A stretch of 64,000 nucleotides of DNA from Oscillospiraceae bacterium (GTDB taxonomy: Bacteria; Bacillota; Clostridia; Christensenellales; Aristaeellaceae). Made by a program: the position numbers and the translations under genes. Each line of letters starts with the position of its first letter. Position 1 is the first letter of the stretch. The DNA is taken from contig JAISWI010000094.1 in NCBI GenBank assembly GCA_031270865.1, positions 8,001 through 72,000 on the forward strand, in the 5' to 3' direction. Positions 1-64,000 of the stretch are shown piece after piece. The notes beneath the pieces were generated by a model. That model saw only the letters and a program-made list of their open reading frames with translations, did not search any database and was not told where the DNA came from.

Positions 1-419
1 TTGCATTCCAGCACTACGGGATTAACCGTGCCCGTCGTCTCGCCGATCTCCGGGGTGGTATCCAGCATGTATTGGACCGCGCCCATGAATCCCGCTCCGA
101 CCGACAGCGTGTTGGTCAGCACGAGCGGGGTCTCCAGCGAGCCAAGCTCCGTGATCTGCATCAGCCCGGCGCTCTTGCCAAACCCGTTGATCACGTGCGC
201 CCCCGCCGGAAATTTCAGCCTGAACGGATGCCCGTCTCCCGGCGTTATTACGGTAACGCCAGTGCGCAGCGCGCGCTTCGGCTCATCCAGGCGGCCGCGA
301 ATGTCCACATGCGCCACGCGCACGCCGGGCACGTCGGTGATCAGGTTGCGCGGCCCGCGCCGGAACCGCGCGTGCAGCCCCTCAACCAATTGGAACGGAA
401 ACGCCGCCGTCAGCCCCAT
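1..419 (-). CDS. DmpA/S58-family (P1) aminopeptidase, N-terminal part; gene runs off the left edge
   Basis: Not in the ORF track because there is no stop inside the window. Manual minus-strand translation from the ATG at 419-417 gives MGLTAAFPFQLVEGLHARFRRGPRNLITDVPGVRVAHVDIRG...RTGVTVITPGDG...INGFGKSAGL. The NxITDVxGVxV-H and TGVTVI pattern is typical of DmpA-like peptidases. There is a 13-nt gap after the dppA-like stop. Confidence 0.6.
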   Translation of the reverse strand, partial: MGLTAAFPFQLVEGLHARFRRGPRNLITDVPGVRVAHVDIRGRLDEPKRALRTGVTVITPGDGHPFRLKFPAGAHVINGFGKSAGLMQITELGSLETPLVLTNTLSVGAGFMGAVQYMLDTTPEIGETTGTVNPVVLEC

Positions 420-432
420 GCGGCCACCGCCA

Positions 433-1281
433 TCACAGGATGAACCTGAACGCCGTCATAACGTCCATCCAGTCGCTGGCCTCGAAGCGGATCGTCTTCT
501 CGTCGACGCGCTTCGCCCCGGGGTACTGGCTGTTCTTCAGCGCCTTCGCGTGCTGGGTATAGCGGATTATCACCTCATAGCTATCCGCCAGCGGCGCGAG
601 GCATTCCTTGCCGCTCCGCGCGAATCCCTTCACCGCCGATCTCATCCCGTCGTGTACGCGCTCGACCGCGTCCAGCGGGTGCAGGCTGATAGACGCTCCG
701 CCGCGCCCCTCGCTGACCGCGACGGTGGTCAGGCCGGGTATCCACGCCTTGGCCGACTCGCACAGCGCCCGGTCGCCGCTGAGGAATATCACCGGGACGC
801 CCAGGCGCGAGGCGTACAGGCTGTTGATCATGAACTCGCTGGCGCGAGAGCCGTTGACGAAGATCTCGTAAAGCGTGCCGTTCATTGTATGCGCGAGTGG
901 GTTGCCCTTATCATAGGCCGGGGAGTGGTAACCCGTGCACGCGAACGCGTCGAACGCGCCCGCCCGGGTTCCCGTCGCGGGATCGGTGAAGTCCCCGTCC
1001 AGCGCGTCGGCCATCGAGCCTAACGCGCCGCTCCAGTCGCGGCTCACCAGAACGCCGCGCGGCAGTTCCAGCGGGATCAGGTTGCGCCCCGAGTCGTGCG
1101 CGTCCTTGACCAGCACCAGCGACGCGCCGGCCTCCCGCGCCCCGCGGCACGCGGCCGCGACCTCGCGGCTCATCTGTTCGCGAAAGTATTGGTACAGCGG
1201 GCCGGACTTATCCGGCGTGGTCTCGTCCCAGTGCGCGATACCGGCGGTACCCTCGATATCGCTGGATATAAACAGCTTCAT
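433..1281 (-). CDS. dppA: D-aminopeptidase DppA-like (peptidase M55)
   Basis: MKLFISSDIEGTAGIAHWDE...VLVKDAHDSGRNL...FLSGD matches the M55 DppA family. I chose the ATG at 1281 because GGAGG lies 8 nt upstream; the track's TTG at 1299 would contain that SD. Confidence 0.8.
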   Translation of the reverse strand: MKLFISSDIEGTAGIAHWDETTPDKSGPLYQYFREQMSREVAAACRGAREAGASLVLVKDAHDSGRNLIPLELPRGVLVSRDWSGALGSMADALDGDFTDPATGTRAGAFDAFACTGYHSPAYDKGNPLAHTMNGTLYEIFVNGSRASEFMINSLYASRLGVPVIFLSGDRALCESAKAWIPGLTTVAVSEGRGGASISLHPLDAVERVHDGMRSAVKGFARSGKECLAPLADSYEVIIRYTQHAKALKNSQYPGAKRVDEKTIRFEASDWMDVMTAFRFIL

Positions 1282-1344
1282 CCCATCAGCCTCCAACAAC
1301 TTACTGTATACCGATCTCCTCCGCGTGTCAAGCGCGGCGAGGCG

Positions 1345-4300
1345 TCAGCGGTAATAATCCACGCCGCCCTCGAATATGGGCTGGTAAGCGTCCCGCGCCA
1401 CATTCATATATAAACCGCGCCCGGCGCGTTCGCTGTGCCCCATTTTGCCCAATATCCTGCCGTCCGGCGACGTTATGGCCTCCACCGCGCCATATGAGCC
1501 GTTCGGGTTGAACGGCGCGGCCATCGCCGGCATGCCGTCCAGTCCGACATACTGCGCGGCGATTTGCCCGGACGCGGCCAGCCGCTCATATTGTTCAGGC
1601 GATATAACGAACCGACCCTCGCCGTGCGACACCGCGACGGTATGGATATCGCCGACCGCGCACCGCGACAGCCACGGCGACAGGTTCGACGCGACGCGCG
1701 TTCGAACGAGCATGCTCTGATGCCGCCCGATCACGTTGTATGTCAGTGTCGGCGAGGACGCGTCCTGCGCGCGAATCCCGCCGAACGGGACCAATCCCAG
1801 CTTTACCAGCGCCTGGAAACCGTTGCAGACGCCCAGCGTCAGCCCTTCGCGCAGGAACTCTCCCAACGCCCCGCCGACAGTCGGGTTGCGCAGGAACGCG
1901 AGGATCAGCTTGGCCGACCCGTCCGGCTCGTCGCCGCCGGAGAATCCGCCTGGCAGCACGATCATCTGTGAATTCCTGATCAGGCTGGCGGCTCGTCCCG
2001 CGCTTTCCACAATCTCCGTCGGCGTGAGGTTGCGTATCACCTGAATTACGGGCATGGCCCCGGCGCGTTCCAACGCGCGGGCTGTGTCCTCCTCGCAGTT
2101 CGTGCCGGGGAATACGGGAATCCACGCGCGCGGCCGCGCGAACCCGCCCGAGCGCGTGACGCTCCGCCGAACGAACGACAGCGGCGCGGCGGGCGCGGAA
2201 TCCTTGCCCGCCTGTCTGGGAAACACGCCCTCCAGCGTCGCGTCGTACGGAACGGCCAGCTCCGCCAGCGTCAGCGAATCGCTCCCTATCATTATAATAG
2301 GCTCCGCGATCGTCTCGCCGACCGCCAGCATGCCCGGCAGATCGTCAACTATCGCTCCATCCCGCAGCGCGAGCAGTATCGCGCCCGGCGTTTCCTCGAA
2401 CAGCGCGTCCGCTCCACACTCAACGCGCGAGCCTACGCCGTTCCCGACGCCCATCTTGAACAGCGCCTCGGCCAGCCCGCCCGGACCCAGCGTCCACGCC
2501 GCGTCCAGCTTGCCCGACTTCGCCAGCCGCTCTATCCCGTCCAGCGTGGTTATAAATCCATCAGGATCAACGAGCGGGTTTACGCCCACGCGTACCAGCC
2601 GTAAGCCCTTGCCGCCGGCGACGGGCTTTAGCTCGTTCGATACGATCCGCTGGATCGAACCCGCCCCCACCGCGAACGCGACCAGCGTTGGCGGCACGTC
2701 CATCCCCTCGAAACTGCCCGACATGCTGTCCTTGCCGCCGATGGCCGCGACCCCCAGCGCCACTTGCGCGGCCAGCGCCCCCAGCAGCGCGGCCAGCGGC
2801 TGACCCCAACGCGCTGGATCGCCGCCCAATCTGGGGAAATATTCCTGAAGCGTCAGGTACAGGCGCGACCGCTCGAAGCCCGCCGCGACAAGCTTCATCA
2901 CCGCCTCGCAGACCGCGAGGTAGGCTCCGCCGTACGCTCCGCGCTCCATCCACTCCGGTTGGAACCCGCACGCCATGCCCGAGCAAGCGTCCGTCACGCC
3001 AGCGACCGGGAACCTCGCCGCCATAAACTGCGACGGCGTACGCTGGAACCGCCCGCCGAACGGCATGATAACCGTGCCCGCGCCGATCGTGCTGTCAAAC
3101 CGTTCCGCCAATCCCTGCTGCGAGCATACGTTAAGGCTGGATAACAGTGACGCGAAACGCGGCTTTATCGGCGTGTTCTCACCAATCGGGGGCTTGCCGA
3201 ACATGGGTTTCCCCGCCGGGACGACCGCGGAGGCGCGGCGTTTCGCGCCATTGGCGTTAAGGAACGCGCGATCCAAATCCGCGACGGTCTGGCCGCGCCA
3301 GCGCATCACCAATCGGGGCGATTCGGTCACGACGGCTACGGGCGTCGCTTCCAGATTCTCACCCCGCGCGAAGTCCAGCATAGCGTCCGCGTCGCCCGGC
3401 GCGACCACCACCGCCATGCGTTCCTGACTCTCGCTGACCGCAAGCTCCGTGCCGTCCAGCCCGTCATACTTGCGCGGCACCGCGTCCAGCGCGATATCCA
3501 GCCCGTCGGCCAGCTCGCCTATCGCGACGCAGACGCCGCCCGCGCCGAAATCGTTGCATCGCTTGATAAGCCGCGCCGCTTCCGGCGTTTGGAACAGCCG
3601 CTGCAGCTTACGCTCGGTCGGCGCGTTGCCCTTTTGTACCTCCGCGCCGCAGCTGGCCAGGCTGGACAGCGCGTGCGCCCGGCTTGAGCCAGACGCCCCG
3701 CCGACGCCGTCGCGCCCGGTGCGCCCGCCGATCAGCAATACTATGTCGCCCGGCTCCGGCCTCAGCCGCCTGACATTCCTCACCGGAACCGCGCCGACGA
3801 CCGCGCCCAGCTCCAGCCGCTTGGCGGCATAGCCGGGATGGTAGAATTCGCGGACATGTCCCGTCGCCAGCCCGATCTGGTTGCCGTACGAGCTGAACCC
3901 GGCGGCGGCGGTTTGGGTCAGCTTGCGCTGCGGGAGTTTGCCCGGCAGCGTCCGCGAGACCGGCTCGGTCGGGTCGCCCGCGCCCGTGACGCGCATCGCG
4001 TGGTATACCCGCGCCCGCCCGCTTAGCGGGTCGCGGATCGCCCCGCCTACGCATGTCGCCGCGCCGCCGAACGGCTCGATCTCGGTCGGGTGGTTGTGCG
4101 TTTCGTTCTTGAATAATAACAGCCACTGTTGCTCCGCGCCGTCCTCGTCCACCGTAACGGGCACTGAGCACGCGTTGACCTCGTCGGATTCGTCCACGAG
4201 CGGCGGCTTGCCCAGCGCGGCCAGCGCCTTCGGCCCGAACGTCGCAAGCTCCATCAGCGTGGGCGGGCCGCCTTTCGCGCGGAGTTTCAGGAACAATTCA

Positions 4301-5037
4301 TAGGTTTCACGCGCCGCCGGGTCGTCGATCACGACCGAATCAAGCTCGGTCAGGAACGTGGTGTGGCGGCAGTGGTCGGACCAGTACGCGTCGAGTATCG
4401 CAAGCTCCGCGCGAGTCGGGTCGCGGCCTTCCGCGCGGTAATAATCCTGGCAGCACAACAGGTCCGCTGTCTCCAGCGACAAGCGCCGCTCGTCGATCCA
4501 GCGTCCCAGCGCGGATTCATCCCAATCGCGGAAACCGGACACGGTCTGGACCGGCGCTGGCTCAGGCTGGTCCACGGCCAGCGATTCGGGCAGATCAAAC
4601 GACGCCTCGCGGCTGTCCACCGGGTTCACGACATATTTTACCAGCGCGTCGCGACCCGCCCGCGAGATCTCCCCTTCCAATATATACACCCGCGCGGCGC
4701 GTACTAGCGGCCTTACCGACTGCGTGATCAGCTGGACGCACTCCGCCGCCGAGTCCGCGCGTTGGTCGAACTGCCCCGGCAGCGCCTCCCACGCGAACAC
4801 CTTCGACGGGTCGGCAGGCGGCAACCGCGCGTACGCCTCGTCCAGCGGCGGCTCGTAGAACACCAGCGGCGCGACGGCCGCGAACGTTTCCGGGTCCAGC
4901 CCCTCCACGTCGTAGCGGTTGAGCGCGCGTATCGACGTCAGCCCGGTCAGCCCCAACTGCTCCCGCGCGTCCCGCAGCAGCCGCTCCGCCTCGACCGCGT
5001 ACGGCGGCCTCTTCTCCGTGTATATACGGTTAACCAT
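1345..5037 (-). CDS. purL: Phosphoribosylformylglycinamidine synthase, large single-chain form
   Basis: About 1230 aa starting MVNRIYTEKRPPYAVEAERLL. It has the synthetase domains plus a C-terminal glutaminase (GVCNGFQALVKLGL...HGEGRF). The start at 5037 overlaps the purD stop by 8 nt; the upstream extension in the track is Arg-rich noise. Confidence 0.95.
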   Translation of the reverse strand: MVNRIYTEKRPPYAVEAERLLRDAREQLGLTGLTSIRALNRYDVEGLDPETFAAVAPLVFYEPPLDEAYARLPPADPSKVFAWEALPGQFDQRADSAAECVQLITQSVRPLVRAARVYILEGEISRAGRDALVKYVVNPVDSREASFDLPESLAVDQPEPAPVQTVSGFRDWDESALGRWIDERRLSLETADLLCCQDYYRAEGRDPTRAELAILDAYWSDHCRHTTFLTELDSVVIDDPAARETYELFLKLRAKGGPPTLMELATFGPKALAALGKPPLVDESDEVNACSVPVTVDEDGAEQQWLLLFKNETHNHPTEIEPFGGAATCVGGAIRDPLSGRARVYHAMRVTGAGDPTEPVSRTLPGKLPQRKLTQTAAAGFSSYGNQIGLATGHVREFYHPGYAAKRLELGAVVGAVPVRNVRRLRPEPGDIVLLIGGRTGRDGVGGASGSSRAHALSSLASCGAEVQKGNAPTERKLQRLFQTPEAARLIKRCNDFGAGGVCVAIGELADGLDIALDAVPRKYDGLDGTELAVSESQERMAVVVAPGDADAMLDFARGENLEATPVAVVTESPRLVMRWRGQTVADLDRAFLNANGAKRRASAVVPAGKPMFGKPPIGENTPIKPRFASLLSSLNVCSQQGLAERFDSTIGAGTVIMPFGGRFQRTPSQFMAARFPVAGVTDACSGMACGFQPEWMERGAYGGAYLAVCEAVMKLVAAGFERSRLYLTLQEYFPRLGGDPARWGQPLAALLGALAAQVALGVAAIGGKDSMSGSFEGMDVPPTLVAFAVGAGSIQRIVSNELKPVAGGKGLRLVRVGVNPLVDPDGFITTLDGIERLAKSGKLDAAWTLGPGGLAEALFKMGVGNGVGSRVECGADALFEETPGAILLALRDGAIVDDLPGMLAVGETIAEPIIMIGSDSLTLAELAVPYDATLEGVFPRQAGKDSAPAAPLSFVRRSVTRSGGFARPRAWIPVFPGTNCEEDTARALERAGAMPVIQVIRNLTPTEIVESAGRAASLIRNSQMIVLPGGFSGGDEPDGSAKLILAFLRNPTVGGALGEFLREGLTLGVCNGFQALVKLGLVPFGGIRAQDASSPTLTYNVIGRHQSMLVRTRVASNLSPWLSRCAVGDIHTVAVSHGEGRFVISPEQYERLAASGQIAAQYVGLDGMPAMAAPFNPNGSYGAVEAITSPDGRILGKMGHSERAGRGLYMNVARDAYQPIFEGGVDYYR

Positions 5038-6361
5038 CCATAACCTCCTCCCCCGCCAACTGTAACGCCTTCGCGCCGATATCCGCGCGGAAGCGCATCC
5101 CCTCGAACGATATCTCCCCGAGCGCGCCGTACGCGCGTCGCGACGCTTCCGCAAGCGTCGGCGCGGCCGCTGTCACGCCCAGAACGCGCCCGCCCGACGT
5201 AACCAGCCCAGCCGATCCATCCGCTGGGCGCGACACTCCAGCGTAATCTATTGTAACATCTCGGCGTTGTGTCGTCAATAGAAATATATCTTTCGGTTGT
5301 ATCGGCAGGCCCTTGCGGTAAGCGCCCGGGTAGCCGCCGCTGGCCGCGACTACACAGCACGCCGCGCCGCCGCTGAACCGAACGTCCGCGCTGTCCAGCG
5401 TACCGTTGCGGACGGATAACATTATATCCAGCAGGTCGCTCTCCAGCAGCGCGAGCGCGGCCTGAGCCTCCGGATCGCCAAACCTACAGTTGTATTCGAT
5501 AACCTTCGGCCCGTCGCCAGTCAGCATCAGCCCGATGAACAGGCATCCCTTGAACGGACAGCCCTCCTCGCGCATCGCCGCCAGCGTCGGTATGATTATC
5601 TCGCGCTCGATCCGGCTCAGCAGGTCAGGCGTAACCAGCGGATGCGGCGCGATCGCGCCCATGCCGCCGGTGTTCGGGCCTCGGTCGCCGTCGAACGCGC
5701 GTTTATGATCCATCGCGGCCGGCATTATCCGATAACGCTCGCCGTCGGTGAACAGCAGCAGCGACGCCTCGACGCCGCGCAGGTCCTCCTCGATCACCAC
5801 GCGAAGGCCCGCGCTGCCGAACTTCCCGTCCAGCATGGCCGCCCGCGCCGCTTCCTCCGCCTCGCCAACGGTCCGCGCCCCCACTACGCCCTTGCCCAGC
5901 GCCAGCCCGTCGGCCTTTATCCACACCGGCATGGGCGATTGCCTCACGAACGCCAGCGCGTCCTCCACTTCGTCGAACACGCGGTATCCGGCGGTAGGTA
6001 TACCGGCGCGGCGCATAAGCTCCTTCGCGAACGATTTGCTTCCCTCGATCCGCGCGGCGGCCTTCGTCGGCCCGAACGCCGCGACGCCCGCCGATTCCAG
6101 CGTGTCCACCAGTCCCAGGCACAGCGGGTCGTCCGGCGTGACTACGGCGAAGTCAACCAGGCGCGTCCGCGCGAATTCGACAATACTATCCAGGTCGGTC
6201 GCCGGTATGCCGACGCGCTCGACCGGGGCGCAGGCAGGGTCCAGCGCCATCCCCGCGTTGCCCGGCAGCGCGTATATCATCCCAACCGATGGGTTTAACC
6301 GCAGCTTGCGCGCGACGGCGTGCTCACGCCCGCCTGAGCCGACGACCAGCACAGTCAGCAA
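5030..6361 (-). CDS. purD: Phosphoribosylamine--glycine ligase
   Basis: MLTVLVVGSGGREHAVARKL..., ATP-grasp, ...GPKVIEYNCRFGDPE... Classic PurD. Confidence 0.95.
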   Translation of the reverse strand: MLTVLVVGSGGREHAVARKLRLNPSVGMIYALPGNAGMALDPACAPVERVGIPATDLDSIVEFARTRLVDFAVVTPDDPLCLGLVDTLESAGVAAFGPTKAAARIEGSKSFAKELMRRAGIPTAGYRVFDEVEDALAFVRQSPMPVWIKADGLALGKGVVGARTVGEAEEAARAAMLDGKFGSAGLRVVIEEDLRGVEASLLLFTDGERYRIMPAAMDHKRAFDGDRGPNTGGMGAIAPHPLVTPDLLSRIEREIIIPTLAAMREEGCPFKGCLFIGLMLTGDGPKVIEYNCRFGDPEAQAALALLESDLLDIMLSVRNGTLDSADVRFSGGAACCVVAASGGYPGAYRKGLPIQPKDIFLLTTQRRDVTIDYAGVSRPADGSAGLVTSGGRVLGVTAAAPTLAEASRRAYGALGEISFEGMRFRADIGAKALQLAGEEVMDG

Positions 6362-6388
6362 TCCAGCTCACCTCATAACCATTATTTG

Positions 6389-7510
6389 TCAATGATGGAA
6401 CAACCGCGTCCCCGTGAAACACAGCGTCATGTCATGCCTGTCGCACGCGGCGATCACGTCCGCGTCGCGCCTGGAACCGCCCGGCTCCGCGACATACCGG
6501 ACCCCGCTGCGCCGCGCCCGCTCGATGTTGTCGGAAAACGGGAAGTACGCGTCGCTGCCCAGCGACACGCCGTTTAGTTGTGATAACCATTCCCCGCGCT
6601 CGACGTGGGTGAGCGGTTCGGGCACGGCTCCGACGAACAGCGACGGGTCGAGCGGCTCGCCGCCTAGATACAGGTCTATCGCGTTGTTGCGCTCAGGGCG
6701 CGGCAGGCCTTTCCTAAACGGCAGCGTCATCACGCGCGGATGCCGGCGCAGCCACCATCTGTCCGCCTTGTCGCCCGCCAGACGCGCGCAGTGGATGCGC
6801 GACTGCTGGCCCGCCCCAACGCCTATCGCCTGTCCATCCTTCACATAACACACCGAGTTGGATTGTGTGTATTTAAGTATCGCCAGCGACAGCAGCAGGT
6901 CGGCCGCCGCGCGGTCGGGCAGTGTTTTGTTGATACTTACTATATTATCCAACAGGTTTGGGGTGATCGGCGCGTCGTTGCGCCCGGCCTCGAACGTCAC
7001 GCCGAACACCTGCCGACGCTCGATTGGCTCCGGCTCGTAGTCGGGGTCGATCCGAAGCGTACAGTACGCGCCGTCGCGTTTCGCGCGGAGTATCGCCAAC
7101 GCCCCTTTGGTGTATCCCGGCGCGATCACTCCATCCGATACTTCACGCTTTATAACGTTCGCCGTGTCCTCGTCGCACTCGTCGGACAGCGCGATGAAAT
7201 CCCCGAATGAGGACATCGGGTCGGAGTCCCTCGCCAGCAGGTAAGCCTGGCACAACGGCGAGTGCCTGCCCACCACAACCTCACGCGCGACCGCCGCTCC
7301 CGCCGGGGAAACATGCTTGAATGACGCGGCGGCCGGACGGCTCGCTATCCTTTTCATCTCGCGCGCCAGCTGCCATCCGTTCAGCGCGTCCATCAGGTTG
7401 ATATAGCCGGGCCTGCCGCTCTCGACCGTCAGCGGCAGCGCGTCCTCGCGGAATACCCGCGCCGGCTTCTGATGCGGGTTAAGCCCATACTTCAGGTGAA
7501 GTTCCGTCAT
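6389..7510 (-). CDS. purH: AICAR formyltransferase (stand-alone PurH transformylase domain)
   Basis: MTELHLKYGLNPHQKPA...FKHVSPAGAA...GAGQQSRIHC...GSDAYFPF...TGTRLFHH. There is no MGS-like IMP cyclohydrolase domain. Confidence 0.9.
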   Translation of the reverse strand: MTELHLKYGLNPHQKPARVFREDALPLTVESGRPGYINLMDALNGWQLAREMKRIASRPAAASFKHVSPAGAAVAREVVVGRHSPLCQAYLLARDSDPMSSFGDFIALSDECDEDTANVIKREVSDGVIAPGYTKGALAILRAKRDGAYCTLRIDPDYEPEPIERRQVFGVTFEAGRNDAPITPNLLDNIVSINKTLPDRAAADLLLSLAILKYTQSNSVCYVKDGQAIGVGAGQQSRIHCARLAGDKADRWWLRRHPRVMTLPFRKGLPRPERNNAIDLYLGGEPLDPSLFVGAVPEPLTHVERGEWLSQLNGVSLGSDAYFPFSDNIERARRSGVRYVAEPGGSRRDADVIAACDRHDMTLCFTGTRLFHH

Positions 7511-7519
7511 GCTAACCTC

Positions 7520-8263
7520 TCAAAGCGCCTGAGGCGCGTCCGGCCACGGCCTGGCGTTGACAACGCGCGTGGATTCCTCCCCGCCGTCCAACGGTATGAA
7601 CCTGGTCAGCAGCGCGACGCGGTTCTCCGGGTTCAGCGCCGACCACAGCATGCGCGTACAGTCCTCCAGATCGTTCATTATGCTCACCGAGAACGGCTCG
7701 CCCTCGAACGGCGGCAGCGGATACCCGTCGCCCAGGTATGTGTGGATGAAGTGCCCCTCGCCCGCGATGCCCTCATACTCGAAGAACGAGCGCATGGTGG
7801 TCCCGCCCCGGTTGCGCAGCAGCGCGAAGCGGTACGCCAGTTTCCCGCCGCTGACCGTGGCCAGCGCGCTTATCCTTGGGGTGAAATGCGGCGCGTCCGG
7901 CTCGAAGTCCCATTCGCGCAGCGCGTCCTCGAACGTCCCGCCGCTCTCCAGGCTCCGCGCGATGGTTTCGGTCTGCGCCCCGTTCGTCAGGATGGTATGC
8001 CCCTTCGCCCGCGCCAGCGCGGTATAGATGATCAGCGACGGGTCGCCGACCAGCCGCGCGTCGATCGCCCGGGTTACGATCCTGCCGCCCTCCTCGACCA
8101 GCGCGCGGTTTCGGCTGCGCTCGCTGCGCCCCAGCACGAAATAGCTAAGCGCGGCGTTCCTGCCGTCGGGGGTCAGCCCAACGGCGGCGCCGCGCCCTGG
8201 ATACGGGTTGCTGGCCAGCAAGGTTGTCAAGCTTTCCATTTGCTCCACTCCAAATTCCTGCAT
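7520..8263 (-). CDS. IMP cyclohydrolase, PurO-like (archaeal type)
   Basis: ...NPYPGRGAAVGLTPDG...YFVLGRSERSRNR...IIYTA...TNGAQTE...TPRISA... resembles PurO. The start is either the ATG at 8263 (MQEF) or at 8239 (MESL). Both lie inside the purN 3' end. The 438-aa ORF in the track is an artefactual upstream extension. Confidence 0.8.
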   Translation of the reverse strand: MQEFGVEQMESLTTLLASNPYPGRGAAVGLTPDGRNAALSYFVLGRSERSRNRALVEEGGRIVTRAIDARLVGDPSLIIYTALARAKGHTILTNGAQTETIARSLESGGTFEDALREWDFEPDAPHFTPRISALATVSGGKLAYRFALLRNRGGTTMRSFFEYEGIAGEGHFIHTYLGDGYPLPPFEGEPFSVSIMNDLEDCTRMLWSALNPENRVALLTRFIPLDGGEESTRVVNARPWPDAPQAL

Positions 8264-8820
8264 AATTTGCGAACCTCGCGCGGCAGAAGTTCCCATTCGG
8301 CCTGCTCCATCACGCGCTCGCTCAGCTTCTGGGGCGTGTCGCCGGGCAGCACGGGCACGGCCTTCTGAGCGAGTATCGGCCCGCCGTCCGGCTCCTCGGT
8401 GACCAGGTGCACAGTCGCGCCCGTCACCTTGACGCCCCGCGCCAGCGCCGCCTCGTGCACCTTCAACCCGTAGAAACCCTTCCCGCCGAAGGACGGCAGC
8501 AGCGCCGGATGAATGTTGACGATGCGCCCCGCGTACGCGCCGACGACCTCCGGCGGCAGGATCGTCAGGTATCCGGCCAGCGCGACCAGCCCTATCCGGA
8601 ACTCGCCCAGCGTCTCCAGCATCTTTCCAGCGAACGCGTCGCCCAGCTTCTTTCGCGAGACGACGCGGGTAGGTATCCCCGCCGAGCGCGCGCGCTCCAG
8701 CGCGTGGACGCCGCCCCGGCTGGCTATCACCAGCTCGATCCGCCCGAACGGGTTCTCCGCGTCCATCAGCGCCTGCAGGTTGGTGCCGCCCCCCGACACC
8801 AGCACGGCAATCTTTATCAT
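8227..8820 (-). CDS. purN: Phosphoribosylglycinamide formyltransferase
   Basis: MIKIAVLVSGGGTNLQAL...NIHPALLPSFGG...GATVHLV. Confidence 0.93.
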   Translation of the reverse strand: MIKIAVLVSGGGTNLQALMDAENPFGRIELVIASRGGVHALERARSAGIPTRVVSRKKLGDAFAGKMLETLGEFRIGLVALAGYLTILPPEVVGAYAGRIVNIHPALLPSFGGKGFYGLKVHEAALARGVKVTGATVHLVTEEPDGGPILAQKAVPVLPGDTPQKLSERVMEQAEWELLPREVRKLCRNLEWSKWKA

Positions 8821-8855
8821 ACCGTAACCACCTCAAGTCAAACCGTTATGTCAGG

Positions 8856-9881
8856 CTACACGTATATCTCCCCGTCGCCAGGCGCGGTCTCGCCTAAAAC
8901 GTACGCCTCAACGCCGTTCGAGCGCAGGACGTCGACCGCGCGGTCCGCGTCCTCCCGCGCGACTATCACTCCCATGCCCAGCCCCATGTTGAACGTATTG
9001 AACATATCGCGGCTGGATATCTTGCCTTCATATTGAATTCTGCTGAATATTTCCTGCGCGCGCAGCTCGCTTCTGCTGATTCTCAGCGAGAATCCCGGCG
9101 CGAGCGCTCGGGGCAGGTTCTCGTAAAACCCGCCGCCGGTGATGTGCGCGGCGGAGCGTACGCCTTCCACGGATTCCAGCAGCGCGGTCATCGGTTTGGC
9201 GTAGACGCGCGTTGGGGTGAGCAGCTCGTCCAGCAGCGGCGTGTCGGCCAGCAGCGTTTCCTCCGGGAATATGCCGCGAATCAACGAGAACCCGTTAGAG
9301 TGAACGCCGGAGGACGGCAGCGCGACCAGCGCGTCCCCGGCCCGCATGCCGTCCGCCGGGAGCTTCCGCGCCGCGTCCAGTATCCCGACCGCGAATCCCG
9401 CCAAATCGTACTCATTCTCGCCATAGAAGCCGGGCATCTCGGCGGTTTCGCCGCCCAGCAGGGCGCATCCCGCCTGGACGCACCCATCAGCCACGCCCGA
9501 CACGATACGCTCGATCCGCTCGGGGTCCGTCCGCCCGGACGCGATGTAGTCAAGGAAGAACAGCGGCCTCGCGCCGCAGCACAGGATATCGTTGACGTTC
9601 ATCGCGACGCAGTCTATGCCGACCGTGTCGTGCCTGTCCGCCAGTATCGCCAGCTTCAGCTTTGTGCCCACGCCGTCCGCGCCGGCGGCCAGCATCCTCC
9701 CGCCGCCCAGATCGAACAATCCGCCGAAACCGCCCACGCCGCCGACCACGCCGGGTGTCCGCGCACGCTCGATGTGCCCGCGCATCAGGTCGATCGCGCG
9801 GTAGCCCGCCGTAACGTCCACGCCCGACCTGGCGTAGGCCGCGGAGCGGCTGTCCTTGCCGCGATTGATTGTGTCAGGCAT
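8856..9881 (-). CDS. purM: Phosphoribosylformylglycinamidine cyclo-ligase (AIR synthetase)
   Basis: ...AYARSGVDVTAGY...GGFGGLFDL...ADGVGTKLKLA...; overlaps the purF stop by 8 nt. Confidence 0.95.
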   Translation of the reverse strand: MPDTINRGKDSRSAAYARSGVDVTAGYRAIDLMRGHIERARTPGVVGGVGGFGGLFDLGGGRMLAAGADGVGTKLKLAILADRHDTVGIDCVAMNVNDILCCGARPLFFLDYIASGRTDPERIERIVSGVADGCVQAGCALLGGETAEMPGFYGENEYDLAGFAVGILDAARKLPADGMRAGDALVALPSSGVHSNGFSLIRGIFPEETLLADTPLLDELLTPTRVYAKPMTALLESVEGVRSAAHITGGGFYENLPRALAPGFSLRISRSELRAQEIFSRIQYEGKISSRDMFNTFNMGLGMGVIVAREDADRAVDVLRSNGVEAYVLGETAPGDGEIYV

Positions 9882-11322
9882 TGCCCGCGCCTCCCGTCCT
9901 TATCTCAAGTTGTTTCTCAAACCGCAGCTTGCCCGGCGCCCTGGGCGGCGGCGTCGGGTAATTCCCGGTGAAGCACGCGCCGCAGAAGCTGCCGTGGCCG
10001 CTGTGGTCCAGCATGGGCAGGTCCTCCGCGCGGAAGTAGCCGATGCTGTCCGCGCCCAGTATCGCGCGAATCTCATCCAGCGAGTGGTTGTGCGCGATGA
10101 GGCTCTCGACGGAATCCACGTCCGTGCCGAAGTAGCACGGGTGCGCGAACGGCGGCGCGGACAGCCTGATATGCACCTGCGAGGCGCCGACCTCCCGCAG
10201 CAAGCGCGCTATGCGCGTGGTGGTCGTGCCGCGAACGACGCTGTCGTCCACCAGCACTACGCGCTTGCCGCGCACGGTTTCGGCCACAGGGTTCAGCTTG
10301 ATCCGCACGGCGTGGGCGCGTTGGGATTGTTCAGGCTGTATGAATGTCCGCGCGACATATTTATTCTTGATGAACCCGATGCCGTAGGGTATGCCGCTCT
10401 GACGGGAGTAGCCCAGCGCGGCGTCGATGCCGCTGTCCGGCACGCCCACCACCACATCCGCCTGGACAGGATGGTTGATGGCCAGCAGCGCCCCGGCCTT
10501 CAGCCTCGCGCCATGCACCGACGTGCCGTCTATCACCGAGTCCGGACGCGCGAAGTATATCAGCTCAAAGACGCACAGCGCCCGGCGGGGCGGCGTCTCG
10601 TCGTACGGGATGCTGGTCAGTCCCGCGTCCGGCGAGGCCACGACGATCTCGCCCGGCTCCACGTCGCGCTCGAACCTGGCGCCGATGCTGTCCAACGCGC
10701 AGGACTCGCTGGCGAACACCCATCCATCCTCGAACCTGCCGATACACAGCGGGCGGAACCCGTACGGGTCGCGCACCGCCATCAGCTTGCGCGGGCTCAT
10801 GATCACCGCGGAGTAAGCGCCCTTGATCCTGCGCATCGCGCGGCGCGCGGCCTCCTCTATCGACACGGACTGGATGCGCTCCTGCGTGATGATATAGGCC
10901 AACACCTCGGAGTCGCTCGTGCCGTGGAATATCGAGCCTTTCTGCTCCAGTTTCTCGCGCAGCTCGGCGGCGTTGGTCAGGTTGCCGTTGTGGGCCAAGG
11001 CCATGCTGCCCTTCAGGTGGTTAACCAGCAGCGGCTGCGCGTTGCTCAACTGGCGGCGCCCTGTCGTGGCGTAGCGGCAGTGCCCCACGGCCATCTCGCC
11101 CGATCCCAGAGAGCGTGTCACGCCATGGGTAAGCACGTCGGTGACGAGGCCGACATCCTTGCGCACGTCGATCACCCCGGCGCGGTTTACCGCCACGCCG
11201 CAGCTTTCCTGGCCCCGGTGCTGCAGCGCGAACAGCGCGTGATACGCCGCGCTGACCACGTCCGCGCCCGGAGCGCACACGCCGAATACCCCGCACTCCT
11301 CGCGTAACTTGTCAAAGATCAC
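9874..11322 (-). CDS. purF: Amidophosphoribosyltransferase
   Basis: (GTG)IFDKLREECGVFGV...LQHRGQESCG...; the GTG start shares 1 nt with the purC TAG stop. Confidence 0.95.
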   Translation of the reverse strand: MIFDKLREECGVFGVCAPGADVVSAAYHALFALQHRGQESCGVAVNRAGVIDVRKDVGLVTDVLTHGVTRSLGSGEMAVGHCRYATTGRRQLSNAQPLLVNHLKGSMALAHNGNLTNAAELREKLEQKGSIFHGTSDSEVLAYIITQERIQSVSIEEAARRAMRRIKGAYSAVIMSPRKLMAVRDPYGFRPLCIGRFEDGWVFASESCALDSIGARFERDVEPGEIVVASPDAGLTSIPYDETPPRRALCVFELIYFARPDSVIDGTSVHGARLKAGALLAINHPVQADVVVGVPDSGIDAALGYSRQSGIPYGIGFIKNKYVARTFIQPEQSQRAHAVRIKLNPVAETVRGKRVVLVDDSVVRGTTTTRIARLLREVGASQVHIRLSAPPFAHPCYFGTDVDSVESLIAHNHSLDEIRAILGADSIGYFRAEDLPMLDHSGHGSFCGACFTGNYPTPPPRAPGKLRFEKQLEIRTGGAGNA

Positions 11323-12053
11323 TAACTTACCCCTAGCAGCCTGGCGCTGATCTCGGCGTAAGCCTCCTCAACCCCGCCCAGGTCGCGCCGGAAGCGGTCC
11401 TTGTCCAGCCTCTCGCCCGTCTTCGCGTCCCAGAGCCTGCAGGTGTCGGGGGAGATCTCGTCCGCCAGGACGATCCCGCCGCCGGGCAGCCTGCCAAACT
11501 CCAGCTTGAAGTCGACCAGCGTCAGTCCCGCGCCGGACAGGTAATCCTTTAATATTTCGTTTATCTTTAATGAAAGCGATGATATGGATTCCAGCTCCGC
11601 CTCGTCGGACCAGCCCATGGCGATGATGTGCGATTCGTTGACCATCGGGTCGCCCAGCGCGTCGTCCTTGTAACAGTATTCGACGACCGTACGCTTCATA
11701 GGTACGCCCTCGGGTATGCCCAGCCGCTTGGCCAGCGAGCCTGCCGCGATGTTGCGCGCAATCACCTCCAGCGGTATGATGGTCACGCGCTTTACGAGGG
11801 TTTCGCGGTCGCCCAGCTCGTCGACCAGGTGGGTGGGGATGCCCCTGGACTCCAGCAGGCGCATCAGGTGGTTGGTCACGCGGTTGTTGATCGCGCCCTT
11901 GCCGGCGATCCGGCCCTTCTTCAGCCCGTTGAGCGCTGTGGCGTCGTCCTTGTATAACACGACGCACAACTCAGGATTGTCGGTGGCAAAAACCATCTTG
12001 GCCTTGCCTTCGTAGAGCATTGCCCCCCGGGTGAGGGCAGCTGTGACGCTCAT
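11322..12053 (-). CDS. purC: SAICAR synthase
   Basis: ...[17 protein letters not shown]...[12 protein letters not shown]...[12 protein letters not shown]. The true start could be the internal Met (MLYEGKAK). Confidence 0.93.
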
Positions 12054-12096
12054 AGTGGCCGCCTCCTTTATTATTCGACATTTACTAGCGCGGTTC

Positions 12097-12306
12097 TGTG
12101 GGTGAGGGTTTCACGCCGCCCTGCTTGGCGTCTTAGGGGGGAGTTCGCGTCGCGCCATCTAGCGGCTTAGGGGTGGGGTTCGCGTCGCACCATCTAACGG
12201 CTTAGGGGTGGGGTTCGCGTCGCACCATCTAACGTCTTAGGGGTGGGGCAAGTCCCACATCCTCTGCGGCAGAGGGGGGCTGAGCAAGTCCTACATCAAC
12301 AGCGGC
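12097..12306. repeat. Tandem array of about six 34-36 nt G-rich units in the purE-purC intergenic spacer
   Basis: Units begin at 12132, 12166, 12201, 12236 and 12271, with a degenerate copy at 12097. Units 12166-12200 and 12201-12235 (cttaggggtggggttcgcgtcgcaccatctaacgg/t) differ only at the last base. The units are contiguous, with no unique spacers. Confidence 0.85.
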
Positions 12307-12318
12307 GGGGGACGAAGC

Positions 12319-12828
12319 TCACTTTATTGGCAGGGGATACTCCAGCCTCACCTTCGCGTCCTTCTCCAAAACGGAGGCGCGGTTCTTGCCGCGAGCCGCG
12401 TCGAGCTTCGCGGCGAGCGGCGCGTCCGTGACCGCGAGTATCTGCGCGGCCAGCAGCGCCGCGTTGACCGCGCCGCCTATGGCCACCGTCGCTACGGGCA
12501 CCCCGCCTGGCATCTGCGCCGTGGATAGCAGCGCGTCCAGCCCGGCCAGCTCCCCGGAACGCATGGGCACCCCTATGACGGGCAGCGTCGTCCGCGCGGC
12601 CAGCGAACCCGCCAGGTGCGCGGCCTTCCCAGCCGCCGCTATTATCACGCCGAACCCCGCCTCCCGCGCCCCCGCCGCGAACGCCGCGGCCTCCTGCGGC
12701 GTGCGGTGCGCCGACAATATCCGCGCCTCGAACGGCACGCCCAGCTCTTTAAGCGTATCGAACGCGCCCTTCATCGCCGGCATGTCGCTGTCGCTGCCCA
12801 AGACTACGCCCACTGTCAAGTTAGCCAT
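12319..12828 (-). CDS. purE: N5-CAIR mutase / AIR carboxylase
   Basis: [19 protein letters not shown]...SAHRTP...AGKAAHLAG...PVIGVP. Confidence 0.93.
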
Positions 12829-12978
12829 CCATATTTTCCCTCCAAAACGAACGCAAGGGAGCCGGACACGCCCCGCGCGCCAAACTCCCCCAATCAGACG
12901 CGGGGCACGGCCCCGCAGTCAAGACAAACCATTTTGCATCGATCCTTTCGAATCGCGGCGATTTATGGGACAGGTACC

Positions 12979-13007
12979 ATTGTAACGCGAACGCGCGGGA
13001 TTGTCAA
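12979..13007 (-). promoter_or_regulatory. SigA-type promoter of the pur operon
   Basis: The minus strand reads TTGACA-atcccgcgcgttcgcgt(17)-TACAAT. It would give a leader of about 140 nt before the purE ATG at 12828. Confidence 0.6.
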
Positions 13008-13052
13008 ACGGGAGATTCATCCACACGGCGGCCCGGCATGACGCGCGTCATG

Positions 13053-13652
13053 TCATGTCGGCTCCTTGTTCCACCAGGCCTGCGGCAGGTCGATCTTATC
13101 CTGCGAAGCGCTTAGGAAGTCGTACATCCGCTCATACTCCGTGCCTATGGAGACAGACTCCACGTCCCGAAGCGGCATCACCGCCGGCTGGCGCTGCGGC
13201 CGCCCGAAGAAGTCGAACGCCTCCATCGTCACGCGCAGGTCGTCGCGCAGCTTGATCCGGCCCGTGTACGTCTCGCCCGCGGTCAACAGGCTTACCGTGC
13301 GCTGCTCGCGCCTGGCCCAGTCCAGCGCCCAGCGCAGCAGGTCCGCGTCGGGCGAGGCGGGCCTGGGCAGCAGCGGGGCGCGGTCCTCGCCATAGAGCCT
13401 GGCCAGCAGTTCCAGCCTGGTCTCCTCCTCGTCGCCCGTGTAGACCTGCTGCACGTCGCCGACCCGCCACAGCAGCCAGCCGTCGCGGTGTCCCCAGGGC
13501 GTCAGCGCGGACAACAGAACATGTTTCGCGTTCACCTGCTCGATGTACCCGCTGCAGAACGCGTCCGGGTCGTTAGTGTCGGTGTAGAGCGATACGACCA
13601 GATCGTGTTCCATCGCGCTGCGCATCTGGTAGACCACGAAACTGATCGGCAT
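13053..13652 (-). CDS. Hypothetical protein with two internally repeated modules of about 85 aa
   Basis: 199 aa. The start ATG shares its A with the methyltransferase TAA stop (TAATG), and GGGGGAAGG lies 5 nt upstream. Internal repeat: LVVSLYTDT..GYIEQV...GDVQQVYTG versus RTVSLLTAG..GRIKLR...RDVESVSIG. I recognise no family. Confidence 0.6.
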   Translation of the reverse strand: MPISFVVYQMRSAMEHDLVVSLYTDTNDPDAFCSGYIEQVNAKHVLLSALTPWGHRDGWLLWRVGDVQQVYTGDEEETRLELLARLYGEDRAPLLPRPASPDADLLRWALDWARREQRTVSLLTAGETYTGRIKLRDDLRVTMEAFDFFGRPQRQPAVMPLRDVESVSIGTEYERMYDFLSASQDKIDLPQAWWNKEPT

Positions 13653-14920
13653 TATAACCTTCCCCCTATACTAGGACCACGGAAAACGATCCGCCGCCCG
13701 AGGATATCCACCACGGCGATGGCAGGCTCGCCGCCCGGCGGCCCTTCGCCGAATGACAGCGTATCCGGCAGCGCGGGGCTGCGCCTGTCCCGCGCGGCGT
13801 TAGCGTAAGCGTGGAAAACACCGCCCCTGATAATCCCGAACGACCATTGATCCACATGCGCCAGGCCGTCCGGCGGGCAAACTCCCGCTTTACCGATATC
13901 ATAACCAGCCAGCGCCGCGTTCAGTACGCCGCCTTCAACATGGATCGCGGCATCCAGCGCGGGGCATTCCGTCCCGTCAGGAACGCGTGACGGCGCGTCC
14001 AGCTCGAACGAACAGCCCAGCATCCGCTTGCGCGTGGTGACGACCGACGCGTCGGACGCGTCCATGCTGACGAAGTTCCTGTCCATGTCGGCGGCGGTAC
14101 GCGCGGTCGTGCCCGATCCCGCGAACAGGTCCGCCGCCCAGTCGCCCGGTCTCGACGCGCAGCCTATCACGCGGGCCAACAGCGCGGAGGGCTTCTGCGT
14201 GTCGAAGCCTGTCCGACGCGGGTCGCGCTGCTGCAGCGGGGCGATGTCCGTCCAAACGTCGCTGGCGTAGACTGGCTCATCGTCGTAGTAGCGGTACTCC
14301 TTGCCGCCGGAGTTGATCGCGGAATAAGCGCGGCCCTGTTCGTCCACGCCGCGCCTCATGTGGTTATGGCGGCGGGCGCGGGGCATCGCGGCCGCCGCGA
14401 TATCGAAGTAGAGCCGGTCGCTCCTGCGGTAAAACAACAGCGTATCGTGCTTGCGGCTGAAGTGGCCTGTCGCGCGGCCGCCGGTCTCATACGCCCAGAC
14501 GATCTCGTTGACATAGTTCCCCGCGCCGAACACCTCGTCCAGCAAGCGGCGGGCCAGCGGGCCGCGCCTGGGATCGATGTGCAGGAACAACGCGCCCTCC
14601 GGCTTGAGCATGGCATGCGCGGTCTGGATGGCCGCGCGGATCATTTCCTCATACCCGCCGTCGGTCCAGCGGTCGTCGTACGCGGGCAGCTCGACCATCG
14701 GCTTGCCCTTGCGCCAGCCCGTCTCGCCGACGGGCAGGCGCAGGAAGTAAGGCTTGCCCGTGTCGAACGGCGGATCAAGGTAGACGGTCTGGATTTGTCC
14801 GGCGTAGGTTTGGGCGGCGCGGCCGGCGGCCTCCGGCCAACGGGCACGGATAATGACGCCGCGAGCCCGGTCCGCTCCGACGTGGATCTCGCGTGAGCAC
14901 GCGCAGGGCGGCCATCGCAT
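13652..14920 (-). CDS. Beta-class N6-adenine/N4-cytosine DNA methyltransferase (N4/N6 MTase domain)
   Basis: Motif IV (VYLDPPFDTG) precedes TQKPSALLARVI and motif I (DLFAGSGTTA). About 110 aa follow the catalytic core. GGGAGGA lies 10 nt upstream of the ATG. Confidence 0.85.
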   Translation of the reverse strand: MRWPPCACSREIHVGADRARGVIIRARWPEAAGRAAQTYAGQIQTVYLDPPFDTGKPYFLRLPVGETGWRKGKPMVELPAYDDRWTDGGYEEMIRAAIQTAHAMLKPEGALFLHIDPRRGPLARRLLDEVFGAGNYVNEIVWAYETGGRATGHFSRKHDTLLFYRRSDRLYFDIAAAAMPRARRHNHMRRGVDEQGRAYSAINSGGKEYRYYDDEPVYASDVWTDIAPLQQRDPRRTGFDTQKPSALLARVIGCASRPGDWAADLFAGSGTTARTAADMDRNFVSMDASDASVVTTRKRMLGCSFELDAPSRVPDGTECPALDAAIHVEGGVLNAALAGYDIGKAGVCPPDGLAHVDQWSFGIIRGGVFHAYANAARDRRSPALPDTLSFGEGPPGGEPAIAVVDILGRRIVFRGPSIGGRL

Positions 14921-14946
14921 CCGTCAGCATTCCTCCCGACAAGTAT

Positions 14947-14975
14947 ATTATAATGAACGCGCGGCGCGAATGCAA
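14947..14975 (-). promoter_or_regulatory. SigA-type promoter of the methyltransferase operon
   Basis: The minus strand reads TTGCAT-tcgcgccgcgcgttcat(17)-TATAAT, about 25 nt upstream of the ATG at 14920. Confidence 0.5.
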
Positions 14976-14995
14976 TAACAATATGCTGGAACGCG

Positions 14996-15021
14996 CGAAA
15001 AGCCCCGCCATCCGGCGGGGC
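14996..15021 (-). terminator. Intrinsic terminator after spoIVA
   Basis: On the minus strand, GCCCCGCC-GGAT-GGCGGGGC is followed by TTTTCG. Confidence 0.6.
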
Positions 15022-15078
15022 AGGCAGCGCGTCGTTTGCCCGCGCGTTACGCTGTAATCCGACGTATCGCGCGCCGCG

Positions 15079-16557
15079 TCACAGGAGGATGCAGATCATG
15101 CCGCCGCCGCCCTCGTTGACTATCTTGGTGAGGGTATCCTGGACCTTCTCCTGCGCGTCCAGCGGCATATTCGATAGTTTGGTCGACAGGCCCTCGCGGA
15201 CCATCTCATGCAGTGATTTCCCGAAGAAGTTAGTCTCCCATATCTGTTCAGGGTTCTGCTCAAACTCGCTTAGCAGGTACTGCACCAGTTCCTCGGACTG
15301 CTGCTCGGTGCCGACGACGGGGGTCACCTCGGTGGTGATGTCGGTGCGGATCAGATGCAGCGACGGGGCGCTGGCCTTCAGCTTTACGCCAAAGCGGTTG
15401 CCCTGCTTGACGATCTCCGGCGGCTGCAGCGTTAACTCGGACACGGCGGGCACGACCAGCCCGTAGCCCGTCTGCCGGACGGCGGAGAGCGCGTCGGCTA
15501 TCCTGTCATATTCCTTCTTGGCGAACACCAGCTCCTTGAGCAGCGCGAGCAGGTGCGCGTCGCCGCGTATCTCCGTGCCCGCCTCCTCGCCCAGTATCTT
15601 GTTGAACAGGCCTTCCTTCAGCGGCAGCGCGTACGTGACGGAGCCTTCGCCCAGCTTCGCGGTTACGGGCTGCGCGGCGTCGGCGTACTCGTTTTGGCTG
15701 ACCGCGCTGGCGAACACGGTCTGGTCGCGCATCAGCGGCGCTTCCAATTCAGCAGCGCTGGCCGTCTCCAGCAGCGACTGCAGCAGCCAGTGGTTCTCGT
15801 CTAAGGCCTGCGTCCAGCCGGGCAGCTCGATCCTGAATTCCCTAAGCGGGAACGCCATAAGCAGGTCGCTCAATAACCCTGAGATCTCCTCCGCGCCCAT
15901 GTTCTTCGCGTCGACCGCCGAGACGGGCACGGAATACTTCGCTTCCAATAATTGTTTTAGCTGCTGTGTCTCCGGGCGGCTGGGCGCGGCGCTGTTGAGC
16001 ACGACCACGAACGGTTTATGCAGCGCCTTAAGCTCGCGCACGACGCGTTCCTCCGCGTCGGTATACGCGCTGCGCGGCAGCTCCGTGAAGCTGCCGTCGG
16101 TGGTGACGACCAGGCCCAGCGTGCTGTGGTCGGCGATGACCTTGCGCGTGCCGATCTCGGCCGCGTCCTCGAACGGTATATCCTCATCATACCACGGGGT
16201 GTGGACCATGCGGGCGGCCTCGCCCTCCGACGTGCCCAACGCGCCGGGCACCAGGTACCCGACGCAGTCAACCAGGCGCACGCTCGCGCTCGCGCTTTCG
16301 CTTAGCGGGACCTCCACGGCCTCATCCGGCACGAACTTGGGTTGGGTGGTCATGATCGTCCGTCCGCTGCCGCTCTGGGGCAGCTCGTCGATGACGCGCA
16401 TGCGCTTGTGCGGGTTGTCGATGAGCGGGGTGACCATCTGGTCCATCATGCGGCTGATAAACGTGGACTTACCCGTTCGGACGGGCCCGACGACGCCGAT
16501 GTATATGTCCCCGTTCGTCCGTTCGGCGATATCACGGTACAGGTCAAAGGATTCCAT
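15079..16557 (-). CDS. spoIVA: Stage IV sporulation protein A (coat basement-layer ATPase)
   Basis: MESFDLYRDIAERTNGDIYIGVVGPVRTGKSTFI...DELPQSGSGRTIMTT...; full length, 492 aa. Confidence 0.95.
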   Translation of the reverse strand: MESFDLYRDIAERTNGDIYIGVVGPVRTGKSTFISRMMDQMVTPLIDNPHKRMRVIDELPQSGSGRTIMTTQPKFVPDEAVEVPLSESASASVRLVDCVGYLVPGALGTSEGEAARMVHTPWYDEDIPFEDAAEIGTRKVIADHSTLGLVVTTDGSFTELPRSAYTDAEERVVRELKALHKPFVVVLNSAAPSRPETQQLKQLLEAKYSVPVSAVDAKNMGAEEISGLLSDLLMAFPLREFRIELPGWTQALDENHWLLQSLLETASAAELEAPLMRDQTVFASAVSQNEYADAAQPVTAKLGEGSVTYALPLKEGLFNKILGEEAGTEIRGDAHLLALLKELVFAKKEYDRIADALSAVRQTGYGLVVPAVSELTLQPPEIVKQGNRFGVKLKASAPSLHLIRTDITTEVTPVVGTEQQSEELVQYLLSEFEQNPEQIWETNFFGKSLHEMVREGLSTKLSNMPLDAQEKVQDTLTKIVNEGGGGMICILL

Positions 16558-16618
16558 TTAGCGCATCCTCCTTTAACGGACAACGGCGTGCCGCGTCCCT
16601 TCCCTTACGGTCTGGGAG

Positions 16619-16647
16619 ATGGTATGCGCTGGAATCCCGGTTTATTA
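16619..16647 (-). promoter_or_regulatory. Candidate SigE-type (mother-cell) promoter of spoIVA
   Basis: The minus strand reads TAATAAA-14 nt-CATACCAT. The remembered B. subtilis SigE consensus is kmATAww-14-CATACAhT. It sits about 55 nt upstream of the ATG and overlaps the stop of the SDR gene. Confidence 0.4.
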
Positions 16648-17430
16648 CGGCTGCTTGCCGATGTAGGCCAGTATCCCGCCGTCAACGTACAGGATGTGGC
16701 CGTTGACGAAGTCCGACGCGCGCGAGGCCAGGAACACCGCGGGGCCGACCAGATCATCGGTGGTGCCCCAGCGGGCGGCGGGGGTCTTGCCAATGATGAA
16801 CCTGTTGAAGGGATGATCCGGGGCGCGAAGCGGAGCGGTCTGCGGGGTCTCGATGTAGCCGGGGCCGATGCCGTTGCACTGGATGTTATACTGGCCGTAC
16901 TCGCTGGCGATGTTGCGCGTTAACATCTTAAGCCCGCCCTTGGCCGCCGCGTACGCGCTGACGGTCTCGCGGCCCAGCTCGCTCATCATCGAGCATATGT
17001 TGATGATCTTGCCGCCGCCCCTGGCGATCATCGCGGGTATGACGGCCTTGGAGACGATGAACGGCGCGTTAAGGTCCACGTCGACGACCTGGCGGAAGTC
17101 GGCGGCGGACATCTCGATCATCGGTATACGCTTGATGATCCCGGCGTTGTTGACCAGGATATCGATGAACCCGGAGTCCTTTTCGATTTGGGCGATCAGG
17201 TTCTGGACGGCGGGTTCGTCGGTTACGTCGCAGACGTAGCCCAGCGCGTCTATACCGGCCTGGCGGTACGCGGCCAAGCCCTTATCCACCAAATCCTGGT
17301 TGATATCGTTGAAGGCGATCCTCGCGCCATACGCCGCGAACGCGCTGGCGATCGCGAAACCGATGCCGTACGATCCGCCGGTGACGAGCGCGAGACTGCC
17401 CGTCAGGTCGAACAGGTTTCCTGTAGGCAT
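16645..17430 (-). CDS. SDR-family oxidoreductase, gluconate 5-dehydrogenase-like
   Basis: MPTGNLFDLTGSLALVTGGSYGIGFAIA...NNAG...SAYAAAKGG... The start at 17430 has GGAAGGGGG upstream. The track's longer ORF reads through a repeat element. Confidence 0.85.
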   Translation of the reverse strand: MPTGNLFDLTGSLALVTGGSYGIGFAIASAFAAYGARIAFNDINQDLVDKGLAAYRQAGIDALGYVCDVTDEPAVQNLIAQIEKDSGFIDILVNNAGIIKRIPMIEMSAADFRQVVDVDLNAPFIVSKAVIPAMIARGGGKIINICSMMSELGRETVSAYAAAKGGLKMLTRNIASEYGQYNIQCNGIGPGYIETPQTAPLRAPDHPFNRFIIGKTPAARWGTTDDLVGPAVFLASRASDFVNGHILYVDGGILAYIGKQP

Positions 17431-17510
17431 TGTTGGAATCCCCCTTCCGGTTATATGTGTTTCCGCGTGGTTACCCGAATGGTACCACAGCGCGGTGATT
17501 GGCGCAAGCG

Positions 17511-17600
17511 GGACTCCCTCTGTCGCCTGAGGGCGACATCTCCCCCAAAGGGGAGACAAGAGGCTTGGAACGCCGCCGCCGAGGAGTTATGACGCCGCTC
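17511..17600. repeat. G-rich hairpin repeat element (copy B)
   Basis: Two hairpins: TGTCGCC-tga-GGCGACA (17521-17538) and TCTCCCC-caaa-GGGGAGA (17539-17556). They are followed by caagaggcttggaacgccgc..gacgccgc, which is about 70% identical by eye to 30930-31006. Confidence 0.6.
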
Positions 17601-17688
17601 AAAAACCATAGTAACACAATACAAATCATCAGCGTATACATACACCAGCACATAACCCCCACAACCTTTTAAAAAAGGAATGATCGCG

Positions 17689-19101
17689 ATGAGGAAACAC
17701 AACCGCGCGTATAGTAAGCGCGGTCGCACCAAGTGCGCCCAAAACAGACTCGCCCGACTGCGGCGCGTCTATAATGAACAAGTAAATAGCAACCGGGCAT
17801 GGATCGCGCGTCCATACGCCATTCCTGAAAAGCCCGCGGTAACTATAAAGATAAAGAAAATCAAGAAGTCCGAGGTTGAAGCCCCGTCACGCAAGCCCAT
17901 TACGGTCAGTACGTATGAGGAACTGCGCGACACGCTCGCAAGCGCGAGCACCGGGTCCGAAATCCAGCTTATTAACGATATTACGGTCACGAGCGGCCTG
18001 GCCATCCCAGCGAACAGGAGCATATACCTCACATCCGACCCGAATAACAACAGGCGCCTCACGCGCGGGCAGCTGCTTGGCGGCGATATGGTAACGGTCC
18101 TGGAAAACGCGCAGCTGTTCCTGTCGCGCGTGACGCTCGACGGCAACCAATACGGCGTGACCGTCGGCTCCGGCGCGTTGATCGCGATTACCCACACCAA
18201 CGCCAGGGTTTATCTATACAGTGGGTCGGAACTGGAGAACAACAGGAACGACTTCAACTCGGGCGGAGCGGTGCGCATAGACGGGGCTGGCCTTGCCGGA
18301 TTATCCATAGACGGCGGCGTTATCCGTCACAACACCGTCACGCAGACCGACCTGTACGGCGGCGGGGTGTTCGTCAACAAGGGCGTGCTTGAGCTGCGCG
18401 ACGGCGAGATAACGAATAATCACGCCTCGCTCGGCGGCGGCGTGGCCGCTTTCCCCAGCGGGTATATCCAGCTGGTGGGGGACGACATGTCCATCAGTGA
18501 GAACACCGCCACCGACGGCGGCGGCGTGTACCTCAACGGCGCGGCGTTCGCGATGCTGGCCGGGGATATCACCCGCAACAACGCCGATAAGAACGGCGGA
18601 GGCATGTTAATGACGGGGAACTCCGCGTTCAGCATGTCCGGCGGCGCGATAAGCCACAATACCGCGCTGTTGGACGGCGGAGGCATCGCCGATGAGAACA
18701 TGGTCGGCGGCATGGATGTTAACGGCGCATTAACCAACAACACCGCCACGCGGATGGGCGGCGCGATCTATATCGCGCACGACTCGCTCAACCGCCTGAG
18801 GGTCGGCGACAGCGCGGTATTCGCAGACAACCACGCCGCGTGGTCCACGCCCGCGCATACAGCCGCCGACGCGCTGCTCTACAACTCATTCGTGTCGCCC
18901 AGCGCGGTATGGACGAATCCGCTGTCACAGGGATATAACAACTATGATATCTCCTACCCGAAGCCTTCCGGCGGCGGTGGCGGCAGCGGAGGCGGCGGCA
19001 GGTTCGGCGGCTTCGGCTACAGCAGAACGCGTCGACGCGCCGACCAGGTCGTGTGGTGCGCCTCGACCGATTTCTGCGAGTGCGTCCGCAATCACGGCTA
19101 A
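17689..19101 (+). CDS. Right-handed beta-helix protein (PMP/GGAI-type repeats, adhesin-like); no signal peptide; Gly-rich plus Cys tail
   Basis: Repeated GGAV/GGGVF/GGGVA/GGGVY/GGGML/GGGIA/GGAIY turns. Also carries the ...WTNPLSQGYNNYDISY module. The N-terminus is very basic (MRKHNRAYSKRGRTK...) with no hydrophobic segment. The C-terminus is GGGGGSGGGGRFGGFGY...VVWCASTDFCECVRNHG. The start could be 17680 or 17689. Confidence 0.75.
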   Translation: MRKHNRAYSKRGRTKCAQNRLARLRRVYNEQVNSNRAWIARPYAIPEKPAVTIKIKKIKKSEVEAPSRKPITVSTYEELRDTLASASTGSEIQLINDITVTSGLAIPANRSIYLTSDPNNNRRLTRGQLLGGDMVTVLENAQLFLSRVTLDGNQYGVTVGSGALIAITHTNARVYLYSGSELENNRNDFNSGGAVRIDGAGLAGLSIDGGVIRHNTVTQTDLYGGGVFVNKGVLELRDGEITNNHASLGGGVAAFPSGYIQLVGDDMSISENTATDGGGVYLNGAAFAMLAGDITRNNADKNGGGMLMTGNSAFSMSGGAISHNTALLDGGGIADENMVGGMDVNGALTNNTATRMGGAIYIAHDSLNRLRVGDSAVFADNHAAWSTPAHTAADALLYNSFVSPSAVWTNPLSQGYNNYDISYPKPSGGGGGSGGGGRFGGFGYSRTRRRADQVVWCASTDFCECVRNHG

Positions 19102-19185
19102 GCCTATCAAAACATTAATGTATAGATAACAAGCATTTATCTATAAATGTATACGCTTCCCGATTGACTATAAGGAGAGATCGCC

Positions 19186-20253
19186 ATGTCAATGAACCGC
19201 ATGACTAAATATTACAAGAAGAGAAAGACTGCGGCGCGAAGCGGGAATATCCGCGCGGGATCGCCGTCATTAAGGATCGGCGTCAATGACTTCGCGAACC
19301 TGAACAATATACTCACAAACAACACCGGACCAGACATCGGAATCGAACTCACTGGGAATATTATTTTAACCGGCCCCCTAACGATACGCACCGGCAAAAC
19401 CGTAACCATATCATCCACCGGAGGCCGGAAAACCCTTACCCGCGCCGCGAACTTTAGCGGCGATATGTTTACGATTATGTCGGGCGCAAAGTTAATAATT
19501 AATAATGTTATTATCGACGGAAATAAGAACGGCGTCACAGGATCGCCAGGCGCGATCATCGTGTTGGCCGGTGTCGACTCCGCCCTCGACGTGGGAAACA
19601 ACACTATACTGCGGAATAATAAGAATGAAACAACAAACGGCGGGGCGATCAGCGCCAACGGAGGCCAGGTCAGGCTGCTATACGGATCGGAGATCTCTGG
19701 AAACACCGCGGCTTACGGAGGCGGCGTCGCGCTTATGGGCTCAACCACGCTCATACAAGAAAATGGCGGAACGATCAATAATAACGCCGCCGCAATTGAC
19801 GGCGGCGGCATAGCGGGAATCCTATGGTCCGGAACCATAAACATCCGAGGCAATATCTCCTTCAACGCCGCGGCAAAGAACGGCGGCGGCATATATGTCC
19901 CTAAGGGCAGCCTTTCCCGATTAACTGTCGAGAGCAGCGCAATCTTCAGCCAAAACACAGCGACAAACCCCGTGATGATGTATAAAGCGTCCGACCACGC
20001 GCTGTATACCTCGCGCATCTTTGGCATAGTATGGTCCGCGTACAACCAGGGCTACAACAACCTTGATATAGCCTACAGCAGGGCGGCAAGCGGAAGCGGC
20101 GGGACAGCCCGCAGGCAATCCGTATGGATCGGCGGGTCACACCCGGTCGTGCTGTGCGACAGGCCTTACAGCTCCCCGATAAACGTGCCGTGCGGGTGCC
20201 GGACGATGAACGGCGGCGGCAGGTGCTGCAACGTAAGCTTCCCCACCTGCTAG
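19186..20253 (+). CDS. Paralogous beta-helix protein; basic N-terminus; 7-Cys C-terminal tail
   Basis: Turns are GGAIS/GGGVA/GGGIA/GGGIY, and the ...YNQGYNNLDIAY module is shared with the upstream gene. N-terminus MSMNRMTKYYKKRKTAARS. C-terminus VVLCDRPYSSPINVPCGCRTMNGGGRCCNVSFPTC. AAGGAGAG lies 6 nt upstream. The gene is visibly more AT-rich than its neighbours. Confidence 0.75.
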   Translation: MSMNRMTKYYKKRKTAARSGNIRAGSPSLRIGVNDFANLNNILTNNTGPDIGIELTGNIILTGPLTIRTGKTVTISSTGGRKTLTRAANFSGDMFTIMSGAKLIINNVIIDGNKNGVTGSPGAIIVLAGVDSALDVGNNTILRNNKNETTNGGAISANGGQVRLLYGSEISGNTAAYGGGVALMGSTTLIQENGGTINNNAAAIDGGGIAGILWSGTINIRGNISFNAAAKNGGGIYVPKGSLSRLTVESSAIFSQNTATNPVMMYKASDHALYTSRIFGIVWSAYNQGYNNLDIAYSRAASGSGGTARRQSVWIGGSHPVVLCDRPYSSPINVPCGCRTMNGGGRCCNVSFPTC

Positions 20254-20273
20254 AACTGACAATCCCGGACGAG

Positions 20274-20305
20274 GCGGGCGGCCAGAACAGGCCGCCCGCT
20301 TTACC
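20274..20305 (+). terminator. Intrinsic terminator between convergent genes
   Basis: GCGGGCGGCC-agaaca-GGCCGCCCGC followed by TTTACC. Confidence 0.6.
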
Positions 20306-20309
20306 TTAC

Positions 20310-21110
20310 CTAAACCTCTATCAGCCCCTCGCGGAACTTATCCAGATACTCCAAACAATACTCATCAATCCCCAGCAGCGCCTCCGCCGCCCATATCAGC
20401 GACATCAGTTTGGTATCCAGCGGGTCAAGGATCGCGCCGTCCATCCCGGCGGCCATCGCCGCGACAAGGAACGCCTGGTTGACCAGCTTCCGCGCGGGCA
20501 AACCAAACGACACGTTGGACAGCCCGCACGCGATATGCGCGTCCGGGTACTCCGTCTTGACGCGGCGGATCGTCTCGATAGCCGCAACGCCGTAGCGCGG
20601 CCCGGTCGACACGGGCCTTACCAGCGGGTCGATGTATATATCCGACAGCGGCACGCCCGCGCCGGTCAGCTTCGCTATCAGCCTTTCGGCAATCGCGAAC
20701 CTTCCGTCGGCGGTCTCGGGCATCCCAGTGTCGTCCATGCACAGCGCGATCAGCTTCGCCTTGTACTCCAGCGCGAGCGGGAGTATAGCGTCGAACCGCG
20801 CCTTCTCGTCCGTGATGGAGTTGATGAGCGGCTGGCCGTTCCTATTCACCTTCAGCGCGGCGGCGACAGCCTCCGCGCTGGGCGAATCGATGGAGAACGG
20901 CTTATCCGTCACGGCCTGGACCGTCTCCACCAGCCACGCGACGCGCTCGGGCTCGGTGCCGTGGAACATCCCCGCGTTAACGTCGATGAACGCGGCCCCG
21001 GCGTCCGCCTGCTTCTTCGCCAGCGACTGGATAGCCGCCGCGTCATACTTCTCGATCGCGGGCCGCACGGCCTTCAGCGTGCTGTTGATCTTCTCGCCAA
21101 TTATTATCAT
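20310..21110 (-). CDS. Methyltetrahydrofolate:corrinoid methyltransferase (AcsE/MtgA-like pterin-binding protein)
   Basis: MIIIGEKINSTLKAVRPAIEKYD...FIDVNAG...LINSIT...IYIDPLV...GLSNVSFG closely parallels Moorella MeTr (MLIIGERING...LDLNVG...MINSTN...LYIDPLI...GLSNVSQ). Confidence 0.8.
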   Translation of the reverse strand: MIIIGEKINSTLKAVRPAIEKYDAAAIQSLAKKQADAGAAFIDVNAGMFHGTEPERVAWLVETVQAVTDKPFSIDSPSAEAVAAALKVNRNGQPLINSITDEKARFDAILPLALEYKAKLIALCMDDTGMPETADGRFAIAERLIAKLTGAGVPLSDIYIDPLVRPVSTGPRYGVAAIETIRRVKTEYPDAHIACGLSNVSFGLPARKLVNQAFLVAAMAAGMDGAILDPLDTKLMSLIWAAEALLGIDEYCLEYLDKFREGLIEV

Positions 21111-21124
21111 AATATAACCGCTCC

Positions 21125-22123
21125 TTATCCCAAAGCCTCGGCCAGCGCGGGGACGACCTCGAACAGGTCGCCAGTCACCGCTATGTCGGCCAGCTTCATC
21201 ATAGGCGTGTCGGGGTTCCTATCGATCGCGACGATGCAGCCACAGGACTGCATGCCCACCAGATGCTGTATCTGCCCGGATATCCCGCAGGCTATATACA
21301 GCGCGGTCTGCACGGTCTGGCCGGTCTGCCCCACCTGGTGAGGATAGGCGATCCATCCGGCGTCGACAGCCGCGCGGCTCGCCCCGACCGCGCCGCCCAG
21401 CTTATCCGCCAGACGCTTGAGCATCGCGAAGCCTTCCGGCCCCCTCATCGCGCGTCCGCCGGATACTATAACCTTCGCGTCGGCCAGGTTCACGCCCGAC
21501 TCACCGCCGCGAACCGTCTCGATAACGCGCTTCGCGTTCGTCACCCCGGCGTCGGGCGGCTGTTCCCTGATGGTCTCGCCCTTGCGGGTTGGATCGGGCG
21601 GCAAGGCCTTCATCACGTTCGGGCGCACCGTGGCCATCTGTGGGCGGTGGTTGGACGCGCGGATCGTGGCCATGATGTTCCCGCCGAACGCTGGCCGGGT
21701 CTGGAGCAGGTCGCCCGTTTCCGGATCGATCGCCAGTCCCGTGCAGTCGGCGGTCAATCCCGACACGGTCCGCACCGCCGCGCGTGGGATCAACGCGCGT
21801 CCCCGGGCGGTCGCCGCGCACAGCACGATCTCTGGCTTGTACTTGCCTATAAGATGGTTCAGCGACGCGCACTCCAGCTCGTCGTTAAATCCTACGAACT
21901 CCGGCCCGTTTACCACGATCGCGATGTCCGCGCCGTACGCGAACAGCGACGCGTCGGCCTCGCCGCCAACCACTATCGCGGCGACACGCGATCCCCGCGC
22001 GTCCGCCAGGCCTCGCGCCGCGCCGATCAACTCATACGTGACGGGCTGAATCGCGCCGCCGACGGTCTCCGCTATGATCCATACATTCGTGAATAACGGC
22101 TTATCAGCGTCAGTTATCCGCAT
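21125..22123 (-). CDS. etfA: Electron transfer flavoprotein alpha subunit
   Basis: ...VWIIAE...RPAFGGNIMATI...SGGRA...ASRAAVDAGW...QVGQTGQTV...YIACGISGQIQH... The start at 22123 lies 2 nt after the etfB stop. Confidence 0.9.
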   Translation of the reverse strand: MRITDADKPLFTNVWIIAETVGGAIQPVTYELIGAARGLADARGSRVAAIVVGGEADASLFAYGADIAIVVNGPEFVGFNDELECASLNHLIGKYKPEIVLCAATARGRALIPRAAVRTVSGLTADCTGLAIDPETGDLLQTRPAFGGNIMATIRASNHRPQMATVRPNVMKALPPDPTRKGETIREQPPDAGVTNAKRVIETVRGGESGVNLADAKVIVSGGRAMRGPEGFAMLKRLADKLGGAVGASRAAVDAGWIAYPHQVGQTGQTVQTALYIACGISGQIQHLVGMQSCGCIVAIDRNPDTPMMKLADIAVTGDLFEVVPALAEALG

Positions 22124-22125
22124 GG

Positions 22126-22926
22126 TCAGCGCCCTCCCTGTATCAGTTCGCGGGCCTGGAGGATTTCTAGCAGCCGCGAGGCGCACTCTACTGGCGATCC
22201 AGCGACATGGATTGTCCCGCCGCCGCGCGGTTCGGGCGGAGCGGTCCTGACAACGCGCGTGGGCGACGCGTCAAGGCCGATCTTGGACAGGTCGGCCGCT
22301 ATGTCGGCAGGTTTCCATACCGGCACGTCGGCGGCGCGGGCGGCCAGCACACCGCGCAGCGAAGGCACGCGCGGCTGGTTTATCCCCTTGACCACCGTAA
22401 TAACGGCGGGGAAGGCCAGCTCGCACACGTCGTAACCATCCTCGTTCATGCGCTGGACGGTGATTGTTTCAGGAGTAACCGCGCGGATGTCCGCGACATA
22501 TGTAGCCTGACAGAATCCCAGATGCGCCGCGATGCCCGGCCCGACCTGCGCGGTATCGCCGTCGACGGCCTGTTTGCCGCAAATGACCAGATCAACGCCG
22601 CCGATCGTATCGACCGCGCGGGCCAGCGCGTAGCTGGTAGCCCATGTGTCGGAGCCGCCGAACGCGCGGTCGCTGAGCAGGACGCCGCGATCCGCGCCGA
22701 TAGAGAGGGCCTCGCGTATCACCGCGGACGCGCGTTCCGGGCCCATCGACAGCGCGATCACCTCGCCGCCGAACCGCTCGCGCAGCAGCACGGCCTCCTC
22801 GACAGCGTACAGGTCGAACGGGTTAAGGATGGATTTCACGCCCTCGCGGATGATCCGCTTGGTCTCGGGGTCTATCTTCGCGTCGGACGTGCCGGGCACC
22901 TGCTTAACGCATACCACTATCTTCAT
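22126..22926 (-). CDS. etfB: Electron transfer flavoprotein beta subunit
   Basis: MKIVVCVKQVPGTSDAKIDPETKRIIREGV..LNPFDLYAVEEA... The start overlaps the upstream stop (ATGA). Confidence 0.9.
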   Translation of the reverse strand: MKIVVCVKQVPGTSDAKIDPETKRIIREGVKSILNPFDLYAVEEAVLLRERFGGEVIALSMGPERASAVIREALSIGADRGVLLSDRAFGGSDTWATSYALARAVDTIGGVDLVICGKQAVDGDTAQVGPGIAAHLGFCQATYVADIRAVTPETITVQRMNEDGYDVCELAFPAVITVVKGINQPRVPSLRGVLAARAADVPVWKPADIAADLSKIGLDASPTRVVRTAPPEPRGGGTIHVAGSPVECASRLLEILQARELIQGGR

Positions 22927-23741
22927 GACGCTGTCGCCTCCGGCAGGTTCTTCCAAAGCTTCTCGATGATCGGATACTGGATCTTGAAGCCCAGCAGCGA
23001 CAGGTAGACGCCGCATTGGGGGTACCAGGCGTGGAGCTTGCGCAGGGTATCCAGCGGGCTGTAGGCCGTGTCCTCGGGGATCTGGTAGCCGACGACGTCG
23101 GAGAGGAGGTAGAGCTTCTTGGTCATCCAGGCTTCGACGACGGTCGGGATGGCGGGATAGCGGCGCAGGAGTTCGTCAACGACGGGGTGCCGCGCGATTA
23201 TGGGCTGCGTGACGATAAATGTCGCGCCGGCGGCCAGCTTGCGCTCCATCTTCGCGAATTCATGGTCGGGCGGCTCGTACGGGTTGAACGCCACGCCCAG
23301 GATGTATTCGGGGTAAGCGCTCCTGATGTACTGAAGCAACTCGACGGAGGTTACGGAGGAAACGCCTTCCGCGCCAACGTCGGCGGGCTGGAGTTTGGGC
23401 AATCGATCCGAACCGTCGCCGCTGATAGCCAGCAGGTACCTCAGCCCCATCCGGCGGCCTTCGGAGAGGATGAAGTCGAGGTCAGGCTTGGTGTGGAAGG
23501 TGTTGAGGTGGATCATCACCTGGTCGGGCGGGACGGGCAGGCCGAGGTACTCGATCGTCTCAAGGCCCTGGAAGGCTAAGAGGCCCATCGCGTTGTCGGT
23601 TATACAGGCGCAGTAGCCGCTGGCCATCACGCGGCGGTACTTCTCGGCGAACTGGACGAGGTCGGCGTCCAATTTCTCGGAGTCCTGCTTAGGAGGGACT
23701 ATTTCTACGTGATAGCGGCGGTTTTGGATATGTTCGCGCAT
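22923..23741 (-). CDS. Methylenetetrahydrofolate reductase (MetF)-like TIM-barrel protein
   Basis: ...YHVEIVPPK...HLNT...LLAISGDG...AFNPYEPPD...ATFIVTQP parallels E. coli MetF (FEFFPP...HLTC...ALRGD...AYPEVHPE...AITQFFF). I chose the ATG at 23741, which has GGAAAGG upstream. Confidence 0.75.
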   Translation of the reverse strand: MREHIQNRRYHVEIVPPKQDSEKLDADLVQFAEKYRRVMASGYCACITDNAMGLLAFQGLETIEYLGLPVPPDQVMIHLNTFHTKPDLDFILSEGRRMGLRYLLAISGDGSDRLPKLQPADVGAEGVSSVTSVELLQYIRSAYPEYILGVAFNPYEPPDHEFAKMERKLAAGATFIVTQPIIARHPVVDELLRRYPAIPTVVEAWMTKKLYLLSDVVGYQIPEDTAYSPLDTLRKLHAWYPQCGVYLSLLGFKIQYPIIEKLWKNLPEATAS

Positions 23742-23850
23742 ACGACCAGCCTTTCCGGTGCGTAATATGGTAGAATGACCATCACGCATTGTAACATGGC
23801 TTACGCTGAAGCGCAAACCATAGAGGAACAACATACCCTGGCCACGAGGG

Positions 23851-23961
23851 TCCAGCGTCACGCTGGTCAGGGGGTCAAGGGGGGTGAAACCCCCTTGCGG
23901 GGTCTGGGGCGGAGCCCCAGCGTTCCCCTCCTTGCCGCCCCTGGTAGGCGACAAGGGGGGG
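23851..23961. repeat. G-rich hairpin repeat element (copy C)
   Basis: Three hairpins: CCAGCG-tca-CGCTGG, AAGGGGG-gtgaaa-CCCCCTT and CTGGGGC-gga-GCCCCAG. They are followed by ggtaggcgacaaggggggg, which shares the GGCGACA(A/G)(A/G)GGGGG core with the other copies. Confidence 0.6.
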
Positions 23962-25275
23962 TTAGTGGTTCAACCTTGCCGGAACCTTCTCCAGCGAGAG
24001 GAACCCATCATCCTCATGACGCCTGTTGATCAACGAGGCGCGCCCATACTGCGCGACCGCTGTAGCGCAGCTCGTCGGCCACGGCTCGCGTCCCTGCGCG
24101 AAGCACGCCAGCAGATCGCCTTCCCGCAGCCTGGGCAGCGTAACATCCCACGCCAAAAACCCGCTCGGGCTAGACGACCTGTCCGCCACCGCGCATGGCT
24201 CCAACTCCCCGCTCACCCGGTTCGCCAGCGCGAACATCGGCTGCCGCCTCTGGAACGCTGTGTTCGACACGTCGGGAGCGGCCGCGTCGGTCACGGCAAC
24301 CGTCCTCATTCCCGACGCCTCGAACCGCTTCACGGCCTCAACCCTCGTCAGCAGCGTTCCGGCCTCCTGCACAACCGCCCTACCGGGCGTCAAACTCAAC
24401 GCCGGCAGCCCCATGCCTTTCCTCTGGCACATCGACCTTAACGCGTACGCCAACTCGCCCAGCGTATCCGACACCGGCGGCGGGTCGTCATCCCTGGCGA
24501 ACCTTACCGGAAACCCGCCGCCAAGGTTGAGCTCCCGCACCTCCGCGCCTATTACCACCATCGCCAGCACAACACAGTCAGTCAACTGCTCCAACGCCGC
24601 GATATACGGCTGCTCGGACTCAATCTGCGATCCCAGGTGCGCGTGAAGCCCCGCCAGCCTCAAGTTCGGACACGCCGCTATCCTCTTGACCGCGCCCAGC
24701 GCCTCCTCATGCGGCACCCCAAACCTCGCGCCGGGCACGCATCCCCATAACGAATCCCGCGCGTGCAGCGGCACGTTAAGCCCGGGGTTAATCCTCAACA
24801 GCACATCCTGCTTAACCCCAGCCGACTTCGCCGACTGCTGCAGCTGTTCTATCTCCTCCGCGCTGTCTATCGAAACGCGGCCGATCCCCAGCTGTACGGC
24901 CCGCTCGATCACCTCCGCAGACTTCGGCCCATATAACAATATCGCCTCGCCCGGAAACCCCGCGCCCAAGCCCGCCCGCGCGTGCGCCAGCGTAGCCGCC
25001 GCCAGGCCCATCCCCTCCTGCCGGACTATCCGCAAAACGGTTTGCGCCGGGTTGACCTCCGCCGCGTACCACGCGCCGCCGCCCAACCCCGCGTCCTTCA
25101 GCCCGCGCGTAAACGCGCGGCATCGCTGCCTTATCGCCAGCTCATCCAAAACCACCAGCGGCGTGCCGTACGTCGCGGTCAGCTCCACAGCGTCGCACCC
25201 GGCGGCGATCAAGTGTTTCTTAGCGTTATAGCCGCCGTCCGCGCCGGAATCGTAATACCCATCCTGCCGGTTCAT
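23962..25275 (-). CDS. Diaminopimelate/ornithine decarboxylase-fold (PLP fold type III) homolog, probably non-catalytic
   Basis: HAHLGSQI and NLGGGFPV are conserved. Aligned by eye to LysA, the PLP-lysine position reads YAAEVNP (LysA: FAQKACS / YASKAFS). EPGR becomes TPGR, and CESGD becomes CAVAD. GGGGGAG lies 5 nt upstream of the ATG at 25275. Confidence 0.7.
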   Translation of the reverse strand: MNRQDGYYDSGADGGYNAKKHLIAAGCDAVELTATYGTPLVVLDELAIRQRCRAFTRGLKDAGLGGGAWYAAEVNPAQTVLRIVRQEGMGLAAATLAHARAGLGAGFPGEAILLYGPKSAEVIERAVQLGIGRVSIDSAEEIEQLQQSAKSAGVKQDVLLRINPGLNVPLHARDSLWGCVPGARFGVPHEEALGAVKRIAACPNLRLAGLHAHLGSQIESEQPYIAALEQLTDCVVLAMVVIGAEVRELNLGGGFPVRFARDDDPPPVSDTLGELAYALRSMCQRKGMGLPALSLTPGRAVVQEAGTLLTRVEAVKRFEASGMRTVAVTDAAAPDVSNTAFQRRQPMFALANRVSGELEPCAVADRSSSPSGFLAWDVTLPRLREGDLLACFAQGREPWPTSCATAVAQYGRASLINRRHEDDGFLSLEKVPARLNH

Positions 25276-25318
25276 CTCAACTCCCCCGGCAGATTCTAAC
25301 ATGTTCCGACCGCCGCTG

Positions 25319-27022
25319 TCAAATCTCGGCGCGGGAATACCAAATCCCCGCGCGCCGCTTCAGCGCGACCAGCGCCGCCGCCGCCAGCGCCGCGTTAAGC
25401 GGACATTGCGCCATATACATCGCGCGCGCCGGTACGTGTCCCCTTACCAACAACAGCGCGGTCGGGACGATCAATATTGCTGAATAGGCAAGCGCGGCCA
25501 GGGAGCCAAGCATAGAATTCATGTTCTGCTTGACGGCCTCGATGGGATTCGTCCACAGCAGTTTCGGTCGAATTATATCGACGGCCAGCTGCAGCGCGGT
25601 AACCGGAACCATCGCCGGCAAGCTGAGCGCGAACCCGAGCGCCAGCCCAGCCACGGGCAGCCTCATCGACACGCCCAGGCTCACCGCCATCAGCAGCGCC
25701 AGCAGCCACGCCAAAACCAGCGAGAACAGCATCTTCCCCATGGCAAGCGTACCATACGGCACGGGCGTAACGCGCGACCACGCGTACATCCTCCCTTCAC
25801 GCGAGACGGACGTCGACGCGGCGATGTTCAGGCATCCTATAACCATCGACAGCGCCGCGGACACCATCGCGATCATCCATGGATCGTTGAAGAAGCGCGT
25901 AAGCAGGTTGATCAGCGCGTCCAGTTCGGGATCAACGCCCGACCCTCCGACCAGCATCATCGCTAGAAGCATCACTGGCATAATAATTATTATCGTAACC
26001 GTATTCATCGCGTAGACAGGCGTACGCAGCGTGAGCTTAGCCTCGCGGATCGTCACCGCGAGCAATGGCGAGCGCCGCCTGAACGCCCTGCCGCCCAACA
26101 CCGCCCGACTCGCCCGCATGTGCGATTCGGACTGCGCGGACACCCCTGCCTGGTATATCTTGCCAGCAAGCCACAGCGTCGCGGCGGACAACGCGCCGGA
26201 CAGCGCGGCCATCCCCGCGAGGTATCCTATAGAAGAAGCGCCCCCGACCGTCAACGCGCGATAACCCAACCAAACCGGCGGTATCGCCCGCGCGATCCGG
26301 TCGAACAGGTCCACCCGCCCTATCAGCCACCGCAGCAGCAAGCCGCCGTCGATTAACACTGTTAAGCGGCTGGTCAGCCAGATCTCCCCCGCGACAAACC
26401 CCACCATCAGCGCAAGCCCGCCGATAACGGCCACCAGGTCCCGCCGCCGCCACAACGCGCTCCAGCGCATCAGCGGCAGCGATACAAGCGCGGCAAGCGT
26501 CAGCGGCAGCGACAACGCGCACAGCCATACGATGAACGCCTTGGCGTAATAGAACGCCCCCGCCTTCGTTAGTATGCCGTATATAATGAACATCGGCCAC
26601 GTCAGCGGTATTGAAGTCACGGCCTCGCCCAGGAACGCCTGGCTGATCTTCACCGCGAAGACCGTCCGCCCCGTCACGGGCAGCGCGGCCAACGCCTCCG
26701 CGTCGCGGCTCAGGTACAGCACGCCCAGCAGGAAGCCCATCCCCGCTACCAGCGTGCCCGCCATCCCGACGGCCAGACCCATGAGCGGCAGCAGCCGCGC
26801 GATCCCCACCGAGGACAGCGTCCTGCCGAGCGCCCACACCAGCCAAACCAGCATACCAACCAAACCGCCTATGCCCACCGCCGCGACCGCTCCAACCCCA
26901 AGCCCCTTCCACCATCCCGGCGGACGCTCCCGCAGTTGCTGCCGCACCAACGACAGCCCCAGCCGCTGGCGAAGCTGCGCCCTTAACAACAATACGAACG
27001 GCGCGTTACTCATCCCAATCAC
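25319..27022 (-). CDS. Polytopic ABC exporter permease
   Basis: About 565 aa with many hydrophobic helices. The start (27022 or 27013) overlaps the stop of the ATPase gene. Confidence 0.7.
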   Translation of the reverse strand: MIGMSNAPFVLLLRAQLRQRLGLSLVRQQLRERPPGWWKGLGVGAVAAVGIGGLVGMLVWLVWALGRTLSSVGIARLLPLMGLAVGMAGTLVAGMGFLLGVLYLSRDAEALAALPVTGRTVFAVKISQAFLGEAVTSIPLTWPMFIIYGILTKAGAFYYAKAFIVWLCALSLPLTLAALVSLPLMRWSALWRRRDLVAVIGGLALMVGFVAGEIWLTSRLTVLIDGGLLLRWLIGRVDLFDRIARAIPPVWLGYRALTVGGASSIGYLAGMAALSGALSAATLWLAGKIYQAGVSAQSESHMRASRAVLGGRAFRRRSPLLAVTIREAKLTLRTPVYAMNTVTIIIIMPVMLLAMMLVGGSGVDPELDALINLLTRFFNDPWMIAMVSAALSMVIGCLNIAASTSVSREGRMYAWSRVTPVPYGTLAMGKMLFSLVLAWLLALLMAVSLGVSMRLPVAGLALGFALSLPAMVPVTALQLAVDIIRPKLLWTNPIEAVKQNMNSMLGSLAALAYSAILIVPTALLLVRGHVPARAMYMAQCPLNAALAAAALVALKRRAGIWYSRAEI

Positions 27023-27752
27023 CTGCCGCCTCGTCCCCTGTCAGCTCAAGGAACACCTTCTCCAAGGACGCGCCCGTCTCGCCGCTCCTTAACTCATCCA
27101 GCGTGCCCACGGCGATCAGCTTGCCCTTCTGGAGAATGCCTATCCTGTCGCACAGCCGCTCGGCCACGTCCAGCACGTGCGTCGAGAAGAACACCGTGTT
27201 CCCGGCGGCGCAGTGCGCGCGCATCTGCCGCTTGATCACGTGCGCGGCGCGTGGGTCGAGGCCGACCATCGGCTCGTCGAGTATCCACAGCGGCGGGTTG
27301 TGCGCCAACGCGCCGATCAGCGCGAGCTTCTGCCTCATGCCGCGCGAGTAACCCTTGACTATCCCATTCAGCGCGGCGGCAAGCTCGAACCGCTCGGACA
27401 GCGATGTGATCCGCGCGGCGCGGTCCGCCGAGGACACGCCGTACATGTCGCACATGAAGTTCAGGTACTCCAGCCCGGTCAGGCGGTCGTACGCGTCCTG
27501 CGCGTCGGGTACGTAGCCGACCATGCGCTTCGCCGCGATGGGATCCTTATCAAGCGGCGCGCCGCCGACCGTGACCGTCCCCTCGTCGGGCGTTAGTATC
27601 CCGGTAACCAGCTTGATCGTGGTGGTCTTGCCCGCGCCGTTCGGTCCAATGAAGCCGAACACCTCGCCGCCGCGCACCTCCAGCGTCAGGCCGTCCACCG
27701 CGCGGACGTTTCCTCTGGCGTATCGCTTAGAAACGTTTTCCAGTTTGAGCAT
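27006..27752 (-). CDS. ABC transporter ATP-binding protein
   Basis: MLKLENVSKRY...GPNGAGKTTT...SRGMRQKLAL...LDEP. Confidence 0.9.
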   Translation of the reverse strand: MLKLENVSKRYARGNVRAVDGLTLEVRGGEVFGFIGPNGAGKTTTIKLVTGILTPDEGTVTVGGAPLDKDPIAAKRMVGYVPDAQDAYDRLTGLEYLNFMCDMYGVSSADRAARITSLSERFELAAALNGIVKGYSRGMRQKLALIGALAHNPPLWILDEPMVGLDPRAAHVIKRQMRAHCAAGNTVFFSTHVLDVAERLCDRIGILQKGKLIAVGTLDELRSGETGASLEKVFLELTGDEAAGDWDE

Positions 27753-27774
27753 GCTGCCTCCTTATCTAGAGTAG

Positions 27775-27900
27775 GTTCCCCCGCTGTCGTTGCGGTGGTG
27801 GTAAGGCATCGCCACCGCTGTCGCTTCGGCGACAGAGGGGGTAACGCGAATCCCACCACAAGCGACAAAGGAAACAATGCGAATCCCACAGCGGACGACA
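27775..27900. repeat. G-rich hairpin repeat element (copy D)
   Basis: Two hairpins: GCGGTGG-13 nt-CCACCGC and CTGTCGC-ttcg-GCGACAG (27818-27835). They are followed by agagggggtaacgcgaatcccacca. gcgaatcccac recurs 33 nt later (27846 and 27879). Confidence 0.6.
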
Positions 27901-27917
27901 CTGAACCTATCCCCCAT

Positions 27918-28883
27918 CTACCCATTGCCCCCATATCGGATCCTCTCCGCCGCCCAGCGCGAGTGCTCGCTCACCGCGTCATCCTCCACAACCATAAGAC
28001 GTAACAACGCAGGCAAATATTCCCTCCGGCAAACATTTCCCGCGATTAGCGCAGCCTGCGCCTGGATCCGCCTCGCCCGCGCGTAGTTGACCCCTATCAT
28101 GCCTCCCAGCGCGTCCAGCGTTTCGCGCGACGGCTCCAGCAGATTCTCAACGCGTAACCAATCCCAGCCCTCGCGCGGCCTGACCTCGACCGTCGGCGGC
28201 TGCATCGGGCAAACCAATTGGCAAACCTCGCAGCCAATCAACCGCCGGTCCATCAGGCGGCGGTATTCCACAGGCGCGGGCTTGCCGCTGAACATATGGA
28301 AACGTAAGCATTTCTCGATCGTTATGCCGCCCTCGCCGTCCAGCGCCGCGGTAGGGCACATGAGGGCGCATCGGCGGCATGACCCGCATCCCGGCGCGAG
28401 GTCGGCGCGTTCGGGATTGCCGCGCGTCAACGGTTCGTCCGGCTCATACCGCTCGGACACCGCGAAAACCTGTATAGCTTGATAACTGCCCCGCCCCGAC
28501 GTATACAGCAGCGTATTCATCCGGTAAACGCCCAGCCCGGCGTAAAGCGCGGCGGTCTTGGCCCTGACCGCCGTCAGCCGCTCGGCCTGGACTCCCAACG
28601 CGCCGACGGCCTCCACCCACTCGCCGCCCATACGGTGCGCGGCGTTCATGCCGACATAAGCGCCGACGACCTCCGCGATAACCGGCCCGCCCTCAACGGC
28701 TGGCGGCGGAGGCTCCCATTTGAATGTAGGCGCTGTCATAACTATTATAGAGCGCGGCTCGAACGCCGACGGTTTGACCGGACGTCCCGGCAGCGGCAGC
28801 GCGTGGTCGGGCGAGGTTATGCCCATCGACATAAACCCAAGTCCACGCGCGGTTTCCCACAGCGTTTCCCGTGATACGGGCAT
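27918..28883 (-). CDS. queG: Epoxyqueuosine reductase (QueG)-like 4Fe-4S protein
   Basis: CGSCRRCALMCPTAAL and GCEVCQLVCP ferredoxin motifs, with a HEAT-like C-terminus. Confidence 0.65.
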   Translation of the reverse strand: MPVSRETLWETARGLGFMSMGITSPDHALPLPGRPVKPSAFEPRSIIVMTAPTFKWEPPPPAVEGGPVIAEVVGAYVGMNAAHRMGGEWVEAVGALGVQAERLTAVRAKTAALYAGLGVYRMNTLLYTSGRGSYQAIQVFAVSERYEPDEPLTRGNPERADLAPGCGSCRRCALMCPTAALDGEGGITIEKCLRFHMFSGKPAPVEYRRLMDRRLIGCEVCQLVCPMQPPTVEVRPREGWDWLRVENLLEPSRETLDALGGMIGVNYARARRIQAQAALIAGNVCRREYLPALLRLMVVEDDAVSEHSRWAAERIRYGGNG

Positions 28884-28889
28884 GCCTGT

Positions 28890-30878
28890 TCACCCCAGTC
28901 TATCCAGCAGGTACGCCTCGTCCTCGACCCTGACGCCCAGCGAACGAGCCTTGTCCAGCTTGCTCCCCGCCGACTCGCCAGCTATGACCAGCGTCGTCTT
29001 CTTCGTAACCGATGCCGCCGTCTTGCCCCCTGCGGCGCGGACAGCCGCCTCAGCCTCGGCGCGTCCCATCGCGGTGAGCGTCCCAGTGACGACGACCACC
29101 TCGCCATCGAACGCCCCGCCCGCCGCGGGTACATTTGTCGAATCGCGCGTGACAACCGGATCGACGCCCGCCTGCCTCAACCCCTCGACCATCCGGATGT
29201 TCTCATCCTGTTTAAAGAACTCCATCACGCTCTCGGCCACTACGCCGCCGACGTCCTCGACGGCGGTCAGCGCCTCGATGTCGGCGGATCGAAGCGCGTC
29301 GATTGAGCCGAACCGCTCGGCCAGGTCACGCGCGGTTTTGGTCCCGACGTTCGGGATGCCCAGCGCGTAGAGCGCCGCCTCCAGCGGACGCGACTTGCCG
29401 CGCTCCAGCGCTTCCAATAGATTGGCCGCGCGTTTCGCCCCCATGCCCGGCAAACCTACCAGTTGGTCGATGGTTAGTTTGTATAATTCTTCCGGCGAGC
29501 GCAAGCCCAGATGGTCATACAGCAGGTCGGCGGTCTTTTCGCTGAACGCGTCTATATCCATCGCGCCGCGCGAGGCGAAGTGCGTCAGCCGCGCTATCCG
29601 CTGCGGGCGGCAGTCGCGGTTCACGCAGAACAGGTGAGCGCCTCTCATCTCGACGGGCGACCCGCACGCCGGACATCGCTCCGGCGCGGAGATCGGCTCC
29701 TCGTCCGGGAAAACCTCATCAGTCCGCCCCAATATCTCCGGTATCACCTCGCCGGAACGCCTCAGCCACACCCGGCAGCCGATCGACACGCGCTTGCGCT
29801 CGATATCGCCAATGTTGTTCAGCGTGGCGCGGCTGATTGTCGCTCCCGCCAACTCGACGGGATCCAACCGCGCCAGCGGGGTCAGCTTGCCCGTGCGCCC
29901 GGGTTCCCACGTGACCGCGTTAAGGCGCGTGACGGCCTCCTCTGCCTGGAACTTGAACGCCATCGCCCAGCGCGGAAACTTATCCGTCGCGCCCAGCGTC
30001 CGCCGCGCCGCCATGCCGGATACCTTCACCACCGCGCCGTCTATTAGGAAGTCCAGGCCCTCGCGGGTGGATTCAAGGGAACGCGCCGCCGCTATCGCCT
30101 CGTCGACCGTGGGCGCGGGGATACACTCCGGGCTGGTTGGGATGTGGTTCAACCGCAGGAATGACAACATCCCAACGTGGTCGTCGTACGGGACGCCGCG
30201 CCATTCGGGATTGGGATCGTCGGGGTTTGGCTCGATATATCCTATCTGGTAACAGAACAAATCCAGCCTGCGCGACGCCGTGACCGCCGGGTCAAGGTTG
30301 CGCAGCGCGCCGGCGGCGGCGTTGCGGGCGTTCTTCAGCGGGACGTCCGCAGTCCTGTTATACGCCTCCAGCGACGAGAAGCGCATGATCGCCTCGCCCT
30401 GTACCTCCATCAACCCCTTGAACGGTATCGACAGCGGCACGCCGCGGATAGTCCGGGCCTGCGGGAGGATCGCCTCGCCGACCGCGCCGCTGCCGCGCGT
30501 CGCGGCCTGGACCAACGCGCCGTCGTCGTATGTAAGGTTGAGTGTCAGGCCGTCAAGCTTATACTCCACGACATAATCAAGCGGCGATTCCGCGAGGCGC
30601 GTGGCCCGCGCCGCCCAGTCGCGCAAACCCTGCTCAGCGGTGGTTTTATCCAAACTCCACAACCTCGCGCGGTGGGTATACTGCTCAAACGCGGACAGCG
30701 GTTCGCCGCCGACGCGCCGGGTAGGGCTGTCAGGCAGGACAACACCCTCCAGCGCCTCGCGGCGCAGCAGTTCGTCGTAGAGCGCGTCCCACTCCGCGTC
30801 CGTGATGACCGGCGCGTCAAGGACGTAGTAGGCGCGGGCGGTTTCGTTCAGGCGGTCCACGAGTTCGCGTGTGGTCAT
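28890..30878 (-). CDS. ligA: NAD-dependent DNA ligase
   Basis: MTTRELVDRLNETARAYYVLDAPVITDAEWD...EYKLDGL...; Zn finger, HhH and BRCT regions. Confidence 0.95.
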   Translation of the reverse strand: MTTRELVDRLNETARAYYVLDAPVITDAEWDALYDELLRREALEGVVLPDSPTRRVGGEPLSAFEQYTHRARLWSLDKTTAEQGLRDWAARATRLAESPLDYVVEYKLDGLTLNLTYDDGALVQAATRGSGAVGEAILPQARTIRGVPLSIPFKGLMEVQGEAIMRFSSLEAYNRTADVPLKNARNAAAGALRNLDPAVTASRRLDLFCYQIGYIEPNPDDPNPEWRGVPYDDHVGMLSFLRLNHIPTSPECIPAPTVDEAIAAARSLESTREGLDFLIDGAVVKVSGMAARRTLGATDKFPRWAMAFKFQAEEAVTRLNAVTWEPGRTGKLTPLARLDPVELAGATISRATLNNIGDIERKRVSIGCRVWLRRSGEVIPEILGRTDEVFPDEEPISAPERCPACGSPVEMRGAHLFCVNRDCRPQRIARLTHFASRGAMDIDAFSEKTADLLYDHLGLRSPEELYKLTIDQLVGLPGMGAKRAANLLEALERGKSRPLEAALYALGIPNVGTKTARDLAERFGSIDALRSADIEALTAVEDVGGVVAESVMEFFKQDENIRMVEGLRQAGVDPVVTRDSTNVPAAGGAFDGEVVVVTGTLTAMGRAEAEAAVRAAGGKTAASVTKKTTLVIAGESAGSKLDKARSLGVRVEDEAYLLDRLG

Positions 30879-30904
30879 GGGTTGTTACCCCTTATGTTAA
30901 CGTT

Positions 30905-31190
30905 TGTTCGATGGGGAAGCCCCCTCTGCCACTGCGGAGGCGTCTCCCCCTATGAGGGCGACAAGGGGGCTTGGAACGTCGCTTCGGCGGGGTTTGGACG
31001 CCGCGATCGCGGAACTGCCCAGGCTTTGCTAGGGCGCAGGGGCGCTACGCTTCCTATACATTATTTTTCCAAAAACGCTCTATAGGAAAATAGCTGCGCC
31101 AGCCGCGCCCCGCGACTCCTAGGGAGCGATGCCGTTGTGGGGCAGAGGGGCCTCCACCGGAACCAGAGGGGCGGAACGCGCCCCCACCCC
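30905..31190. repeat. Composite G-rich repeat (copy E) plus an imperfect palindrome of about 95 nt, between pcrA and ligA
   Basis: 30930-31006 is homologous to copy B. 31029-31123 has paired arms CTAGG/CCTAG, GGGGCGC/GCGCCCC and TTCCTATA/TATAGGAA around an AT-rich centre. Confidence 0.6.
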
Positions 31191-31191
31191 G

Positions 31192-33462
31192 CTAATCCGC
31201 CACCTTGACGATCGGCGCCATCGATGAGACAAACTCCCTCACCCCGTACGCCGCGAACTCGATCAACACGCGGCTATCCGTGCCCGTTCCCTTTAGCTCC
31301 ACTACGTTCCCCTCCCCAAACTTCTTGTGAAGCACACGGTCGCCCGGCTTGAACAGCATCATAGCCGCCGCCTGCTCCGCGAACGCCTGCGCCGCCGACG
31401 GGCTGTATCCCTTGCGCACCCCCGGGATGTTCAGAGCGCCGACGCGTCCCGTCTCCCTCGGGTTTGGCACCGCGCGTAATCCTTTATGAGAAGCCAACTG
31501 TTCGCGCGTCTTAACCTCCGGGTTGCCCACCGGAGCCTTCTTCGCCTTCGCTCCATCCTCGACGACGCGCCGGGGCACCTCATCCAGGAACTGCGAGGGC
31601 GAGCTGTGCTGCGTCTGGTTGTAGAGCATCCTCTGCTCCGCGTAAGACAGGTAGAGCCGGTCTTTCGCGCGGGTGAACCCCACGTAGCACAGCCGGCGCT
31701 CCTCCTCAAGGCGGTTCGTGTCCTGGGCACTCCTGCTCGATGGGAACAGCCCCTGCTCCATCCCGACCAGGAACACGTTGCCGAACTCCAGCCCCTTCGC
31801 GCTGTGAAGCGTCATCAGCGTGACCGAGCCTGGGCCTTCGCGCATCGCGTCCAGGTCGGTCACCAGCGCGATGTTCTCCAGGTATCCCTCCAGCGTCGCG
31901 CCCTCCGTCTTTTCGCCGAATTCCTTCGCCGCGCCGATGAACTCATCAATGTTCGCCAGTCTGTCGCGGCTTTCCTCGGTGTTCTCCTTCTCGTACTGCG
32001 CCCGCAGCCCGAACGCCGCGACGACCGTCGTAACCGCCTCGCCTACGCCCATGCCCTCTACCCGCGCTATCATGTCCAGCAGCTCATTGCCGAAGTCCAG
32101 CACGGACTTCCTCGCCCGCGAAGCCAGCTGCTCATGCGGCTCCAGCAGCGCGGTGAACAGGCTCATGCCGCCGTCACGCGCGGAGCGGACCAATTCGGCG
32201 ACCGTAGCGTCGCCGATCGCGCGGCGCGGGGTGTTGATTATCCGGCGCAGCGCGACATCGTCCGCGGGATTCACCAACGCGCGGAGGTAGGCGACCACGT
32301 CGCGGACCTCCTTGCGGTCATAGAACCTCGGCCCGCCGAACACGCGGTACGGTATCCCCGCGCGAACCAGCATCTCTTCCAAAACGCGCGACTGCGCGTT
32401 GACGCGGTACAGCGCGGCCACATCGCCGTACGGAACGCCGCCAAGCCGCAGCAGCCTTATCCTGTCACAGACCCACGCGGCCTCGGCGCGTTCGTCGAAC
32501 GCCTTGAACACCACTATCTTGTCGCCCTCGCCGCGCTCCGTCCACAGCGTTTTATCCTTGCGGCTGGCGTTGTTGGCGATGACCTGGTTAGCCGCGTCGA
32601 GGATATTCTGGGTGGATCGGTAGTTGCGCTCCAGCTTGATCACCTGCGTATTGGGGAAATCCTTCTCAAAATCAAGGATGTTCCGGATATCCGCGCCGCG
32701 CCAGCCGTATATCGACTGGTCGTCGTCGCCCACTACGCAGATGTTCCCGCTCCGAGCCGCGAGCAGCCGGACCATCTGGTATTGCGCCGGGTTGGTATCC
32801 TGGTACTCGTCGACGTGGATGTAGCTGAAGCGCCGCTGGTACGCCTCCAACACGGGCGGATGCTCGGCGAACAGCTCCAGCGTACGGATCAGCAGGTCGT
32901 CGAAGTCCAGCGCGTTCGCCTCGCGAAGCCGCAGCTCATACTCGTTCATCAGGTCGCGGATCACGCGGCGGCGCGGGTCTGGCTCGCCCTTCCCCAGCCA
33001 TTCGCTGGGGGACATCAGTTTATTCTTAATGTCGGAGATCGTCGAGCGGATCTCCCGGACGGGGTAGGCCTTATCGTCCAGGTTGCGCCGCTTGAGCATA
33101 TCCTTGACCACGGCGGCCTGGTCGTCGTCGTCGTATATCGAGAACGCGCGTTTGTATCCCAGCTTCTCTATGTCGCGCCTTAGCACGCGGGCGCAGCACG
33201 CGTGGAACGTCATAATCCACGCCTCCGCCGCGCTGGTCCCGGCCAGCGCGTCCACCCGCTCGCGCATCTCGCGCGCGGCCTTGTTCGTGAAGGTGATGGC
33301 CAATATCTCCCGCGCGGGCGATCCCCGCGCTATCAGGTTAGCGATGCGGCAAGTCAGGGCGCTGGTCTTGCCCGAGCCCGCGCCGGCCAGTATGAGCAGC
33401 GGCCCCTCGAACGTCGAAGCCGCCCGCGCCTGTTCAGGGTTCAACCCTGTGCGATCAATCAT
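31192..33462 (-). CDS. pcrA: ATP-dependent DNA helicase PcrA (UvrD family)
   Basis: MIDRTGLNPEQARAA...LAGAGSGKTSAL...; classic Firmicute pcrA-ligA order. Confidence 0.93.
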   Translation of the reverse strand: MIDRTGLNPEQARAASTFEGPLLILAGAGSGKTSALTCRIANLIARGSPAREILAITFTNKAAREMRERVDALAGTSAAEAWIMTFHACCARVLRRDIEKLGYKRAFSIYDDDDQAAVVKDMLKRRNLDDKAYPVREIRSTISDIKNKLMSPSEWLGKGEPDPRRRVIRDLMNEYELRLREANALDFDDLLIRTLELFAEHPPVLEAYQRRFSYIHVDEYQDTNPAQYQMVRLLAARSGNICVVGDDDQSIYGWRGADIRNILDFEKDFPNTQVIKLERNYRSTQNILDAANQVIANNASRKDKTLWTERGEGDKIVVFKAFDERAEAAWVCDRIRLLRLGGVPYGDVAALYRVNAQSRVLEEMLVRAGIPYRVFGGPRFYDRKEVRDVVAYLRALVNPADDVALRRIINTPRRAIGDATVAELVRSARDGGMSLFTALLEPHEQLASRARKSVLDFGNELLDMIARVEGMGVGEAVTTVVAAFGLRAQYEKENTEESRDRLANIDEFIGAAKEFGEKTEGATLEGYLENIALVTDLDAMREGPGSVTLMTLHSAKGLEFGNVFLVGMEQGLFPSSRSAQDTNRLEEERRLCYVGFTRAKDRLYLSYAEQRMLYNQTQHSSPSQFLDEVPRRVVEDGAKAKKAPVGNPEVKTREQLASHKGLRAVPNPRETGRVGALNIPGVRKGYSPSAAQAFAEQAAAMMLFKPGDRVLHKKFGEGNVVELKGTGTDSRVLIEFAAYGVREFVSSMAPIVKVAD

Positions 33463-33607
33463 TGTATTTCCACCTGCCTGAAAGCGATTCCAGCCGTGTT
33501 TCCTCTACCATACTACCACAAAATGGCGGGGAATGAAAGCGGCGCGGGCAGGGAAATCGCGCGTGGGTGTTATCGAAAAATCGTACAGGCTTTTAATTAT
33601 AAAACAC

Positions 33608-33636
33608 TTGACATCGCGCGGGCCTTGCGGTACAAT
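33608..33636 (+). promoter_or_regulatory. SigA-type promoter
   Basis: TTGACA-tcgcgcgggccttgcgg(17)-TACAAT. Confidence 0.6.
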
Positions 33637-33795
33637 ATGATAATAGTATCCTTGTATCCAGCTTGAGGGAGATAAACAGACATGGCCGCGGTAAGCTTCC
33701 AACCGTCGATGCACGTTATTGCCAGGCGTTCGCGCCGGTAGCTTATATGCTGCCGACGCGTACGCTAACAAGCGTTGCGTCGGCGGGAGGGGTAT

Positions 33796-33836
33796 AAACG
33801 CTCCGGGACGGCGCATCGTCCCGGAGCGTTTGTTGT
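33796..33836 (+). terminator. Intrinsic terminator/attenuator inside the leader of the ABC-2 operon
   Basis: A perfect 15-bp stem, AAACGCTCCGGGACG-gcgcat-CGTCCCGGAGCGTTT, followed by GTTGT. It ends 30 nt before the ATG at 33866. Confidence 0.6.
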
Positions 33837-33865
33837 ACCGCCATATAGTAAAGGAGGCGTACCCC

Positions 33866-34681
33866 ATGCCCGTGATCGAGACACGCGGCCTCACGAAGAC
33901 CTACCGCGCCAAGGTGAAGGGCGAGGGACTAGGCGCAAGCGTCCGCGCGTTGGTAAGGCCGCAATGGAAGCGGGTGGAGGCCGTGCGCGGCGTAAGCCTG
34001 AGCGTCGAGCCGGGCGAGATCGTCGCCTTCATCGGCCCGAACGGAGCGGGCAAGTCCACATTCATCAAGATGCTGTGCGGGATACTCAACCCCAGCGGCG
34101 GCGAGTTATCCGTACTGGGCATGGACCCGACTCGCGACCGGCGCAAGCTCTCCATGCGCGTGGGCGCGGTCTTCGGGCAGAAGTCGCAGCTATGGCTGCA
34201 CCTGCCCGCGCTTGACAGTTTCACGCTGCTGGCCGCGATATACGAGCTAAGCGACGCGCAGCGCAAGCGCAAGGTAGGCGAGTTGAGCGAGATATTCGGG
34301 CTGGGCGAGTTCATCCAAACGCCCGTAAGAAAGCTCTCGCTGGGGCAGCGCGTCCGGTGCGAGGTAGCGGCGTCGCTGCTGCACGATCCGGAACTGCTGT
34401 TCCTTGACGAGCCGACCATCGGCCTTGACGTGGTGGTCAAACAGGCGATACGCGGGCTGATCATCCAGCGCAACCGCGAGCGCGGCACGACCGTCTTCCT
34501 CACCAGCCACGACCCGTCCGACATAGAGAACCTGTGCCGACGCGCCGTTGTGATCGACCATGGCGGCCTGGTGATGGATTGTCCCGTCGAGCGGCTGCAG
34601 GCGGCGGCCGGCGTATCCGGCAGCGGCGCGTCGATGGAGGATACCATCGCGGCGATATTCCGGAAGGGGGCGGCCACATAA
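33866..34681 (+). CDS. ABC transporter ATP-binding protein
   Basis: AAGGAGG lies 8 nt upstream. MPVIETRGLTKTY...GPNGAGKST...LSLGQRVR...LDEPT. Confidence 0.9.
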   Translation: MPVIETRGLTKTYRAKVKGEGLGASVRALVRPQWKRVEAVRGVSLSVEPGEIVAFIGPNGAGKSTFIKMLCGILNPSGGELSVLGMDPTRDRRKLSMRVGAVFGQKSQLWLHLPALDSFTLLAAIYELSDAQRKRKVGELSEIFGLGEFIQTPVRKLSLGQRVRCEVAASLLHDPELLFLDEPTIGLDVVVKQAIRGLIIQRNRERGTTVFLTSHDPSDIENLCRRAVVIDHGGLVMDCPVERLQAAAGVSGSGASMEDTIAAIFRKGAAT

Positions 34682-35478
34682 TGGTTATCCGGCGGCTAAG
34701 GAAATATGCGGTTATCGCCCGCGTGAGCCTCACCAACGCCATCACGTACCGCTCGTCGCTGTTCATGCGCTTCGCGTTTTACGCGATGTTCGTCTACATC
34801 TTCATGGGGCTGTGGGGCGCGATCTACAGGGAGGGCAGCGTCAACGGGTATACCTACGCCCAAATGGTGTGGTATCTGGCCATGACAGAGGGGATAGCCT
34901 TCGCGCTCGGCACGGGCATATTCGGCGAGATGAACGACGCGGTCAAGACCGGCTCCATCGCGTACCAGCTATGCCGCCCGACGCGCTATGTGTTCTACCA
35001 GCTGGCGAGCGCTCTCGGGCAGGTATTGCTCAATACGCTGCTGTTCGGCGCGCTGGCCGCCGCGCTGGGATTGCTGTTCGTCGGGCCGCTGCCGGGGTTC
35101 GGCCCGCGGGTGATACCGCCGCTGATACTGTCTATCGCGCTGTCGTTCATCCAGAATTACTTCACGCTGACGCTGCTGGCGCTGTCGTCGTTCGTCATAG
35201 AGGACAACACCGCGCTGTTCCTTATATACCAGAAACTATGCTTCATGCTGGGCATGTTCCTGCCCGTGGAGTTCCTGCCGGAGGCGATCCAACGCGTCGC
35301 GCGGAACCTGCCGTTCTCGTACGTATACTGGGCTCCGGCGAAGATATTCGTCTCATACACGCCGGAGTTGTTCCGGCAGGTGATACCGCGACAGGCGATG
35401 TGGGCGGCGTCGGCGGTCGCGCTGGCCATGCTCGCGTACAACGCCGGCGTCAAGCGGCTGCAGGCGAACGGAGGCTGA
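34681..35478 (+). CDS. ABC-2 family permease
   Basis: TAATG overlap with the ATPase gene. MVIRRLRKYAVIARVSLTNAITYRSS..., with about 6 TM segments. Confidence 0.8.
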   Translation: MVIRRLRKYAVIARVSLTNAITYRSSLFMRFAFYAMFVYIFMGLWGAIYREGSVNGYTYAQMVWYLAMTEGIAFALGTGIFGEMNDAVKTGSIAYQLCRPTRYVFYQLASALGQVLLNTLLFGALAAALGLLFVGPLPGFGPRVIPPLILSIALSFIQNYFTLTLLALSSFVIEDNTALFLIYQKLCFMLGMFLPVEFLPEAIQRVARNLPFSYVYWAPAKIFVSYTPELFRQVIPRQAMWAASAVALAMLAYNAGVKRLQANGG

Positions 35479-35480
35479 TT

Positions 35481-36305
35481 ATGGGAAGTTTGGATAGAAC
35501 GGGCAGAATGGGCAGTTTCAGGAAACACCTGCGCGTGTTCGCGTGTTACTACCGATTGAATCTCGCCTCCGCGCTGGAATACCGCGCCAGCTTCTTTATC
35601 CAGGCGTTCGGGATGGCGCTGTCGAACAGCTCGTTCATATTCTTCTGGTGGATAGCGTTCCGGCAGATAGGCGGCTCGATCGCGGGCTACTCGTTTGAGG
35701 ATGTGCTGTTCATATGGGCTGTCTCAAGCTGCGGGTACGGCCTGTCAACGATACTGTTCGCGAACGTGTCCAGCCTGACGAACTTGATCGTCACCGGAGA
35801 GCTTGACACGTACCTGCTCCAGCCCAGCAGCGCGCTGCTAAGCGTGCTGTGCGCGAAGACGTCGCTGTCAGCGTATGGCGACGTGGCGTATGGGTTAATC
35901 CTAATGGTTGTATTTTACGCGGGCAACGCCGGGGCGTGGCTATGGTTCGTCTTCGGCGCGTTGGCGTTAGCCGCGATATTCACGGCGATAACGCTGGCGG
36001 CGCATACGCTCACGTTCTATTGGGGCGACGCCTCCGCCGTCGGGAAGCTGGCCGCGGAGTTCGCGATCAATTTTTCCATATACCCGGAAAAGATATATGG
36101 CCCGGCTGTACGCGCGGTGATGTACAGCCTGATACCGACGGCCATCGCGGTTCATGTGCCGCTGAAGCTGTTCCACGGGTTCACGCCATGGACCGCGCTT
36201 GCCGCGCTGGGCGGCGCGGCGCTGTACTGTGTCGCGGCCGGGGCGTTCTTCTACCGCGGGCTGCGGCGGTACGAGTCGGGAAACGCCATCGTCACGAAAA
36301 CGTGA
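35481..36305 (+). CDS. ABC-2 family permease (second subunit)
   Basis: MGSLDRTG...LASALEYRASFFIQAFG... The track ORF starting at 34812 is an out-of-context extension. Confidence 0.8.
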   Translation: MGSLDRTGRMGSFRKHLRVFACYYRLNLASALEYRASFFIQAFGMALSNSSFIFFWWIAFRQIGGSIAGYSFEDVLFIWAVSSCGYGLSTILFANVSSLTNLIVTGELDTYLLQPSSALLSVLCAKTSLSAYGDVAYGLILMVVFYAGNAGAWLWFVFGALALAAIFTAITLAAHTLTFYWGDASAVGKLAAEFAINFSIYPEKIYGPAVRAVMYSLIPTAIAVHVPLKLFHGFTPWTALAALGGAALYCVAAGAFFYRGLRRYESGNAIVTKT

Positions 36306-36308
36306 GCG

Positions 36309-36337
36309 TTGTGCTTCCGGGCAATATTTGGTATAAT
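36309..36337 (+). promoter_or_regulatory. SigA-type promoter with extended -10, upstream of murB
   Basis: TTGTGC-17-(TGg)TATAAT. Confidence 0.5.
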
Positions 36338-36391
36338 GCGCCCGTGGGGAAACCCGCGCCCGATATCGCCATCCGGGAGGCCTGAACACAG

Positions 36392-37363
36392 ATGATACGA
36401 CCCGAAACCATCCGCCGCGTCCGCGAGCGCTTCCCCGGCGCCATCATCCATGAGGATGAGCCGCTCTCCCGCTGGACGACATTCCGCGTCGGCGGCCCGG
36501 CCGACGCGCTGTTCATACCGCGAGACGAGGATGAGCTGGCGTTCGCGCTGTCGGCGGCGCGGGCGTCGGGCGATCCGGTCACGGTGATCGGCAACGGCTC
36601 AAACCTGCTGGTGCGCGACGGCGGGATTCGCGGGCTTACCATCCGCGTAGCCACGCCGCGCGGCCAATCCGACGACCAGCGCGGCGGGTTGGCCGGAGCT
36701 GCCATCGACGGCGTCAAGCTGGATGTCGGCGCGGGCGTTACGCTGACAGCCGCCTCGCGGCTGGCCGCCAACGCCGGATTATCCGGCATGGAACCCATCA
36801 GCGGCATACCGGGCACGGTGGGAGGCGCGGCGTGGATGAACGCCGGGGCGTATGACGGCGAGATGGCCCATGTAGTGACGGCGGTGACCGCTCTGACCGC
36901 CAGCGGCCCGGCGGGAGACCCGTTCGACCAGGTGGAGCGGGTGGTATTCGCGGGAAGCAAGCTCGCGTTCCGGTACCGTGGCAGCGCGATGATGGACGCC
37001 GGCGTTATCATAACGCGCGTCGAGTTCACGCTGAAGCCGGACGATCCCGCGCTGGTTAACGGGCGCATGGCCGATTATACCCGCCGCCGCAAGTCCAAGC
37101 AGCCGCTGTCCGAGGCCAGCGCGGGCAGTTTCTTCAAGCGCCCGCCGGGACATTTCGCCGGGGCGTTGATCGAGGCGGCGGGACTGAAGGGTTTCGCTGT
37201 GGGCGGCGCGATGGTCTCGCCGACGCACGCGGGGTTCATCGTGAACCGCGGCGGCGCGACCGCCCGCGAGGTAATCGCGCTGAGGGACGAGGTCGTCCGC
37301 CGCGTGTTAGACAACTCCGGCGTAACGCTGGAACCGGAGGTCCGCGTAATCGGCGATGAGTGA
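36392..37363 (+). CDS. murB: UDP-N-acetylenolpyruvoylglucosamine reductase
   Basis: ...LSRWTTFRVGGPAD...GNGSNLLV...SAGSFFKRP. Confidence 0.93.
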   Translation: MIRPETIRRVRERFPGAIIHEDEPLSRWTTFRVGGPADALFIPRDEDELAFALSAARASGDPVTVIGNGSNLLVRDGGIRGLTIRVATPRGQSDDQRGGLAGAAIDGVKLDVGAGVTLTAASRLAANAGLSGMEPISGIPGTVGGAAWMNAGAYDGEMAHVVTAVTALTASGPAGDPFDQVERVVFAGSKLAFRYRGSAMMDAGVIITRVEFTLKPDDPALVNGRMADYTRRRKSKQPLSEASAGSFFKRPPGHFAGALIEAAGLKGFAVGGAMVSPTHAGFIVNRGGATAREVIALRDEVVRRVLDNSGVTLEPEVRVIGDE

Positions 37364-37386
37364 TGGCGGGTAATAGCGGGCGCGGC

Positions 37387-38328
37387 ATGAACAATTCGTT
37401 CTCATCGCGCGTCAAAGAGGAAGCGGCCAATGTTCCTGTCGGCGCGGAGTGCTGCGCGACCGCCGAGATGAGCGCGTTGACCTACACCGCCGCGACGCTG
37501 GCCTATGACGAGGATAACGAGCTGTCGCTGCGGGTGTCCAGCCGCTCAGCCAGCGCGGTGAACAGGGCAAGGACGCTGGGCGGCGTACTGCTCGGGCGCG
37601 AAGCCGATACGCGCTGCCCGTCGAATCCCGCGCAAGCCCACTGGTCCGGCGACGACGCGCTGCGGCTGCTCACCGTATGCGGGCTGTTGGGCGATCAGGG
37701 CTGGTTCGCGGTAAGCGACGTTGAGCGTCCATCACCCGGAGCGAAACCATGCTGCCGCGCGGCGTTCCTGCGCGGGTCGTTCCTGGGCGGCGGCTCGGCC
37801 GCCGATCCCGCGAAGGAATACCACATGGAGTTTGTAAGCTCCGACGAGCGGCTGGCCGAGATTTGGATGGGTTTGCTGGAAGGGCTGAGGCTTGAGCCGC
37901 GCGTTGTGCCGCGCAAAAACCAGCGCGTGGTATACCTCAAGGAGGCGGACCAGATAGCGCTGCTGCTGACCGTGATCGGCGCCCCAGCCTCGCGCCTCGC
38001 GGTGGAGGACGCGCGGATACTCAAGGGCATGCGCAACCAGGTCAACCGCGCCGCCAACTGCGACTTGGCGAACCTGGACAAGGCCGTGGACGCGTCAAGC
38101 CGCCACATCCGAGCGATCGAGACGATAGCGCGGACGGCGGGACTGGGCGCGCTGCCCGACGCGCTTCGCGAGACCGCGCAGGCCAGGCTGGACCATCCGG
38201 AATTGCCGCTGGCGGAGCTTGGGCGGACGCTGGCCCCGGGCGTGGGCAAATCCGGCATGAACCACCGCCTGCGCAAGATAGAGCGGCTGGCGGAGACGCT
38301 CTCCGGGAAAATTTCCGGGCATGATTAG
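37387..38328 (+). CDS. whiA: DNA-binding protein WhiA
   Basis: MNNSFSSRVKEEAA...; C-terminal HTH ...LGRTLAPGVGKSGMNHRLRKI. Confidence 0.9.
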   Translation: MNNSFSSRVKEEAANVPVGAECCATAEMSALTYTAATLAYDEDNELSLRVSSRSASAVNRARTLGGVLLGREADTRCPSNPAQAHWSGDDALRLLTVCGLLGDQGWFAVSDVERPSPGAKPCCRAAFLRGSFLGGGSAADPAKEYHMEFVSSDERLAEIWMGLLEGLRLEPRVVPRKNQRVVYLKEADQIALLLTVIGAPASRLAVEDARILKGMRNQVNRAANCDLANLDKAVDASSRHIRAIETIARTAGLGALPDALRETAQARLDHPELPLAELGRTLAPGVGKSGMNHRLRKIERLAETLSGKISGHD

Positions 38329-38411
38329 CGCTTTCGGCGCATATCCATATATGTGGCGGCCTGGGCGCGGGCGCGCGTACTGCGCTGCCATTGAAAGGAG
38401 AATCCATCCGC

Positions 38412-38696
38412 ATGAAACGACGACAGATCAACCTGGGCGGGTTCGAGGCCCCCAACGCGCGTTCCGCCGCGCTGCTGGCGCAGCTGTCCAGCAAATACAA
38501 GTCGCGCATACTGATCGAGCAGGGCAGCAAGGTGGTCAACGCGAAGAGTCTGATGGGCGTGCTCTCGCTCAGTAGCAAGAACGCCGACGCGCTCTACCTG
38601 GTGCTGGACGGCGAGGACGAGAACGAGGCGTGCGACGCGCTGGAAACGCTCATCCGCGCGAGGTTCGCCCCACCCGCCGAACAAGCGTGCGTATGA
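38412..38696 (+). CDS. crh: HPr-like protein of the Crh type (no His15; Ser46 kept)
   Basis: APNARSAALLAQ aligns with HPr GIHARPATLLVQ and with Crh GLQARPAALFVQ. VNAKSLMGVLSL is conserved. The whiA-crh order matches B. subtilis. Confidence 0.8.
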   Translation: MKRRQINLGGFEAPNARSAALLAQLSSKYKSRILIEQGSKVVNAKSLMGVLSLSSKNADALYLVLDGEDENEACDALETLIRARFAPPAEQACV

Positions 38697-38706
38697 CGCC
38701 CCGGCG

Positions 38707-39606
38707 GTGACAACGCGCGGCTGCGGGCTGTGCCCAAGGCGGTGCGGCGCGGTTCGCGGCGGGCCTAATGGCAAGCCGGGCGGCTGGTGCGGGATGGGCG
38801 TGACCCCGCGCGTGGCGACGGTAACGCTCCACTACGGCGAGGAGCCGTGTCTGACAGGCGACGGCGGCAGCGGGACGGTGTTTTTCTGCGGCTGCGCTTT
38901 GCGGTGCGCGTATTGCCAGAACGCCCCGGTAAGCTGGGACAGGCCGGACCAGTACGGGCGGTTATACACAGTTAACGAGCTGGCGGGCGTGTTCCTGTCG
39001 CTTCAGGAGCGCGGCGCGTCCAATGTCAACCTGGTCAACGCGACGCCGTTCCTTCCATCCGTGATTGCCGCGCTGCGCCTGGCGGAGCTTGCCATACCCG
39101 TTGTGTATAACACCAGCGGCTACGAGACGCTGGAGACCATCGACGCGCTGGATGGCCTGGTCGACATATACCTGCCGGATTATAAGTATTCGGACGCCGG
39201 GACAGCGAGTAAGCTCTCCGGCGCGGCTGATTACCCGGAGGTCGCGCAAGCCGCCATACCCGCGATGCGCCGCCAGACCGGAAGCGCTATCTATGACAGG
39301 CGCGGCCTGATGACGCGCGGCGCGCTCATCCGGCATCTGATATTGCCGGGGTTCATCCGCGAGTCGGTCCAGTCGCTCAACTGGCTGGCGGATAACCTTC
39401 CGCCCGATACGCCCGTGTCGCTGATGGGCCAGTTTACGCCAACGCCGCGCTCGGCGCTCTTGGGCATGGACAGGCCGCTAAGCCTTGAATCCTACCGCTA
39501 CGTGAAAGCGCACCGCGCGGCGGTCGGCCTTGACGACGGTTACAATCAAGGCCCGGACGCGTCCGGGGAATCCATGATACCCATATGGGATAAGGATATC
39601 GGATGA
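38707..39606 (+). CDS. Radical SAM protein (PflX/pyruvate formate-lyase activase-like)
   Basis: CGCALRCAYCQN cluster motif. GTG start. The stop overlaps the addB ATG (ATGA). Confidence 0.85.
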   Translation: MTTRGCGLCPRRCGAVRGGPNGKPGGWCGMGVTPRVATVTLHYGEEPCLTGDGGSGTVFFCGCALRCAYCQNAPVSWDRPDQYGRLYTVNELAGVFLSLQERGASNVNLVNATPFLPSVIAALRLAELAIPVVYNTSGYETLETIDALDGLVDIYLPDYKYSDAGTASKLSGAADYPEVAQAAIPAMRRQTGSAIYDRRGLMTRGALIRHLILPGFIRESVQSLNWLADNLPPDTPVSLMGQFTPTPRSALLGMDRPLSLESYRYVKAHRAAVGLDDGYNQGPDASGESMIPIWDKDIG

Positions 39607-42600
39607 TAATGGAACCGGCGCGGATACTCACCGCGCGGACAAACCGCCTCCTGCCGCGCGTTATCGACGAGATCGGACTATGCCTAAAGCGCGGCGAAGA
39701 TAAGCTGGTGCTGCTCGTGCCGGAGCAGTACACTCTCCAGGCCGAGGCCGGGATACTGCGAAGGCTTGACATACCGGGATTCTTCGCGCTGGATGTGCTC
39801 TCGCCCTCGCGCCTGACGGAGCGGGTGTTCGACCGCGCCGGGAAGCCTCCGCTGGCGAGGATCGGCGCGGAGGGCAAGGCGATGGCCGTGCAATCGCTGA
39901 TGGAAGGCCTCGCGCCGGAGCTATCCTACTACAAGCGGGCGGCTGGGCGGCGCGGGTTCGCGCGGAGGATGGCCGAGCAGATAGGCGCGTTCAAGCGGGC
40001 GGGGCAGACGCCGGCGTCCGTGCTGGAATTGGCGTCGCGGTGCGGCGGCGCGGCGCGCGGCAAGCTCAGCGACATGGCCGCGATATTCAACGGGTATGAG
40101 GAGGCGCTGGCCGGGCAGTTCGTCGACGGCGAGGATGTGCAGCGGGCGATGCTGGAGCGGCTGCCAGCGTCTGGCGTGATGGATGGGGCGCGGGTGTGGG
40201 TATATGGGTTTGACCTTATCGTGCCGTCGATGGTCGACCTGTTCTGCCGCGCGGCGAAGCTCTCGCGGGCGTTCACGCTAGCGCTGACGTGGGATCGTTC
40301 AGGCATGCCCGACGGGAGGCTGTTCGCGCCGGCGCGGGCCACGCTGGACCGGTTGGAGCGCGGGTTCGCCCGGGCGGGCGTGCCATTCGTTCAAGAGCGC
40401 GTCGAGGACAGGCTGGACGCCGCCGGACCTATCCGCTATCTGGAGCGGGCGCTGTTCGCCGGGACAGCCTCTGTGTACAAAGGCGGCGATGGCATGGATT
40501 CCGCGATAGAGTACGCGGTGGAGTCCACGCCTGACAGCGAGGCGGAACGCGCCGCCGCGCGGGTATTGCGGCTGATCGTGGACGGCGTGGATCCGGATGA
40601 TATACGCGTCCTCCACGCCAACCTTGACGCGAACGGCGACACGCTGGCGCGGGCGTTCAACCGCATGGGCATCCCGGTCTACCTGGACCGCAAGCGCCCC
40701 GCGTCGGCGCATCCGCTGTTTCTGGGATTGATGGGCGCGATAGACTTCGCCTCGCGCGTCTCATCGCCCGGCGCGGGGCATTCAGCCACAGCCGCGCTGT
40801 CCGACTGGATACGCAGCGGCTTTAGCGAGCTTACCGCAGACGAGGCCTCCGCGCTCGACGCTTACGCCCGCTCACACGCGTTGGACGGGGCGCGGTGGCT
40901 CAAGCCGCTCGACGGGCCGACCGCGTTCCAGTTATCGCAGGCGGAGGAAACGCTTCGCGGGAAAACCGAGCCTCTGCGCCGGATGGCCGTGGAACCGCTG
41001 GCCGACCTGCGCGTGATGACGCGCCAGGCCGAGCGGTCGGGCGAATTCGCGCGGGCGCTGTGGCGTTTCACCGAGGAAGCCGGTATTTATGGCAAACTGA
41101 CCGAACTGTATAGCGGGCTGAACGCGAGGGGCATGGCGTTGGAGGCGTCGCACACCGCGCAGGTTTGGCAGTTATGGCTGAACCTGCTGGACCAGCTGGA
41201 CGCGCTGCTGGCTGGCAAACCTGTATCGTCCACGCTGGCGGCCAAGATCATCCGCACGGGGATTGAGTCGCTAGACCTGGGGGCGCTGCCGCCCGAGCAT
41301 GGCCGCGTGACGATCGGGCAGGTGGGCCGCGCGAAACCGGGCAGGGCGCGGGCCGCGCTGATACTGGGGCTGGCCGACGGAGCGCTGGCCCCGGGCGGCG
41401 AGGGACTGCTGACCGACGCGGAATTATTGGAAGCTGAGGCGATACTCGACGCGCCGCTGGGACTGGACACGCGCTCGCTGCTCGCGCTGACAAACCTGAA
41501 CCTGTTGGAGGCGATGGCCGCGCCAACCGACTTCCTGTACGTCAGCTGCTCGACGGCGGGCGAGGGCGGCGAGCGCGTCCAGCCGTCGATCACGATGCGC
41601 CGCCTGGCGCGGCTGTTCCCCGCCGCGTGTCAGGTCGACGGCGGCCGCCCGGCGTGCCTGTACTCCCCCGGTACCGCGCTGGACGCGATAGGTCCAGCGC
41701 TGCGGTCAAGTCGGAGCGATAAGCCCATTTCCGGTATTTGGCAAATCGCGCGAACCGCGCTGGAGGCCGATCCGGTATGGCGTGACAGGCTGCGCGGCGT
41801 AGCGGACGCGCTCGCGCCGGATAAGCCCCGCCCGCCGCTGGATGTGCCGCTGGCCGCCGAGTTATACAGCCGCGCGAAGTATTCTGTCACGCGACTGGAA
41901 CTATTCGCGGCGTGCCCGTACCGGCATTTCGTCAGGTTCGGGCTGACGCCGATAATGCCCGTAGAGCCGCGCGTGGCCGCGAACCGCGCGGGATCACTCC
42001 TGCACCGCGCGTTGGAAACGCTGCTGCGCGAGTGCGCGGGCGAGGCGACGTTCCCCGACCTGCCTCGCGAACAGGTGGAGGAAACGCTGGAGCGGTTCAT
42101 GCCGCGGATGCTGGACGCGTTTGAGAATGGGCTGGTCCGCCAGAACGCGAGGATGGAGGCCGAGGGCGCAAGGATCGCCGCGACAGCGAAACGCGCGGGC
42201 TGGACGGCGGTCAAACAGTTGACCGTCAGCGCGTTCAGGCCGATGGCGTTTGAGTATACGTTCGGGCTGGGACGCGACGGCGCGTTGTCGATTGAGTTGG
42301 ACGGCGGCGGCTCAATCCCGCTGGAAGGCAAGATCGACCGCGTGGACGAGTGGTATGACGGCGCGAAGCGTTACCTGCGCGTGATCGACTACAAGTCCGG
42401 CTCACGGGCGGGGAAGGGCAACCCGTTCGACCCGACGCGCTTCTATGAGGGTTTGGATCTCCAACTGCTGCTGTACCTGGCCGCCGTCATACCGGAGCCG
42501 GAAACGGCTAAACCCGCCGGGGCGTTTTTGTTCAAACTGGATAACCCCGCGCTGACCGTCGAGCCGGACGAGCCGGAGGCGCTCAGCGCGGAGGGATGGC

Positions 42601-43004
42601 TTGACAAGCTGGAGCGCAAGCGGTTCAGCGAACTCAAACTGCGCGGGGTGATGCTGGATGACAAGCGCGTCGCGATGGCAATGGACAACGCGGAACCGCC
42701 GCTAAGCGTCCAAAAGATGTACAACAAGACCGATGGCCGCCGCGCCGCCCACGCCGACCTGGTCAGCGCGGACGACATGGACGGGATGATCCGCTACGCG
42801 AAACGCAAGGCGGCGTCGCTGGCGCGGCGGATCATTGACGGTGAAGTGGCCTGCGACCCGGCGCGTATCGTCGAGTGGACCGCGTGTCAGTGGTGCGACT
42901 ACGGCGCGGTATGCCAGCGCGACAGTAAAGCCGCCATGCGGCGGCTCAACGTGGTCAATCGGGATGAGATGCTGGCGAACATACTGCGCGAGTTGGCGCG
43001 GTAA
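39603..43004 (+). CDS. addB: Helicase-nuclease AddAB, subunit B
   Basis: 1133 aa. The C-terminal RecB-like nuclease has Fe-S cysteines (ACPYRHF...CDPARIVEWTACQWCDYGAVCQ). The N-terminal Walker A position reads ILTARTNRLLPRV, with no GxxGxGKT. Confidence 0.9.
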   Translation: MIMEPARILTARTNRLLPRVIDEIGLCLKRGEDKLVLLVPEQYTLQAEAGILRRLDIPGFFALDVLSPSRLTERVFDRAGKPPLARIGAEGKAMAVQSLMEGLAPELSYYKRAAGRRGFARRMAEQIGAFKRAGQTPASVLELASRCGGAARGKLSDMAAIFNGYEEALAGQFVDGEDVQRAMLERLPASGVMDGARVWVYGFDLIVPSMVDLFCRAAKLSRAFTLALTWDRSGMPDGRLFAPARATLDRLERGFARAGVPFVQERVEDRLDAAGPIRYLERALFAGTASVYKGGDGMDSAIEYAVESTPDSEAERAAARVLRLIVDGVDPDDIRVLHANLDANGDTLARAFNRMGIPVYLDRKRPASAHPLFLGLMGAIDFASRVSSPGAGHSATAALSDWIRSGFSELTADEASALDAYARSHALDGARWLKPLDGPTAFQLSQAEETLRGKTEPLRRMAVEPLADLRVMTRQAERSGEFARALWRFTEEAGIYGKLTELYSGLNARGMALEASHTAQVWQLWLNLLDQLDALLAGKPVSSTLAAKIIRTGIESLDLGALPPEHGRVTIGQVGRAKPGRARAALILGLADGALAPGGEGLLTDAELLEAEAILDAPLGLDTRSLLALTNLNLLEAMAAPTDFLYVSCSTAGEGGERVQPSITMRRLARLFPAACQVDGGRPACLYSPGTALDAIGPALRSSRSDKPISGIWQIARTALEADPVWRDRLRGVADALAPDKPRPPLDVPLAAELYSRAKYSVTRLELFAACPYRHFVRFGLTPIMPVEPRVAANRAGSLLHRALETLLRECAGEATFPDLPREQVEETLERFMPRMLDAFENGLVRQNARMEAEGARIAATAKRAGWTAVKQLTVSAFRPMAFEYTFGLGRDGALSIELDGGGSIPLEGKIDRVDEWYDGAKRYLRVIDYKSGSRAGKGNPFDPTRFYEGLDLQLLLYLAAVIPEPETAKPAGAFLFKLDNPALTVEPDEPEALSAEGWLDKLERKRFSELKLRGVMLDDKRVAMAMDNAEPPLSVQKMYNKTDGRRAAHADLVSADDMDGMIRYAKRKAASLARRIIDGEVACDPARIVEWTACQWCDYGAVCQRDSKAAMRRLNVVNRDEMLANILRELAR

Positions 43005-43013
43005 CGGGGAATG

Positions 43014-45269
43014 TCAGTTCGCGTTGGTGTCCGGAGCGGCGTTGTTTAGGATGGCGTTGCCCGGCGCGCTGCCGTTTGGCATAGTGTTGCCCGACGCGTT
43101 GCTGTCTGGGATGGCGTTGTCCGGCGTGTTGCTGTTTAGGATGGCGTTGCCCGGTGCGTTGCCGTTTGGCATAGTGTTGCCCGACGCGTTACTGTCTGGA
43201 ATGGCGTTGTCCGGCGTGTTGCCATCTAGAATGGCGTTGCCAGACGCGTTGCTGTCTGGGATGGCGTTGCCAGACGCGTTGCTGTCTGGGATGGCGTTGT
43301 CCGGCGTGTTGCTGTTTGGGATGGCGTTGTCCGGCGTGTTATCATTTAGCGTAGTATTGCCCGGCGCGTTGCCGCCCGGTATACCGTTATCCGGTGTGGC
43401 ATTGCCTTCGCCGCCGCGCGTGGGCATCCTGAACCCGCCTCGGGCGTTGCCGAACCCGCGCGTATTGGAACCCATCGCCTCCATGTTGACGGTCGAGGCA
43501 TCCACGAACCCCGCGCCACCGCTGGCGGTCTGCGCCTCGCTCGTAGAGGCGATCTCCCCGGCAAGCTGCGCCTTCACGCTTTGGGCGCGGAGCAGGCAAT
43601 ACTCCCTTAGCGCGGCCTGGCCAGCGATGAACTCGTCATATGTGCAGAACGCTGTCGGGTCCTTCTCAACGAATGGCGAGATCATCGCGATGGTTTGGTC
43701 GTACATCGCGGCAAACTCGCCACTGTCAAAGAAAGATTCGATCAGGCCCATGTACGTTTCGTGATACATCGCGGTGTATTCCGCGCTGGAGGCGATCCAA
43801 TCCCACATCGGGCGCGAATCGCTGGAGCCGTTGAGCAGCGAGTCTATGGGTGTGTTCACTGACGATGTAGCGGTATCGGCGGTTCCCGCGCCTATCGTGT
43901 TCATGTTGAACCCTCCACCCATACCGCCCATGCCTCCCATGCCTCCAAACGCGAGGTTGTAGTCCCACGGGATCATTGACAGCTTGCCGTCCTTCTCGTA
44001 TATGTAGTAGTTGTGCACGAGGGTGCCCGTGTAGCTGTCCTGGTTCACGGTGAAGTTATGGGCGGCGAAGTAAGATAACACCTCGCTTATGTCGAGCGTG
44101 GCCTCCAGGTCGGTTTGCTCGTTGAGTTTCTTCAGAGAGTCGATCAACCGGGTGTCGTCGCCGGACTTGGCGGTGAAGGCGGCGTTGTCGAATATCACGG
44201 AATAGCTGGCGGGGTCGTCGTCTGTATATACAAGCGTCGCCGCGCCGCCGCTCCTGCCGAATCCGCCCATGCCGCCAGCCCAAAGGCTGGACTGCGCTCG
44301 GTTCTGCCAGCGGTCCGCGAAGCCTTCGGGCATGCCATCGGGGAATAATTCCTCTATGTTTCCCGGGAATCCTTCTGGCATGTTGCCTTGGAAACCTTCG
44401 GGCATAGTCTGCGGTAAACCTTCCGGCATGTTCCCCTGAAAGCCTTCGGACATAGTCTGCGGTAAACTTTCCGACGTGTTCCTCTGAAAACCTTCGGGTA
44501 AACCTTCCGGCGTGTTCCCCTGAAAACCTTCAGGCATGCCTTCGGGTAAACCTTCCGGCATAGTCCCCTGAAAACCTTCAGGCATAGCCTGCGGTAAACC
44601 TTCCGGCATGTTCCCCATGCCGCCTCGTTCCCCGCCCTGGTTGATGTTCATGCTGTCGGGCTTGTATATCTGGCCGTGGTCCGCGCCGTAAACCCGCTTG
44701 GCGAAAGCGTCCTCTATGCCCTCAACCGCGAGGTACAGCCCCCAGTCCTCGCCGTTGACGGTAAGGTATATGAAGGAGCACAGCGGCGCGTCGGCGCCGG
44801 CGGCGGCCATCATCTTGTAGCTGACGAAGTCCTTCATGTAGGTGTTGTCCTGCGCGATGTTGTTAAGCGCGAGCTTATCCAGCCCCAGGTATGTCCGACC
44901 GGATACATAGTGGTCGAACTCCACCTTGAAGCTGTACCTGTCGGAATCCGACGAGGCTATGGTGGACAGCGACGAGTTGCCCTTGGGTCGGATGCCAACG
45001 TCGGATACCTTGCGACCGTCGATGACCACGGACGCCTGTATGTACTCCTCGTTCCGCGCGTTGGCCAGCATGTCCGCCCAGCCGCCTTCGTCCGCGACGA
45101 TGTCGATGGTGTGGACCCTGTCGCCGGAGAACAGCGACGCGGCGTACGGCGCGTCCGCCCGCGCTATCGAAACGCCCAGCGACTCGCCAGCGTAGAACAG
45201 GCAGGTTATGACGATCATCGCCAGCACGATGGCCAGGCATACCGCCGTTGTATACTTGTTCTTTGACAC
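43014..45269 (-). CDS. cotH: CotH-family atypical kinase with N-terminal membrane anchor and two low-complexity repeat regions
   Basis: MSKNKYTTAVCLAIVLAMIVITCLF... anchor. CotH core: RPKGNSS...YSFKVEFD...LNNIAQDNTYMKDF...HNYYIYEKDGKLSMIPWDYNLAFG. Confidence 0.85.
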   Translation of the reverse strand: MSKNKYTTAVCLAIVLAMIVITCLFYAGESLGVSIARADAPYAASLFSGDRVHTIDIVADEGGWADMLANARNEEYIQASVVIDGRKVSDVGIRPKGNSSLSTIASSDSDRYSFKVEFDHYVSGRTYLGLDKLALNNIAQDNTYMKDFVSYKMMAAAGADAPLCSFIYLTVNGEDWGLYLAVEGIEDAFAKRVYGADHGQIYKPDSMNINQGGERGGMGNMPEGLPQAMPEGFQGTMPEGLPEGMPEGFQGNTPEGLPEGFQRNTSESLPQTMSEGFQGNMPEGLPQTMPEGFQGNMPEGFPGNIEELFPDGMPEGFADRWQNRAQSSLWAGGMGGFGRSGGAATLVYTDDDPASYSVIFDNAAFTAKSGDDTRLIDSLKKLNEQTDLEATLDISEVLSYFAAHNFTVNQDSYTGTLVHNYYIYEKDGKLSMIPWDYNLAFGGMGGMGGMGGGFNMNTIGAGTADTATSSVNTPIDSLLNGSSDSRPMWDWIASSAEYTAMYHETYMGLIESFFDSGEFAAMYDQTIAMISPFVEKDPTAFCTYDEFIAGQAALREYCLLRAQSVKAQLAGEIASTSEAQTASGGAGFVDASTVNMEAMGSNTRGFGNARGGFRMPTRGGEGNATPDNGIPGGNAPGNTTLNDNTPDNAIPNSNTPDNAIPDSNASGNAIPDSNASGNAILDGNTPDNAIPDSNASGNTMPNGNAPGNAILNSNTPDNAIPDSNASGNTMPNGSAPGNAILNNAAPDTNAN
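43017..43400. repeat. In-frame 30-nt tandem repeats encoding the CotH C-terminal tail
   Basis: Encodes NTPDNAIPDSNASGNAIPDSNASGNAILDG... decapeptide units, with a higher-order period of about 90 nt (43040-43130 nearly repeats at 43130-43220). Confidence 0.85.
44321..44618. repeat. In-frame 24/48-nt tandem repeats inside CotH
   Basis: Encodes MPEGLPQAMPEGFQGTMPEGLPEGMPEGFQGNTPEGLPEGFQ... Confidence 0.85.
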
Positions 45270-45283
45270 AACGCGCCTCCCCG

Positions 45284-45955
45284 TCAGCCCATGTAGTCGC
45301 CGTTGTAGCTGACCAGCGCCGCGCTGCGCACGCCCGGCAAGCTGAGCAGCCCATTGACGAACGACACGCCCTCGGACTTGAGGCGGATCTCGTAGTGAAG
45401 CTCGATCTCCCCGGCGGTGACGGTCTTGCTCTTTATCGCCAGCTTCTTTACCTCGCGGGCCATGACCTCGCGGGCGGCGTTCTCGGACTGCTCGTCAGCG
45501 CAGCGGATGACCGCTATGTATGGGTCGTCGTGCGGCTTCCTGTTGACGAACAGGACCAGCGTCAGCCCGATGGCCACGCTGCCAAACACCGCCAGCGGGA
45601 GCATCCCCGCCGCCAGCACGATGCCCACCGTTATCGACCAGAACAGGAACGCTATGTCCAGCGGTTCCTTGATGGCCGTGCGGAAGCGCACGATCGACAA
45701 CGCGCCGACCATGCCCAGCGACAGCACGACGTTGCTGGTCACAGCGAGGATAACCAGCGTGGATATCATCGTCAGCGCGATGAGCGTCACGCCGAAGCTG
45801 GCGGAGTACATAACGCCCTTGAACGTCTTCCTGTATACCATGAAGATGAGTACCCCCAGCCCGAATGAGAGCGCCATGGCCAGCGCCATGTCCAGTATCG
45901 TCACAGACATGACGTTTTCCAGGAAGCTGGACCTGAAGATATCGTTGAATGTCAT
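45284..45955 (-). CDS. DUF4956-like integral membrane protein
   Basis: MTFNDIFRSSFLEN... with 4-5 TM segments, ...VRFRTAIKEPLDIAFLFW..., and a soluble C-terminal domain. The start at 45955 has GAGGATGG 5 nt upstream; 45964 or 45970 are also possible. Confidence 0.75.
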   Translation of the reverse strand: MTFNDIFRSSFLENVMSVTILDMALAMALSFGLGVLIFMVYRKTFKGVMYSASFGVTLIALTMISTLVILAVTSNVVLSLGMVGALSIVRFRTAIKEPLDIAFLFWSITVGIVLAAGMLPLAVFGSVAIGLTLVLFVNRKPHDDPYIAVIRCADEQSENAAREVMAREVKKLAIKSKTVTAGEIELHYEIRLKSEGVSFVNGLLSLPGVRSAALVSYNGDYMG

Positions 45956-45980
45956 TGCGTCCATCCTCACTATATTTATT

Positions 45981-46679
45981 TCAGCCGAAAACCCGCGCCT
46001 GGGCGTACTTGGATACCGACGAGGCGCTTCTGCCGCCCAGCTGGAGCAGCTTTACGACGTAATCGGGTATGAATTCGTCATACTTCACCTCCAGCAGCGC
46101 GATTTGGTCGCCGACCCTCACAGTCGGGAGCGCGTCGTTGAAGAAGTCGTCGGAGAACCCGAACGCCCGGCCGTCGGACGCGCCGCCGGAACGGATATCC
46201 CTGTCCAGCGTCACGCGCACATTCCCGGGCTCGCACACGAACGGCTCGCGGATGTAATCCACTATGGCCTTGGGCCTTAGCAGCGAGGTGTTCAGCTTGG
46301 AGTACAGTTCCAGCAGCAGGTCGTTTGCCGATTCGCGCATCCAGCCGTGGTGTCCGTCCAACAGCAGCGCGGCCTGTTCGCGGGTGATACGCGCGGACTG
46401 TTTGCCGCACAGCCCGTTCTCCTTGACCTTCTTCTCGATGGCGACACACTCCCCGCCGCCGGGATAGCGTCGCGCGCGGAACTTCTCGCGCCGGTTCGCC
46501 CCGTTGACCTTGTCGCGCAGCGCCTGGTCCCTTGGCGAGTCGAAGTACACGCTGCGCACGCGGTACTCCCCGTCCGGCCCGACGTGCGGGTCTCGCCGCA
46601 GCGCCTGTCCCAGCCTGGACCTGATGGCCAGATAGTCCGCCCAGTTCAGGATGTGCTTATACTCATGCCGCCTGTTGAT
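45981..46679 (-). CDS. VTC-domain (polyphosphate polymerase / triphosphate-tunnel-like) protein, apparently starting at ATC
   Basis: The family-typical N-terminus ..RRHEYKHILNWADYLAIRSRL...EYRVRSVYFDSP lies upstream of the first canonical start (GTG at 46559). The frame opens after TGA (46686-46688) and contains no ATG, GTG or TTG before 46559. ATC at 46679-46677 has GGAGGTGA 6 nt upstream. Confidence 0.7.
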   Translation of the reverse strand: MNRRHEYKHILNWADYLAIRSRLGQALRRDPHVGPDGEYRVRSVYFDSPRDQALRDKVNGANRREKFRARRYPGGGECVAIEKKVKENGLCGKQSARITREQAALLLDGHHGWMRESANDLLLELYSKLNTSLLRPKAIVDYIREPFVCEPGNVRVTLDRDIRSGGASDGRAFGFSDDFFNDALPTVRVGDQIALLEVKYDEFIPDYVVKLLQLGGRSASSVSKYAQARVFG

Positions 46680-46771
46680 GGCAGATCACCTCCGTAGGAT
46701 TGATTATAGGCGTGGGATATAACGGCATAATGAACGTAATGTAAACTGTTTTACGCAGCCTTAACACAGGT

Positions 46772-46801
46772 AAAGCCCTGGTTAAGCGCAACCAGGGCTT
46801 T
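46772..46801 (-). terminator. Hairpin terminator after the GyrI-like/argS unit
   Basis: A 12-bp stem, AAAGCCCTGGTT-aagcgc-AACCAGGGCTTT, with short T runs on both strands. Confidence 0.5.
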
Positions 46802-46838
46802 TAGGAGGGCAAGCCGCGCGGGTTGTCCCGCCGATTGG

Positions 46839-47339
46839 TTATATTACCTCGATCCCGTAATCCAGTATGACGTTGCCTTGCTCGTCCGGCGTGGTGAAGC
46901 GCGGACAGTTGTACAGCTCGAACATATAGCCGCCGGGCTTGGGCGCCATGCCCTTTTCCTGGATGGAGGCGAGGGCGCGGCTGTGCGCGTCCATGCCGTA
47001 CAACTCGCCGGTGTCCTCCTTGCCGTAGAGCCAGCACACGCCGTAATCCATCGCGGGCAGGTCCGTCCACTCGCAGCCCTCGGGGGCTTCGGTCCCGGCG
47101 GGAAAGAACATGCCGATCCAGTATTCGAACGGGTCAGCCTCGCGCATCAGGCCGACGTACGCGTCGCCCGACTCGGCCAGCGCGTCCAGCTTCTCCAGCG
47201 GCTCGAACCAGCCGTTTTGGAACCATTCGCCCCACTTGTGGCCGAATGAGCCGTTGTTGGCGCGGTCGCCATCGAGGTACTTCCTGCCGATGAACCGGCA
47301 CGCGGGGTAGGATACCCGCTGGGTGTTGGTGATCTTCAT
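46839..47339 (-). CDS. GyrI-like / YdeE-type effector-binding domain protein
   Basis: ...PACRFIGRKYLDGDRANNGSFGHKWGEWFQNGWFEPLEKL... is typical of this small-molecule-binding fold. Confidence 0.6.
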   Translation of the reverse strand: MKITNTQRVSYPACRFIGRKYLDGDRANNGSFGHKWGEWFQNGWFEPLEKLDALAESGDAYVGLMREADPFEYWIGMFFPAGTEAPEGCEWTDLPAMDYGVCWLYGKEDTGELYGMDAHSRALASIQEKGMAPKPGGYMFELYNCPRFTTPDEQGNVILDYGIEVI

Positions 47340-47355
47340 GGTGGCGCCTCCTTTA

Positions 47356-49077
47356 TTACATCCTCTCCGGCGCGTCGATACCCACGAGGTACAGTCCCCT
47401 TTTGAGGATATCGCGCGCCGCTTCGGTCAGGATGACCCCGGCGCGTTGGCTGGACGGCTCTCCGTACAGTATACGATGTTCGTAATAGTAACGGTTGTAC
47501 GCCTGGGCGGTTTGTGTGATGTGGCGCGTCAGGATGGACGGCTCGTACTTACGCGCGGCGTCGGCGGCGGCCTCGGGAAAGCGTGAGATCAGCAGGAGAA
47601 CGGCCCGCGCCTCGTCATTGGCCAGCGCGTCGGGCGACCATGGCTGTGATCCCGACCAATCAAGCCCAGCGGCGGCGGCCTTGCCCAGCACCGAGCAGCA
47701 GCGGGCATGGGTATACTGGACATACGGCCCGGTCTCGCCGTCGAAGTTCAACGCGCGCGCCCAGCGGAAATCCACGTCCTTGATCCTGCCGGAGGCCAGC
47801 GCCGCATACACGATCGCGCCGATGCCGACCACGCGCGCGGTCGCGTCCTTGTCCGGCAGGTCCGGCGATTTCTCGTCGATCAGGGCGCGGGCCTTGGTGA
47901 CCGCCGCGTCGAGCACGTCGTCCAGGTAAACGATGTGCCCCTCGCGCGTGGACAGCGGCGATCCCTCGTAGCTGACCATGCCGTAGGAGACGTGAACGAG
48001 GTCCTTCGCCCATGGGTAGCCCATCAGCTCCAGCACGCGGAAGAACTGGCGGAAGTGCAGGTCCTGGTGGTAGGCGACGACATACAGGCATTTGTCGAAA
48101 TGGTACGTCTCGGCGCGGTATATCGCGGCCGCCAGGTCGCGCGTGGTGTAAAGCGTCGCGCCATCGCGCTTTAGTATCAGCGCGGGGGGCATGCCATCCG
48201 AGCCGAGGTCGACGATCGACGCGCCGTCGGATTGGGACAGCAGGCCCTTCTCCCTTAGTATATCCACTACTGGCCGGGTCTTGTCGTTGTAGAAGCTCTC
48301 GCCCGTGTACGCGTCGAACGCCACGCCCAGCAGCGCGTACACCCTCTCGACATCACGCAGCGTCATCTCCTTGAACCAGCCGAACAGCTCCAGCGCCTCC
48401 GGGTCGCCGCGCTCGATCCTAAGGAACCACTCGCGGCCCTCGTCGTTGAGCGTTGGGTCGGCCTCCGCCTCCTTGTGGAAGCGGACGTACAGGTCGACCA
48501 GCGACTGCACGCCGCCGCGCTCCACCGCCTCGCGCGAGCCCCAGCGCCTGTACGCGCTGATCATCTTGCCGAACTGGGTGCCCCAGTCGCCCAGGTGGTT
48601 CACGCCGACGACGCTGTAGCCCAGGTTCTCGAACAGGCGCTTGAGCGAATGGCCGATCATTGTGGTCCACAGGTGGCCGATGTGCGGGCGCTTGGCTATG
48701 TTTATCGAGCTGTAATCGATGACGATCGTCTTGCCCGCGCCCTCGTCCGACACGCCGAACGCGCCGGGCGCCGAGCGTACCGCTTCCAGCGTCCGGACCG
48801 TGAACGCGCCGCGCTCCAACGCGAAGTTGAGGTAACCGCCCGCGACCGACACGCCCGCGATATCCGGCGACGGCCACGCAGCCGCCAGCGACGAGGCTAT
48901 CACGGGCGGCGCCTTCCTCAAATTCTTCGCGAAACGGAAGCATGGCAGCGCGTAGTCGCCCATCGCCGGGTCGGGCGGGACCTCCAGCATGGCGGACAGG
49001 TCCGCGATAGGCGGCGGATCGGCGGCGAACGCGGCGGCATAGGCGGCGGCGACGGCGGCGGCGAGGCTTGTTTTCAT
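47356..49077 (-). CDS. argS: Arginine--tRNA ligase
   Basis: ...YSSINIAKRPHIGHL...HLGDWGTQFG...; C-terminal DALR anticodon-binding region. Confidence 0.95.
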   Translation of the reverse strand: MKTSLAAAVAAAYAAAFAADPPPIADLSAMLEVPPDPAMGDYALPCFRFAKNLRKAPPVIASSLAAAWPSPDIAGVSVAGGYLNFALERGAFTVRTLEAVRSAPGAFGVSDEGAGKTIVIDYSSINIAKRPHIGHLWTTMIGHSLKRLFENLGYSVVGVNHLGDWGTQFGKMISAYRRWGSREAVERGGVQSLVDLYVRFHKEAEADPTLNDEGREWFLRIERGDPEALELFGWFKEMTLRDVERVYALLGVAFDAYTGESFYNDKTRPVVDILREKGLLSQSDGASIVDLGSDGMPPALILKRDGATLYTTRDLAAAIYRAETYHFDKCLYVVAYHQDLHFRQFFRVLELMGYPWAKDLVHVSYGMVSYEGSPLSTREGHIVYLDDVLDAAVTKARALIDEKSPDLPDKDATARVVGIGAIVYAALASGRIKDVDFRWARALNFDGETGPYVQYTHARCCSVLGKAAAAGLDWSGSQPWSPDALANDEARAVLLLISRFPEAAADAARKYEPSILTRHITQTAQAYNRYYYEHRILYGEPSSQRAGVILTEAARDILKRGLYLVGIDAPERM

Positions 49078-49150
49078 CGATTGCGCTCCTTATCAGAGGA
49101 TGCCGGGCGGCGGCGGACAGTGATTTCTCCCTAAACTATTCGCCGTCCCC

Positions 49151-49179
49151 TTGACAATTCCTGCGGTTAAGCTAATAAT
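49151..49179 (+). promoter_or_regulatory. SigA-type promoter upstream of the fucosidase
   Basis: TTGACA-17-AATAAT. Confidence 0.45.
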
Positions 49180-49215
49180 GAATCGGCTGGAGCCACAAAT
49201 TGAGAGGAGACTGAT

Positions 49216-50511
49216 ATGTTCGACTGGGACGCGTATCACAAGCGGGTGGATTGGTTCGTCAAGGCGCGGTTCGGGATGTTCATCCATTGGGGGCTGTACT
49301 CGATACCGGCGCGGGGCGAGTGGGTGCGCAGCGTTGAGAAGATTCCCGTTGAGGACTACGAGCCGTTCTTCAAGGAATTTAACCCTGTCGACTACGACCC
49401 GAAGGCGTGGGCGAAGCTGGCGAAGAAGGCAGGCATGAAGTACGCCGTGCTGACCAGCAAGCACCACGACGGGTTCTGCCTGTTCGACAGCAAGCTGACC
49501 GACTACAAGGCGACGAACACACCCGCCGGGCGCGACCTGGTGCGGGAATACCTGGAGGCGTTCCGGGCCGAGGGGATCAAGGTCGGGCTGTACTACTCGC
49601 TGATCGACTGGCATCACCCGGATTACCCGCACTACGGCGACCGCATCCACCCGATGCGCGACAACGAGGCGTTCAAGGACCACAAATACAACTTTGATAA
49701 CTATTTGACGTACCTGCACGGCCAGGTCCGCGAGCTGCTGACGGGTTATGGCAAACTGGATATCATGTGGTTTGACTTCTCCTACGGCGAGATGTCCGGC
49801 GAGAAGTGGCGGGCGACGGAGCTTACCAACATGATCCGCTCGCTGCAGCCGCACATCCTGATCGACAACCGCATGGAGGTAAGCGGCGAGGGGTTCGGGT
49901 CGCTGCTGTCCGGCGATCCCAACGTATATTCGGGCGACTTCGTCAGCCCCGAGCAGATCATCCCGCCGGAGGGCATATTCGACCAAAACGGCCGCCGCGC
50001 GGTGTGGGAGGCGTGCGCAACGCTCAACAACAACTGGGGCTACCACGCCACCGACAGCAACTGGAAGCCTGCGCCAATGGTGGTGCGCAAGCTGGCGGAA
50101 TGCGTGAGCAAGGGCGGCAACTTCCTGCTGAACGTAGGGCCGGACGCGCGTGGGAATATCCCGCCCGATTCGGTAAAGATACTCTCCGAGGTGGGCGAGT
50201 GGATGTCGCTCAACGGCGAGTCGATCTACAACTGCGGTTACGCGGACCTGCCCAAGCCGGATTTCGGCAGGTACACCCGCAACGGGAACAAGGTATACGC
50301 GCATATCTTTGACAACGCGCTGGGGCTGCTGCCGCTGCTGGGGCTAGACAAAGGTGAGATCGTAAAAGCGCGGGCCCTCGCGACCGGCGCGGAGCTCAGC
50401 CTAGCCGGCGACTGGACCAGCAACAACTACAAGAACGCGTTCGTTAAGCTGGGACCCAGCCCGGTCCTGCCGGACGAGACGGACACGGTGGTCGAGATAA
50501 CCGTAAGGTAA
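49216..50511 (+). CDS. Alpha-L-fucosidase (GH29)
   Basis: ...RFGMFIHWGLYSIPA...KYAVLTSKHHDGFCLFDS... GAGAGGAG lies upstream. Confidence 0.9.
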   Translation: MFDWDAYHKRVDWFVKARFGMFIHWGLYSIPARGEWVRSVEKIPVEDYEPFFKEFNPVDYDPKAWAKLAKKAGMKYAVLTSKHHDGFCLFDSKLTDYKATNTPAGRDLVREYLEAFRAEGIKVGLYYSLIDWHHPDYPHYGDRIHPMRDNEAFKDHKYNFDNYLTYLHGQVRELLTGYGKLDIMWFDFSYGEMSGEKWRATELTNMIRSLQPHILIDNRMEVSGEGFGSLLSGDPNVYSGDFVSPEQIIPPEGIFDQNGRRAVWEACATLNNNWGYHATDSNWKPAPMVVRKLAECVSKGGNFLLNVGPDARGNIPPDSVKILSEVGEWMSLNGESIYNCGYADLPKPDFGRYTRNGNKVYAHIFDNALGLLPLLGLDKGEIVKARALATGAELSLAGDWTSNNYKNAFVKLGPSPVLPDETDTVVEITVR

Positions 50512-50682
50512 GGCGGCCGGAAGGAAACCATCCCGGATTCCATGGCTGGCCGGGCTAACGGCCCGCAGCCTGTGCGCCGCCCCGAATGCCTGTATGAATA
50601 CCGCGCGAACAGGTTTCGGGGCGGACGCTCTTTTGGGGGAGACGCGCGCTGCTCGATGGCGCGTGGCGCGGCGATATGATCC

Positions 50683-51864
50683 TCAGGCGCCCGCCGTGAC
50701 GGACGCGGCCACGACGGGCCCGGCCGCGTCATCCCCTGCGACAAAACCCCTGACCACCTCGACCAACCTGTCAACGTCCTCCTTCCTGATGAAGAACGCC
50801 AGCGACAGCCTCACGTAATCAAGCGGCGGCACCAGCCGCGCGTGTATATCGCTGTCCTTCAAACGCTCCAGCAGGTCCTTGGCCGGCCTCGCGTCCGAGC
50901 GGAACGAGACCAGCCCCGCCCGCGAATCCTCCGGCGTTATGACCGTGATCCCGTCCAGCTTTGACAGCTCCGATATCGCGTATGCGGAGATGTCCGCTAT
51001 CGCGCCATACAACCCGTCAAGGCCGACGGTATCCAGCAGCCATTCCAGCGACGCCGCGAAGCCGCTTACCGCCAACGCGCTGGGCGGCGCGGGCGCGTAA
51101 CGCTGGATGTCCGCGCTCAGCTTCTCGTCCTGGTACGGCTCGGGCAGCGTCTCATCGTCGGTTATGGGTTTGTAAGCGTCCACTATCCGCTTGGCTACGT
51201 ATAACGCGCCCGTGCCCTGCGGCCCGAACAGCCACTTCTGGCCGGGCAAGCTGTAGTAGTCAACGTCCATGTCACGCGCGTCCAGCGGTATGGCTCCGGC
51301 GGACTGCGCCCCGTCTATCACGACGGGCACGCCCCGCTCGTGCGCCGCCGCGATCAACTCCTTGGCCGGCAAACGCTCGCCCGTTATGTACGACACGTGT
51401 GAGAACGCGACCAGCTTCGTCCTGCTGGACAACTGCGCCGACAACGACGCGACAGCGTCCGGCTGCGTCTCGAAGAAGCGGATGACTATCCCATACCGCT
51501 CCCGCAACCGCAGCAGCGGGCGGATGACCGCGTGGTGCTCGCGGTTTGATATGACGGCCTCGTCGCCTTCCGACCAGTCCAGGGAGAATATAGCCTCATA
51601 AATACCGTGCGTCGTGCTGTTCTTGAGCGCGATCTCGCCCGGCTCCGCGCCGATCAGCCGCGCGACCAGGCCCTGCGCCTTCTCTGCGAGTTCCTTGGCC
51701 GCGAGGTATCCGTTCTTCTCCTGCTGGGCGAACAGCCAGTCCGACACGGCCAGCTTCGCGGCGGCGGACAGCGGTCCGGTGATGCCCGTGTTCAGGTAAA
51801 TCTTCCCATCCCTTTGGGATAACGCCGCGCGGTATTGGTTCAGGTTATTGTGGATGTCAGACAT
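50683..51864 (-). CDS. Class V aminotransferase (cysteine desulfurase/lyase-like)
   Basis: ...FSHVSYITG...DGAQSAG...YSLPGQKWLFGPQGTGALY (PLP-Lys motif). Confidence 0.85.
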   Translation of the reverse strand: MSDIHNNLNQYRAALSQRDGKIYLNTGITGPLSAAAKLAVSDWLFAQQEKNGYLAAKELAEKAQGLVARLIGAEPGEIALKNSTTHGIYEAIFSLDWSEGDEAVISNREHHAVIRPLLRLRERYGIVIRFFETQPDAVASLSAQLSSRTKLVAFSHVSYITGERLPAKELIAAAHERGVPVVIDGAQSAGAIPLDARDMDVDYYSLPGQKWLFGPQGTGALYVAKRIVDAYKPITDDETLPEPYQDEKLSADIQRYAPAPPSALAVSGFAASLEWLLDTVGLDGLYGAIADISAYAISELSKLDGITVITPEDSRAGLVSFRSDARPAKDLLERLKDSDIHARLVPPLDYVRLSLAFFIRKEDVDRLVEVVRGFVAGDDAAGPVVAASVTAGA

Positions 51865-51884
51865 AATATCCTCCTGCTATTTAG

Positions 51885-52637
51885 TTAGATATGATAGGTA
51901 AACTCGGGCATGATCCGCCGCAGGAACTGCCGCGTTCGCTCTTCCTTCGCGTCGCGGAATATCTCGATAGGCGCGCCCTGCTCGACGATCACCCCATCGT
52001 CGATGAATACGATCTGGCTGGCGATGTCGCGGGCGAACGACATCTCGTGCGTCACCAGTATCATCGTGATGCCCATCCGCGCGACCTCGCGCATCACGCC
52101 CAGCACCTCGCCCACAAGCTCGGGATCCAACGCGCTGGTCGGCTCGTCAAAGAGTATGACCTCCGGCCTCAACGCCAGCGCCCGGGCGATCGCGACGCGC
52201 TGCTGCTGCCCGCCGGACAGTTGGGACGGGTACGCGTCCAGCTTGTCGGATAATCCAACCTGCGCCATAAGCTCCGCCGCGCGTTCCAGCGCCTCCTTCT
52301 CGCCCACTTTCTGGACGATGACCAGCCCCTCCGCCACGTTCCGGATAGCCGTGCGGTTGCGGAAGAGGTTATAGTTCTGGAACACCATCGCGGTGCGGCG
52401 GCGTATGTCCAGCACCTGCTTCTTAGTGGCGCGCTTCGCCGAGACGCTCACGCCGCCTATGCTGATCTCGCCCTGGTCCGCGCGTTCAAGGAAGTTGATC
52501 GCCCTTAGCAGCGTGGTCTTGCCAGAGCCGGACGCGCCTATGATAACGAAGGCCTCCCCGTCCCGAATGGTCAGGTCGATGCCCTTTAGGACGTGGTTCC
52601 GCCCGAATGATTTGTGGATATTTGACAGCGTTATCAT
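51885..52637 (-). CDS. Polar amino-acid ABC transporter ATP-binding protein
   Basis: MITLSNIHKSFG...GASGSGKTTLLR...LSGGQQQRVAIARAL...FDEPTSALDPE. Confidence 0.92.
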   Translation of the reverse strand: MITLSNIHKSFGRNHVLKGIDLTIRDGEAFVIIGASGSGKTTLLRAINFLERADQGEISIGGVSVSAKRATKKQVLDIRRRTAMVFQNYNLFRNRTAIRNVAEGLVIVQKVGEKEALERAAELMAQVGLSDKLDAYPSQLSGGQQQRVAIARALALRPEVILFDEPTSALDPELVGEVLGVMREVARMGITMILVTHEMSFARDIASQIVFIDDGVIVEQGAPIEIFRDAKEERTRQFLRRIMPEFTYHI

Positions 52638-52639
52638 CC

Positions 52640-53347
52640 TCACACACCCCCTGCGCGGACCCTGACCGATTTGTTTAACAAGCGAACGCCCTGCTCTATC
52701 CCCACGCACAGCGCCCAGTATACCAGCGCGACCGCTATATAAGCCTCCAGGTACCTGTAGCTGGCGTTCGCCTCGATCCTCACGCGGGTGACAAGGTCGG
52801 TCACGCCGATCATCGTCACCAGCGCCGTCCCCTTCGCCTGACCGATGAACGCGTTGCCCAGTATCGGTATAGCGACGGGCAGAGCCTGCGGTATCACCAC
52901 GCGCCGGTAGATATCGAAGTTTGTCATGCCTATCGACTGCGCGGCCTCGGTCTGGCCTTTGGGTACGGAGAGCAGCGCGGTCCTGATGGATTCGGTCATG
53001 AACGCCGTGGCGATGAACGCGAGCACGCCCATCGCGAACAGTGTCGGCGGGATGTTCGCCGAGCGCGCGGACCAACCCAGCTTCTCCATAAGCGCGTCGA
53101 ACCCGAACACGAACGCGAAGTACACGATCAGCAGCATCAGCACCGTCGGCATGCCCCGAATCAGCACCACGTACCCCTGCACGACGCTCCGCAGCACGGG
53201 CACGCGCTGTATCCTGACTATCGCCAGCAGCGCGCCCACGGCCAGCCCGAACAGCGTCGGCACAGCGGCCAGCATCAGCGTGAACGGGAGCATCGTGAAC
53301 GCCACCCACACCTCACGCAGCAGGAAGCCATAGTCTATCCTATACAC
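52640..53347 (-). CDS. Amino-acid ABC permease
   Basis: GTG start 10 nt after the upstream stop. ...IRGMPTVLMLL...EAAQSIGMT. Confidence 0.85.
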   Translation of the reverse strand: MYRIDYGFLLREVWVAFTMLPFTLMLAAVPTLFGLAVGALLAIVRIQRVPVLRSVVQGYVVLIRGMPTVLMLLIVYFAFVFGFDALMEKLGWSARSANIPPTLFAMGVLAFIATAFMTESIRTALLSVPKGQTEAAQSIGMTNFDIYRRVVIPQALPVAIPILGNAFIGQAKGTALVTMIGVTDLVTRVRIEANASYRYLEAYIAVALVYWALCVGIEQGVRLLNKSVRVRAGGV

Positions 53348-53357
53348 TGGCCGGCAC

Positions 53358-54059
53358 CTAGCCTTTCCGCAGGCGGTAACGCCTCTCAAGAAGGCCGAAC
53401 GCCTTCTCCAGCAGGAGGCATATCACAAAGTACACAAGCGCGTTGCCGACATAACCCTCAAGCGCGTGGTGGGTGCGCGTGGCGATGGCGCGTGTCGCAC
53501 CGACCATGTCGATCACCCCGACAGTGAACGCCAGCGATGTGTTCTTCAGGTTCGTGACGATGACGTTGCCCATTTCAGGCAGCGCGATCTGGAACGCCTG
53601 AGGGCCTATCACCCTGCGGAACATCTGCCCGCCCGTCATGCCTATGGACAGCGCGGCCTCCGACTGGCCGGGGTCGACGCCGCTGATCGACGCTGAGAGC
53701 ATCACAGCCATGAACGCGCTTGAGCTGATCGCGTACGTCGCGACAACGAAGTAGATCGGGTTCGCGCGGCTGGGGTTCAGACCGAGCGGCAGCAGGTACG
53801 GCGCGAGCAGCGCGGGCAAGCCGTAGTAGTAGACGAACAGTTGGATATTGATGGGGATCGCGCGGGAGAAAGATATGAATACCTTTATAACTTGGTAGAG
53901 CGCGGGCACGCGGAACAGCAGCGCGGCGGCTATCAGCGTCGCCAGTACCAGCCCGAGCGCGGTGGACGAGAACGCGACCGCCAGCGTGACGGGCAGCTTC
54001 CGAAGCATGGCCGGGAGGTATTCCACCACCCGGCCAACGCTGAAATAGTCAATCGACAT
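53358..54059 (-). CDS. Amino-acid ABC permease
   Basis: MSIDYFSVGRV...FSRAIPINIQLF...EAALSIGMT. Confidence 0.85.
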   Translation of the reverse strand: MSIDYFSVGRVVEYLPAMLRKLPVTLAVAFSSTALGLVLATLIAAALLFRVPALYQVIKVFISFSRAIPINIQLFVYYYGLPALLAPYLLPLGLNPSRANPIYFVVATYAISSSAFMAVMLSASISGVDPGQSEAALSIGMTGGQMFRRVIGPQAFQIALPEMGNVIVTNLKNTSLAFTVGVIDMVGATRAIATRTHHALEGYVGNALVYFVICLLLEKAFGLLERRYRLRKG

Positions 54060-54861
54060 GCTCCGGTCCCCATATCGTGTAATCGCCGCCAAGCCACTTT
54101 ATGGATAGCTCGCTCATCCTGCCTTCCGCGCGTAACTGGTGTAGCGCGCCGTCGATAGCGTCGCTTAGTTCCTGTTCCGCCGGATCGTCCTTTCGGAATA
54201 CGAAGTAGGTGTAGACTGTGTAAATCGGTTCGTCCGACTTGCCAAGCGTCACGCCGTAGTTCTTCTCGGTGGTCTCGATCATCCGCTTGCTCGAAAGATA
54301 AGCGTCGATGACCCCGGTGTCGATCTTGCTAAGCGTGACGGTCGTGTCGCCGCTGGAATACACCACGTCTATCTTCGCGTCAGGATTGTTCACGTTGTAC
54401 GTTTCGACAAAGTACGCCGCGCCGCCGCCTTCGCTAACCTGCACCTTCTTACCCACCAGGTCAGGCAATCCCCTGATATCCTCACGCCCCGGCTTGAACG
54501 CCGCGTAGCTGTCATACGTTGTGATCATTTCCTCACCGAACAGGTAAGTTTCCACGCGCTTCGCGTTGGCTTCCCATTGGTGTGTGATTAGTTCAACGCG
54601 CCCAGACGCCAGCGCGATCCATTGGTCAGCTTGCACATCCAATATGAATTCATACTGGGGCAGCAGCTCGTCGACCGCCTTGAGCAGCTCGATCTCATAC
54701 CCGACAAGCTCGCCGTTGTCATCAAGATAAGCGTAGGGTATGAAGTCGTTCGCTACGCCGGCGTAGACCTGCTTGGGCTTCTCGCCAGCCGCAGCGTATA
54801 CCGGGATAATCAGCGCCGCCGCGATAACCAGCGCGGCAACACGCAAATACTTCTTAGACAT
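54049..54861 (-). CDS. Amino-acid ABC substrate-binding protein (secreted)
   Basis: Signal peptide MSKKYLRVAALVIAAALIIPVYAAA. Type 3 SBP features. AAAGGAGA lies upstream. Confidence 0.85.
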   Translation of the reverse strand: MSKKYLRVAALVIAAALIIPVYAAAGEKPKQVYAGVANDFIPYAYLDDNGELVGYEIELLKAVDELLPQYEFILDVQADQWIALASGRVELITHQWEANAKRVETYLFGEEMITTYDSYAAFKPGREDIRGLPDLVGKKVQVSEGGGAAYFVETYNVNNPDAKIDVVYSSGDTTVTLSKIDTGVIDAYLSSKRMIETTEKNYGVTLGKSDEPIYTVYTYFVFRKDDPAEQELSDAIDGALHQLRAEGRMSELSIKWLGGDYTIWGPEHVD

Positions 54862-55116
54862 TAGGGAGGTCTCCTTTCATTATCGGCCTATGCCGACATC
54901 CTTCCGGCTCCACTGAACCGGATATTCACATAACAGTTACGCATCGACCATCATACGGCGACATCGATCGGATCGGCCAAAACTCATACCCGGTTCCTCC
55001 TCCCGTCTATTTCAGCAACCGTCGGCGCCTTCGCGCCGTCCGGATCGGCTGTTGGCATATCGTATGCTGGTAGGCGCGGATAAATACCTATTATATCGGT
55101 GGGAATTACGGGTATT

Positions 55117-55145
55117 AGGATACCGCAGGTTTAGCGGTTTGTCAA
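55117..55145 (-). promoter_or_regulatory. Candidate promoter of the amino-acid ABC operon
   Basis: The minus strand reads TTGACA-aaccgctaaacctgcgg(17)-TATCCT, which implies a leader of about 250 nt. Confidence 0.35.
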
Positions 55146-55351
55146 GGAGTTTTTTTAAGAAGAGATATGTACGCGCGGACTGCGGCAGGCTCAAGACATC
55201 CCGGCCCGCCGCTCTATACCATGGTTGTATGTCCGGCGCGTGACGGGTGTCAGCGCTATATAGTGATTTATATATAACAGAAACGCAAAATATACTACAT
55301 AGGAAACCGCTGACTAACCCGCGCCCCGGCACATTCGCCCGCCGCGCTGTG

Positions 55352-56230
55352 TCAGCGGATTGCGGAAAGGCTGCCGCGCGAGGCGTCCATGATGGAGGCG
55401 GGCCCGCTGTCATCCTGTCGCCCCACCCTCCTACCCACCGGGATCATCAGCGGCGACCGCGCCACGGGATCCTCCAGTATCACGCAATCCATGCCAAACA
55501 CGCGCTTGATCGCTTCAGCGGTGACCACCTCGCGGGGCTTGCCCTCGGCGGCCAGCCGCCCGTCCTTCATCGCGAAGATATAGTCCGCGTACCGCGCCGC
55601 AAGGTTGATATCGTGCAGCACCATCGCCAGCGTTATGCCGCGCTCCCTGTTTAATTCTGACAAAACGTCGAGTATCTCTATCTGGTACGCCACGTCAAGG
55701 AACGTCGTCGGCTCGTCCAGCAGGAGGATATCCGTTTGCTGAGCCAGCGCCATCGCGATCCATACCCGCTGCCGCTGCCCACCCGACAGGCCGGATACGC
55801 TCCGGTCCGCAAGCTCCGCGACGCTCATTATCCCCATCGCCTCGGCAACCGCCGCCTCGTCTTCCTTCGTCCAGCCCCGAAACACGCGCTGGCGCGGATA
55901 CCGTCCGCGGCCCACGAGGTCGCCCACGGCGATCCCGTCCGGCACGACCGGGGACTGCGGCAGCAGCCCCACCATCCGCGCCAGGCGCTTGGGCTTGATC
56001 GTCCCCACGCCGCGCCCATCCAGCGTCACCGCGCCGGACATCGGTTTGATCAGCCGCGCCATCGTCTTGAGAAGCGTGGATTTCCCGCACGCGTTCGGCC
56101 CAATGATCGCGCTGATACCATGCCCCGGCAGCGAGACGCTCACCTCGCGAACTACGGCCTTGCCGTCATATCCCGACACCACGCGCTCGCACCGGAGGTC
56201 ATGCGCGTCCACCCGCGCCGCGCCCATCAC
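55352..56230 (-). CDS. Metal-chelate (siderophore/cobalamin-type) ABC ATP-binding protein
   Basis: ...GPNACGKSTLLK...LSGGQRQRVWIA...LDEPT... Confidence 0.9.
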   Translation of the reverse strand: MMGAARVDAHDLRCERVVSGYDGKAVVREVSVSLPGHGISAIIGPNACGKSTLLKTMARLIKPMSGAVTLDGRGVGTIKPKRLARMVGLLPQSPVVPDGIAVGDLVGRGRYPRQRVFRGWTKEDEAAVAEAMGIMSVAELADRSVSGLSGGQRQRVWIAMALAQQTDILLLDEPTTFLDVAYQIEILDVLSELNRERGITLAMVLHDINLAARYADYIFAMKDGRLAAEGKPREVVTAEAIKRVFGMDCVILEDPVARSPLMIPVGRRVGRQDDSGPASIMDASRGSLSAIR

Positions 56231-57279
56231 AGTTCCCCTTTCCCGCTCATGCGAACCAGCAGGAAGATCAGGTACGGGGCGCCCAGAATCCCCGTAACCA
56301 CGCCGACAGGGAAACGCTGCTCAAACGCGAACTGCCCGGCCAGGTCGGACGCCAGCGTCAGCGCGGCCCCGAACAGCCCGGCCGGCAGCGGATGCGAGTT
56401 GCCATTCCCAGCCAGGCGTTTGGCGATCGGCCCCGACAGGAACGACACGAACGCGATCGGGCCAGTCGCCGCCGTCGCGGTCGCGGCAAGCACAACCGCG
56501 CACGCCATCAAAACGGCGCGTGTCCGTCCGGCGCGAACGCCAAGCGTCAGCGCGGCGTCCTCCCCCAACTCCAGCATCCTCAACTGTCCGCTGAACAGCA
56601 GCGCAACCGGAATCACCACAACCGAGGCAGCGAACAGCGGATACAGCTCAGGCAGCCTCACACCGTTCAGGCTGCCGCTGAGCCAGCGCGTCGCGGCTGG
56701 CACGTCCCGCTCCCGCGCGGCGATCAGCATGTATGACACCAGCGCGTTGCACATAGCCTGTATGCCAATCCCCACCAGGATCATGCGCGATGCTGAAAAC
56801 CGCTTCCTATAATTGGATAGTATGAACATCGCCAGCGTGGTGGCCATCCCGCCCGCGATCGACGACGCGTACGCCGCGCCCGCCCCGGCGTGAAGCGTCA
56901 GGATGCAGTATACCGCGCCCGCGCTTGACCCGGACGTGATCCCGATGATGTTCGGGTTGGCCAGCGGGTTGCGCAGCAGCGTCTGGAACACGCTCCCCGC
57001 CATCCCGAACGCGAACCCGGCGAACAGCCCCGCCAGCATGCGCGGCAAGCGGATCGTCCGCGCCGCGAACAATACGCCCTTCTCGCCCACGCCGCGCAGC
57101 GCGTTCCACACTGTTCCTACCGGATACAGGGTATTGCCCATGAGCAGCATAGCGCAGCACAGCAGGAACGCCAACGCGCCAAGCGCGGCCGTCGCCAGCG
57201 CGAAGCGTCTCCTCCTATCGCGCCGCCCGCGCGTCCAGTCGGCCGCCCGCGCGTCCGCCGCCATCATCGCGGCCATCAC
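56227..57279 (-). CDS. FecCD/BtuC-family permease
   Basis: ...RLPRMLAGLFAGFAFGMAGSVFQTLLRNPLANPNIIGI... Confidence 0.88.
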   Translation of the reverse strand: MMAAMMAADARAADWTRGRRDRRRRFALATAALGALAFLLCCAMLLMGNTLYPVGTVWNALRGVGEKGVLFAARTIRLPRMLAGLFAGFAFGMAGSVFQTLLRNPLANPNIIGITSGSSAGAVYCILTLHAGAGAAYASSIAGGMATTLAMFILSNYRKRFSASRMILVGIGIQAMCNALVSYMLIAARERDVPAATRWLSGSLNGVRLPELYPLFAASVVVIPVALLFSGQLRMLELGEDAALTLGVRAGRTRAVLMACAVVLAATATAATGPIAFVSFLSGPIAKRLAGNGNSHPLPAGLFGAALTLASDLAGQFAFEQRFPVGVVTGILGAPYLIFLLVRMSGKGEL

Positions 57280-58310
57280 GCCCGCGACCGGACGGCCGCG
57301 TATATCAATATAGGGGCGCCCACGAACGCGGTCACCACACCCACCTCCAGTTCACCCGGATACGTCAGCAGCCGGCCTATTACGTCAGACGCGGTCAGCG
57401 TTACCGCGCCCAGCAGCGCGGACATCGGCAGCGAGCGGCGCAGGTCCGCGCCAGCCAGCATCCGCGCCAGGCGCGGCGCGAGCAATCCTATAAACCCGAT
57501 AGGCCCGGCCATCGCGGTCACAGCCCCGCACAGCGCCACGCCCGCCATCGACGCGATCAGCCGGACCAATCCCGCGCGAACGCCAAGCCCCGTCGCGGCC
57601 TCGTCGCCCATCGCCAGCGCGTTCAGCGCGGGCGCTGTCGCCACGGCCGTCAGCGTCCCAACAATGAAGAATGGCAGCAACGCGCCCGTCTCCGCCCACG
57701 TGCCCGATCCCACGCTGCCTACCTGCCAGTATCGGTATTGATCCATAACATATGAGCGGGGCAGCAATACCGCGCTGACCATGGAGGACAGAGCCGCGCT
57801 GACCGCCGCGCCAGCCAGCGCCAGCTTGATCGGCGTCGCGCCATCCCTGCCAACGGAGCCTACCGCATAGACAAACGCCGCTGTCAGCGCCGCCCCCGCC
57901 ATCGCCATCCCCATGTACTGCGCCGCCGTCGTGATGTTGAGGAACGCTATGCCGCATACCACGGACAGGGCCGCCCCGGTATTCACGCCCAGGATGGAAG
58001 GATCGGCGATCGGGTTGCGCGTTACGGACTGAGTCAACGCGCCGGATACGCCCAGCGAGCCGCCGCACAGCAGCGCGAACATGGTCCGCGCGACACGCTT
58101 GCGCGCGACGTTCGCGCCGTATGTGTTCACGTACGGGCGGAACAATCCGTCCGCCAGCTCGGTAAGGGTTATCGCGCGGGCGCCCAGCGCGAACGACGCG
58201 GCGGCGCAAGACGCCAGCAGCGCCAGCGACAACGCCGCAACGCCAACGCCATGCCCGCGCAGGGAGGACCGCGCCAGACCGCGATCCCTCCAGCTGGCGC
58301 GGCCTGTCAT
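57276..58310 (-). CDS. FecCD/BtuC-family permease
   Basis: ...GGSLGVSGALTQSVTRNPIADPSILGV... Confidence 0.88.
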   Translation of the reverse strand: MTGRASWRDRGLARSSLRGHGVGVAALSLALLASCAAASFALGARAITLTELADGLFRPYVNTYGANVARKRVARTMFALLCGGSLGVSGALTQSVTRNPIADPSILGVNTGAALSVVCGIAFLNITTAAQYMGMAMAGAALTAAFVYAVGSVGRDGATPIKLALAGAAVSAALSSMVSAVLLPRSYVMDQYRYWQVGSVGSGTWAETGALLPFFIVGTLTAVATAPALNALAMGDEAATGLGVRAGLVRLIASMAGVALCGAVTAMAGPIGFIGLLAPRLARMLAGADLRRSLPMSALLGAVTLTASDVIGRLLTYPGELEVGVVTAFVGAPILIYAAVRSRA

Positions 58311-59317
58311 TTTACGTTCGCCACGGCCTCGGCGATTTTCGCCAGATACTCGTCGATCGTATAGGTGAGTGACAGCGGCGTGACCGTCATCGCGGCTGAG
58401 AGCGGCGTTCCGCTGACGATGCTCACCACCGCGTTGTTCTTCAGCGCGGGGATGTTCCCCAGCACGGGATCGGCCTTGGCCGCCGCGTACGCGGATTCGC
58501 TGCTGTAGCCGATCAGGAAGTCGGCGTCATACAACAGGTCGGCGTTCTCGGCGCTCAGGCTCAACGAGTAACTGTTGTCCTTCACCAGCGATTGTACGCT
58601 TTCCGGATACGAGAACCCCAGATCTTCGATCAGGAACGCGCAGCGCGGATCGACCGGCGCGTAGGCGTGGAGGTTGGACAGGTTGTTCTCGTTGAAGCTG
58701 ATCCATACGAACGTCTTGCCCGCGAACGCGTCATACCGCGCGGTCTTTTCGGCGATCATGGCCTCCAGCTCCGCTATCAGCCGCTCGCCCTCGTCGGGCG
58801 CGCCTATACCCAGCGCGGTGTAGGTGATCCAGTCGCGCCAGCTGATCGTCCAGGGCGTGTCGGGGTAGGCGACCACCGGGGCGATCTGGCTTAGCAGGTC
58901 GTATTCCTCTTGGGTGATCCCCGAGTAGGCGGCCAGTATCACGTCGGGCTGGCAATCCGATATCGCCTCATAGTCTAGCCCGTCGGTATCCTGGAAGACA
59001 TTGGGCGACTCGACGCCCAGTTCGGCAAGCCTGGCCCGCGTCCACGGAAGCATGCCGCTGTCGTCCTGCACGCCGAAATTCGCCGCCGAGAACCCGACGG
59101 GCACAACCCCCAGCGCCAGCGCGACATCCTGATTCCCGAACGCGACTGTCGCCACGCGCTCCGGCTTGTCTTCCAGAACGGTAACGCCAAAGGCGTGCTT
59201 GATCTCAATAGGATACGCCGCGCCGCCCTCGGCCAACGCGCCCGCGCCAAGGCCGACGCCCATCACGATAACGAACGCGACCGCCGCGCCCAACGCCCTC
59301 CTAAACCCGCTCACCAT
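58307..59317 (-). CDS. Metal-chelate ABC substrate-binding protein
   Basis: Signal-like N-terminus. ...ERVATVAFGNQDVALALGVVPVG...DVILAAYSG... Confidence 0.85.
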   Translation of the reverse strand: MVSGFRRALGAAVAFVIVMGVGLGAGALAEGGAAYPIEIKHAFGVTVLEDKPERVATVAFGNQDVALALGVVPVGFSAANFGVQDDSGMLPWTRARLAELGVESPNVFQDTDGLDYEAISDCQPDVILAAYSGITQEEYDLLSQIAPVVAYPDTPWTISWRDWITYTALGIGAPDEGERLIAELEAMIAEKTARYDAFAGKTFVWISFNENNLSNLHAYAPVDPRCAFLIEDLGFSYPESVQSLVKDNSYSLSLSAENADLLYDADFLIGYSSESAYAAAKADPVLGNIPALKNNAVVSIVSGTPLSAAMTVTPLSLTYTIDEYLAKIAEAVANVK

Positions 59318-59398
59318 TAATTACCTCCTTATAATCATTGATCGCCGCCACAGCTTCCACTTCCGCGCCGAAAGCGTGAGCGTAAAGCTGAGAATCGG

Positions 59399-59426
59399 TT
59401 AGTATTGACTAATTAGAAGCAACTAA
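59399..59426. promoter_or_regulatory. Dyad-symmetric candidate operator just downstream of the -10
   Basis: TTAGT-N6-TAATTA-N6-ACTAA. It starts 13 nt past the -10 hexamer, so it would cover the transcription start. Confidence 0.35.
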
Positions 59427-59438
59427 CTAGCCGTTGCC

Positions 59439-59467
59439 ATTGTATATCGGGGAGGAGGGTTTGTCAA
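59439..59467 (-). promoter_or_regulatory. SigA-type promoter of the metal-chelate ABC operon
   Basis: The minus strand reads TTGACA-aaccctcctccccgata(17)-TACAAT. Confidence 0.55.
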
Positions 59468-59530
59468 GGCCTTACTTATATGCGCGGATTATCCAAAATT
59501 GGGCGGCTATAACATGACGACGTTGGAAGA

Positions 59531-59570
59531 ACATAACAAAATCCGCGCCGCTATATAAAGCGGCGCGGAT
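59531..59570 (-). terminator. Intrinsic terminator after the sugar ABC operon
   Basis: On the minus strand, ATCCGCGCCGC-tttatata-GCGGCGCGGAT is followed by TTTTGTTATGTT. Confidence 0.7.
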
Positions 59571-59596
59571 GCCAAATCCACTAAGGTTAGCGCCTG

Positions 59597-61138
59597 TTAC
59601 TTATGCATGTTATCCCACGCCGCGATCTTCTCCTCCATGACCGCCTGGCCGCCGTCGCGCATGTACTGCTCGCGCAGCTGGTGGAATGTCTCGAGGCAAT
59701 CCTCCGGCTTGGCCATCGTCGCCTTGGTCAGCAGCTCGCGCCTGAACGCCGTCAGCGATGTGTTGTACTGCGCGTCCGCTGCCAGTATCACGTCGAAGTG
59801 GAAGTTTGTCACCAGCGGGTCGATGTTCGCGACGTCGTACATCGCTTCAAATTTATCCGCGTAGTTCTGGTAGGAGTAGGACTGCGCCTTGATCCTGAGC
59901 GACGGGTCGGAGAACTCCTGGCCGTTCGTGAGCAGCGTGTAGTCGATGTTCTGCATGCTGTTGAACTTGGTCTCGTCCGTCACGTCCAGCAGGATCGGCA
60001 CGCCGGCCTCGTCCAGCTCGTGATGGCGTCCCTCCTCGCCGTTCTGCAGGAAGTACAGCGTGTCCAGGTCGCTGATCCAGTCTAGGTACATCACGGAAGC
60101 CTCGGGGTTCTTCGCGTACATCGGCACGAAGTTGAATATCCCGTTCGGAGCGTACATCGCGTGGTAGTACTTGGTTGGATCGGTCACGGACTCGAACGCG
60201 TTGATGGATACCAGGTCGGCCTCAGGCTCGAACGCGTTGAGCGCGCCCAGTATGCCGGGCGATACCCGTATCGGGTGGTCGTAGTTGTATGTATAGCCCC
60301 CGGCCTGTCCAGCGGCCACGGCCTTGGTATGCGTCTCGTTGTTATCCAGCGCGAAGTCAGTCGACACCAGCCCCTCGTTGTACAACTTGTTCAGGAACAA
60401 CACGTAGTCGTCGTACCCTTCCCACATGATGTCGGGCACGGTCGCCAGCGTCTTCTCGTCCAGGCTGGATATGAATGACAGCATCAGGTGGTTGTGCGTG
60501 GTCAGGTCGTAGTTGAACGCGTAGGGGACCAGGCCCTCCACGCCGCCGGGGTTGCTGTCGCGGAACGCTACGAGCGTGTTGTAGAATTCTTCCTTCGTCG
60601 TCGGTTCCGGCAGTCCCAGTTTATCCAGCCAGTCCTTGCGCAGGAAGAAGCCCTGCGTCGCCAGCACCACGCGCTTGGCTGGGACGGCGTACTGGCCGCC
60701 CTCGAATATCCCGAACTTGAGCAGGTCCTCGCCCAAATACGCCTTAAGGCCCTGCCCGTACTGGTCGATAAGGTCGGTAAGCTCTACCACGCCGCCCTGC
60801 TGCACGAAGTTGGTTATGACGGACTCGGTATACGTGAAGTGGATGTCGGCGGCGTCGCCCGAAGCCATCAGCACGTTCAGCTTGTCGATCTCCTCGCTGC
60901 GGGGGATCTGGATGAACTTGAGGTTTATTTTGCGCGGGTCGCCGAACTCCTTCTGAATCCAATCGGTCCACCAGTTGTCGTCAACGGGCGTTTGGCCAGT
61001 CACGCCCCGGTCGAACACGGCCACCTTCAGCGTGATCGGGCTGTCGTACCGGTACGGCGCGTCCTCCCCGGCCAGGCCTGCGGGTATCAGCGCGAAACAC
61101 ACCATCGCGCACAGCGCCAGGGACAGAATCCTCCTCAT
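59597..61138 (-). CDS. Extracellular solute-binding protein (large family-1 sugar SBP, LipO-like)
   Basis: Signal peptide MRRILSLALCAMVCFALIPAGLA; 513 aa. Confidence 0.85.
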   Translation of the reverse strand: MRRILSLALCAMVCFALIPAGLAGEDAPYRYDSPITLKVAVFDRGVTGQTPVDDNWWTDWIQKEFGDPRKINLKFIQIPRSEEIDKLNVLMASGDAADIHFTYTESVITNFVQQGGVVELTDLIDQYGQGLKAYLGEDLLKFGIFEGGQYAVPAKRVVLATQGFFLRKDWLDKLGLPEPTTKEEFYNTLVAFRDSNPGGVEGLVPYAFNYDLTTHNHLMLSFISSLDEKTLATVPDIMWEGYDDYVLFLNKLYNEGLVSTDFALDNNETHTKAVAAGQAGGYTYNYDHPIRVSPGILGALNAFEPEADLVSINAFESVTDPTKYYHAMYAPNGIFNFVPMYAKNPEASVMYLDWISDLDTLYFLQNGEEGRHHELDEAGVPILLDVTDETKFNSMQNIDYTLLTNGQEFSDPSLRIKAQSYSYQNYADKFEAMYDVANIDPLVTNFHFDVILAADAQYNTSLTAFRRELLTKATMAKPEDCLETFHQLREQYMRDGGQAVMEEKIAAWDNMHK

Positions 61139-61158
61139 CCGAATGCCTCCTTGATGTT

Positions 61159-62079
61159 TTATTCCTTAACCGCGCCTATCATCACGCCCTGAACGAAATA
61201 CCGCTGCAGGAACGGATAGACCGCCAGTATCGGCGCCGTGGCGAACACGATCGCCGCGGACTTGATCGTGTCGGAGAGCACGGCGTTGCGCCCGCCCTCC
61301 AGCATGTTTACCTCCGTATCCGTGCTGTTGAAGACCACCTGGTATAGTTTCATCTGGAGCGTATAGTACTGGGTGGAGTTGATGTAATAGCGAACGTCGG
61401 CGAACGTGTTCCAGCGCGTGACCGCGTAGAACAGGCTGAGCGTGGCCAGCGCGGGCACGGACAGCGGCAGGACTATGCGCGTGAGCACCGTGAAGTCGCC
61501 CGCGCCGTCTATCATCGCGGACTCCTCCAGGCTTGGCGGGATGCTGCCAAAGAAGTTGCGCAGTATGATCGTGTTGTAGGTGGAGATCAGCACGGGCAGC
61601 AGCAGCGACAGAGGGCGGTCCACCAGTTTCAGCGTCTTGATCCACAGGTATTCCGGGATTATCCCGCCAGAGAAATACATGGGCACCAGTATGAACAGCA
61701 TCAGCCAGCTTCGACCGGGCAGACGCGCCTTGCACAGCGGGTAGGCCAACAGTATGCTCCCCATCATCGCGAACACCGTGTAGGTCAGCGTCAGTGTTAC
61801 CGAAAACCCGAGCGCGCGCTGCATGCTCTTGTCCATAAACACGGAGGTATAGGCGTTGAAGTTGATGTCGCGCGGAATAAGCGTCACCTTCCGCGCGAGG
61901 ACAGCCTCGCGCCCGGACATGGACAGCGCTAGTATGTGCAGAACCGGGATGGCCGTGATCACCACCGCGCCGATAACCACAACGTAGATGATTATGCCGG
62001 AGAAACCGTTGCGCCGCGCGTTGAGCCGGCTTCCGGGGCGTTTCGTGACGACCTTGGCTTGACTGGCGCCGCCTACCAT
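61159..62079 (-). CDS. Carbohydrate ABC permease (MalG/LplC-like)
   Basis: ...LEESAMIDGAGDFTVLTRIVLPLS... EAA loop. Confidence 0.88.
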   Translation of the reverse strand: MVGGASQAKVVTKRPGSRLNARRNGFSGIIIYVVVIGAVVITAIPVLHILALSMSGREAVLARKVTLIPRDINFNAYTSVFMDKSMQRALGFSVTLTLTYTVFAMMGSILLAYPLCKARLPGRSWLMLFILVPMYFSGGIIPEYLWIKTLKLVDRPLSLLLPVLISTYNTIILRNFFGSIPPSLEESAMIDGAGDFTVLTRIVLPLSVPALATLSLFYAVTRWNTFADVRYYINSTQYYTLQMKLYQVVFNSTDTEVNMLEGGRNAVLSDTIKSAAIVFATAPILAVYPFLQRYFVQGVMIGAVKE

Positions 62080-63014
62080 AGCCCATCCTCCCCTAACCGC
62101 TTCGCGCCGAAGTTGGCCGCCAGCAGAAAGACCATGTTGACTACCGAGCCGAACATGCCGACAGCCGTCGCGAACGAGTAACGCGCGTTGCGAAGGCCCA
62201 TCTTATAAACGAACGTCGATATAACCTCCGCGACGTTGAGAACCATGTCGTTGGCCATCACGTAAGGCCGCTCGAACCCGATGGCGACCATCTGGCCCAG
62301 GCGCAGTATCAGCATTACAACGATCGTCGGGGTGATACAGGGCAGCGTCACGTGGATTATCCTGCGCCAGCGGCCGCAGCCATCCACTTCGGAGGCCTCG
62401 TACAGGTCGGTATTGACCGCCGAGATTGCGGCAAGGTAGATGATCGTGCCCCAGCCCGCGCTCTGCCACACGCCTACCATCACATAGACTATCGTCCAAT
62501 TGGCTTCATCCATCAGGAAGTTGGCGTTCCTTCCCAGGAGCCTTGACGCTATCTGGTTTGCTATGCCGGCGCTGCCGAATATCTGCGTGACTATGCCGCC
62601 GATGATGATCCACGACAGGAAGTGCGGCAGGTACAGGATGGTTTGCGAGACGCGCTTGACGGTCAGGCTGCGCATTTCATACAGGAATACAGCGAGTATG
62701 ATGGGCATCGGGAAGCCGAACAACAGGTCCAGCGCGTTGAGCGCGACGGTGTTCTTCAGCGCGAGCCAGAACTTCGGGTTGCCGAATATCTCCCGGAAGA
62801 CCGTCCTCCCGACCCACGGGCTGGCCCACATCCCCTTGAACATGTTGAAATTCTTGAACGCGACCTGCAGCCCGGCCAGCGGCGCGTACCGAAAGACCGC
62901 GTACTGGACCAGCGGCAGCGCGAGCATAAGGTAGAGCATGCGGCTGCGGTAGACGCGCTTGAGCAGTGGATCGCGCGGGGAGCGCCTCGCCGTGGCGGGT
63001 AAAGAGGGCGCCAT
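62073..63014 (-). CDS. Carbohydrate ABC permease (MalF/LplB-like)
   Basis: ...LYEASEVDGCGRWRRIIHVTLP... GGAGGTG lies 5 nt upstream. Confidence 0.88.
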   Translation of the reverse strand: MAPSLPATARRSPRDPLLKRVYRSRMLYLMLALPLVQYAVFRYAPLAGLQVAFKNFNMFKGMWASPWVGRTVFREIFGNPKFWLALKNTVALNALDLLFGFPMPIILAVFLYEMRSLTVKRVSQTILYLPHFLSWIIIGGIVTQIFGSAGIANQIASRLLGRNANFLMDEANWTIVYVMVGVWQSAGWGTIIYLAAISAVNTDLYEASEVDGCGRWRRIIHVTLPCITPTIVVMLILRLGQMVAIGFERPYVMANDMVLNVAEVISTFVYKMGLRNARYSFATAVGMFGSVVNMVFLLAANFGAKRLGEDGLW

Positions 63015-63064
63015 GTCAGCACCTCCAACAGGCGTTACGACAATTTATCAGGCGATTTTGTTAC

Positions 63065-63093
63065 ATTATAAACTGAAACGCATAAACTGTCAA
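63065..63093 (-). promoter_or_regulatory. Consensus SigA promoter of the sugar ABC operon
   Basis: The minus strand reads TTGACA-gtttatgcgtttcagtt(17)-TATAAT. Confidence 0.6.
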
Positions 63094-63644
63094 GGGGTTT
63101 TAACAGATAATACAGACGCGGCCGCCTTGCTTTAGCATAAACGCGCACAGGGTTGTCGGTATTATGAAATCCTGACACGCGGCGGCGGCTGTTTTTAGAA
63201 TTAACAACCAAACATTGTCCCGCCTCTCTGGTATTGACACGCGTCCTGGCCTGTGTTACCGTAAGATCGTTTAATGATATAATTCGACATGACTATCTCT
63301 GATGGGAGGCGGCGTCTTGCCGGATAACCGCCAGCCCCTGACCCCGGAAACCCCGACCGCCCAATGGCGCGAGGGGTTTATGGTGCGCGGGCCGCGCAGC
63401 GGCATATTGCGCCTTGCGCGGCCAGCCCCGCCGCCCCGTGACCCTGCGGCTTACCTGCGGACGCTGCTTGACGAGCCGCGTTTGACGGCGGCGAGGCCAA
63501 CGCGCTTCTCATCTCCGCCACGATTGTAACGCGGCCGCGTTGCGCGGCCAAGGACGTTTTATCCTGGTCTGCCCCCCGCCCGCCGCGCATACACTTCCCC
63601 CAAACGAGCGCCCCGCGCGGGCTTTACGTAAAGGGGGACAGCCA

Positions 63645-64000
63645 ATGCAGCCGACCAAACATGGATTTATTGGCGCGTTTACGCGCGACGGGTACGTGGT
63701 GTTCGATCCCGAACCACTGCTCGGCGGGAATGAACCGCGGCGGCTGCGCGTGCGCGGCGGCTCCGCCAGGACGCGGGCCGCCGCCATGGACGCGCTCGCC
63801 CGCAGGATCACCGAACAGGACCGCGAGGCCGACCTCCTGCACGACGTGCTGGACCCCGACGCGGTAGTGGGGATCGTCTGCCCCAGCCTCGCGCTTGCCG
63901 TCGCCAGCGCCGGCGCGGGCGATCCATGCCTGAATATCGGTCAGCCTGACGTATGCGTCGATATGGATGAGGCGCTGCGCTCAGTCCACTCCGGCGTTTA
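63645..64000 (+). CDS. Hypothetical protein (5' part; runs off the right edge), with a possibly degenerate P-loop
   Basis: Not in the track because there is no stop. AAGGGGGA lies 6 nt upstream of the ATG. MQPTKHGFIGAFTRDGYVVF...RRLRVRGGSARTRAAAMDAL...LHDVLDPDAVVGIV... From memory, the layout resembles an uncharacterised Bacillus/Clostridium ATPase family (H..GG.T..GF....ILKGGPGTGKS), but GKS is absent here. Confidence 0.45.
   Translation, partial: MQPTKHGFIGAFTRDGYVVFDPEPLLGGNEPRRLRVRGGSARTRAAAMDALARRITEQDREADLLHDVLDPDAVVGIVCPSLALAVASAGAGDPCLNIGQPDVCVDMDEALRSVHSGV

Follow-up and report, generated by a model that had tools for sequence, protein, structure and literature searches.

A tandem array in the purE-purC spacer of an Oscillospiraceae genome as a probable, diverged locus of a genus-specific interspersed repeat family

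The purE-purC junction of this Oscillospiraceae genome raises a question about repeats inside operons. An array of short head-to-tail units fills most of the spacer between the two genes, and it could either take part in the control of purine synthesis or ride along as a passenger. A first-pass annotation of the locus had proposed three roles, namely mRNA processing or stability, a binding array, and a recently expanded selfish repeat. In what follows, the window denotes the whole stretch of 64,000 nt that was analysed, and coordinates refer to it unless a contig is named. The spacer occupies 12054-12318 (265 nt) within the following operon:

12979-13007, minus strand: promoter-like TTGACA-17-TACAAT upstream of purE (11/12 consensus matches)
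12319-12828, minus strand: purE (AIR carboxylase), upstream of the array; Pfam PF00731 (AIRC), E 7e-58
11322-12053, minus strand: purC (SAICAR synthetase), downstream of the array; Pfam PF01259 (SAICAR_synt), E 1e-83
9874-11322, minus strand: purF, after purC; strong Pfam match
8856-9881, minus strand: purM, after purF; strong Pfam match

About 80% of the spacer consists of repeat units. These are oriented on the plus strand, and their reverse complement is the strand carried by the pur mRNA. Scores in bits refer to the family weight matrix described below.

12054-12089, minus strand: what remains of the short ancestral spacer, including the Shine-Dalgarno of purC (GGAGG, 12062-12066), from by-eye comparison with two congeners (G002, G003)
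12101-12135, plus strand: degenerate purC-proximal unit; 63% identity to the reference unit, 15.6 bits, 24/33 consensus matches
12136-12170, 12171-12205 and 12206-12240, plus strand: three young 35-nt units (Tandem Repeats Finder); 17.7, 20.5 and 20.5 bits
12241-12312, plus strand: two purE-proximal 36-nt units of a divergent sub-type (GGGGTGGGGCAAGTCCCACATCCTCTGCGGCAGAGG, GGGGCTGAGCAAGTCCTACATCAACAGCGGCGGGGG); 75% mutual identity
12261-12275, no strand assigned: hairpin CCTCTGC-GG-CAGAGG ending the purE-proximal units, read from the sequence

Tandem Repeats Finder delimited 12132-12248 (period 35, 3.4 copies, 93% matches, score 199). Ungapped repeat finding recovered four in-register copies across 12102-12248 (63/100/91/88% identity, spacing 34/35/35) plus two more units of 36 nt (12240-12311) that share 75% identity. 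The first-pass description of about six head-to-tail units with degenerate flanks is thereby confirmed, as is its remark that two of them differ at a single base (12171-12205 against 12206-12240, 97.1%). The 35-36-nt period is no multiple of 3 and the units abut without unique spacers, both as described earlier. A 26-nt array core occurs twice exactly, against no occurrence in 100 shuffles. The young units, GGG(T/G)GGGGTTCGCGTCGC(A/G)CCATCTA(A/G)CG(G/T)CTTAG, share 91-100% mutual likeness and match the family consensus at 26/33 positions. Together with the degenerate unit beside them, they form four successive matrix matches on the purC side (15.6-20.5 bits, 35-nt spacing, 24-26/33 consensus positions). 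The purE-proximal units score weakly (5 bits; 22/33 and 18/33 consensus matches). Their terminal hairpin is of the same kind as the junction palindromes that join forward and inverted units at other loci of the family (e.g., contig C74:51726-51790). The pur locus itself carries units almost wholly as direct repeats and lacks the conserved tail described below.

Several features of the array make a role in the pur transcript worth weighing. Within 11800-13200, the element at 12979-13007 is the sole promoter-like site, and no promoter-like or terminator-like site lies inside the spacer. An operon-internal array without a promoter or terminator of its own should be part of the mRNA. The earlier statement that it must be transcribed with the pur genes is thus a reasonable reading of the sequence, although it remains an inference. 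The array could then work in cis, either by uncoupling purE from purC as a device for processing, stability or spacing, or by titrating a G-rich sRNA or an RNA-binding protein with its CCCCACCCC tracts, in the manner of a sponge. A congener, G001, likewise keeps an enlarged spacer with family-related sequence, and interspersed repeats co-transcribed with genes in pneumococcus are thought to affect expression (PMC3049150). The RNA evidence runs the other way. The fold of the spacer on either strand, including that of the minus-strand transcript, does not exceed dinucleotide shuffles (z -1.18 and -1.25), a weakness that follows from an array built almost entirely of direct repeats. Rfam returned no match at gathering thresholds across the whole window and none at E <= 1 in the spacer; no covariance model of a purine or ZTP riboswitch, or of any other Rfam pur-operon RNA regulator, matched in either. 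The mRNA strand of the spacer also holds no ORF of at least 60 aa.

The unit is far from private to this spacer. The source genome (G000) is a 2.91-Mb draft of 102 contigs with 61% GC, in which the core GTGGGATTCGCGTCGC occurs 247 times at up to 3 mismatches, against 57 times in a shuffled genome. Profile searches with nhmmer proved insensitive for 30-nt motifs and fused tandem matches, and an iterated 28-nt weight matrix (consensus TGTGGTGGGATTCGCGTCGCCCCCTCTG) with a shuffled-genome control was used instead. At 12 bits or more, it identified 312 units in 140 loci, compared with 27 units in the shuffled genome; at 16 bits or more, the figures were 250 and 4. The first-pass annotation had related the unit to four other intergenic loci. 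Relatives do exist, but the number given was far too small. The relative placed at 27836 was correctly recognised: in the matrix, 27833-27860 scores 34.4 bits and 27866-27893 scores 28.1 bits. Other occurrences in the window are:

17511-17600, plus strand: tail copy (CCCTCTGTCGCCTGAGGGCGACATCTCCCCCAAAGGGGAGACAAGAGGCTTGGAACG) from the tail search (contig C41:25539), with a sub-threshold match to Rfam whalefall-1 (27.8 bits)
27793-27893, no strand assigned: a GTCGC-TTCG-GCGAC hairpin flanked by three units, one forward and two inverted; 12.2, 34.4 and 28.1 bits
30920-30978, plus strand: divergent tail copy in the pcrA-ligA spacer, identified from the sequence

Placement relative to genes was assessed with a crude, purpose-written codon-model gene finder (2415 genes, 85% of the genome), which recovers the pur genes and sets the purC start 33 nt downstream of the first ATG of its ORF. 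By these calls, 275 of the 312 units (88%) lie entirely between genes in a genome with about 85% coding sequence, and the 34 units within called genes approximate the expected number of false positives. Arrays contain 1-14 units, with a same-strand period peaking at 32-33 nt (range 29-35). Among the 106 loci in gaps between called genes, 40 (38%) lie in convergent, 50 in co-directional and 16 in divergent gaps. Convergent gaps are therefore enriched, since they constitute 10.5% of gaps and 19% of intergenic bases, and divergent gaps, with 27% of intergenic bases, are under-used. Units in co-directional gaps show no strand bias relative to transcription (62 against, 56 with). This distribution looks like that of tolerated insertions. 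A comparable placement of BOX, RUP and SPRITE elements in pneumococcus has been read as the survival of insertions where they are least harmful (PMC3049150).

The family has a composite anatomy. Its module of about 33 nt is species-specific and consists of GNGGGATTCGCGYCGC, CCCCTCTGTCGC and a 5-7-nt linker; the second half repeats the 5' flank of the conserved core. Within each module, a species-specific 14-nt part (GGGATTCGCGYCG) precedes a copy of the 5' flank and first stem strand of the tail (CCCCCTCTGTCGC). In unit orientation, many arrays lead into this tail, the conserved two-hairpin core CCCCTCTGTCGCC-TGAG-GGCGACATCTCCCC-TAAA-GGGGCGACAAGAGGTTTGGAACG, whose 25-mer occurs 100 times in the source genome when up to 5 mismatches are allowed. 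Twenty tail pairs are arranged face to face at distances of 52-126 nt and enclose no ORF, which indicates a canonical layout of modules(n)-tail-centre-inverted tail-inverted modules(m) over 150-430 nt. One such canonical element folds at -77.7 kcal/mol compared with -48.4 ± 4.3 for shuffled sequence (z -6.8). At other loci, forward and inverted modules are joined directly through a CCCTCTGCCG...CGGCAGAGGG palindrome, and the pur locus belongs to this tail-less kind. Inspection of 20 loci revealed neither target-site duplications nor sharp termini; the outer modules simply decay.

The tails also speak to the cis-acting alternative. For 83 aligned tails of the source genome, two structures were evaluated, namely two local hairpins and an alternative long-range helix. 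Covariation does not rise above shuffles in either (87-88% of cells paired; 74 and 159 of 500 column shuffles reach the observed value). G-U and A-C mismatches are about equally frequent, so neither strand is favoured, a balance that argues against selection on one transcribed strand. Units in both orientations at some 140 unrelated loci, together with the 11-43 nt that suffice between purE and purC in two congeners and all other genera compared, weigh further against a pur-specific RNA device. Taken with the weak fold, the absence of an Rfam family and the lack of orientation bias, these results leave the processing, stability and binding-array proposals of the first-pass annotation without support, and we consider a cis-acting element in the pur mRNA unlikely.

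Comparison with relatives indicates how the array may have arisen. The adjacency of purE and purC is kept, and the spacer measures 265 nt in the source genome, 141 nt in G001, 43 nt in G002 and 37 nt in G003, the three congeners, and, in three further genera of the taxonomic family, 26, 11 and 20 nt. An enlarged spacer thus recurs in one congener but has no counterpart in the other two or in those genera. A single PurC scan added 54 metagenome loci (63-73% PurC identity, the nearest at 73%), used solely for the distribution of spacer lengths, which has a median of 22 nt with 3 of 54 loci at 100 nt or more. No exact match to the 30-nt pur unit occurs in 185,579 species genomes. Short spacers in two congeners, other genera and metagenomes point to a lineage-specific insertion followed by local duplication. 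In a by-eye alignment, the spacers of G002 and G003 (37-43 nt, GCTAAACGGTCAATATAAGGAGG...) correspond to 12054-12089. Since these last 36 nt before the purC start match the short spacers, the insertion would lie between the purE stop and this remnant; the Shine-Dalgarno of purC was left undamaged.

The spacer of G001 complicates the dating. It holds a 46-nt duplicated unit of its own, which BLAST did not find dispersed elsewhere in that genome, and its 3' part can be aligned to a locus of the family in G001 (score 37; highest shuffle score 27). Accordingly, the junction may have been occupied before the source genome and G001 split, or it may have been struck twice. From the sequence comparison, occupancy may be older than the species and may have been retained, leaving room for a local function.

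A second operon junction displays the same behaviour. The pcrA-ligA spacer comprises 313 nt in the source genome, 343 nt in G001, where arrays of G001-specific 33-34-nt modules surround the tail, and 625 nt in G002, where the tail is present. The junction is empty in G003 (49 nt) and spans 29 nt in another genus. This comparison indicates that tandem modules around a tail are a genus-wide layout with species-specific module sequences. BLAST of module plus tail against 31 relatives matched only the four genomes of the genus, and the congeners align by the tail part alone. The exact core CTCTGYCGC-N3-6-GYGRCATCTCCCC has 17, 13, 222 and 7 copies in these four genomes and a single copy in 147 other genomes of the taxonomic family, with no match for the reversed-pattern control. 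These counts speak for confinement to the lineage, with bursts.

Within the source genome, mean unit identity reaches 0.74 within arrays and 0.57 between loci, and adjacent pur units share identities of 0.53, 0.81 and 0.97. The gradient fits replication slippage or unequal exchange, in which case the youngest copies would be central. A series of steps can be proposed on this basis. A module-bearing piece would have entered an ancestrally short spacer directly behind the purE stop codon, ahead of the ribosome-binding site of purC. The unit may then have been duplicated locally, through replication slippage or unequal recombination, giving three near-identical central units between older, decayed flanks. 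The array would now be co-transcribed with the operon as a C-rich, weakly structured RNA, and it presumably persists because its position is nearly neutral.

Current evidence supports the view that the purE-purC array is probably a tail-less and diverged locus of a genus-specific, non-coding interspersed repeat family. The best explanation is that a selfish or neutral repeat left a piece here that decayed, expanded again locally and rides in the pur transcript; the array is most likely a passenger in that mRNA rather than a purine control device. Of the roles proposed at first pass, the recently expanded selfish repeat is the one with support, from the genome-wide intergenic family, the short spacer in two congeners and all other genera compared, and the greater likeness of units within arrays than between loci. 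The evidence lends no support to a regulatory role of the array.

Two further explanations address the DNA itself. The units could form a binding array for a host protein such as a nucleoid-organising factor or regulator, or the G-rich template strand, with GGGGTGGGG every 35 nt, could fold into long-loop G-quadruplexes and thereby retard transcription from purE into purC. A binding array of this kind would be comparable to BIME/REP elements, which bind IHF and gyrase. The module core GGGATTCGCGYCGC is strongly conserved over hundreds of copies, the spacing of 32-35 nt is regular, and the pur spacer is the sole locus in the genome with three GGGGTGGGG tracts at exact 35-nt intervals. This last feature also counts against the idea, as GGGGTGGGG is private to the pur locus and the family consensus carries GGTGGGA instead. 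The spacer contains no canonical G-quadruplex motif (loops of at most 7 nt), and no candidate protein was identified. The module sequence varies between species of the genus, a pattern better matched by concerted evolution of a selfish repeat than by a conserved protein site. A DNA-binding or quadruplex function hence appears very unlikely.

The array, or its copy number, could also be an artefact of short-repeat collapse or expansion in a metagenome-assembled genome. The 102-contig draft gives some reason for caution, with several contigs ending inside family arrays (e.g., the start of C45 and the end of C70, in identical units, and ends of C49, C50 and C73). Yet the array sits 12 kb into the window on a contig that spans at least genome coordinates 8001-72000, its flanks are unique genes in the expected order, and the young units, which total 105 nt and differ at 1-4 positions, are thereby anchored. 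A miscount of identical units is plausible and a spurious array is not, so that we regard this explanation as highly improbable. The purE-purC array as a locus of the interspersed family remains the preferred reading.

How such a family is copied is a separate matter. The IS200/RAYT transposase domain Y1_Tnp (Pfam PF01797) is absent from the source genome and from all three congeners. Self-BLAST of the source genome revealed no multi-copy IS, although a draft assembly of this type can lose IS copies, and no autonomous copy of the family was found.

The tail core extends well beyond the genus. In the form CTCTGTCGC-loop-GCGACATCTCCCC-loop-GGGGAGA, scattered genomes from at least eight phyla carry it in multiple copies, and nearly all other genomes lack it. 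The shared 45-nt core, (C)CCCCTCTGTCGC-loop-GCGACATCTCCCC(+0-3 covarying pairs)-loop-GGGGAGA, is nearly letter-identical between hosts. A search of all species genomes with the core pattern returned at least 119 contigs, compared with the 4-14 chance matches that we estimate for 1.2e12 positions. Carriers among the matches listed include Mesorhizobium, Rhizobium, Martelella, Pararhizobium, Oscillospiraceae and other Clostridia MAGs, Ruminococcus flavefaciens, Subdoligranulum, Bifidobacteriaceae, Collinsella, Bacteroidales, Chloroflexota, Myxococcota, Spirochaetota and Elusimicrobium, among others. Copies per tested carrier range from 1 to 37, with at least 7 in 9 of 15 and none for the reversed control in any; there are, for instance, 37 in Mesorhizobium, 28 in a Bifidobacteriaceae MAG, 24 in Martelella and 20 in an Oscillospiraceae MAG. 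Each carrier genome tends toward one or two loop variants of its own. GGGGAGA, the 3' strand of the second hairpin, lay outside the search pattern and was nonetheless found. A contiguous stem of at least 8 bp occurs in 57 of 83 core matches, against 0.9% of shuffled flanks, and the upper stem varies by compensatory pairs (e.g., AC/GT, GC/GC, AT/AT, TG/CA, ATC/GAT). Among 400 high-quality genomes drawn evenly from the phylum of the source genome, the strict pattern, which misses diverged relatives, did not occur once.

A core that is rare, patchy and high in copy number is the pattern that horizontal spread of a mobile element would give. Only 7 of 14 core carriers encode a Y1 transposase, and the neighbourhood of 12 Y1 genes in carrier genomes (about 1.5 kb) is free of the core. 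A literature search on the core string returned nothing relevant. Tentatively, the pur array could be a side product of hairpin elements of an undescribed class that spread horizontally and are moved or copied by non-RAYT machinery, a possibility that we hold with considerable doubt. If so, each host would wrap the core in its own tandem modules, and the machinery would recognise the core and build module arrays by reiterating its 5' flank.

These findings have practical consequences. Annotation of the array as a riboswitch, an attenuator or a CRISPR-like feature should be avoided, and its copy number is a likely strain marker as well as a likely cause of assembly breaks. The roughly 140 family loci explain many long, apparently structured spacers, including those that part the usually tight pairs purE-purC and pcrA-ligA, and the contig ends that fall within arrays. 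The pur-specific finding is ordinary; the family and its cross-phylum core are the more interesting lead. With the core in distant phyla and no link to Y1/RAYT, the one candidate enzyme family tested, the question becomes what copies such elements.

Several known systems resemble the array superficially. A CRISPR array is rejected because the units abut head to tail without spacers; the candidate arrays are collagen-like coding repeats, and a crude scan (20-mers recurring at 50-90 nt) returned only family arrays and coding repeats. A type III ToxI-like antitoxin array, with units of about 36 nt directly ahead of a ToxN-type endoribonuclease gene, does not apply either, as the flanks are purE and purC with no toxin gene adjacent and units occur at about 140 unrelated loci. 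The tRNA-like 3' end (TTCG...CACCA) has no T-stem partner by eye, and the resemblance to the PurBox of PurR amounts to a 5-nt GTTCG overlap present in every family unit. A G-quadruplex was discarded for want of a canonical motif. In Rfam, canonical elements match miRNA precursors of plants and animals, MIR1858 among them, all far under gathering thresholds; these matches reflect just long GC-rich hairpins. The pieces CCCCTCTGTCGCT and TGGAACG, which recall a Tn3-family inverted repeat, are not collinear.

The Rfam entry whalefall-1 (RF01762) offers a closer likeness to the tail. On its reverse strand, the tail reads UCUCCCC-UUUG-GGGGAGA, then GUCGCC-CUCA-GGCGAC, then AGAGGG, with letters similar to those of whalefall-1 and the same two-hairpin layout. 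With 27.8 bits (E 1.6e-5), one copy of the tail stays under the gathering score of 37, and whalefall-1 is absent from the E <= 1 matches of 17 scanned family loci. A whale-fall metagenome is the only known source of this motif, which has been catalogued as a likely sRNA (Weinberg et al. 2010, PMC2864571).

Minisatellites and miniature elements share other traits with the family. MITEs such as Correia, RUP and Nezha also have long inverted repeats and are non-coding, high in copy number and patchy between species. Canonical elements of the family combine inverted repeats with a strong fold (20 inverted tail pairs, z -6.8), and the pur locus has direct repeats and a weak one (z -1.2). Unlike MITEs, the family is not AT-rich, and its ends are decaying tandem modules; no target-site duplications, sharp termini or parent IS were found. 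MIRUs are 40-100 bp long and often contain small ORFs that overlap neighbouring genes. A MIRU-type minisatellite is excluded here by the 35-36-nt period, which is no multiple of 3, and by the lack of an ORF of at least 60 aa on the mRNA strand of the spacer. In other respects MIRU-VNTR loci are similar, with minisatellite-like tandem units of variable copy number dispersed between genes and inside operons (PMC3635867).

The closest counterparts are repeats of the REP and BOX types. REP/BIME elements with RAYT (REPtrons) are also short GC-rich hairpins in direct and inverted clusters, extragenic, lineage-specific and present in hundreds of copies, and clusters of forward-then-inverted palindromes are common in the family, as in REP sequences. 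The elements described here differ in being longer, composite and devoid of a Y1/RAYT gene in the genus's four genomes. A REPtron is rejected on this ground and because no core lies near 12 Y1 genes of other carriers. The BOX elements of pneumococcus (boxA-boxB(n)-boxC; PMC3049150) are, like the family, modular, non-coding and intergenic, with upwards of about 100 copies. In both, one module forms a tandem array of variable number and the others a stable stem-loop, and both are enriched downstream of genes. The tandem module of BOX lies between two end modules, whereas that of the family stands outside the hairpin core on one or both sides. The family is also GC-rich, resides in Oscillospiraceae-type Clostridia and yielded no related IS, while the terminal inverted repeats of BOX resemble ISSpn2. 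Given the different host and base composition, homology to boxA, boxB or boxC is not expected. The family can be viewed as a counterpart of BOX/REP-type repeats in GC-rich Clostridia.

The two-hairpin core of the family's tail reads CCCCTCTGTCGC-loop-GCGACATCTCCCC-loop-GGGGAGA, and its letters are nearly identical between genomes (loci L108-L187, matches in genome contigs). Two copies of the tail lie in the window:

17511-17600, tail copy
30920-30978, tail copy

Within the genus, the core has undergone a burst in one species (G002), which carries 222 exact copies versus 7-17 in its congeners. There, a unit of about 105 nt that includes the entire tail is tandemly arrayed, for example, at positions 140-450 of locus L009. 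Two hairpin variants occur in this genome, TGTCGC...GCGACA and TGCCGC...GCGGCA, and they differ by a compensatory pair. Outside the genus, a genome from the same taxonomic family (G062) holds a single exact 26-nt copy at C10:30869-30894 that is missing from its relatives; transfer or bin contamination could account for it.

Occupancy of individual junctions varies among species. Of the four species of the genus, three carry family elements between pcrA and ligA, in junctions of 313, 343, and 625 nt (window 30879-31191; loci L104-L107). The junction of the fourth species is 49 nt long, and that of another genus 29 nt. The purE-purC spacer of the congener G001 spans 141 nt (L001, G001:C30, positions 552-692). 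It contains its own unit of about 46 nt in two copies (GTAGTTTCCTCCCGGTTAATACTCACCCTGGTGGGTGGCTCGCCCG), which is unique within that genome by BLAST, followed by a segment related to the G001 version of the family. In two unrelated metagenomic lineages (JGI24698J34947 contigs, L032 and L036), the same spacer carries AT-rich palindromic inserts of 123-128 nt. The purE-purC junction seems to tolerate hairpin insertions time and again. Upstream of this junction, the leader of purE matched no Rfam family, purine and ZTP riboswitches included:

12829-13007, purE leader, about 150 nt long, with a near-consensus promoter (TTGACA-17-TACAAT) ahead of it

Several contigs start or stop within family arrays or tails, and identical sequence is shared between different contigs. 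The contig ends that lie in family sequence are:

C45:1-121
C70:10153-10302
C49:1-171
C50:1-171
C73:1-90

The family is one cause of assembly breaks, and the copy numbers counted here underestimate the true ones.

Other periodic sequences are present both in the window and at contig ends:

window 43043-43372 and 44364-44616, tandem repeats whose periods are 30/60/90 nt and 24/48/132 nt, scored by TRF at up to 478
C49:7900-8305 and C56:1-400, at contig ends, collagen-like G-X-Y coding repeats read on the reverse strand

The window repeats are not related to the family and are probably coding, since both periods are multiples of three. The contig-end repeats had emerged as CRISPR candidates from a periodic k-mer scan, a reading discarded in favor of the collagen-like one.

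Y1/RAYT transposase genes, candidate movers of such repeats, showed no link to the tail core. The core was not found in 400 sampled genomes from the phylum of the genome studied here. Among the matches listed from species-genome contigs, scattered genomes spanning at least eight phyla carry it in multiple copies.

What the first reader, a model, noticed from the sequence alone, without database searches (positions are those of the whole stretch)
17689..20253. Tandem paralogs: adhesin-type beta-helix proteins with no signal peptide, basic N-termini and Cys-rich tails, next to spoIVA
Both proteins carry the GGxI/V-type beta-helix turns and the ...W(T/S)..(S/N)QGYNN(Y/L)DI(S/A)Y module. I associate these with secreted or LPXTG-anchored Firmicute surface adhesins and PMP-like proteins.

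Neither protein has a hydrophobic signal sequence or an anchor. Their other features are:
- N-termini: strongly basic (RKHNRAYSKRGRTK.. and KYYKKRKTAARS..).
- C-termini: short Cys clusters. The first has 3 Cys after a poly-Gly linker. The second has 7 Cys in the last 33 aa.
- Composition: the second gene and the intergenic DNA are visibly more AT-rich than the surrounding genome.

Inference: these may be mother-cell-made spore-surface (coat, crust or exosporium) proteins. The basic N-terminus would target them and the Cys tail would cross-link them, as in the Cys-rich outer-layer proteins CotY/ExsY/CdeC. This would be an adhesin fold displayed by a different route.
Basis: partly seen in the sequence, partly recalled or inferred. 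Interest (0 to 1): 0.65.

Follow-up and report, generated by a model that had tools for sequence, protein, structure and literature searches.

The report
Signal-less adhesin-fold proteins, likely spore-surface
Two neighbouring genes in a termite-gut Clostridia genome encode adhesin-like beta-helix proteins that have swapped the usual export signal and membrane anchor for short cysteine tails and sit behind a late-sporulation (SigK-type) promoter motif, so they are probably displayed on the spore surface, though nobody has tested this.

Summary
p1 (17689-19101, 470 aa) and p2 (19186-20253, 355 aa) are paralogs (30% identity, E 6e-27). Both are PMP-type right-handed beta-helices ending in a W..QGYNN(Y/L)DI.Y cap. 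Neither has a hydrophobic N-terminus or an anchor, and their cysteines sit almost only in the C-terminal tails. Two details were wrong: p2 has 6 Cys, not 7, and spoIVA is one gene away, a link that is not conserved.

The helix-plus-cap module is shared across termite-gut archaea and bacteria, where it carries a signal peptide plus a TM anchor or InlB repeats. The variants without a signal peptide and with Cys tails were identified only in Oscillospiraceae/Clostridia or in unassigned metagenome contigs. The p1-p2 tandem recurs in three MAGs, and dN/dS is 0.33-0.43.

New evidence: every p1-type gene carries GTAAC(A/G)-N16-C(A/G)TA about 47 nt upstream (about 95 nt in L004/L001). This matches experimentally defined C. 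difficile SigK promoters (GTAACA-N15/16-CATA). PWM scoring gives combined P about 1e-5, while homologs with signal peptides score as background. A SigE PWM picks the spoIVA promoter as the top site in the window, which validates the approach.

Best reading (about 0.5): proteins made late in the mother cell and placed on the spore outer layer, held by the Cys tail. The basic N-terminus is not conserved, so it is unlikely to be the targeting signal. Localisation is untested.

The parts
17611..17640 (+). SigK-type promoter-like element upstream of p1. The -35 is GTAACA (17611-17616), followed by a 16-nt spacer and the -10 CGTATACA (17633-17640). It ends 48 nt before the start codon.
   Evidence: The sequence was read. 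GTAAC(A/G)-N16-C(A/G)TA is conserved upstream of the p1-type genes in L001/L004, L003, L038 and L006. The SigK PWM score is 10.2, ranking 15th of 127,938 positions in the window; P(region) is 0.02. Caveat: the second base of the -10 is G, whereas it is A in all 27 training promoters.
17689..19101 (+). p1 coding sequence (470 aa; NCBI LBS11_12295, annotated 'hypothetical protein').
   Evidence: The RBS GGA at 17677-17679 lies 9 nt before ATG 17689, and the AAAGGAATGATCG context is conserved in orthologs.
17689..17898 (+). p1 N-terminal extension (aa 1-70). It is strongly basic, with a predicted helix at aa 13-38 and then a disordered stretch. It contains Cys16.
   Evidence: It is conserved only in the closest ortholog P0002/P0283 and is absent or non-basic in other family members.
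17899..18957 (+). p1 right-handed parallel beta-helix with PMP-type GGG(I/V/A/M) turns. It ends in the cap module WTNPLSQGYNNYDISY (nt 18910-18957).
   Evidence: The AF2 model has pLDDT above 90 over most of aa 70-380 (75-87 from about aa 381 to the cap). Foldseek returns generic beta-helix hits only. TIGR01376 POMP_repeat scores 15.2 bits and PF20585 scores 20.4 bits, below its cut-off.
18958..19098 (+). p1 Gly-rich linker, a basic patch (SRTRRRADQ) and the C-terminal tail VVWCASTDFCECVRNHG (nt 19048-19098).
   Evidence: The tail motif (V/I)(V/I)WC..T..(F/Y)C(E/K/G)C is conserved in P0002/P0283, P0123/L003, P0143/L038, L006 and P0148.
19102..19185 (+). AT-rich p1-p2 spacer (34.5% GC). It holds the inverted repeat TATAGATAA/TTATCTATA (19121-19129 / 19137-19145) and the p2 RBS AAGGAGAG (19172-19179).
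   Evidence: The hairpin folds no better than shuffled sequence (z -1.3). No convincing promoter of its own was found (SigK P(region) 0.12). The spacer is only about 40 nt in L004 and L002.
19186..20253 (+). p2 coding sequence (355 aa; NCBI LBS11_12300). It has a basic N-terminal 30 aa and a beta-helix at aa 30-270. The cap WSAYNQGYNNLDIAY lies at nt 20032-20076.
20155..20250 (+). p2 six-cysteine tail with spacing C-x11-CxC-x8-CC-x6-C (aa 324-355).
   Evidence: The same spacing and 59% identity are found in ortholog P0122. It aligns with the p1 tail at the hh(W/L)C...CxC core.
20273..20299 (+). GC-rich hairpin GGCGGGCGGCC-agaaca-GGCCGCCCGC followed by TTT, lying between the convergent p2 and pterin-methyltransferase genes. 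It is a possible terminator.
   Evidence: Read directly from the sequence. The consensus terminator scan did not call it.

Best explanation
p1 and p2 are a co-transcribed pair of adhesin-fold proteins. They are made in the mother-cell cytoplasm late in sporulation, from a SigK-type promoter in front of p1. They are then deposited on the outermost spore layer (coat surface, crust, exosporium or an appendage).

They derive from a termite-gut-wide cell-surface module: a PMP-type beta-helix with a QGYNNYDISY cap. In this Clostridia lineage the Sec signal peptide and the C-terminal membrane anchor were replaced by (i) sporulation-specific transcription and (ii) a Gly/Pro-rich linker plus a short terminal Cys motif. 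That motif attaches the protein to the spore layer or to its partner, by disulfides or metal bridging. The helix would project outward as the adhesive part.

Shown here: the fold, the paralogy, the lack of export or anchor signals, conservation of the tails and of the tandem arrangement, purifying selection, and the conserved SigK-like motif.

Inferred: actual SigK dependence, spore localisation, the tail chemistry, and any adhesive function.
For: 1. Architecture. Both proteins have a confident beta-helix core and disordered termini. There is no hydrophobic segment at either end, and no upstream start codon is possible.

2. Comparison with relatives. Relatives carrying the same cap module in Bathyarchaeia, Methanimicrococcus, Treponema and others have an N-terminal signal/TM segment. 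After the cap they carry a TM anchor or InlB B-repeats. The module is therefore normally extracellular.

3. Taxonomic restriction of the tail.
- In a scan of GTDB species genomes, full-length matches including the tail occur only in Oscillospiraceae MAGs.
- An exhaustive HMM search of 1.84 billion representatives found 471 clusters with the cap. Only three clusters carry the p1-type tail.
- The source genomes carry sporulation genes: spoIVA in the window and spoIIE in L003.

4. Conservation.
- The p1-p2 tandem recurs in L004 and L002.
- dN/dS is 0.42, 0.43 and 0.33 for three ortholog pairs.
- The helix bodies contain no Cys, and in p2 every Cys lies in the tail.

5. Promoter.
- GTAAC(A/G)-N16-C(A/G)TA lies 46-48 nt before the start of the p1-type genes in the window, L003, L038 and L006, and 96 nt before it in L004/L001.
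- C. difficile SigK promoters mapped by TSS and mutant transcriptomes read GTAACA-N15/16-(C/A)ATA (PMC7438776 Table S6).
- Per-region P values are 0.007-0.07. Fisher's combined P over five lineages is 9e-6.
- Signal-less Clostridia genes score better than 59 signal-peptide-bearing homolog genes (Mann-Whitney P 2e-5).
- Other signal-less architectures (L028, L084) carry the motif too.
- Positive control: the SigE PWM's best site in all 64 kb is upstream of spoIVA.

6. Precedent. [quoted passage not shown]
Against: - There are no expression, proteomic or imaging data. All sources are uncultured MAGs.
- In the window and in L004 the -10 reads CGTA, not CATA. The training set has A at that position in 27 of 27 promoters. 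The window site ranks only 15th in the window. GTAAC-N17-CGTATA also resembles ECF-sigma promoters of the SigW/SigX type (my knowledge).
- No SigK-dependent control gene was available in these genomes.
- There is no sequence or profile similarity to any known coat or exosporium protein.
- p2 has no promoter of its own, so its expression is inferred from operon structure.
- The spoIVA adjacency and the basic N-terminus are not conserved.
- About 15% of control genes reach comparable promoter P values.
Confidence: 0.5

Rival explanations
1. The proteins are made in the mother cell but are not built into the spore. They would be released when the mother cell lyses, as free adhesive or matrix proteins, or as glycan-acting enzymes with a beta-helix (pectate-lyase-like) fold. 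They might act on the mother-cell wall or the surroundings.
For: The same SigK-like promoter evidence applies. The beta-helix fold is shared with polysaccharide lyases, epimerases and tailspikes. A weak PF20585 pectate-lyase-like match exists.
Against: Structural matches are generic (best PDB E 1e-3, TM 0.3-0.4, identity 9-14%). The sequence homologs are PMP-type repeat proteins with anchors, not enzymes. A conserved terminal Cys tail after a flexible linker is better explained by attachment than by a soluble role.
Confidence: 0.15
2. The proteins are not sporulation proteins. They would be vegetative proteins that reach the surface by an unrecognised non-Sec route, or that act in the cytoplasm. 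Transcription could come from an ECF-type envelope-stress sigma factor recognising GTAAC-N17-CGTA.
For: The window and L004 promoters read AAC-N17-CGTATA, which fits ECF consensus (consensus from my knowledge). No localisation data exist.
Against: L003, L038 and L006 have CATA, not CGT, at the same register. No secretion-system genes flank any of the loci. A normally extracellular module with no export signal has no obvious vegetative route.
Confidence: 0.2
3. The genes are decaying remnants of horizontally acquired surface-protein genes that lost their signal peptides. On this view they are non-functional, AT-richer foreign DNA.
For: GC3 is lower than in neighbouring genes in 5 of 6 loci. The module is clearly shared horizontally among termite-gut taxa.
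Against: The ORFs are intact in every MAG examined. The tails, the tandem order, the RBS and the promoter block are all conserved. dN/dS is 0.33-0.43 at dS 0.34-1.5.
Confidence: 0.05
4. The proteins are phage or tailocin tailspike/tail-fibre proteins, which lack signal peptides because they are released by lysis.
For: Beta-helix tailspikes appear among the structural matches.
Against: There are no PHROG hits. No phage genes lie nearby. The flanks are housekeeping genes with conserved synteny: SDR, pterin methyltransferase, etfAB, amt, rpsB. The best viral matches are generic.
Confidence: 0.03

Closest known systems
Termite-gut cell-surface beta-helix proteins with the WT.P.TQGYNNYDISYT cap. 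This family is unnamed. Sources annotate members as 'InlB B-repeat-containing protein', 'predicted outer membrane repeat protein' or 'TIGR02543 family'. Pfam hits are PF02415 Chlam_PMP repeats with PF09479 or PF18998.
   Same: True homologs, with 28-38% identity over the helix and E down to 1e-46. They share the PMP-type turns and an identical cap motif.
   Different: They carry an N-terminal signal/TM segment. After the cap they have a TM anchor or Ig-like/InlB repeats. p1 and p2 have neither, and instead have Cys tails and a sporulation-type promoter motif.
Cys-rich spore outer-layer proteins: CotY/CotZ (B. subtilis crust), ExsY/CotY (B. cereus group exosporium) and CdeC/CdeM (C. difficile).
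   Same: Proposed logic only: synthesis in the mother cell without a signal peptide, late (SigK) expression, and cysteines used for self-assembly or cross-linking (my knowledge; C. difficile SigK regulon from PMC7438776).
   Different: No sequence or domain similarity was found. In p1 and p2 the cysteines are confined to a tail of about 20-32 aa on a large Cys-free passenger. In the known proteins they are spread through a self-assembling protein.
Ena endospore appendage subunits (DUF3992) of the Bacillus cereus group.
   Same: They are made late in the mother cell and are surface fibres of spores. Short terminal Cys-containing connectors covalently link the subunits (PMC12921279; connector chemistry from my knowledge).
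   Different: The fold differs (jellyroll versus beta-helix) and there is no homology. Polymerisation of p1/p2 is pure speculation.
Chlamydial polymorphic membrane proteins and other beta-helix adhesins, for example serine-rich repeat protein binding regions and autotransporter passengers.
   Same: They share the GGxI/V and FxxN repeat style and the right-handed beta-helix (L. reuteri SRRP 5nxk is among the hits).
   Different: Those proteins are exported by Sec plus an autotransporter barrel, or by aSec plus LPXTG. p1 and p2 have no export or anchoring signals.

Membership tests
PMP-repeat right-handed beta-helix proteins (PF02415 / TIGR01376) | Repeated GGxGxx(I/V) and FxxN turns recognised by the repeat models. 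| tested here: inconclusive
   p1 scores 15.2 bits against TIGR01376 (cut-off 15, E 0.014). p2 has no hit. Pfam PF02415 is not reported for either protein, but it is for homologs such as P0003, P0016 and P0163. There are 8 (p1) and 4 (p2) GG[GA][IVAML] turns.
PMP-repeat right-handed beta-helix proteins (PF02415 / TIGR01376) | Right-handed parallel beta-helix fold. | tested here: met
   AF2 gives pLDDT 82.6 and 79.4, with the cores mostly above 90. Foldseek hits are all beta-helix proteins.
Termite-gut capped beta-helix surface proteins (unnamed) | C-terminal cap W..P.(T/S)QGYNN(Y/L/F)DI.Y following the helix. | tested here: met
   p1 aa 408-423 and p2 aa 283-297. 153 GTDB loci and 471 representative clusters share the cap.
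Termite-gut capped beta-helix surface proteins (unnamed) | N-terminal signal peptide or TM segment, with a C-terminal TM anchor or InlB/Ig repeats. | tested here: not met
   Hydrophobicity maxima are 0.29 and 1.21, against 2.5-3.4 in signal-bearing homologs. The tails have no TM stretch.
LPXTG/sortase-anchored Firmicute adhesins | Signal peptide plus a C-terminal LPXTG motif, hydrophobic stretch and basic tail. | tested here: not met
   No LPxTG-like motif and no hydrophobic C-terminus.
CotY/CotZ/ExsY/CdeC Cys-rich spore outer-layer proteins | Sequence or profile homology to these families. | tested here: not met
   No Pfam or NCBIfam hit to any coat or exosporium family at E up to 1.
CotY/CotZ/ExsY/CdeC Cys-rich spore outer-layer proteins | Late mother-cell (SigK) transcription. 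| tested here: inconclusive
   A conserved SigK-like motif is present (family-wide P about 1e-5). The window copy has a G in the -10, and no expression data exist.
CotY/CotZ/ExsY/CdeC Cys-rich spore outer-layer proteins | Presence in the spore coat or exosporium, with disulfide-dependent assembly. | not testable with these tools
   This needs spore proteomics, microscopy or biochemistry.
Ena endospore appendages (DUF3992) | DUF3992 jellyroll subunit with an N-terminal Cys connector. | tested here: not met
   No DUF3992 hit. The fold is a beta-helix.
Pectate-lyase-like adhesive domain (PF20585) | Score above the Pfam gathering threshold. | tested here: not met
   p1 scores 20.4 bits against a cut-off of 24.3. 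p2 has no hit.

The most novel reading that the evidence does not exclude
Termite-gut Clostridia may have re-routed a horizontally shared cell-surface adhesin module to the endospore surface. The change would have two parts: Sec signal plus membrane anchor replaced by a SigK promoter, and addition of a modular Cys-rich self-anchoring tail.

At least five tail or domain types exist on signal-less capped helices: the p1 type, the p2 type, a 5-Cys type, a roughly 100-aa CCG domain, and an FGVFD-repeat type.

On this reading p1 and p2 form a covalently linked heteromeric fibre or nap on the spore. That structure would mediate attachment to the gut wall, wood particles or other cells, and so aid transmission between termites. 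This would be a new class of spore-displayed adhesins and a new kind of spore-anchoring tag.
Probability: 0.25. Interest if true: 0.8.

Novelty: new variant of a known kind. Interest (0 to 1): 0.6.

Why it matters
Spore surfaces of anaerobic gut Clostridia outside C. difficile are almost uncharacterised, even though spores are how these obligate anaerobes move between hosts.

If the reading is right, it gives a concrete example of how a surface protein is retargeted from the cell envelope to the spore. The retargeting would work by changing the promoter and the anchoring tail rather than the functional domain. It would also provide:
- a candidate set of spore adhesins in a socially transmitted (termite) microbiome;
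- short Cys tags that might be usable for spore-surface display;
- a simple in-silico signature for finding coat or exosporium proteins in uncultured spore formers: an extracellular-type fold, no signal peptide, and a SigK motif.

If the reading is wrong, these are still an unexplained, conserved, signal-less branch of an otherwise secreted family.

Tried and rejected
- The third word-indexed protein search, using the p2 tail alignment (A4), returned nothing, not even the query itself. That search was wasted.
- A degenerate-DNA scan of JGI metagenome contigs for the p1-type tail gave 13 hits. All were out of frame or interrupted by stops, so they are chance matches. That collection apparently lacks the termite samples.
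- Sequence searches of the PDB with p1 and p2 gave no meaningful match.
- Foldseek against the PDB and BFVD gave only generic beta-helix matches.
- The roughly 100-aa CCG Cys domain of related proteins has no Pfam, NCBIfam or PDB match.
- PHROGs gave no hit, and Rfam gave no hit in the window.
- The spacer hairpin at 19121-19145 folds no better than shuffled sequence. The sigma-70 and terminator scan found nothing relevant upstream of either gene.
- I first read the p1 upstream region as a SigE-type promoter (CAATACA-N15-CATACACC). I dropped this because the site is not conserved in L001 and the SigE PWM scores it poorly (3.6).
- Other readings considered from the sequence and rejected:
  - KxYKxGKxW/YSIRK-type signal: no hydrophobic core follows the basic N-terminus.
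  - Tat signal: no RR motif followed by a hydrophobic stretch.
  - BMC encapsulation peptide or T7SS N-terminal helix: the helix is not conserved in paralogs.
  - RiPP, SCIFF or lanthipeptide precursor with a giant leader: no maturase gene is nearby in any of the six loci.
- spoIVA adjacency as functional linkage was rejected. An SDR gene intervenes, and the adjacency is absent in L038.
Full report
**1. What is there**

The window is 63.8% GC. The products of the two ORFs are identical to NCBI proteins LBS11_12295 and LBS11_12300 from a MAG labelled 'Oscillospiraceae bacterium'.

p1 runs from 17689 to 19101 on the + strand and encodes 470 aa. The ORF opens at ATG 17680, but GGA at 17677-17679 lies 9 nt before ATG 17689. 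The AAAGGAATGATCG context is conserved in orthologs. p2 runs from 19186 to 20253 and encodes 355 aa, with an AAGGAGAG ribosome-binding site. Both ORFs begin at the first start codon after an in-frame stop, so neither can be extended upstream.

The two proteins are paralogs: 30% identity over about 340 residues, E 6e-27. AF2 models show confident right-handed parallel beta-helices, at p1 residues 70-425 and p2 residues 30-270. The termini are low-confidence. Foldseek returns only generic beta-helix proteins: rhombotarget A, PL6 lyases, AlgE epimerases, tailspikes and an SRRP adhesin. The best PDB E-value is 1e-3.

Domain models give only marginal hits: TIGR01376 POMP_repeat at 15.2 bits, and PF20585 below its cut-off.

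Each helix ends in a cap: WTNPLSQGYNNYDISY in p1 and WSAYNQGYNNLDIAY in p2.

**2.

*No export or anchor signal.* The maximum 15-residue hydrophobicity in the first 80 aa is 0.29 for p1 and 1.21 for p2. Homologs with signal peptides score 2.5-3.4. Neither tail has a TM-like stretch or an LPxTG motif.

*Basic N-termini.* The first 40 aa carry net charge +11 in p1 and +8 in p2.

*Cysteines.* p1 has Cys16 plus C457, C463 and C465, after a GGGGGSGGGG linker. p2 has six Cys in its last 32 aa, not seven in 33. The helix bodies contain no Cys.

*Composition.* p2 is 54.8% GC with GC3 0.68, and p1 has GC3 0.78. Neighbouring genes have GC3 0.79-0.86. The spacer is 34.5% GC. Lower GC3 than the neighbours is a family trait, seen in five of six loci.

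*spoIVA.* spoIVA (15079-16557, - strand) is not directly adjacent. An SDR gene (16645-17431, - strand) lies between it and p1. In L038 the order is MTase-SDR-p1-like with no spoIVA. The proximity is therefore coincidental.

**3. Relatives**

The helix-plus-cap module is a termite-gut speciality that crosses domains. The best hits beyond the orthologs come from Bathyarchaeia, Methanimicrococcus, Treponema, Burkholderiales and others.

A scan of 185,579 GTDB species genomes for QGYNN[YLF]DI found 153 confirmed loci. Nearly all of the 80 loci listed are termite-gut MAGs. Candidatus Bathycorpusculum and 'Nitrososphaerota' MAGs carry many copies per genome. The rest are Oscillospiraceae, Clostridiales, Christensenellaceae, Coriobacteriia and Dehalococcoidia, plus one Cohnella.

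These relatives have an N-terminal signal/TM segment. After the cap they carry a TM anchor or InlB-type repeats. The module is therefore normally extracellular.

**4. The signal-less, Cys-tailed subfamily**

*Type 1 (p1-like).* The tail motif is (V/I)(V/I)WC..T..(F/Y)C(E/K/G)C at the C-terminus. Members are P0002/P0283 (Ct408_bin33/LBH66; L001, L004), P0123 (Gx481_bin194/LBK46; L003), P0143 (L038), L006 (Nm470_bin129) and P0148 (LBK46_03935).

*Type 2 (p2-like).* The tail is C-x11-CxC-x8-CC-x6-C. Members are P0122 (L002) and the gene immediately downstream of the p1-like gene in L004. L002 begins with the last codons of a p1-like gene (…CANGRS*). The p1-p2 tandem therefore occurs in three MAGs, with a spacer of only about 40 nt in two of them. 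The two tail types align at a shared hh(W/L)C…CxC core.

*How rare the tail is.* In an exhaustive HMM search of 1.84 billion representatives, 471 clusters have the cap. Only three clusters carry the p1-type tail over its full length.

*Other signal-less variants.*
- LBS11_00225 (P0282) is a third paralog in the same MAG as the window.
- P0158 and P0174 are neighbouring genes (locus tags 22440 and 22450 on one contig) in 'Clostridia bacterium AGMMS49992', with a 5-Cys tail.
- One group carries an uncharacterised domain of about 100 aa with 8-10 Cys.
- Another group carries FGVFD repeats and a Cys-rich end.

*Selection.* dN/dS is 0.42 (L003 vs L038, dS 0.34), 0.43 (p1 vs L004) and 0.33 (p2 vs L002). 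These are functional but fast-evolving genes.

*The basic N-terminus is not conserved.* Net charge of the first 40 aa ranges from +12 to -4 across the family. It is unlikely to be the general targeting device. The tail is the constant feature.

**5. The promoter motif**

*The conserved block.* The upstream regions of p1 in the window and in L001/L004 share a nearly identical 55-nt block, although the proteins are only 53% identical. Across all five distinct p1-type upstream regions the common core is GTAAC(A/G)-N16-C(A/G)TA. It ends 46-48 nt before the start codon in four of them and 96 nt before it in L004/L001.

*The match to SigK.* Experimentally supported C. difficile SigK promoters read GTAACA-N15/16-(C/A)ATA(T/G)… (TSS mapping plus mutant transcriptomes; PMC7438776 Table S6).

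*PWM scoring.* I built SigK and SigE PWMs from 27 and 31 of those promoters.
- As a control, the SigE PWM's best site in all 127,938 positions of the window is GTAATAAA-N14-CATACCAT, 61 nt upstream of spoIVA. Clostridial mother-cell promoter models therefore transfer to this organism.
- The SigK PWM places the family promoters among the top 1-15 sites of their loci.
- P(region) is 0.020 for the window, 0.012 for L004, 0.014 for L003, 0.066 for L038 and 0.007 for L006.
- For other signal-less architectures, P(region) is 0.018 (L028), 0.069 (L030), and 0.026 and 0.077 (the two L084 genes).
- Fisher's combined P over five lineages is 9e-6.
- Fifty-nine homolog genes with signal peptides behave as background, with median P 0.38. 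Mann-Whitney P is 2e-5.

*Caveats.*
- The window and L004 copies have CGTA rather than CATA in the -10. This also resembles an ECF-type AAC-N17-CGTA promoter (consensus from my knowledge).
- No known SigK-dependent gene from these genomes was available as a control.
- Most of the control genes are archaeal.

*p2.* p2 has no convincing promoter of its own (P 0.12) and is probably co-transcribed with p1. The spacer hairpin is not significant (z -1.3).

**6. Interpretation**

An extracellular-type adhesin fold without any export signal could be explained by synthesis in the mother cell. Three further facts fit that reading. The subfamily is confined to endospore-forming Clostridia. It sits behind a conserved late mother-cell promoter motif. 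It ends in a linker plus a dedicated terminal Cys motif. The most economical explanation is therefore synthesis in the mother cell followed by deposition on the outer spore layer, with the tail providing attachment.

This matches the logic of CotY/ExsY/CdeC and of Ena appendages, which are made late in the mother cell (PMC12921279). It does so without any homology to them. I put about 0.7 on mother-cell expression and about 0.5 on spore-surface localisation.

Rivals are:
- release at mother-cell lysis without incorporation into the spore (0.15);
- a non-sporulation role with ECF-type control or an unknown export route (0.2);
- gene decay (0.05);
- a phage tailspike (0.03; no PHROG hits, housekeeping synteny).

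**7. Novelty**

The fold and the module family are known kinds. The signal-less, Cys-tailed, SigK-motif-bearing branch is undescribed as far as the held literature shows. Searches for exosporium or spore coat together with beta-helix found nothing relevant. If the reading is confirmed, this is a new variant of spore outer-layer protein. It would be a clear case of retargeting a surface module by swapping the promoter and the anchor.

Noticed in passing
window 16619-16648 (- strand), upstream of spoIVA (15079-16557): GTAATAAA-N14-CATACCAT is the single best SigE-PWM site in the whole 64 kb (score 19.3). It lies 61 nt before the spoIVA start. This is a textbook SigE promoter in a 64% GC Oscillospiraceae genome.
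   Followed up: yes
L005-L083 (GTDB loci); proteins P0003-P0120: The PMP-type beta-helix with the WT.P.TQGYNNYDISYT cap is almost confined to termite-gut MAGs. It spans archaea (Bathycorpusculum, with many copies per genome, and Methanimicrococcus) and at least five bacterial phyla. This looks like an ecosystem-specific, horizontally shared surface module.
   Followed up: partly
L084 6070-7380, 7387-7710, 8001-9308; proteins P0163, P0171, P0177, P0188, P0189, P0196, P0261, P0267: An uncharacterised domain of about 100 aa with 8-10 Cys sits at the C-terminus of signal-less capped beta-helix proteins. Its motif is VCLPVSxxPFAxVGxIxTRCCG…C(D/N)FT(I/V)xQ(R/K)xCVxVPVEFGA…CxxC. It has no Pfam, NCBIfam or PDB match. 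In L084 two such genes flank a 107-aa Cys-rich ORF that shares part of the motif. Both large genes have (C/A)TCACA-N15-CATACTATG upstream.
   Followed up: partly
L038 about 9388 (- strand): A very strong SigK-PWM site (GTAACA-N15-AATACTAT, score 17.8) lies 42 nt upstream of a cysteine-synthase-like gene (MDVIDLVGNTPLIEF…). This might link late sporulation to cysteine supply.
   Followed up: no
protein P0282 (NCBI LBS11_00225; DNA not held): A third signal-less family member from the same MAG as the window (326 aa). It has a poly-Gly linker and the tail …GGLITWGTNT…SVCATVCFHIQ. The genome therefore carries at least three paralogs at two loci.
   Followed up: partly
window 17607-17660 compared with L001 2535-2590: The promoter and 5' leader block is nearly identical between two MAGs whose p1 proteins are only 53% identical. 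It includes CAGCACATAACC downstream of the -10. L001 additionally has a roughly 45-nt insertion with a (CCAG)n-like repeat (GCCAGCCAGCCAGCC) in the leader.
   Followed up: partly
window 20310-23954 (- strand); L002 1251-4682: Downstream of p2 lies a conserved block of pterin-binding methyltransferase, EtfA, EtfB and an MTHFR-like gene, presumably methyl-group or acetogenesis-related metabolism. It is syntenic in two MAGs and unrelated to the finding.
   Followed up: no
L071 (Cohnella xylanilytica DSM 25239, NZ_JACJVR010000004.1), ORF starting at 4648: This is the only cultured organism among the 80 loci listed from the GTDB scan. The ORF is 533 aa, has the cap and shows no obvious signal peptide, but it ends 19 aa after the cap. 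It has no Cys tail and no SigK-like site (P 0.38).
   Followed up: no

Follow-up and report, generated by a model that had tools for sequence, protein, structure and literature searches.

Accessory genes of Gram-positive Pel loci already bring together the three protein families considered here. They were reported in 2020 (Whitfield et al. 2020, PMC7112168) and again in 2025 (mBio 2025, PMC12345266) and comprise cotH, a 'polyphosphate polymerase' gene and a DUF4956 gene (SIR_1594/1593/1592 in S. intermedius). As described, the CotH protein is predicted to be secreted, the DUF4956 protein combines an MgtC-like membrane domain with an ACT domain, and the VTC protein contains a polyphosphate polymerase domain. 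In S. intermedius, deletion of the DUF4956 gene raises the level of Pel and deletion of cotH lowers it, both with aggregation/Pel phenotypes, and the Pel-locus work reports no aggregation or Pel phenotype for the VTC deletion. A cluster of this kind was reported in 2010 within NELoc-2 of C. perfringens (Lepp et al., PMC2879425), in the order VTC, 'tubulin/FtsZ' membrane protein, CotH, 685-aa protein, HEAT-repeat protein and chitin-synthase-like GT2. The 'tubulin/FtsZ' protein is probably a mis-named DUF4956 protein, judging from its size and position, and a Planococcus plasmid carries the extended NELoc-2 order with DUF4956 annotated. These records, with the S. intermedius deletion phenotypes, correct the statement in the initial annotation of the present locus that no experimental description of such a system was known.

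Other described systems resemble single components. In the yeast VTC complex (Vtc4/Vtc3/Vtc1; PDB 3g3q, 7ytj, 8i6v), a polyphosphate polymerase is coupled to a membrane channel, and Vtc4 is inactivated by mutating R264, R266 and E426. CotH of Bacillus is a kinase that works inside the mother cell, with D228 and D251 catalytic in B. subtilis (PMC7821199). Proteins of the MgtC/SapB/YhiD type, such as MgtC of Salmonella and Mycobacterium, have a multi-helix membrane domain and a cytoplasmic ACT-like domain, and for MgtC the described role is regulation of ATP synthase and PhoR, not transport (PMC12345266, discussion). Fam20C-type kinases of the secretory pathway offer an analogy only, in that a kinase fold acts outside the cytoplasm and its donor must be delivered. 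In eukaryotes, secretory kinases draw on ATP that is brought into the Golgi, and we know of no comparable ATP import outside the bacterial membrane. The phosphoryl donor of Bacillus CotH is ATP.

Arrangement of the module in the window

In the window, by which we mean the whole 64,000-nucleotide stretch analysed, open reading frames for VTC, DUF4956 and CotH proteins follow one another on the minus strand in that order (Table 1). The short gaps between them are 25 nt (10 nt if the DUF4956 gene starts at an alternative in-frame GTG at 45970) and 14 nt, so that the three co-directional genes of the initial annotation were found with the coordinates and spacing it gave. As in NELoc-2, a membrane protein of similar size (~225 aa there) lies between VTC and CotH, and the same three families are adjacent in the Pel accessory group. 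However, the window module is located away from pel genes, and its CotH has low-complexity repeats instead of an FN3 domain, which was not found with Pfam. The module is flanked by addB and argS, with no pel or other polysaccharide genes next to it in the window flanks inspected. Neither was a two-component system found next to it, compared with 59% of its relatives that have one, and the 685-aa, HEAT-repeat and GT2 genes of NELoc-2 are missing from the window. Most of 84 related loci also stand alone, often with a two-component system, which contradicts the remark that the arrangement is confined to the Pel locus (PMC12345266). The window locus is a further stand-alone case of a known but uncharacterised module.

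Table 1. Coordinates of the features of the VTC–DUF4956–CotH module.
Feature	Position	Strand	Basis
Probable terminator: hairpin (AAGCCCTGGTT-GCGC-…AACCAGGGCTT), then T's	46773..46800	-	read directly from sequence
Putative promoter block	46703..46745	-	alignment with upstream region of L001, the closest relative
GGAGG (Shine-Dalgarno), ending 9 nt before ATC 46679	46689..46693	-	sequence inspection
Gene 1, soluble VTC-type triphosphate-tunnel protein, 232 aa	45981..46679	-	Pfam VTC, AF2, PDB matches
First tunnel strand, motif RHEYK	46656..46670	-	conservation in 24 homologues
Gene 2, DUF4956 membrane protein, 223 aa	45284..45955	-	Pfam, hydropathy/charge bias, AF2, fold match
Invariant loop RFRTAIKEPLD, basic, predicted cytoplasmic	45656..45688	-	24/24 aligned homologues
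Gene 3, predicted secreted, N-terminally anchored CotH-family kinase, 751 aa	43014..45269	-	Pfam CotH, match to 5jd9
Signal-anchor helix AVCLAIVLAMIVITCLFYA after K3 and K5	45189..45245	-	hydropathy, coordinates checked
Low-complexity insert, residues ~206-345, Met/Pro/Glu/Gly-rich 'MPEG(L/F)(P/Q)' repeats	44235..44654	-	tandem repeats 44356-44616
Catalytic core D411...H419-N420...W435-D436	43962..44039	-	HMMER alignment to 5jd9
C-terminal tail, 10-residue repeats (NAIPDSNASG-like)	43043..43372	-	DNA period 30, 9.7 copies

The hairpin upstream of the module sits directly 3' of a 166-aa gene and is likely a terminator dividing that gene from the module. The putative promoter block consists of TATAAT at 46703-46708 and TTTACA at 46740-46745, 31 nt farther upstream, a spacing that exceeds that of a standard -35 element. 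The sequence between the two is kept in L001 (upstream alignment). A consensus promoter scan did not call this block, which fits an activator-dependent promoter.

The start of the VTC gene is unusual. A TGA (46686-46688) precedes the open frame, in which the first ATG, GTG or TTG is the GTG at 46559, a start that would lose the invariant RHEYK strand. The codon at 46679, preceded by GGAGG, is ATC and not a canonical start; among the homologue VTC ORFs examined, 39 have their ATG at the aligned position, and in L001 the codon there is ATC too. Codons 1-40 have a pN/pS of 0.24, equal to the remainder of the gene. Together these features indicate that the N-terminus is almost certainly translated, whether from a non-canonical start or with a start codon lost very recently, and ATC 46679 is the most likely start. 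In the database, one gene call (P0001) has as its first residue number 44 of the protein read from the ATC. The initial annotation did not mention the missing canonical start. For the DUF4956 gene, the ATG at 45955 has GAGG 8 nt upstream and gives an N-terminus that agrees with MTFNDIF of homologues; the CotH gene starts with GTG, with GGGGAGG 6 nt upstream.

Families, folds and predicted topology

All three family assignments made earlier were borne out by HMM searches. The VTC protein matches PF09359 (E 6.8e-35) across profile positions 2-230 of 235. The best PDB matches of its AF2 model (pLDDT 87.7) are Vtc4 structures (3g3r/3g3q, E 3e-12, TM 0.70), and structure comparison ranks the Vtc4 polymerase above YgiF and the CYTH hydrolases. 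A profile comparison with Vtc4 3g3q (E 3e-5) aligns R68/R70 with R264/R266 and K84 with K281, so that the tunnel arginines and lysine, whose retention was in question, are kept along with the catalytic fold and family of the yeast enzyme. All of 24 homologues keep R4, E6 and K8, and no hydrophobic segment was found by hydropathy. The protein is predicted to be a Vtc4-like, cytoplasmic polyphosphate-polymerase-like enzyme. Triphosphate-tunnel enzymes are mostly hydrolases or cyclases, and we know of no bacterial VTC-domain protein that has been assayed.

The second protein matches PF16316 (DUF4956) above the gathering score (E 1.2e-9). Hydropathy and charge bias predict about five hydrophobic helices with the N-terminus outside and the C-terminus inside; the membrane layout of MgtC also has five helices. 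A C-terminal ACT-like domain (residues ~145-216), predicted to be cytoplasmic, has the MgtC C-terminal domain (2lqj) as its best structural match and also resembles ACT domains. Similarity to MgtC by HMM is weak and under family thresholds but recurrent, with Pfam matches in 20 of 24 DUF4956 members, and no DUF202/Vtc1 match was found in the HMM search. By its profile and fold matches the protein is MgtC-like and unrelated to DUF202, the three-helix domain from which the yeast VTC pore is built, which makes the analogy with the VTC complex functional, with homology absent. AF2 models the membrane part poorly (pLDDT about 60), and so the structure supports no argument for a pore; we know of no MgtC-family protein with a channel function. 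It differs from MgtC in always being paired with a VTC gene and in an invariant loop of its own, RFRTAIKEPLD, which may serve for docking or as a phosphate-binding face. By median identity across loci it is the most constrained of the three proteins, at 66%, with VTC at 47% and CotH at 39.5%.

The third protein matches PF08757 (E 1.9e-54) in two stretches, since a low-complexity insert divides the CotH domain. HMMER alignment to B. cereus CotH (5jd9) places D411 and D436 on the catalytic D228 and D251 of the B. subtilis protein, and of 63 true CotH homologues 62-63 retain K96, K115, D411, N420 and D436. Ahead of the domain lies one signal anchor at the N-terminus, so that the domain is predicted to be outside the membrane, as had been proposed; each of the 73 full-length third-gene products of related loci has such a segment. 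The protein belongs to the same Pfam family as Bacillus CotH, but is distinguished from it by this anchor, the 140-residue insert, the repeat tail and the lack of linkage to cotG or cotB. Inserts in homologous CotH proteins range from 5 to 220 aa and have a similar composition.

Conservation and spread of the module

Among the 84 related loci compared, 83 were informative because the contig continues, and in all 83 the VTC and DUF4956 genes are on the same strand and adjacent or within about 1 kb, far beyond chance. They also occur together in all five distant plasmid or replicon matches. A secreted third gene is present in 77 of 81 loci; across the 84 it encodes CotH in 66 and a Cthe_2159 beta-helix protein in 11, and four loci with VTC and DUF4956 have no secreted partner nearby. 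The Cthe_2159 type also occupies the third position on a Paenibacillus replicon. Similar Met/Pro/Gly/Glu low-complexity segments are common to both types of product. Proteins of the Cthe_2159 family bind polygalacturonic acid, an acidic polysaccharide, and binding of an exported polyanion would fit.

In 37 of 63 loci a two-component system adjoins the module, on an E. faecalis plasmid one lies within the operon itself, GGDEF-EAL genes directly follow the third gene in four loci, and distant copies are located within exopolysaccharide clusters. The hosts include Clostridia, Bacilli, Actinomycetota and methanogenic archaea, with non-sporulating streptococci and bifidobacteria among them, and plasmids carry the module too. 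A complete Methanimicrococcus genome has it twice and a Methanocorpusculum MAG also has it, so that it is passed on and functions as a whole, whatever the type of cell wall. The VTC–DUF4956–CotH group is a widespread, mobile, self-contained envelope module.

A possible polyphosphate pathway and its alternatives

From the computed gene identities, folds, catalytic residues, predicted topology, synteny and frequent two-component neighbour we infer, tentatively (probability about 0.35), that polyphosphate is made by VTC, exported via DUF4956 and used by external CotH. Most likely, the VTC enzyme would act like Vtc4 and polymerise the gamma-phosphate of ATP into polyphosphate at the inner membrane face. 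DUF4956 would most likely hold the enzyme there by its invariant, basic loops on the cytoplasmic side and pass the polymer across. CotH, tethered outside, would work with the exported polyphosphate, which would most likely donate phosphoryl groups to surface proteins or exopolysaccharide in an ATP-free compartment, and the Cthe_2159 protein would fill the third place in other genomes. The pairing of a VTC enzyme with a membrane protein, common to yeast and the module, suggests coupled synthesis and translocation, although here the two are separate polypeptides and the SPX sensor domain is absent. The Vtc4-like residues and fold, the topology and catalytic residues of CotH, the synteny, the spread into archaea, the constraint on DUF4956 and its basic loop, the Cthe_2159 partner and the distant copies in exopolysaccharide clusters argue for this pathway. 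It is weakened by the lack of VTC-channel homology in DUF4956 and the poor model of its membrane part, by the predominance of hydrolases and cyclases among triphosphate-tunnel enzymes, by the work of Bacillus CotH inside the mother cell with ATP as donor, by the loci without a partner and, in the window, by the VTC gene without a canonical start codon. The silent VTC deletion in S. intermedius and the opposite effects of the DUF4956 and CotH deletions are also not what a strictly linear supply chain predicts. The polyphosphate-supply proposal of the initial annotation is therefore plausible but only partly supported: of the split VTC machine, the Vtc4-like enzyme and a membrane partner stand but the expected membrane domain does not, and of the donor supply, a CotH predicted to be external, with intact catalytic residues, stands but a non-kinase replaces it in 11 of 84 loci, so that kinase supply cannot be the whole logic of the pair.

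Several of these observations could be read otherwise. It is conceivable, if somewhat doubtful, that the module is regulatory and transports nothing. DUF4956 would then modulate an F-ATPase, sensor kinase or polysaccharide synthase, as MgtC does in Salmonella, with VTC as a tri-/polyphosphatase or phosphate-status sensor bound to its ACT-like domain and CotH merely co-regulated, its donor coming from elsewhere, for example ATP released by cells. The resemblance of DUF4956 to MgtC, a described regulator of ATP synthase and PhoR (PMC12345266), the adjacent or intra-operonic two-component systems, the pattern of Pel levels in the three deletions and the four partnerless loci would all fit, but one would not expect a purely regulatory pair to be carried into archaea and onto plasmids together with a secreted partner, the VTC fold is nearest to the polymerase and not to hydrolases, and the donor for a kinase outside the membrane is left unexplained. 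Exported polyphosphate may instead itself be the product, a polyanionic matrix, cation binder or cross-linker at the cell surface, for example gluing a cationic Pel-type polysaccharide; the third protein would then only bind, anchor, cap or trim this polymer, with no polyphosphate-donor kinase reaction. This is unlikely. It would account for the alternation of CotH with a non-kinase of an acidic-polysaccharide-binding family, the low-complexity segments in either kind of protein, the contiguity with Pel loci and other exopolysaccharide clusters and the GGDEF-EAL genes at four loci; against it, the strictly conserved Asp/Asn/Asp and two lysines of CotH point to catalysis and not binding alone, no aggregation phenotype is reported for the VTC deletion in S. 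intermedius, and the same polymerase and export assumptions are needed as in the polyphosphate-supply pathway.

Two further alternatives concern the window and the CotH family. The absence of ATG, GTG and TTG between the TGA and GTG 46559, the gene call that opens at residue 44 and the lack of an adjacent two-component system, unlike 59% of relatives, could mean that the operon is decaying in this genome, the VTC start codon lost and the module non-functional. This is quite improbable given the 40 intact codons upstream of the GTG, with R4/E6/K8 kept and the same pN/pS as the rest of the gene, the well-placed GGAGG, the ATC shared with the nearest relative and the intact DUF4956 and CotH genes. 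Membership of the CotH family and a Clostridia-class host that may form spores would suit a Bacillus-like spore-coat kinase made in the mother cell, with the upstream genes as unrelated neighbours, but this is very improbable: the signal anchor is present in every full-length third-gene product, synteny is strict, and streptococci, bifidobacteria and methanogenic archaea, all non-sporulating, carry the module.

Layout of the module and start of its first gene

Only 25 nt (genes 1 and 2) and 14 nt (genes 2 and 3) separate the VTC, DUF4956 and CotH genes, and a Shine-Dalgarno sequence is present before each of them. The initial annotation had described the three as an operon, an observation that was confirmed here, with all three Pfam models matching. 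A hairpin precedes the module, and a TATAAT upstream of the VTC gene falls in a block conserved with L001, the closest relative. Ahead of the VTC gene, a sigma-70 scan called no promoter on the minus strand. The small gaps, the Shine-Dalgarno sequences, the upstream hairpin and the conserved TATAAT block make the three genes look like a single transcription unit of their own.

Coordinates of the module, its parts and related features (window positions unless a related locus, L, is named)
Feature	Position	Strand	Remarks
Gene 1, VTC	45981-46679	minus	Pfam VTC over whole length, E 6.8e-35
Gene 2, DUF4956	45284-45955	minus	Pfam DUF4956, E 1.2e-9
Gene 3, CotH	43014-45269	minus	Pfam CotH, E 1.9e-54, two stretches
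Repeat insert splitting the CotH domain	44235-44654	minus	Met/Pro/Glu/Gly-rich, ~140 residues
C-terminal tail of CotH	43043-43372	minus	10-residue repeats
TATAAT	46703-46708		Conserved block, from alignment of upstream regions with L001
Hairpin	~46773-46800		End of upstream 166-aa gene, read in sequence
166-aa ORF	46839-47339	minus	Directly upstream of module; high GC3, own terminator
addB	39603-43004	plus	Borders CotH side of module
Archaeal module locus	L004 6326-13357		
Archaeal module locus	L024 6598-13869		
Archaeal module locus	L032 9836-13095		
GGDEF-EAL gene	L015 13756-16884		
GGDEF-EAL gene	L022 9892-11865		
GGDEF-EAL gene	L027 13837-15822		
GGDEF-EAL gene	L073 12351-15278		

The module sits between addB and the gene for a 166-aa protein, which matched nothing in Pfam or NCBIfam and is followed by argS. 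By Pfam, the flanking genes encode MurB, WhiA, HPr, a radical SAM protein and AddB on one side, and ArgS, an alpha-L-fucosidase, an aminotransferase and an ABC transporter on the other. These are housekeeping genes, with no contiguous pelDEADAFG, and Pfam found no two-component system among the flanks near the module.

The end of addB and the stop codon of the CotH gene, which runs towards it, are 9 nt apart, and addB is not followed by addA in the window. In Firmicutes, addA and addB are usually neighbors. The G+C content is 0.60 at 44-46 kb, where the module lies, versus 0.63-0.69 in the flanks, and the GC3 of the CotH gene is 0.75 versus 0.82-0.87. The addB spacing, the missing addA and the lower G+C and GC3 hint that the module was inserted at this site.

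The reading frame of the VTC gene opens past a TGA at 46686-46688, and its first ATG, GTG or TTG is a GTG at 46559. A start at this GTG would delete the first tunnel strand (RHEYK); one database gene call (P0001) begins at residue 44 of the protein that would start from an ATC at 46679. This ATC sits 9 nt downstream of a GGAGG, is aligned with the ATG of 39 homologous VTC ORFs among those examined, and is found at the same position in L001 (76% identical; L001 region 225-260). Between the window and L001, pN/pS was 0.24 for codons 1-40, identical to that of codons 41-232. The N-terminal part encoded before the first canonical start is thus under selection and has to be translated. The simplest reading of this sequence is a non-canonical ATC start at 46679, although the start codon may have been lost very recently or altered by misassembly.

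Predicted properties of the three proteins

The VTC protein is a single domain of 232 aa that matched PF09359 with 121.2 bits (cutoff 23) over profile positions 2-230 of 235, and no hydrophobic segment was found in it. Its AF2 model (pLDDT 87.7, pTM 0.84) had yeast Vtc4 (3g3r/3g3q) as its top Foldseek matches in the PDB (E 3e-12, TM 0.70); E. coli YgiF and the CYTH hydrolases and cyclases ranked lower. The predicted fold is accordingly modeled as a Vtc4-like closed beta-barrel tunnel. Single-sequence PDB searches with the VTC and with the DUF4956 protein gave nothing useful, and reaching Vtc4 by sequence took a profile of 24 VTC homologues, which matched the Vtc4 catalytic domain (3g3q) with an E of 3e-5. 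The initial annotation had named the loss of tunnel residues as a point that would count against it. In the profile alignment, in which Vtc4 numbering is the chain index plus 185, the tunnel Arg and Lys are kept: R68 and R70 fall on Vtc4 R264 and R266, and K84 falls on K281, a basic tunnel residue as reported by Hothorn et al. 2009. All three are invariant in the 24 homologues, as are R4, E6, K8, R64-R70, E82-K86, R155, E197, K199 and K224. Mutation of R264, R266 and E426 has been used to inactivate Vtc4, and a catalytic role of R264 and R266 is confirmed there (PMC9911596). The alignment ends before the E426 strand, for whose glutamate E197, invariant within LEVKYD, is a candidate equivalent.

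VTC-domain proteins form 9,900 clusters at 50% identity, and we know of no bacterial member that has been assayed. A VTC-DUF4956 fusion was sought as evidence of interaction, and none was present among the best 150 VTC representatives, where long proteins carried just apparently disordered basic N-terminal extensions without a Pfam domain. In P0300, P0311, P0313 and P0379 (VTC protein records) these span 140-395 residues and are highly charged.

The DUF4956 protein matched PF16316 with 38.5 bits (gathering score 30.6), as did all 24 aligned homologues with scores of their own, and hydropathy and the positive-inside rule predict about five hydrophobic helices with the N-terminus outside and the C-terminus inside. 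In the AF2 model, the membrane part (pLDDT about 60) is too uncertain to bear on the question of a pore. The C-terminal domain (residues 145-216, pLDDT about 83) has a predicted beta-alpha-beta-beta-alpha-beta order, and its best PDB match was MgtC (2lqj), followed by ACT domains, although this match is weak (E 1.4e-3, target TM 0.61). The modeled layout, with an ACT-like domain on the cytoplasmic side after the membrane domain, is that of MgtC/SapB. Pfam MgtC matched 20 of the 24 members, always below threshold (best E 0.007), and NCBIfam MgtC/SapB scored 17.6 bits, short of its cutoff of 214. DUF202, the pore domain of yeast VTC, matched none of the 24, even at E <= 5. DUF4956 is thus MgtC-like, a conclusion likewise reached for Streptococcus intermedius (PMC12345266), and not a detached VTC membrane domain. 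Unlike the window's proteins, the eukaryotic VTC complex has an SPX sensor domain and a channel formed by the three-helix DUF202 domain. DUF4956 identity is 70-75% across Clostridia, Erysipelotrichaceae and Spirochaetia, and the invariant stretch includes a predicted cytoplasmic loop (RFRTAIKEPLD). One oversized DUF4956 record (P0122) proved to be an internal duplication, probably an assembly artefact.

CotH matched PF08757 with 185.8 bits (versus 23.8) in two stretches separated by an insert. It has a single N-terminal anchor (residues 9-27, preceded by K3 and K5), so the remainder of the protein is predicted to lie outside the membrane, in keeping with the membrane-anchored, extracytoplasmic kinase put forward initially. 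D411 and D436 align with the Bacillus cereus CotH (5jd9) equivalents of B. subtilis D228 and D251, which have been defined as the catalytic aspartates (PMC7821199). K96, K115, N420 and D436 were present in all 63 true CotH homologues and D411 in 62. A spore-coat protein of the mother cell was rejected, given the N-terminal signal anchor and the presence of the module in non-sporulating bacteria and in archaea.

The CotH insert repeats MPEGL/F in the window and MTPPDGFE in relatives. Similar low-complexity tails are found in CotH- and Cthe_2159-type third genes (L031, L041, L049, L052, L059 and L075), and the shared low complexity is strong enough for jackhmmer to merge the two families. A C-terminal hydrophobic anchor ends the third-gene products of several relatives. 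These low-complexity segments could be wall-spanning linkers, or serve in cation binding or as phosphorylation sites.

Distribution, third-gene exchange and known relatives

We screened 84 related loci, 80 from one-genome-per-species contigs and four from contig look-ups, with iterated HMMs; the matches listed in the searches were the closest Firmicutes relatives, and Bacteroidota lie outside the sample. VTC was followed by DUF4956 on the same strand in 83 of the 83 loci with a continuing contig. By domain-only queries and Pfam, on which these counts rest, the third gene encoded CotH in 66 of the 84 (one recognised by Pfam only) and a secreted beta-helix protein of the Cthe_2159 family (PF14262) in 11 (L025, L030, L031, L039, L040, L049, L060, L066, L068, L070 and L077); it was absent in four and lost to the contig end in three. 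The initial annotation had proposed to check whether the neighborhood is conserved across Clostridia; in this sample it is. All 73 full-length third-gene products had an N-terminal hydrophobic segment, and median identity to the window proteins was 66% for DUF4956, 47% for VTC and 39.5% for CotH. Cellulose and polygalacturonic acid are the reported ligands of the Cthe_2159 family. We found no mention of the CotH/Cthe_2159 alternation in the literature searched on the module.

Of the 63 loci with enough sequence, 37, among them L002, L006, L009, L012, L014, L015 and L018, had genes for an OmpR-type response regulator and a HisKA sensor kinase no more than 1.7 kb upstream of the module. Their best NCBIfam matches (RppA/B, PhoB/PhoR and PnpS) were all far below the cutoffs, so this two-component system cannot be called phosphate-sensing. 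On an Enterococcus faecalis plasmid it lies inside the operon (L089 8614-10630), and in Paenibacillus cellulosilyticus it is followed by VTC, DUF4956 and Cthe_2159 (the last at L088 8416-10350). The order VTC-DUF4956-CotH occurs in Nonomuraea, and a Pseudobutyrivibrio plasmid carries the module within an exopolysaccharide cluster. Among archaea, a complete Methanimicrococcus genome has the module twice in tandem, the copies differing in gene order, and a Methanocorpusculum MAG has one copy. The archaeal VTC is about 47% identical to that of the window, and this identity indicates that gut Clostridia were the source of the transfer. What stands firm is that VTC and DUF4956 are obligate partners in the service of a protein beyond the membrane, within a mobile unit.

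The initial annotation knew of no experimental description of such a system, which does not hold, since the cluster has been partly published. Whitfield et al. (2020) described cotH, a polyphosphate polymerase gene and DUF4956 (with DUF4832) as a pel-contiguous accessory group of streptococci, clostridia and bifidobacteria (PMC7112168). The window has the same three genes side by side but lacks contiguous pel genes; its module is a stand-alone instance of this known cluster. In a 2025 study each of the three genes was deleted in S. intermedius: the DUF4956 mutant had increased Pel and decreased aggregation, the CotH mutant was decreased in both, and no change was reported for the VTC mutant (PMC12345266). 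Its authors proposed that the genes act in phosphate metabolism and stated that the arrangement does not occur outside the Pel locus (PMC12345266). Contrary to this, most relatives of the window carry the module as a stand-alone unit, frequently beside a two-component system. The literature searched contained no test of enzyme activity, export or donor use for the module. In NELoc-2 of Clostridium perfringens, 222-226-aa membrane proteins annotated as "tubulin/FtsZ GTPase" lie between the VTC and CotH genes (PMC2879425), and these are probably mis-annotated DUF4956 proteins. On a Planococcus plasmid the module continues with genes for a protein of 695 aa, one with HEAT repeats and a chitin-synthase-like GT2, which is the gene order of NELoc-2.

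Proposed polyphosphate export and its alternatives

The operon had been proposed to be a split analog of the VTC complex, with a tunnel enzyme and a membrane conduit that supply an extracytoplasmic kinase. Its parts, topology, residues and synteny agree with that proposal, whereas homology of the conduit does not (0 of 24 for DUF202). We give a chance of roughly one in three to polyphosphate being made, exported and used by the outside protein. At the membrane, the VTC tunnel enzyme would use ATP to make polyphosphate, the MgtC-like DUF4956 protein would dock this enzyme and pass the chain across, and CotH or the Cthe_2159 protein would use or handle the chain outside. This export model is attractive for CotH, whose catalytic residues are intact, because it would provide the kinase with a donor where ATP is lacking, and polygalacturonic acid binding by the Cthe_2159 family would fit an exported polyanion. 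Counting against it, the MgtC-type family of DUF4956 is known for regulation and not for transport, and the S. intermedius phenotypes, not being concordant, argue against a linear pathway.

A regulatory module without any transport, to which the reputation of the MgtC-type family lends itself, is on the unlikely side. Polyphosphate may instead be the matrix product itself, without use by a kinase; we consider this unlikely, with the binding of an acidic polysaccharide by the Cthe_2159 family on one side and the conserved catalytic residues of CotH on the other. An operon decaying in the genome of the window, which is compatible with the other readings, is improbable: the possible loss of a start codon would speak for it, and the uniform pN/pS along the VTC gene is to be set beside that.

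Should the export model be right, it would give a role to thousands of bacterial VTC-domain proteins and a biochemical one to an MgtC-type membrane protein, explain how a kinase works outside the bacterial membrane without ATP, and add a second, PPK-independent prokaryotic route to polyphosphate. It would also tie polyphosphate to the biofilm matrix chemistry of gut and oral anaerobes, including streptococcal Pel and C. perfringens NELoc-2. The wider proposal that a compact, PPK-unrelated machine for polyphosphate synthesis and export, in which an MgtC-like membrane protein docks a stand-alone Vtc4-like polymerase, feeds extracytoplasmic enzymes in bacteria and some archaea is doubtful. If true, CotH would become the first kinase with a demonstrated use of polyphosphate as donor outside the cell, and its targets would be surface proteins or exopolysaccharides such as Pel. 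Any mechanism is constrained by the strict VTC-DUF4956 pairing, the CotH/Cthe_2159 swap and the prevalence of stand-alone modules under the control of a two-component system.

In Gram-negatives, DUF2490 might be an outer-membrane partner, a location that we presume. In Bacteroides thetaiotaomicron, BT3498 (DUF4956) adjoins BT3499 (DUF2490) (PMC10434189). In four loci, a gene containing the cyclic di-GMP turnover domains GGDEF and EAL lies directly downstream of the third gene, which recalls the diguanylate cyclase/phosphodiesterase gene reported beside the module in bifidobacterial Pel loci.
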